Shown in pieces: positions 1 to 15,636 of a DNA stretch of 15,636 bases (within the stretch, counting starts at the first letter, position 1; each line of letters begins with the position of its first letter). Origin of the DNA: Candidatus Fraserbacteria bacterium (GTDB lineage: Bacteria > Bipolaricaulota > Bipolaricaulia > RBG-16-55-9); contig JBBIOR010000001.1 in assembly GCA_037443265.1 (NCBI GenBank), positions 69,529 through 85,164 on the forward strand, read 5' to 3'. A model generated the notes under the pieces. The model worked only from the letters and a program-made list of their open reading frames with translations, did no database searches and was not told the DNA's origin. A program made the translations under genes and the position numbers.

Positions 1-1276
1 CGGGAACTATAATGGCCCAGATTCCTTTACCTTCCGAGTCAATGATGGTTTGTTGAATAGCAACATCGCGACGGTGACGATCACTGTCACTCCCATCAAC
101 GATCCGCCGACTCTTACACCGATTCTCAGCCAGAGTGTGAACGAGGGTCAGACGCTTACACTACTCGTGAGCTGTACAGACATTGACGGCCCTAGCCTCA
201 CACTGATGGCCAGTAACTTGCCGCCAGGAGCGACCTTCGCCGACAACGGCGATGGCACGGGTACCCTGACTTATACGCCAGGATTTGACACCGTACAACA
301 TCCGGACGAACAGATCATCTTCAGCAACATCAGCCTCACTTGTATCGACGGCTCGGCCACCGACACCGACACCTTCAACCTCACCGTGTACGATGTGAAC
401 CGCCTGCCAGATGCTGTCAACGACAGCGCCACCACCAACGAAGACGCGCCCGTGACTGTAGCCGTGCTGGCCAACGACTCCGACCCCGATGGCGATACGC
501 TCACAGTGATCTCCTTCAGCCCAGTGGCCAACGGCACGGTCAGCTGCACGACCGCCGGCATGTGTACCTACACCCCGAGCGCCAACTTCAGCGGCACCGA
601 TACGTTCTCTTACACCGTCAGCGACAGCAGGGGCGGCACAGACACAGCTACCGTCACGATCACCGTCAATCCCATCAATGATCCGCCACAAGCCGATAAT
701 ATCTCCGTAACGACCCCTAAGAACACCCCCATCACCATCACCCTGCCGGTGCGCGATGACAACGGCGATCCACTCACCTGTAGTTTGATCTCGCCGCCGA
801 GTAACGGAACCGTCACCGTCAACGCCAACTGCACGGCCACTTATACCCCCAACTCCGACTTTGTAGGCACAGATCGCTTCGACTACCGCGTCTCCGACGG
901 CCAGCTCACCGATGAAGGCCACGTGGAGATCAGCGTCCTCGAAGATGCCAGCTGGGATAAGAGCAGCCTCACTTTCCTCAATGCCGGCAAGACCTGTGGG
1001 GACGAAAAGACCGTCTTCGCCACGGTGAAGAACGTCGGCAGCCCCATGCAGGGTCCTACCCGCTGGGAGCTCTATTTCAGTGCCAGCGGCGACCCGAAGA
1101 AGAACGGCGTGCTCGTCGCCTCCGGCGCCATCCCCGCTCTAGACAGCAACGAGACTTTCAAGATCTCTGTGAACGTCACCCAGAAGGGCAATTATAAATT
1201 CCGGGCCCTCCAGCGCCCCGGTCATCCCGGCAAGGGCGATCTGTGGTCTGATACCATCCGCTTCGACTGTAACTGA
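1..1276 (+). CDS. 5'-truncated surface protein with tandem Ig-like/cadherin-like (Big_9/'tandem-95'-type) repeats and a C-terminal TapA-like domain
   Basis: The frame is open from base 2 (GNYNGPDSFTFRVNDGLLNSNIATVTITV), so the TTG at 50 is not the true start. Repeats of about 95 aa begin at 98 (NDPP), 398 (NRLPDAVND) and 677 (NDPP), with LANDSDPDGD and YTPxxxFxGTDxFxYxVSD motifs. A distinct last domain spans 953-1273; TGA at 1274-1276. Confidence 0.9.
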   Translation, partial: GNYNGPDSFTFRVNDGLLNSNIATVTITVTPINDPPTLTPILSQSVNEGQTLTLLVSCTDIDGPSLTLMASNLPPGATFADNGDGTGTLTYTPGFDTVQHPDEQIIFSNISLTCIDGSATDTDTFNLTVYDVNRLPDAVNDSATTNEDAPVTVAVLANDSDPDGDTLTVISFSPVANGTVSCTTAGMCTYTPSANFSGTDTFSYTVSDSRGGTDTATVTITVNPINDPPQADNISVTTPKNTPITITLPVRDDNGDPLTCSLISPPSNGTVTVNANCTATYTPNSDFVGTDRFDYRVSDGQLTDEGHVEISVLEDASWDKSSLTFLNAGKTCGDEKTVFATVKNVGSPMQGPTRWELYFSASGDPKKNGVLVASGAIPALDSNETFKISVNVTQKGNYKFRALQRPGHPGKGDLWSDTIRFDCN

Positions 1277-1297
1277 GTATCTAAACAGCGCAGCTTC

Positions 1298-1317
1298 GCG
1301 GTAACCTCCATTACCGC
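1298..1317. other. Perfect inverted repeat GCGGTAA-CCTCCA-TTACCGC (RNA hairpin or operator)
   Basis: 7-bp arms and 6-nt loop, 21 nt after the stop of the repeat protein; no U-tract on either side. Confidence 0.5.
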
Positions 1318-1374
1318 CTGAGTCCGATCAGAAGCCTTACTATATTAGCCATCCACACACCGCGGAGGCTGGGT

Positions 1375-2688
1375 GTGAAGAGGCCATCTTTATTTTATCT
1401 GGCGCTGTTCACAATGGGTGTGCTTGGGCTCTGGCACGATATCGCTCTCTCCGACATCACCGGCAGCTTCGCCGCCAGCATTAGAGCCGACGCCATTCCC
1501 TGTGACCTGCTGGATGAACTCGGCTTTCCCAAGGTCTCCGATGAGCCCTGCGAGCAGACTCTGCTGCGCTTCGGCTTCGAGACGGATCTCAACATCACGG
1601 TGACGATCAGCGGGCTGACCACTAGCCTGCACAGCCACAGCGGCCTGACGGGTTTTGAAGACCTCATCCTGCGCCTTACGGCCACCTTGGGCGATCTGGA
1701 TATCCGCGATGAGTTCGTCTTTGGTCAAGCCTTCGGCCTCCTCCAGTCCCTCGACGGAAGACTCATCCCGGTCTGCTATGACGACGGCACCGGCAGCTGC
1801 CCGATCTTCTTCATCAAGAAACGAGTCCGACTCGATGTCACAGTGGTAGGGCTCACCTTCAGCAATCTGGCCCTCTTAGAAGATATTAATTTCCCCGACC
1901 CTGGAGCGCTCAAGCCCTCAGGAGCCCTCTATACGACCCAATCTCAGGCCTTTGGCTTCGGAGATATAGTCACGCTCGAGGGGCGCACGGACGCGGGGAC
2001 GACCCTGACCGCGCAGATTGGCCTCTGCGCCGAACAGCGGAGCAACAACGTCAAACAGCACTCCTTTTCATTCACGGTCAATCCCCATTGCCTAGAAGGC
2101 CCCGGCTCTTCCACACTCCTGCTCGACTTTGAGGATCTCTCGATCAGCAACATCGCCCTTACAGACAATATCGCCAGCGCCTTCAGCCTCAACTGTCTGC
2201 TCATTATCGCCTGCTCGTTCACCAACACCTTGACCCTGACCGGGGCACCTCTCTTTCCCGTGGTCACAGCATCTCTCACCGTGAACGATGTCTTGGGCAC
2301 TTTCGCCTTCCAAGGCGTGGTGCTCGTCTTGCAATCGGGCAATAATACCTTTGTGCTGAACATCGACTCGACGCTGGCCCTTACGTCCGTGAACGTCACT
2401 GGCAACCTGACGCTCAATCCCGACAGCAGCCCGGCCAGCGTAAATTATTCCATCAGCGGAGCGCCCGGAAGCGGACTGAGCAGCCTCATTCTCAATGTGA
2501 TCGTCCAGCGCTTCGGTGTACGATTCTCTGCCCTGGTGACCTACTTTGCCTCCGGGGGGAGTGCCACGTTCTCTAAGCTGACGCTGCGGGCGGCCACCAC
2601 GGTGGGCCTGATCAACTTGGAAGCCACCACAGGCTTTACTCTGGCCGCCCTCGCTGAGGCTGCCATAACAGCCTCGATGAGCTTTTAA
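1375..2688 (+). CDS. Exported beta-strand-rich hypothetical protein, candidate outer-membrane beta-barrel or envelope protein (437 aa)
   Basis: GGAGG at 1364-1368 before GTG. N-terminal signal peptide (MKRPSLFYLALFTMGVLGLWHDIALS). Many alternating hydrophobic/polar segments (LNITVTIS, VRLDVTV, VNVTGNLTLN, LTLRAATTV). C-terminus AAITASMSF. 8 Cys in four neighbouring pairs. Confidence 0.65.
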   Translation: MKRPSLFYLALFTMGVLGLWHDIALSDITGSFAASIRADAIPCDLLDELGFPKVSDEPCEQTLLRFGFETDLNITVTISGLTTSLHSHSGLTGFEDLILRLTATLGDLDIRDEFVFGQAFGLLQSLDGRLIPVCYDDGTGSCPIFFIKKRVRLDVTVVGLTFSNLALLEDINFPDPGALKPSGALYTTQSQAFGFGDIVTLEGRTDAGTTLTAQIGLCAEQRSNNVKQHSFSFTVNPHCLEGPGSSTLLLDFEDLSISNIALTDNIASAFSLNCLLIIACSFTNTLTLTGAPLFPVVTASLTVNDVLGTFAFQGVVLVLQSGNNTFVLNIDSTLALTSVNVTGNLTLNPDSSPASVNYSISGAPGSGLSSLILNVIVQRFGVRFSALVTYFASGGSATFSKLTLRAATTVGLINLEATTGFTLAALAEAAITASMSF

Positions 2689-2689
2689 A

Positions 2690-3211
2690 TTAGCCTCCCC
2701 CGCCTCTGCCGGGTATGGGCAGCGTACTAGGGGGTGGGTTGGGGCCATTGGGCCCAGGCCCCACAGGCGAGGAGAGTTCGAGAAAGATCGGCAGGAGGAG
2801 CGGCAAGCTCAGGCCAAGCACCAGGGCGATGGCCGCCCCATACGAAGCCCACCTCGGCAAGCGAAGCGTAGCCAGCTCGAGCTTGAGCCGCGCCCTTAGC
2901 ACCAGAGACTGCCACCAGGGCGTACCAGCCGGGATGACCTCGAGCTGTCGGCGCAGCCGCGCGATCTCCCGCGTGCAGCGGGGGCAGCTTAGCACATGCA
3001 AAGAGATGCTCGACCGCGTCCAGCCCCGCTGCCCTGTCGGATCTGCTAGCTCTGCGAAAAGCGGGCCGCCTGGGCTGGTTAGATACTCATATAGGGCGTT
3101 CTGGTCGGGATGGTGCCGATAGCGCAGCCGCCGGAAGGTCTGCCGCAGCCCGCAGAACATCACCTCAGCTAGCTCTTCTAGGCGCTCGTTTGGATTCATC
3201 GGCTCGTTCAT
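2690..3211 (-). CDS. Zinc-finger (zf-HC2/ZAS-like) anti-sigma-factor-like membrane protein (173 aa)
   Basis: ATG at 3211 is preceded by GGGAGAGG; the upstream extension of the ORF-track call overlaps oppC and is spurious. Contains HPDQNALYEYL...HVLSCPRC (HxxxCxxC), one TM helix (YGAAIALVLGLSLPLLLPIFL) and a Pro/Gly tail. Confidence 0.7.
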   Translation of the reverse strand: MNEPMNPNERLEELAEVMFCGLRQTFRRLRYRHHPDQNALYEYLTSPGGPLFAELADPTGQRGWTRSSISLHVLSCPRCTREIARLRRQLEVIPAGTPWWQSLVLRARLKLELATLRLPRWASYGAAIALVLGLSLPLLLPIFLELSSPVGPGPNGPNPPPSTLPIPGRGGGG

Positions 3212-3236
3212 GGCGGCCCTCTCCCGCGACAAGTTT

Positions 3237-3266
3237 ATTATAACAGACGGAAGGGCTGCTCTGACA
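3237..3266 (-). promoter_or_regulatory. Promoter-like motif TGTCAG-N18-TATAAT, copy 1 (also extended -10 TGnTATAAT)
   Basis: The minus strand reads tTGTCAG agcagcccttccgtctgt TATAATaa, between the oppC stop (3274) and the ATG at 3211. Confidence 0.7.
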
Positions 3267-3273
3267 AGGCCTG

Positions 3274-4518
3274 CTACCCTGAGCGCATGCCCTCTTTGAC
3301 CTCGGAGACGGTGTACGGATCGGCCGCATCCCGCAGGGCATCGCCCATGAAGTTGAAAGCCAGCACGGAGATCACGATGAAGGCCGCGGGGATCAGAAGC
3401 CAGGCGTGGAATTGCATCTCGAAGGTGAAGCCTTTGCCCACGAAGCTGTTGAGCAGAAAGCCCCAGCTGGTCAGGGGATGCTGAATGCCATAGCCCAAGA
3501 AGCTCAAGATGCTCTCTAAGATGATGATGTCTGGGATGGCCAAGGTGGCCGCCACGATGAGATAGCTCATGATGTTGGGCATGATGTGGCGGAAGATGAT
3601 CCGGGTGTTGCTGGCCCCCAGAGCGCGGGCGGCCTGGGTATACTCGGCCTCCCGCAACGCCAAAAATTGCCCGCGGATCACCCGTGAAATGGGAGCCCAC
3701 GTGACGAGACTCAACAGTCCCACGATGCTCCAGAAGCGCATCATGGGCGGGATGTAGCCCATCTTAGTGAGGATCCCCGAGATGGCCAAAAGCAGGGCCA
3801 GCCGCGGCAAGGACATGAAGATCTCCGCGATCCGCTGGATGAGGGTGTCGACTCGGCCGCCGAGGTAGCCCGATAACCCGCCGATGAACGTCCCCAGCAG
3901 GAAGCTGATCAAAATCACCAGGGGGGCAATCGCTAGCGTGACGCGTCCGCCGAAGAGGATCATCGAGAAGAGATCATGCCCGTTCGCGTTCGTACCAAAC
4001 AGAAAGAGCTGCCCTGGAGAGTTCGGCGGCTCCCCGGTCCCAAATAGATGAATATCCGTGGGGATCAGACCGAAGAGCTGATAAGGCTCGCCACGTACCA
4101 GCAAGCGTATAGGATAGCGCTTCGAGGTGTCTTCAGTGTAATTATAGACGCCGGGCAGAGGGTATCTCTTACCCTGATAATCGACGAAGACGGGGTTCTG
4201 CACCAAGCCGTAGACGTACGGCTGGAGGCCGTCGAAGTGGATGCGGGTGATCATCGGCGGCACATAGGGGAATGGCGGATGAGATTGGCGGAAGTTATAG
4301 GGGCTGATGAACTCGGCGAATAGAAAGACCAAGACCAGCCCGGCCACGATGATGGCGCCGATCAATCCCAAGCGATGGCGGGTAAATCTCCGCCAGATGA
4401 GCCGGCCCTGAGAGAGCGGAGCTGTGCCAAACTCCCAAGACGGCTCCCGAGCGCGCGGCTTCTCCACCGTAGCCGCCGAACCCTCTACTGTGAATCTGCC
4501 CACCTTCTCGTCAGTCAT
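3274..4518 (-). CDS. oppC: Opp/Dpp-family ABC transporter permease, OppC/DppC-like (414 aa)
   Basis: N-terminal IWRRFTRHRLG motif, FLFGTNANGHDLFS, EAA loop EYTQAARALGASNTRIIFRHIMPN, C-terminal FNFMGDALRDAADP. Its ATG overlaps the oppB stop (ATGACTGA). Confidence 0.93.
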   Translation of the reverse strand: MTDEKVGRFTVEGSAATVEKPRAREPSWEFGTAPLSQGRLIWRRFTRHRLGLIGAIIVAGLVLVFLFAEFISPYNFRQSHPPFPYVPPMITRIHFDGLQPYVYGLVQNPVFVDYQGKRYPLPGVYNYTEDTSKRYPIRLLVRGEPYQLFGLIPTDIHLFGTGEPPNSPGQLFLFGTNANGHDLFSMILFGGRVTLAIAPLVILISFLLGTFIGGLSGYLGGRVDTLIQRIAEIFMSLPRLALLLAISGILTKMGYIPPMMRFWSIVGLLSLVTWAPISRVIRGQFLALREAEYTQAARALGASNTRIIFRHIMPNIMSYLIVAATLAIPDIIILESILSFLGYGIQHPLTSWGFLLNSFVGKGFTFEMQFHAWLLIPAAFIVISVLAFNFMGDALRDAADPYTVSEVKEGMRSG

Positions 4519-5506
4519 AGCGGATCTTGGGATCGGCCAGGGCCAACAAGATATCCGAGATCAAGTTCCCAATCATCAGAATTAGGCTGAAGACGAAGAG
4601 GGCACTCATCACCACAGGGTTATCACGGTTCTCAATCGACTCGATGAACGTCTTCTCAATCTGGGGCAGATTGAACACGATGGCAATAACCAGCGCCCCT
4701 TCGAGCATATAGGGGATCCAGAAGCCGAGCATGCTGATGAGGGGATTGATGGCATTGCGCACGGCGTGCTTGTAGATGACGACCCGCTCGAGGAGCCCCT
4801 TGGCCCGGGCCGTCTGAATGTAGTCCATCTTGAGCACATCGAGCAGACTGCCGCGCATGTAGCGGATCACGGCTGCGGTGTTGGCTGCCGCCAAGATAAA
4901 GACGGGCGGGAGAAAATGCCACAGGAAGTTGAGCATCCCCATCAGGCTCCAGGGGTCCTTGCAATAATCCCCGTTGCAGAAGCCGCCCACCCCAAAGAAG
5001 GGGTTCATATTCCCCAGATTCAACAGCCCGACCACAATCCATATGAACAGCAACGCCAAGATGAAGTTGGGAATGGAAAGTCCCAGAAAGCCCAAGAAGG
5101 TGAACATATGATCCGCAGGGGAATACTTATGAGTTGCGGAATAGATGCCAATGGGTATGGCAACCGCCCAGCTGAGCACCAAGGCCGAAAGAACCAGTAG
5201 CAGCGTGTATACCCAACGGTTCTCTCCGACCAGCGCCTGCCAGGCCGGCATGGAGCGATTGGGCGACCAGCCGAAGTCTAGACAACAGGCCACCCCTTTC
5301 ACCCAGTTGAAGTATTGAAGGTAGAAGGGCTGGTTGAGGCCGTAAATCTCACGGAGCTTTGCGCGTAGCTCTTGAGGGCAGCTTAACCCGCAGAGCTTGT
5401 CCACGGCATCTCCTGGCTGCAGGTACATCAGAAGGAAGATGACGAAGGTCACAACGATCAGGAGCGGAATCATATAGAAGATCCTCCGCGCGATAAATCC
5501 GATCAT
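4511..5506 (-). CDS. oppB: Opp/Dpp-family ABC transporter permease, OppB/DppB-like (331 aa)
   Basis: FIARRIFYMIP start, YGLNQPFYLQY, DFGWS, EAA loop DYIQTARAKGL...KHAVRNA, end DILLALADPKIRYD. RBS AAAGGAGGT upstream. Confidence 0.93.
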   Translation of the reverse strand: MIGFIARRIFYMIPLLIVVTFVIFLLMYLQPGDAVDKLCGLSCPQELRAKLREIYGLNQPFYLQYFNWVKGVACCLDFGWSPNRSMPAWQALVGENRWVYTLLLVLSALVLSWAVAIPIGIYSATHKYSPADHMFTFLGFLGLSIPNFILALLFIWIVVGLLNLGNMNPFFGVGGFCNGDYCKDPWSLMGMLNFLWHFLPPVFILAAANTAAVIRYMRGSLLDVLKMDYIQTARAKGLLERVVIYKHAVRNAINPLISMLGFWIPYMLEGALVIAIVFNLPQIEKTFIESIENRDNPVVMSALFVFSLILMIGNLISDILLALADPKIRYD

Positions 5507-5548
5507 CCGCCGTGACCTCCTTTAAATTTCCGTATCATAGCCGCTGCT

Positions 5549-5578
5549 ATTATAAAACGCAAGCCTGCGGCTCTGACA
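5549..5578 (-). promoter_or_regulatory. Promoter-like motif TGTCAG-N18-TATAAT, copy 2 (internal promoter for the permeases)
   Basis: The minus strand reads cTGTCAG agccgcaggcttgcgttt TATAATag, directly downstream of the SBP terminator and upstream of the oppB RBS. Confidence 0.7.
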
Positions 5579-5586
5579 GCCAACCC

Positions 5587-5640
5587 AACAAAGAAAGAGG
5601 GGCACGAGGGTTTCTAAGCCCCGTGCCCCCTCCTTTTCTC
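5587..5640 (-). terminator. Intrinsic terminator after the SBP gene, possibly bidirectional
   Basis: Arms GAGGGGCACG (5597-5606) and CGTGCCCCCTC (5622-5632). The minus-strand tail is TTTCTTTGTT; the plus-strand tail is CTTTTCTCT. Confidence 0.75.
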
Positions 5641-5672
5641 TGTCAGCGGTCAGCTGAGCGCTGATGCTGATA
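5641..5672. other. Imperfect TCAGC/GCTGA stem-loop immediately after the SBP stop codon
   Basis: TGTCAGC-GG-TCAGC-TGAGC-GCTGA-T-GCTGATA; possibly a 3' stabilising hairpin. Confidence 0.45.
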
Positions 5673-5674
5673 GG

Positions 5675-7732
5675 CTATCGTGGACAAGCTGCCTGGCCCG
5701 GCAGGTCTACTCTGAACTTTCTGTCCGTGTTGGCGTTGACCGCCCGGCCATCGTTGCAGATCCTGTCCGTGCGCACCGCGAAGAGTTGGTTCCCAGCGGC
5801 TAGGTGGTAGTAGGGCACGAACTGCATCCAGACCGCCTGGAACTGGTCGAAGCCCGCTTGAGCGCCCGGGACATCGGTGGCTTGGAAGCCCTGCTGCCAC
5901 GGAGCTTCGATCGCCTGCTCCTCGGGCGTCGGGGCCGCCGGATCGCCCGCGGGGGCGTTGGGGTCACACGCGACGTGGTAGAGGTGCAGCGCCGTGCCGC
6001 AGGGTACCACGTTGACCGCGCCTGCCGGATCACCACCCGTCAGCCCGATGGTGATGTAGCCGGTGAAGGTCCCCTCCAAGAGCTGGCTGACCAGGGTGGG
6101 GAACGAGGTGGTGGTAGCCGAGCATTGCACGCCGATGGCATTCCAGCCGTCGCAGATGATCACGCCAAAGGCCTCGCGGATCGTGTTGCCCGTGTTGGTG
6201 ACCACCTGTACGACAAAGTCCTTCCCGCCGGGGTTCTTCACGACCCCGTTGGGATCAAGATTGGCCGGGATGTTGCGGATCCCGTTCCCATCGGTATCGA
6301 CCACGCCTACGGAGTCGAGCAGCTGCTTAGCTTGCTCCAAGCAGGCGGCGAAATTGTCCAAGCAGCTTAGAGCCTGCACGATGTCGGCGTTCACGGGGGC
6401 CGGCAGGTTCTTCACGTTGATCTTCAGGCCGTTGGAGAGGCTCCAGACGTCGCCGCTGCAAGTGGCTGCCGTGGCCAGACCGGCCTGGATGAAGGTGTTA
6501 CAGTCGTTGGTGCGGCCGCTGAAGAAGTTCGATTGATTGATGGAGACCGGGTTGAATTGCGGGGTTCCAATTCCCAAGAGCACGTTCTGGACCATGGTCG
6601 CCCGGTCGATGGCCAGATAGAGCGCTTTGCGCACTTTGGAGTTGCGAGCGGCCGCGGCCAGATCAGGGTCGGGATCGCTGAAGTTGGGCGTGGTGAAGGT
6701 CTCGCCGGCAGCGGGCACGCCATTGTCGATGTCCGTGTTCACGTCAAAGCCGCCTTGGGCCGCACGGGAGAGGATCACCGCGATGTCCTCGGGGCGCGGG
6801 CCGTAGATATCCGTCTGCCCGTTGAGGAACTGGCTCAGGGCCAGATTGAGCCCGGCCGTGGGGATGATGATGATCTGGACGCCGTCCAGATAGGGCAGCT
6901 GGACCCCATTGCTGTCGACTTCATAGAAGAAGGGATTGCGCTGGTAACTGGCCTGCTGATCCGAGGCGAAGCTGGTCATCTTGAAGGGTCCCAGGCCGCG
7001 CAGGAGGTTGATCGGTGCCCCCAGCCCCATGAACTCCTGGGCCGGAATAGGCCCAAACTGGTTCTCTCCGGCCACGGGGACGTTCTGTTCCGCGATGAGA
7101 TCCAGGGCCATCTGCTTGGAGAGCACCAGCTGACCGGCCGCAAACGGCACAAAGGTGCGGAAGGGTTCCGGGCAGCTGATCTGGATCTGGTTGGGCGCGG
7201 GCGAGGTCACCTTAAAGGGCGAGCCGTCCGTGCAACGGAAGGCGTCCTGGAAGGAGTTGGGCAGGTTCTCGTTGAACACGACGTTGTTGTACCAATAGAG
7301 GACGTCATCCACGGTGACCGGCGAGCCGTCTGAATATTGTAGCCCCTGGCGCAGCGTCGCAGTGACCACGGTGCCTGCTTCATTCACCTCGATGAGAGAG
7401 GCGGCATTGCCCTCACCCGCGTCCGTGCCCAGCAGGGAGTAGGACGCAAAGAACGTGCCCAAGAACTGATCTTGGATGGAGAGCGAGGCGGTGTCCTCAG
7501 CCGTGACCGGGTTGAGCGTCGAAGGAGAAGCAATAATGGAGAAGGCCGTCGTTCCTCCCTTGACTTTAGCGCAAGTGGTGCCAGCAGGGCCCTCGGGGTT
7601 CTGGGGCCGCAGCTCGCTACAGTTCAGGACCACTAGGGGCTGGGCTGGCGGCTGGGCCAGCGTCACCACACTGGCTCCACCCATCACAGCCAAAGCCACA
7701 ACTACCATCAACAAGGAACGTATAAACTTCAC
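5675..7732 (-). CDS. Family-5 (OppA/DppA/NikA-like) ABC substrate-binding protein (685 aa), SPase I-type signal peptide
   Basis: AAAGGAGGT before GTG. Motifs PSTLNP, TLRQGLQYSDGSPVTVDDV, GLGPFKM, RNPFFYEVDSNGVQLPYLD, VRKALYLAIDRATMV. No lipobox Cys; 14 Cys in the mature part. Confidence 0.9.
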   Translation of the reverse strand: MKFIRSLLMVVVALAVMGGASVVTLAQPPAQPLVVLNCSELRPQNPEGPAGTTCAKVKGGTTAFSIIASPSTLNPVTAEDTASLSIQDQFLGTFFASYSLLGTDAGEGNAASLIEVNEAGTVVTATLRQGLQYSDGSPVTVDDVLYWYNNVVFNENLPNSFQDAFRCTDGSPFKVTSPAPNQIQISCPEPFRTFVPFAAGQLVLSKQMALDLIAEQNVPVAGENQFGPIPAQEFMGLGAPINLLRGLGPFKMTSFASDQQASYQRNPFFYEVDSNGVQLPYLDGVQIIIIPTAGLNLALSQFLNGQTDIYGPRPEDIAVILSRAAQGGFDVNTDIDNGVPAAGETFTTPNFSDPDPDLAAAARNSKVRKALYLAIDRATMVQNVLLGIGTPQFNPVSINQSNFFSGRTNDCNTFIQAGLATAATCSGDVWSLSNGLKINVKNLPAPVNADIVQALSCLDNFAACLEQAKQLLDSVGVVDTDGNGIRNIPANLDPNGVVKNPGGKDFVVQVVTNTGNTIREAFGVIICDGWNAIGVQCSATTTSFPTLVSQLLEGTFTGYITIGLTGGDPAGAVNVVPCGTALHLYHVACDPNAPAGDPAAPTPEEQAIEAPWQQGFQATDVPGAQAGFDQFQAVWMQFVPYYHLAAGNQLFAVRTDRICNDGRAVNANTDRKFRVDLPGQAACPR

Positions 7733-7817
7733 ATGGACCTCCTTTATGTCTTTAAGGATTGAATTCCCAATGGCTCCGGGATCGCTGGCACTTCCGAGTG
7801 AGTCGTCTTCTCCGGGT

Positions 7818-7829
7818 GATCACCTCCTT
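7818..7829 (-). promoter_or_regulatory. Extended SD (AAGGAGGTGATC) with no properly spaced start codon, in the SBP leader
   Basis: 12-nt perfect complement of the standard 16S 3' end, about 85 nt upstream of the SBP start; followed by ACCCGGAGAAGACG with no ATG/GTG/TTG. Confidence 0.5.
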
Positions 7830-7861
7830 GGCTTCTGTTTCTATTATGGGTTGTTTGGCTC

Positions 7862-7890
7862 ATTGTAAGCCCAGGGACGGGAGTTGTCAA
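7862..7890 (-). promoter_or_regulatory. Canonical sigma70-type promoter for the SBP gene
   Basis: The minus strand reads TTGACA-actcccgtccctgggct (17 nt)-TACAAT. Confidence 0.8.
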
Positions 7891-7943
7891 CTCGACCCCC
7901 CGGCCTTCCATCCGCTGAGCTGGAATGCTCATGAGCGAGTTCT

Positions 7944-7973
7944 ATTATCGAAGGTGACTTCGAAATTCTGACA
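7944..7973 (-). promoter_or_regulatory. Promoter-like motif TGTCAG-N18-GATAAT, copy 3 (upstream tandem promoter for the SBP)
   Basis: The minus strand reads tTGTCAG aatttcgaagtcaccttc GATAATag; the spacer region holds the inverted repeat TCGAAG-N4-CTTCGA. Confidence 0.6.
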
Positions 7974-8056
7974 AGGAAGCGAGGGAAAATCGCCCAGCGC
8001 TTGATCTACAGTGAGATATGGCGCTCTTGACTCCGTTCTTAGACCTTACCGGGGGC

Positions 8057-8086
8057 TTGACAGGCGACTCCGCTCTATACTATAGT
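8057..8086 (+). promoter_or_regulatory. Near-canonical sigma70-type promoter for the 8212 gene
   Basis: TTGACA (8057-8062)-N18-TATAGT (8081-8086). Confidence 0.65.
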
Positions 8087-8211
8087 AGCTTAAGCATCTT
8101 ACGGAGAAAACTGCACCCATGGAGGTGATGTCTCTCCGGCTAAAAAAATAAAAGCATCTACGCACGGAAACGAAACAAACATCGCACCCTAAGCAAAGGA
8201 GGTCATACGAG

Positions 8212-9420
8212 ATGCGACGGAAGGTGGTTGGACTGATAGGGCTTACCTTGGTGATCAGTTCTTTGATGTTTCTGTCGGGGGCGGCACAAGCGAACGTAGT
8301 TAAGGCGCTGCAGAATCCCTGTAGCGAATTCGATCCTAACGTGCGCAGCGCGGCTTCGGATGTCCGCTCCGCCCAGCTGATCGGATCACTGGATGTGAAG
8401 ACTTTGCGGGGCTTTGCTAAGGACGGGGCCAATGTCGAGTGCCGCCGTACCGGGCTCGATGCGCTGACCTCAGCCCTCTTCGAGTCCTCAAGAGGACTGG
8501 ACTTCGCCGGGCTGGGGGCACCAGTTGGGGGGCGCACGGCCCAAGCGTATCACGATTTTGCCGCCGGGACAGCGAGTCCTGAGCTGGGGTATGCCATCGC
8601 TCGGGCCGTCGTGCGCCAGGTGCGCAGTGGCTTTGCGATTGTGCCCGGTGGGGCTGCCGAAGCCTTCAACCGCATCCAGACCTGCTTGGACGGCAAGATC
8701 GTGACCAATCAGGGCAACCGCGTGGCCGGGGTGGCCCTCAACTGCGGCAGCGAGGTGATCCGCCGGGCCGTGGCCGATGAGATCGCCAAGGGGTTCTATC
8801 TGCAATTTGGCTCGCTGCCGGCCGTCAACTTCGGCTGCAATGAAATGCTCAATCAGGCCACAAGCGGCAAGACGGTCGAGGCCCGCTGGGCCGCTGCTCA
8901 GGCCTACGTCGAAGGCTGTGCGCCCAATTTGGCCGATCTGGCCCAAAACGGCGCTACTCGGGAGTTGAGATTCGCGGCGGTAGCCTCTCTGGCCACTCAG
9001 CTGGCCCGCACGGCAGGCGCCAGTGCGGCCAAATTATTAGGCGATGCGGTGAAGGCCCACAATGCTGGCACCGGCGAGCTCAGTCTGGCCAACGCGTGGG
9101 CCGCCGGCCTGCTGTTGGAGAAAGAAGTGAGCGCGGACCCGAAAAACTGCGCGCCTGTCACCACCAAGACGGCCCTGCCCTTACCTCCCACAGGCACGAG
9201 CACGACCCAGGAGCTACTCAAGTTCTCCTTAAGCTGGGCCTTCTTCTCGCCCGTCGGTGCCGCCGCCATCGCCCCCTTGGCCCGCTACAATGTCTCTAAA
9301 GTCGGCTTCAGCGGGCCCGAATGCCAGCTCCAAGCCAGCGCGGAAAAGCTCCGCCTGACGATTGCCCAGCAGGTGCCGGGGGCCAAGCTTCCGCTCCTAA
9401 GCAACGTGACGACGCTGTAA
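8212..9420 (+). CDS. Secreted Ala-rich hypothetical protein with degenerate HEAT/PBS-lyase-like helical repeats (402 aa)
   Basis: RBS AAAGGAGGT at 8195-8203. Signal peptide ending AQA. Recurrent units DPNVRSAAS, SPELGYAIA, SEVIRRAVA, TVEARWAAA, TRELRFAAV, TGELSLANA. 8 Cys. Confidence 0.7.
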   Translation: MRRKVVGLIGLTLVISSLMFLSGAAQANVVKALQNPCSEFDPNVRSAASDVRSAQLIGSLDVKTLRGFAKDGANVECRRTGLDALTSALFESSRGLDFAGLGAPVGGRTAQAYHDFAAGTASPELGYAIARAVVRQVRSGFAIVPGGAAEAFNRIQTCLDGKIVTNQGNRVAGVALNCGSEVIRRAVADEIAKGFYLQFGSLPAVNFGCNEMLNQATSGKTVEARWAAAQAYVEGCAPNLADLAQNGATRELRFAAVASLATQLARTAGASAAKLLGDAVKAHNAGTGELSLANAWAAGLLLEKEVSADPKNCAPVTTKTALPLPPTGTSTTQELLKFSLSWAFFSPVGAAAIAPLARYNVSKVGFSGPECQLQASAEKLRLTIAQQVPGAKLPLLSNVTTL

Positions 9421-9441
9421 GGCCTCGTTAAGCCGAGTCAC

Positions 9442-9499
9442 GACCGGCCGGCTCCTCAGCCGCAGTCAGTGAGTGCATAGCCGGCCGGTCTTCATTTTT
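9442..9499 (+). terminator. Probable intrinsic terminator with a large loop
   Basis: 12-bp perfect arms GACCGGCCGGCT (9442-9453) and AGCCGGCCGGTC (9479-9490), 25-nt loop, followed by TTCATTTTT. Confidence 0.65.
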
Positions 9500-9508
9500 C
9501 ATCGGCCC

Positions 9509-9538
9509 TGTCAGCAGCCGTCTCCTCTCGTGTATAAT
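9509..9538 (+). promoter_or_regulatory. Promoter-like motif TGTCAG-N18-TATAAT, copy 4
   Basis: cTGTCAG cagccgtctcctctcgtg TATAATac, just after the terminator and 45 nt before the ATG at 9584. Confidence 0.7.
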
Positions 9539-9583
9539 ACTGAATCGGACTTTGGGCCTAAAGAACACGGGAGGGAGCGGCAG

Positions 9584-12301
9584 ATGCCTATGAAACACCA
9601 CCGCCAAAGAATCCTTTGGGGGGTGGGAGCGGTCGCCTTAGTGGCTGTGGCTTTGTGGTCCGGAGCTACGCTGCTGGAACGAGGCAGCCGGTTGCCTACC
9701 GATACGGTGCTTTTGGTAAATGGAGAGCCGGTTGGCCAATCGGCTCTGGATGCAGCCTTTTGGGATCTCTTGCAGGCCTACCGGAAGATCTATGTGCAAG
9801 GTGGCGGCGACTTCGAGGAGTTGATCAGCGGTCCGGCGGGCGCGTATTATCAACTCCAGGTCAGATATCAAGCCGCGCAACAGCTCATCGACCAAGCTCT
9901 GATCCGTCAAGAGGCCCGGCGGCGAGGTCTATGGCCCCTCTCTCAAGATCTAGTGGAAAGCACCTTTCAGGAGCGCTATCAGAAGTTTCTCGAGGGTAAC
10001 GGCATGACGGAAGCGGATCTTTTAGCCCTCTTCCAAGACCCTGAGAAGAAGCGCTGGACCCAAAGGCTCCTGGGCCTGCGAGACGAGAGCGTTGAGGCCC
10101 TTAAGACGCGCCTGCGCCGCGAGGTCGAGCGGGATCTCAGCCACACGGCCCTCGCCCAAGCACTGCTCGGTCCGGACATCTCCCCCAGTTCGGACGAGGG
10201 CCAAGAACGCCTCCAGCAATGGCTGGCTGAACGCCGCGAAGGGAGCCAGATCGTCTACGTCGAGCCGCTGCTGAGAGCCCATCACCTGGAGAAGCGCGTC
10301 GAGCAAGGCCAGACCCTAGAAGAGCGCTTGCGCTCTCTCGACGAGGCCATTGCCGCCTATGAAGAGATCCAGAAGAAGGGGCTCTCCTCCGACCCGAATC
10401 TCTCATATTATCTGGCCCAGCTTTACAATCTCAAAGTCAATTGGAGCTTGGAGCAAGAGCGGCAGCTGGAGGAAGAAGCGTCGGCAAACCCCAAGAACTC
10501 CGAGAAGATCACCCAGCTGCGGCAAGAGATCGCGCGCAATCGGGAGAAGGCCACCCAATTCTTCCTCTCCGCCAGCGACAGCGCCCTGGAGAACGAGCGC
10601 CAGCTCCAGACGCTGCTCATGGCCGACGCCGCCAATCCTTTCTATTATTATCTGTACGCACGCTTTCTCATGACTCAAGGCCAAGAGATCGAACTGGTTC
10701 GGGCGCTGCGCCTGCTCAAGAGGGCCATCGAACTGGACCCCGAATACGCCGATGCCTACACCCTGCTGGGGGATCTCGATATGACCCGCGAGCACTTCCA
10801 GGAGGCCATCTATTACTACAACCAAGCTCTGCCTCTAGCCCGCAAGCTGCTTTCGAGCGACCAGCAGCTCAAAGCCCGGGAGAGTCGACCGCCAGTCGTT
10901 CAGAGGAAGCTGGCGGAAGCCTACCTCGGCCTGGCCCGCCAGCTGGAGCCATCGGCCCAGCCTGACTCCCAAAAGAGGCGCAACGAGGCCCTCTCTCAAG
11001 CGAGCCGGCTGCTCCAGGAGTTACTAGATCAGATCAGCCCTCAAGATCCAGACTATCCCATCCTCCTAGCCGATCTGGGCGATCTAGAGATGCGGCAGGG
11101 CCGGTACCAGGCCGCCCAGGCCCGTTATCTCCAATCCTTGGAGGCAAAGGAAGACCCCCAGGTACAAGTCAAGCTGGGTCAGGCCTACCGGCAAGCGGGG
11201 CAGCTTCCAGAGGCCCAGCAGGTCTTCCAGAGTGTGCTCAGTAGCCATCCGAACTGGGCTCCGGCCCGCCGAGGCCTGGCCGAGATCTACCGGGACAGCG
11301 GCGACCCCAAGAAGGCCATGGCGGAATACAAAGAGGCCTTCCAGGACGCAGAGGCGCTCGATTATCGCGAGAGGCGCCAGATCGCCCTGGACGCGCTCGC
11401 GCTCGATCCCCACGACGTCGAGATGATCCTCCTGCTGGCCGACTTCTACCGGGAGCGGTACGTGCTGGAAGGGGCCCTCGAGCAGTATCAGGCCGCCCTC
11501 AAGCTCGACCCAACTTCTATAAGGGCCTATGTGGGCTTGGGGAGAGTCTTCCTGGCCCGCTATCAATACGCCGAGGCCCTGAAGTATTTCCAGAAGGCCC
11601 TAGAGCAGAAGCCCTCTCCTGAGGAGCAGCTCGATATTTACTATTCCATCTGGAAGGCCGAACAGGGGGCAGCCGGTCCGGGTCGCCCCGTGGGCGAAGC
11701 GGGCCAGAACGCCCTCTGGCAGCTGGCCCAGCTCTATGTGCAAGCCGGCCGGCTCCCCGAGAGCCGCTGGGTGCTTAAGGAGCTTAAGCAGCGCTACCCG
11801 GCGTATCGCACTGAGGAGGTGGCCCAACTGGAGCGGCAGCTCCTCCGCCTGCTCGGCGATGATCTGCCCGGAAGGGCGCTGCCCGACCAGGGGCATCAGA
11901 TCATCGCGCCCGGGCAGCCACACCCGCCCTACAACTCGACCCCTCCCACCTCCGGCTGGCACTACGCCATCCCCGCGGAGTGGGGCCTCCATGACACCCC
12001 GATTCCCGACGAGGTCCAGCTGCGCAACCTGGCCGCCGGCGGGGTGCTCATCCAGTATCCACCTACCCTCGCCCCAGAGATCCTGGAGACATTGCGAAAC
12101 TTCGTGATCGATCTGCGCAAAGATCCCAAATACTGCCGGCTGATCTTAGCGCCCTATGCCGCCTTGGATCACGCCCTCGTGCTCAGCGCCTGGAATCGCC
12201 TGGATGAGCTGGAGAACTTCGATAAGGAGCGCATCATGCGCTTTATCGAGGCCTTCATCGGCCGGGGCCCTGAGGTGAGGGAAGTAAGCTGCCCACGCTG
12301 A
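9584..12301 (+). CDS. Membrane-anchored SurA/PrsA N-terminal-like domain + TPR repeats + C-terminal DUF3105-like domain (about 905 aa)
   Basis: GGGAGGGAG before ATG 9584 (alternative ATG at 9590). TM segment ILWGVGAVALVAVALW. SurA_N-like VNGEPV...QLIDQALIRQEARRRGL. Many TPR motifs (LKRAIELDPEYADAYTLLG; YQAALKLDPTSIRAYVGLG). DUF3105-like YNSTPPTSGWHY...WG...LILAPY...LSAW. Confidence 0.85.
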   Translation: MPMKHHRQRILWGVGAVALVAVALWSGATLLERGSRLPTDTVLLVNGEPVGQSALDAAFWDLLQAYRKIYVQGGGDFEELISGPAGAYYQLQVRYQAAQQLIDQALIRQEARRRGLWPLSQDLVESTFQERYQKFLEGNGMTEADLLALFQDPEKKRWTQRLLGLRDESVEALKTRLRREVERDLSHTALAQALLGPDISPSSDEGQERLQQWLAERREGSQIVYVEPLLRAHHLEKRVEQGQTLEERLRSLDEAIAAYEEIQKKGLSSDPNLSYYLAQLYNLKVNWSLEQERQLEEEASANPKNSEKITQLRQEIARNREKATQFFLSASDSALENERQLQTLLMADAANPFYYYLYARFLMTQGQEIELVRALRLLKRAIELDPEYADAYTLLGDLDMTREHFQEAIYYYNQALPLARKLLSSDQQLKARESRPPVVQRKLAEAYLGLARQLEPSAQPDSQKRRNEALSQASRLLQELLDQISPQDPDYPILLADLGDLEMRQGRYQAAQARYLQSLEAKEDPQVQVKLGQAYRQAGQLPEAQQVFQSVLSSHPNWAPARRGLAEIYRDSGDPKKAMAEYKEAFQDAEALDYRERRQIALDALALDPHDVEMILLLADFYRERYVLEGALEQYQAALKLDPTSIRAYVGLGRVFLARYQYAEALKYFQKALEQKPSPEEQLDIYYSIWKAEQGAAGPGRPVGEAGQNALWQLAQLYVQAGRLPESRWVLKELKQRYPAYRTEEVAQLERQLLRLLGDDLPGRALPDQGHQIIAPGQPHPPYNSTPPTSGWHYAIPAEWGLHDTPIPDEVQLRNLAAGGVLIQYPPTLAPEILETLRNFVIDLRKDPKYCRLILAPYAALDHALVLSAWNRLDELENFDKERIMRFIEAFIGRGPEVREVSCPR

Positions 12302-13027
12302 TTAGCTTATGATCAGATCCGGATCACCGTCGTCGTCCAGATCGATAAAAACCTCGCCAGGACGCCTACTCAGATCCTCAAGGAGGATCTCATCGTCCCC
12401 ATCACTGTCAATATCGTTTAGGCCACGGAAAGCTCCAATGGCCGCGGTAGCCTCGGCATTGAGCACCCCAACCCAGATCACCCGGTAAGAGCCGAAGGAG
12501 TCGGCCAGAAATTCTCCCAAAGACCGGGCCTTGTCCATCACGATGATCTCTAGAAGTCCATCCCCATCGACGTCGGCAAAGCCCACGATCTCCCCATTCT
12601 CTTGAGGCTCAAGGCGGCCATCGCCGTTGAGATCTCGGCCCTGGGTGCCTATCCATAAGACCTCAGGATCTCCATCACTGTCAGCATCCACGTTGCGAAC
12701 GCGCCCCACTTCCAGAGTCGGGTCCGAGACGACCAGCTCCGCTTCCGGCTGGCCATCGAACTCCCAGAAACCGAAGAGCGTCCCTCCTCCCTTGACTCCC
12801 AACACCAGAAGATCGAAGTCCCCGTCCTCATCTTGATCCCGGATGCGGATCTGGCCAGGGTCCAGATCCGAAGTGACGCAGTAGATCTCAAGGTCCATCT
12901 CAGAGAGATCGTTATCGAGTTGGGCCTCTCCGCAGGAGGGGTCCTCTTGAGCAGAAGCTCCGCCGCTGCCCATGATCCACAACAGGGCGGAAAGTAAGAG
13001 CACCGTCTGTCTTGTCCCGTGTGCCAT
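12302..13027 (-). CDS. Secreted acidic protein with repeated DxDxDG (FG-GAP/VCBS-like) calcium-binding motifs (241 aa)
   Basis: AGGAGGT upstream; signal peptide ending ASA. Motifs DQDEDGDFD, DADSDGDPE, DLNGDGRLE, DVDGDGLLE, DIDSDGDDE, DLDDDGDPD. Confidence 0.75.
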   Translation of the reverse strand: MAHGTRQTVLLLSALLWIMGSGGASAQEDPSCGEAQLDNDLSEMDLEIYCVTSDLDPGQIRIRDQDEDGDFDLLVLGVKGGGTLFGFWEFDGQPEAELVVSDPTLEVGRVRNVDADSDGDPEVLWIGTQGRDLNGDGRLEPQENGEIVGFADVDGDGLLEIIVMDKARSLGEFLADSFGSYRVIWVGVLNAEATAAIGAFRGLNDIDSDGDDEILLEDLSRRPGEVFIDLDDDGDPDLIIS

Positions 13028-13060
13028 CGGCTAAGTTACCTCCTGGGGATGTGCTTTGTT

Positions 13061-14221
13061 TTACCCGCGCCCCTGGGAATAGGGGTCGACCGCATCGCGC
13101 AACGCATCGCCCATGAAATTGAACGCCAGCACGGAGACAATGATAAAGAATCCTGGGATGAGCAGCCACCAGTGCTTGGAGAGGGCAAAGATGTTGTTGG
13201 CCGCGTTCAGCAGCAGCCCCCAGCTGGTGGCTGGCTCATGAATCCCCAAGCCCAAGAAGCTTAAGCCCGCCTCGGCCAGGATCAGCCCAGGGATGGTGAG
13301 CGTAGAGGCCACGATCAGATAGCTCATGGTATTGGGCAGGAGGTGGCGGAAGATGATGCGTCCGCTGCTGGCTCCCATCGCCCGGGCCGCCAGGACGTAC
13401 TCTTGTTCTCGCAGGGCGAGAAACTGCCCGCGCAGCACGCGGGCGATGCCCGTCCAGCCGGTCACAGACAGGATGAGCACGATCCCCAAAAAGCGCATCT
13501 CCTCCGAAATGCCCCGGGGCAGAATGGTGGCCAGCACCAGAAGCAGGGGCAAGACGGGATAGGACTGCAGCACCTCGATGATGCGCTGAATGGCCAGATC
13601 CACCCAGCCGCCCCAGTACCCCGAGAGCCCTCCGAAGAGAATCCCCAAAAACAGAATTAACACGAGCGAGAGCGGCCCCACCGCCAGCGAGACTCGCCCT
13701 CCCATAAGCGTGCGCGTGAAGAGATCCCGCCCGAAGCGGTCCGCGCCAAACAGAAAGATCTGGCCGGGGGAATCCGGCGGCTCGCCCGTCCCAAAGAGAT
13801 GAATCTCCGTGGGAAAGAGCCCTAAGAATCTATAGGGATCTCCCCGCACGAAGAAGCGAATGGGATAGATGCGACTCCTCTCTTCCTGGAAGATCGGCTC
13901 GCCAGTCTCCGGATCGAAGCGGCGAAGGGTGCCGTAGACGAACGGCCCGACAAAGCGCCCCTCATGGAAGAGATGAATCGGCGTCGGGGGTGCAAACCCC
14001 AGCTGCGGATGGAACTGATCTGCACGATACGGTCCGATGAAATCCGCGAAGATCGTTACAAACGCCAAGAGCAGGATGAGGAGGCTGCCCAGCACGCCCA
14101 GCCGATGGCGCTTGAAGCGGCGCCAGATGAGCTGGCCGGGCGCAAGCAGCGGCTTCTCGCCGATCTCAGGCTCAACTGGAGTTCGGCGCGGCTTCCGCTC
14201 CGCCAGGACCCGTTCAGTCAT
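13061..14221 (-). CDS. oppC: Opp/Dpp-family ABC permease, OppC/DppC-like, second copy (386 aa)
   Basis: IWRRFKRHRLG, FLFGADRFGRDLFTR, EYVLAARAMGASSGRIIFRHLLPN, FNFMGDALRDAVDP. ATGACTGA overlap with the oppB stop. Confidence 0.93.
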   Translation of the reverse strand: MTERVLAERKPRRTPVEPEIGEKPLLAPGQLIWRRFKRHRLGVLGSLLILLLAFVTIFADFIGPYRADQFHPQLGFAPPTPIHLFHEGRFVGPFVYGTLRRFDPETGEPIFQEERSRIYPIRFFVRGDPYRFLGLFPTEIHLFGTGEPPDSPGQIFLFGADRFGRDLFTRTLMGGRVSLAVGPLSLVLILFLGILFGGLSGYWGGWVDLAIQRIIEVLQSYPVLPLLLVLATILPRGISEEMRFLGIVLILSVTGWTGIARVLRGQFLALREQEYVLAARAMGASSGRIIFRHLLPNTMSYLIVASTLTIPGLILAEAGLSFLGLGIHEPATSWGLLLNAANNIFALSKHWWLLIPGFFIIVSVLAFNFMGDALRDAVDPYSQGRG

Positions 14222-15209
14222 AGCGCACCCTGGGATCTACCCAGGCTAAAAGGATATCCGCGATGAGATTGCCCACGAGCAAAAAGAGCGCGAAGAACGT
14301 GAGTGCCGTCACCACCACATACTCATCCGGGGGCTGGAGCGACTGGAAATAAAAGATCTCCAGATTGGGCATGTTGAGCACTTGAGCCGCCAAGAGAGAG
14401 CCGGTGACGAAATTCGGCAGCGACTGGCCGAAGATGGAGATCATCGGGTTGATGGCATTGCGCACCGCGTGCTTGTAGATGACCACCCGCTCGGCCAAGC
14501 CCTTAGCCCGCGCAGTCTGGACGTAGTTGGAGCCCAGGATGTCGAGGAGCTGGCCCCGCATCACGCGCATCAACCCCGCAATGCCCGAGGCCCCAATTAC
14601 GAGCACCGCCGGCCAAAGATGCGCCAAATAATCGAAAAACTTGGCCCAGCTCCAGTGCCACGGCCAAGGAGACCCCGCAATATACTGCTGTGAGAAGATC
14701 CCTCCCACCGCCGGATACCCCAGGTTCGTCAGCACGAAAAGGAGCACCAGCGCGCTGAAGAACGTCGGGATGGAGAGCCCAATGAAGCCTAGGAGCGTCA
14801 AGCTATGATCGCCGATCGAGTATTGATGCGTAGCCGAATAGATTCCCAAAGGGATGGCCACCAGCCACACGAACACAAACGTGGGGAGGGTGATCAGCAG
14901 CGTGATCGGCAGATACTGCAGGATGAGATCGCCCACCGGCTGACGCTTCTCGAAGGAATAGCCGAAGTCCCAACGCGTGACGATTCCCTCCAGCCATTTG
15001 AGATAGCGCACGTACCAGGGCTGATCAAGCCCCAAGTTCTTGGCGTAGCGTTCGATCGTCTCCGGGCTGACGCGCGGGTTGAGCTTGAGCTGCGACACGA
15101 AGTCTCCGTTGAAGTACTCTTGCAGCGCGATGATGGCGAAGCTCACCAGCGAAACCAGAACGAGCGTGGGGATGATCAGCAAGATCCTACGGATGATGTA
15201 ACTCAGCAC
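14214..15209 (-). CDS. oppB: Opp/Dpp-family ABC permease, OppB/DppB-like, second copy (331 aa)
   Basis: YIIRRILLIIPT, LGLDQPWYVRY, DFGYS, YVQTARAKGLAERVVIYKHAVRNA, DPRVRYD. AAAGGAG before GTG. Confidence 0.93.
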   Translation of the reverse strand: MLSYIIRRILLIIPTLVLVSLVSFAIIALQEYFNGDFVSQLKLNPRVSPETIERYAKNLGLDQPWYVRYLKWLEGIVTRWDFGYSFEKRQPVGDLILQYLPITLLITLPTFVFVWLVAIPLGIYSATHQYSIGDHSLTLLGFIGLSIPTFFSALVLLFVLTNLGYPAVGGIFSQQYIAGSPWPWHWSWAKFFDYLAHLWPAVLVIGASGIAGLMRVMRGQLLDILGSNYVQTARAKGLAERVVIYKHAVRNAINPMISIFGQSLPNFVTGSLLAAQVLNMPNLEIFYFQSLQPPDEYVVVTALTFFALFLLVGNLIADILLAWVDPRVRYD

Positions 15210-15216
15210 ATCGCTC

Positions 15217-15253
15217 CTTTCTTTTCTTTTCTTTTCTTTTCTTTTCTTTTCTT
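15217..15253. repeat. Pentanucleotide simple sequence repeat (CTTTT)6 with partial flanking units
   Basis: Six exact CTTTT units at 15221-15250, preceded by CTTT and followed by CTT. Confidence 0.95.
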
Positions 15254-15636
15254 ATTGTGATGGAGTGAGGACGAGCCTTCCTTTCTGTTCCAGCTTACTG
15301 CGGCAATCGTCGGAGCGCTGCCACCAGAGCCTCTCGCTGAAGGCCACCCATTGCGGCAGGTTGCCCGACTGCGGCCGGAAGTTCTGGCTGTTCTCCAAGC
15401 ATTGATCCACGGCATAGAGGAAGACCGGATTGATGAGATAGATCACAGCTAGGTTCTCAGTCTCAAGCCGGGTGAACTCCCGGTAATATTCTTTGGCTCT
15501 TTCTGTGTCGAAGACGCGGGCTCCTTCTTCCAGAAGCTGCTCGGCGCGCTTCTCCCACTCCGGCGGGCCGTCTTTGGAGGAGTAGCGCCAGAAGTGCAAG
15601 AAGCCTGTGGTGCGCCAGACGTTGATGCCGGCCGTG
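15252..15636 (-). CDS. C-terminal fragment of a second family-5 ABC substrate-binding protein (5' end outside the window)
   Basis: The frame is open to the window edge (TAGINVWRTTGFLHFWRY...PPEWEKRAEQLLEEGARVFDTERAKEYY...ENLAVIYL). It aligns by eye with the first SBP's GAVNVVPCGTALHLYH...PTPEEQAI region and sits directly upstream of oppB. Confidence 0.85.
   Translation of the reverse strand, partial: TAGINVWRTTGFLHFWRYSSKDGPPEWEKRAEQLLEEGARVFDTERAKEYYREFTRLETENLAVIYLINPVFLYAVDQCLENSQNFRPQSGNLPQWVAFSERLWWQRSDDCRSKLEQKGRLVLTPSQ

Follow-up and report, generated by a model that had tools for sequence, protein, structure and literature searches.

A homologue of the folded core of TapA ends a giant fibrillar adhesin of Bipolaricaulota, apart from detectable TasA and SipW

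According to our analysis, the gene that enters the window from its left edge encodes a Sec-exported giant fibrillar adhesin ending in a homologue of the folded Ig-like core of Bacillus subtilis TapA (the window is the whole stretch of 15,636 nucleotides studied here, positions 69,529 to 85,164 of contig JBBIOR010000001.1 of Candidatus Fraserbacteria bacterium, phylum Bipolaricaulota). This is the cleanest natural uncoupling of that core, which stands here without its donor strand, in five genomes in which neither TasA nor SipW was found, and the Bipolaricaulota adhesin offers direct access to what the core does by itself. The lineage now has a giant-adhesin family, together with a major outer-membrane barrel family that falls into no described family.

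The reading frame 2..1276 on the forward strand (Table 1) owes its open end at the left edge of the window solely to an adjoining scaffold gap of 100 N (contig C1 69429-69528). The N-terminal 787 residues were found before the gap, at C1 67066-69428, and the full adhesin, with the assembly gap inside its gene, is secreted and exceeds 1,160 residues in length. It consists of a signal peptide, a conserved GEVED-like head of about 290 residues, at least nine Big_9/cadherin-type repeats and, last, the TapA core, and relatives without a gap (1,333-1,466 residues) have the identical layout. A preliminary description, made from the window alone, had placed the domain C-terminally on a long Ig/cadherin-repeat protein, which is borne out. 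The Pfam family Big_9 matches the window part with 197.9 bits in four stretches and the N-terminal part with 286.9 bits in five; further stalk matches are to Cadherin_5, Cadherin_4 and CshA_repeat (27 bits), and the NCBIfam tandem-95 repeat model NF012211 scores 190 bits (cut-off, 90). The sole Pfam match of the head is GEVED (PF20009, model positions 1-76 of 78; E 0.0069), at 17.6 bits and thus below the threshold of 24.4, and an atlas comparison, to be taken as a lead only, assigned the head to the GEVED/CshA clusters with a value of 0.86. In CshA-type and tandem-95 GEVED adhesins, a long stalk of Big_9/cadherin/CshA-type repeats likewise follows a non-repeat N-terminal head, which in CshA/GEVED adhesins is the adhesive end. 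The adhesin described here has no transmembrane helix, lipobox or LPXTG signal in its sequence, and no sortase was found in the genome; the lack of LPXTG and sortase, like the sub-threshold GEVED score, sets it apart from CshA/GEVED adhesins, as does its last domain, since the CshA-type and tandem-95 families are not annotated with a TapA core. In public annotation such proteins are merely called "tandem-95 repeat protein", which is the NCBI name of the copy in genome G100.

Table 1. Coordinates, within the window, of the adhesin gene and the gene that follows it
Feature	Position	Strand	Remarks
Repeat-stalk C-terminal stretch of the giant adhesin	2..952	+	Big_9 / cadherin-like / tandem-95 repeats
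TapA-core domain, V-set Ig-like beta-sandwich, 107 aa, final domain	953..1273	+	TIGR04087, PDB, AF2 and Foldseek matches
Adhesin stop codon TGA	1274..1276	+	
Adhesin-barrel spacer, 98 bp	1277..1374	+	GGAGG shortly before GTG start
Outer-membrane beta-barrel protein P0173 (predicted), 437 aa	1375..2688	+	Signal peptide; ends ...SMSF

The last 107 residues, numbers 318-424 of the 424-aa fragment in the window, are a true relative of the B. subtilis TapA folded core, by sequence and by fold. The equivalog model TIGR04087 (YqxM_for_SipW/TapA) matches the 107-aa domain with 83.0 bits (E 2e-23; curated cut-off, 80) and the 424-aa fragment with 83.4 bits, reaches 86.9 bits in a six-frame search and, among 14 control genomes, matches that of B. 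subtilis alone. The preliminary description had read these residues exactly in their frame and had noted a motif-by-motif likeness to TapA; aligning the sequence with 8aif_A (E 8.4e-5) and 6hqc_A (E 2.2e-4) of the PDB reproduces it. The AlphaFold (AF2) model of the domain (pLDDT 90.1) finds the TapA crystal structures 8aif, 6hqc and 6qay as its top Foldseek matches (TM 0.72-0.77), with 8aif_B, 8aif_C, 8aif_A and 6hqc ranked first (E 1.6e-5 to 4e-5; TMq 0.74-0.77). CARDB (PF07705; 3IDU), a family of the same broad Ig-like sandwich class which had been named as the possible competing label, was rejected: it is the sole Pfam match of the 107 residues, with a sub-threshold 16.2 bits against a cut-off of 22.7 (E 0.012), and comes fifth among the fold matches, with a TM of 0.56. 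An NCBIfam scan of the 107 residues at E<=1 returned TIGR04087 alone and no sorting-domain model (T9SS Por_Secre_tail and similar).

The domain shares motif order and a homologous V-set fold with the B. subtilis TapA core (residues ~72-189; 8AIF, 6HQC, 6QAY) and starts at a structural Trp equivalent to W74 of that protein. Its Cys15 and Cys106 stand where B. subtilis TapA has its Cys92-Cys188 disulfide, as a predicted pair: Cys15 is aligned with the sole N-terminal Cys of the 6hqc chain, while Cys106 lies two residues beyond the alignment end, in a column where at least 90% of the 21 aligned sequences have Cys. The alignment of 21 sequences holds 23 invariant columns; Q87, R88 and H91, with the D2/K3 patch, belong to the invariant residues. 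Identity over the domain is 22-25% to B. subtilis TapA and 40-57% to named Bacillaceae TapA proteins, the closest named sequences (57%) being Bacillaceae TapA proteins and TasA-TapA-core fusions such as P0006 of Schinkia azotoformans (314 aa), which is named "TasA family protein". WDKSSL, GNPK and YKF(R/K)A.QRPGHPGKG.LWS are common to the Bacillaceae proteins and the domain, and in the TasA-TapA-core fusions the core is C-terminal, as it is here. However, the Bacillaceae proteins carry a SipW-cognate signal with Peptidase_M73 or a TapA N-terminus and are encoded beside TasA-like genes, unlike the adhesin.

Only the core of TapA is present. Domain residues 1-107 correspond to TIGR04087 positions 66-182 of 186, which are the only ones truly matched; positions 1-65 are unmatched, and carrying the alignment on into the preceding repeat, as far as position 40, gains 0.4 bits, in agreement with the earlier remark that TapA's own N-terminal segment is missing. 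In contrast to B. subtilis TapA, there is here no SipW-type signal, no donor strand 44-57 and no disordered C-terminal tail, and the core forms the C-terminus of a protein from another phylum, without tapA-sipW-tasA. When the genome (88% complete) was searched, the SipW-cognate signal TIGR04088 gave zero matches, the SipW-type peptidase TIGR02228 reached 19 bits at best against a cut-off of 51.85, and TasA (Peptidase_M73, PF12389) gave zero matches both there and in the open reading frames of the window. In only one of the 184 genomes of the phylum was PF12389 matched, and that genome (G121), which is not among the five domain carriers, is also the only one with a SipW-type peptidase over the cut-off. 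PF12389 is blind to very divergent TasA-like pilins, and the archaeal ones are described as needing profile-profile methods (PMC9245690). A local TasA profile gave TasA-like matches in 48 of 80 loci and none in L011-L013; this is a rough pointer, the profile having drifted into TapA open reading frames because the N-terminal signal and the donor region are common to both proteins. The statement of the preliminary description that no sipW or tasA lies downstream holds for the window and extends to the genome and the four other carriers, whereas its proposal of an anchor for a TasA-like fibre is disfavoured because SipW and TasA were not found, a consequence it had itself drawn for such a case. 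Lacking a donor strand and a SipW-type signal, and with neither TasA nor SipW detected, the domain cannot act as TapA does in Bacillus, and in a bacterium without a TasA fibre system it must have a job of its own.

Beyond the tapA-sipW-tasA operon, the TapA core is a well-conserved module: the domain profile search matched 663 protein clusters, and among the best 150 of these, 18 are surface proteins of at least 800 residues from several phyla, all unannotated, which bear DUF11, DUF7507, SdrD_B, SpaA or Big_9 repeats. TapA had been called a normally small, stand-alone protein; small forms do exist, but these 18 clusters are multidomain. The fusion of Ig repeats to a TapA core is therefore not unique to this genome, so that the novelty claimed for it is reduced. 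The genomes bearing the core are labelled Bacillota, Chloroflexota, Patescibacteria, Bipolaricaulota and others, often with no TasA or SipW nearby, and sortase genes adjoin the core in 4 of 16 non-Bacillaceae loci. In Anaerolineae the core is the sole Pfam-free globular part on a membrane-tethered chain, and in one Anaerolineae protein it directly precedes the C-terminal membrane anchor; in Clostridia proteins with LPKTG-type signals it lies near the N-terminus, distant from the anchor. Within the phylum, the five carriers encode one or two domain proteins each. Four of the six clade copies have 0-5 residues after the domain, and a 42-47-aa acidic/His tail follows it in G105 and P0110. The head belongs to a family of paralogous adhesins (25 matches, in 13 of the 35 genomes of the order) with variable C-termini. 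In P0169 the head and the C-terminal core are retained together on a different stalk. The same head is found in the G093:C30 paralogue, whose C-terminus is a hydrophobic helix plus a basic tail.

The gene downstream of the adhesin encodes P0173, which, as judged from its structure model, is an outer-membrane beta-barrel of an undescribed family specific to the phylum. It matched no Pfam family and has no POTRA or Omp85 signature. Its AF2 model (pLDDT 82; pTM 0.70) has 26 strand elements, and the Foldseek matches listed are all outer-membrane barrels (FimD usher, porins, TonB-dependent receptors), at low TM values of 0.19-0.51; its paralogues end in F or Y. On the forward strand of the spacer neither a terminator-like nor a sigma-70-like site was seen, a faint hint that adhesin and barrel might be co-transcribed. 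A search for sequencing runs listed none of RNA and one of DNA, possibly the source of the assembly. A barrel homologue lies directly 3' of the TapA-core adhesin in four of the six loci (G000, G104, G105 and G097), including a different family of the order in which the further neighbours are dissimilar, and G100 has two TapA-core adhesins, neither with a directly adjoining barrel. The barrel family is multi-copy (78 of 184 genomes; up to nine or more copies), and none of 10 other barrel paralogues examined at eight loci adjoins an adhesin. These multi-copy, mostly stand-alone paralogues weaken the case for the barrel as a dedicated partner, and the adjacency may be inherited synteny. The predicted complex of P0173 with the TapA core scored 0.01 against a mark of 0.32, which counts neither way. 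As for the host, the genome (GC, 58.6%) holds an Omp85/BamA gene, which agrees with the diderm look ascribed to it earlier, and LpxC was looked for in the genome and not found. The first closed genome of the phylum was reported to be without adhesin genes (PMC6092417).

The reading we favour, tentatively and at somewhat less than an even chance, is that the TapA core acts in this adhesin as a TasA-independent binding or holdfast module. The core would then be a free-standing binding module, stabilised by its disulfide and spread by shuffling between surface proteins in many phyla, as suggested by the 663 clusters, the surface proteins of at least 800 residues, the sortase neighbours and the Anaerolineae display. 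Because the adhesin has no transmembrane helix, lipobox, LPXTG signal or sortase, one of its terminal knobs must hold it if it is to stay on the cell. The core could form the second such knob, opposite the head, and serve as a cell-side holdfast keeping the stalk on the envelope of an LPS-less diderm, possibly with the downstream barrel as its partner, while the conserved N-terminal head would be the outward binding end. A holdfast is suggested by the C-terminal helix and basic tail of G093:C30, by the Anaerolineae core placed before the anchor, by the cell association reported for TapA (PMC10151520), by the joint retention of head and core in P0169 and by the barrel directly 3' in four of six loci. 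Against it, the Clostridia LPKTG proteins show that the core is not always cell-proximal, a head beside a dedicated barrel could equally be the secretion or anchoring end in the style of two-partner secretion, and the barrel is multi-copy, with an adjacency that is perhaps inherited and with the G100 adhesins lacking it. Further objections are that no TapA core has a known ligand and that in B. subtilis the first 57 residues of TapA suffice for biofilm architecture, the core being dispensable for colony architecture; the authors of that work leave the purpose of the conserved core open (10.1101/794164). We give only a small chance to a bolder proposal, in which the core would be a widespread envelope-docking module, masked in Bacillus by the N-terminal chaperone strand and here plugging into or sitting under a dedicated outer-membrane barrel of some two dozen strands, as a two-gene display of giant adhesins on an LPS-less outer membrane.

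The opposite orientation, with the head as the end that crosses the outer membrane in secretion or is retained there, perhaps by the barrel, and the TapA core as the outward ligand-binding tip, comes closest to the "tip adhesin" of the preliminary description, and we deem it possible though rather unlikely. The head is constant across the paralogous adhesins while their C-termini vary, the pattern of TpsA and RTX adhesins, whose conserved N-terminus serves export or retention, and the Clostridia and Anaerolineae proteins with a core distant from the C-terminal anchor fit as well. A fibre-tip position has also been proposed for archaeal AbpB (Pcal_0909, of bundling pili), another protein outside Bacillota with a TapA-like beta-sandwich and beta-rich domains; there, however, the TapA-like domain is signal-peptide-proximal and was recognised by structure only, and the gene adjoins that of the TasA-like pilin AbpA (PMC9245690), whereas here the match is strong in sequence, the domain lies at the C-terminus and a pilin gene was not found. 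The outward tip is opposed by the missing POTRA or Omp85 signature in a barrel without Pfam match, by the more distant paralogues with the same head, beside which no barrel was found, by the one paralogue anchored through its C-terminal helix, and by the grouping of the head (a lead only) with CshA/GEVED adhesins, whose adhesive end is N-terminal. Were the core a passive cap, that is, a stable disulfide-locked Ig module which terminates and protects the stalk with no specific binding, the lack of a known ligand would be accounted for, as would the complete and unusually stable Ig fold of TapA (Tm 60-64 C) and the position of many of the residues invariant here in the N-terminal Trp and the beta8-beta9 loop, both of which are structural in TapA (PMC10151520). 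We regard such a cap as unlikely, given that 40-57% identity across phyla and 23 invariant columns in 107 aa are far above what is usual for spacer domains, that the Anaerolineae proteins have the core as their sole recognisable globular part, and that related adhesins with the same head manage without a cap.

A T9SS-type C-terminal domain which would target the adhesin to the neighbouring barrel for translocation across the outer membrane is agreeable with the extreme C-terminal position in four of six clade copies, with the size and fold class of sorting domains and with the barrel gene directly 3' at four of six loci. Yet one or two domain proteins per genome stand against a barrel family of up to nine or more copies, the same domain is N-terminal or internal in other phyla, and in G105 and P0110 it is followed by the acidic/His tail. 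With so few such proteins per genome and no sorting-model match to the 107 residues, a general sorting-signal role was judged unlikely, and we see little room for this explanation. Least probable of all, to the point that we would be surprised by it, is the main idea of the preliminary description, by which the domain would serve, outside Bacillales, as anchor or nucleus for a donor-strand fibre of the TasA kind. It could appeal to the role of TapA in B. subtilis and the existence of TasA-TapA-core fusions (Schinkia P0006), to the TasA-like pilins divergent enough to escape PF12389 (PMC9245690), and to an unexplained cluster of small secreted proteins ~6-12 kb upstream. However, residues 44-57, the nucleating and minimal functional unit of TapA (PMC10151520; 10.1101/794164), are absent here, and TapA75-190, the core alone, formed negligible oligomers (PMC10151520); TasA, SipW and the SipW-type signal were not found in the genome, nor TasA or SipW in the four other carriers, and the small upstream proteins look more like WxL or SCPU clusters than like TasA, although this is a lead only.

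The domain tree (83 rows and 110 columns, with L007, L010, L098 and L101 dropped as duplicates of L012, L100, L011 and L013) is poorly resolved: of its 79 inner branches 35 are open, and the window falls in none of the starred sets. The tree gives neither a donor nor a direction of transfer. It places the window with three Bipolaricaulota-type rows (SH-aLRT 86-91) plus a long-branch Bacillus row, L039, which we distrust. At some loci the taxon labels given to metagenome-assembled genomes by their submitters (Hadarchaeota, Bathyarchaeia, Pseudomonadales, Gammaproteobacteria) are likewise distrusted, and two such loci, which have the sortase plus CAP or VanZ surroundings seen at the Patescibacteria loci, may be mis-binned.

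Four lines of evidence identify the last domain of the adhesin as TapA-like. The NCBIfam model TIGR04087 (YqxM_for_SipW, "amyloid fiber anchoring/assembly protein TapA") matched the isolated 107-residue domain with 83.0 bits (E = 2e-23; curated cutoff, 80 bits) and reached 86.9 bits in a six-frame search of the genome, and among 14 control genomes it matched only one, that of B. subtilis. When solved-structure chains were searched by sequence, the TapA cores 8aif_A (E = 8.4e-5) and 6hqc_A (E = 2.2e-4) were the best matches, and the alignment to these chains recovered the TapA motif series noticed in the preliminary description, whose quoted terminal residues (window 953 to 1273) were identical on re-translation. 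The AlphaFold2 model of the domain (mean pLDDT 90.1; 21-row alignment) had 8aif (three chains) and 6hqc as its top Foldseek matches in the PDB, with TMq values of 0.74 to 0.77, followed by 6qay (0.72). The proposed TapA identity thus withstood both profile and structure checks. Pfam has no model of its own for the domain, and the sole match in the Pfam scan was CARDB, at 16.2 bits against a cutoff of 22.7; the CARDB structure 3idu scored 0.56 in the same Foldseek comparison. CARDB was rejected as a better label since it ranked below TapA in sequence and in fold, and the test by which the TapA identity was to be overturned, a better score for a generic CARDB domain, therefore fails.

The domain is the TapA core alone. 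Its residues 1 to 107 map to positions 66 to 182 of the 186 in TIGR04087, while positions 1 to 65 have no counterpart in the adhesin and extension into the preceding repeat gains 0.4 bits, which agrees with the earlier remark that TapA's own N-terminal segment is missing. According to Roske et al. (PMC10151520), the Ig fold of B. subtilis TapA spans K72 to D189 with a C92-C188 disulfide, and W74 packs against the beta8-beta9 loop. Compared with that protein, the domain begins with the W74-equivalent Trp; Cys15 aligns with a Cys of the 6hqc chain, which must be C92, and the 21-row alignment shows conservation of at least 90% at Cys106. In published work, the functional unit for B. subtilis biofilm architecture is the N-terminal piece, of which the first 57 residues suffice (10.1101/794164), the donor-strand segment is residues 44 to 57, and TasA oligomers are negligible with TapA75-190 alone (PMC10151520). 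The search for SipW and TasA homologues that had been suggested detected none in the source genome (88% complete): there was no match to Peptidase_M73 (TasA), SipW-cognate signal peptides, or sortases, and the best archaeal/SipW-type signal peptidase match reached 19 bits against a cutoff of 51.85. The domain therefore lacks what TapA requires for TasA nucleation, with neither TasA nor SipW detectable.

The host had been described as looking diderm, and its genome does carry an Omp85/BamA gene (77.6 bits); LpxC was not found in it. Both results agree with the type of envelope that Hao et al. (PMC6092417) inferred for Acetothermia, a simple diderm one without LPS.

The adhesin frame is open at its 5' end solely because a 100-N scaffold gap touches the first base of the window. 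A long open frame lies upstream of the gap, and gap-free relatives of 967 to 1,466 aa (P0003, P0004, P0005, P0032, and the ORF in locus L011) likewise begin with the head, continue with repeats, and finish with the TapA-like domain, so that both pieces belong to one gene encoding more than about 1,160 aa. The product is a Sec-exported fibrillar adhesin that has the TapA-core domain as its end.

Coordinates of the features described, by window position unless a contig or locus is named
Feature	Location	Strand	Remarks
Upstream open frame	C1 67066-69428		787 residues
Signal peptide	within C1 67066-69428		hydrophobic, end ...GSSA/QQ
Non-repeat head	within C1 67066-69428		~290 aa
Five Big_9/cadherin units	within C1 67066-69428		additional to those in the window
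Scaffold gap	C1 69429-69528		100 N
Adhesin frame	2-1276	+	TGA at 1274-1276
Four Big_9 stretches	window part of adhesin		tandem-95 repeat model (NCBIfam), 190 bits
Barrel ORF	1375-2688	+	437 aa; begins 98 bases past adhesin stop, GGAGG ahead
Opp-type ABC permease pair and 685-aa family-5 solute-binding protein	3274-7732	-	
402-aa ORF	8212-9420	+	no Pfam family
942-aa protein	9473-12301	+	SurA-like N-terminal domain, many TPR units, C-terminal DUF3105
Second Opp-type ABC permease set	13061-15209	-	
Barrel paralogues (examples)	G000:C7:959-2191; G100:C14:10323-13087		
TapA-core carriers in the phylum	G000, G100 (twice), G104, G105; G097		window's family; second family (G097)
TapA-core proteins beside sortase genes	L014 5455-8112; L048 5881-8435; L051 4048-9417; L079 1967-3606		
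TasA-TapA-core protein, Schinkia azotoformans	L015 5257-6315		P0006/P0033-P0035
TasA and SipW pair	G121:C181:372-2478		loci L091, L092
Upstream secreted-protein cluster	G000:C1:54353-61243		L104 354-7244; 917-aa protein (Ig/NEW3-like N-terminus, long middle without assignment, SdrD_B and PKD end); 255-aa NEW3/FixG_C-like protein; two paralogous ~180-aa secreted proteins ending ...YTVTD(T/L)TP (atlas leads: WxL or SCPU clusters); two more secreted ORFs of no family

The barrel gene follows the adhesin with no terminator-like or promoter-like site seen in the spacer. Its product starts with a signal peptide, ends in ...SMSF, and has no Pfam family; the AlphaFold model (pLDDT 82, pTM 0.70; 11-row alignment) shows 26 strand elements in a meander, and the Foldseek matches listed are all outer-membrane barrels, with the FimD usher first, at low TM values of 0.19 to 0.51. 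A homologue lies immediately 3' of the TapA-core adhesin at four of six adhesin loci (G000, G104, G105, and G097); in G105 two stand in tandem, and in G097, where the further neighbors are unlike those of G000 and G104, the homologue carries an extra PKD domain. In G098 and G099 a barrel gene precedes, by ~2 kb, an adhesin that bears the head but is cut off by the contig edge before its end. However, the family, which has no Pfam or NCBI name and ends in F or Y, is multicopy (78 of 184 phylum genomes, 35 of 35 in the order, maximum at least nine copies), and none of 10 other paralogues in eight loci inspected adjoins an adhesin, which argues against a dedicated partnership; it is probably the lineage's major family of porins or OMPs. 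Downstream of the adhesin, the window encodes an ORF of no known identity, Opp-type permeases, a family-5 solute-binding protein, a TPR/DUF3105 protein, and more permeases, and the order adhesin-barrel-Opp has a syntenic counterpart in the "Fraserbacteria" locus L011.

The window adhesin exemplifies a TapA-core module that has been shuffled widely and has gone unannotated. A word-indexed search for longer proteins gave 29 matches: the window protein, three close fused relatives (79 to 80% identity), and 25 proteins of 230 to 373 aa (40 to 57% identity), most of them named TapA. When 1.84 billion cluster representatives were searched with a profile, 663 proteins matched at E ≤ 1e-3 (469 of them reaching 1e-10 and 71 reaching 1e-30); 23 of the best 150 have at least 600 aa and 18 at least 800 aa, which makes the fusion of repeat stalk and TapA less unusual than had been supposed. 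In 24 longer proteins among these 150, Pfam scans showed DUF11, DUF7507, SdrD_B, SpaA, Big_9/cadherin, PKD, and VWA-type surface architectures, in which the core may be N-terminal, internal, or C-terminal. Four clusters have both Big_9 repeats and a core lying no more than 45 residues from the C-terminus: P0004, P0162 (the G100:C17 copy, named just "tandem-95 repeat protein" by NCBI), P0110, and P0169. Searches of the literature outside subscription journals for TapA-like proteins, homologues, and domains yielded the archaeal AbpB as the sole relevant case and turned up no account of such fusions. Here a TapA core serves outside the TasA system and ends a giant adhesin of an LPS-less diderm.

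When each species was represented by a single genome, scanning gave 90 TapA-core loci, of which 80 were kept; they belong to Bacilli and to genomes labeled Clostridia, Anaerolineae, Patescibacteria, and Saccharibacteria, plus a few doubtful labels, and the contigs labeled Pseudomonadales (L048) and Bathyarchaeia (L079) look misbinned. Around 16 non-Bacillaceae loci, none of 81 ORFs matched Peptidase_M73 at E ≤ 1e-5, and a sortase gene adjoins the TapA-core gene in four. As three Clostridia loci (L014, L023, and L031) also encode a C-terminal LPKTG-type signal on the TapA-core protein, the core belongs to sortase-anchored surface proteins in some lineages. Natural TasA-TapA-core fusions of ~310 to 380 aa, with Peptidase_M73 and a C-terminal core, were seen in P0006/P0033-P0035, P0008, and L016, and probably L038, L045, and L081 are of the same kind; P0006 and P0008 are two of the 25 shorter matches, and annotation goes no further than "TasA family protein." In the adhesin of L099 (G105:C24) and in P0110, the core is followed by a tail of 42 to 47 aa, nearly all Asp/His (GLCGQDDDH...HDGDEP), which may bind metal. 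The 1,086-aa P0037 from an Anaerolineae MAG joins sigma-70 r2/r4, HisKA/HATPase, FecR, and two terminal TapA-core copies in one frame; it is a fusion produced by gene calling or else an anti-sigma-like sensor whose cores are extracellular.

Since the core keeps 40 to 57% identity and 23 invariant columns across phyla (21-row alignment), and is the only recognizable globular part of some Anaerolineae proteins, it may be read as an autonomous binding module. Because the adhesin has no other anchor, we tentatively favor a reading in which the C-terminal core would hold the protein at the cell side, the barrel possibly helping, and the conserved head would point outward. Its chief competitor is a reversed orientation in which the core forms the tip, one of the two roles suggested in the preliminary description. 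Support for it comes from the constant head and variable tails among paralogues and from proteins whose core is far from the LPKTG or TM anchor, but we consider this orientation rather unlikely.

A passive cap at the end of the stalk is improbable, and a role of the core as an export signal more so. Least credible of all is an anchor for a TasA-like fiber: the sequence observation and the TapA homology of the preliminary description stand and its interpretation is partly borne out, but this element of it is not. The presence of the module in only five of 184 phylum genomes, yet with up to 57% identity to Bacillota proteins, suggests horizontal acquisition; the 110-column domain tree gives neither donor nor direction of transfer.

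In a survey of the phylum covering 184 species genomes, TIGR04087 matched five, in long open frames every time. TasA was found in one (G121), as was a SipW-type peptidase over cutoff, and neither among the TapA-core carriers, so that the core is uncoupled from the TasA system in this clade, with the reservations that the genomes are 86 to 94% complete and that PF12389 is blind to very divergent pilins. The TasA and SipW pair of G121, the only one in the survey, lies on a short contig and may have arrived there by recent transfer or reflect contamination during binning.

The order's 35 genomes yielded 25 matches to the adhesin head, spread over 13 of them, and the longest frame has 5,183 aa. 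The C-termini of the paralogues are plain repeat, DUF11-like units, or, in G093:C30 only, a hydrophobic helix with a basic tail behind it. P0169 shares 57% identity with the window protein in the head and 46% in the C-terminal core and has a different stalk; the pairing of head and core is old enough for divergence to the latter value. The sole Pfam match of the head was GEVED (17.6 bits, below the cutoff of 24.4), and a protein atlas grouped it, as a lead only, with GEVED/CshA adhesin clusters at 0.86. The secreted-protein cluster upstream of the window might serve to assemble a fimbria-like structure or a surface layer.
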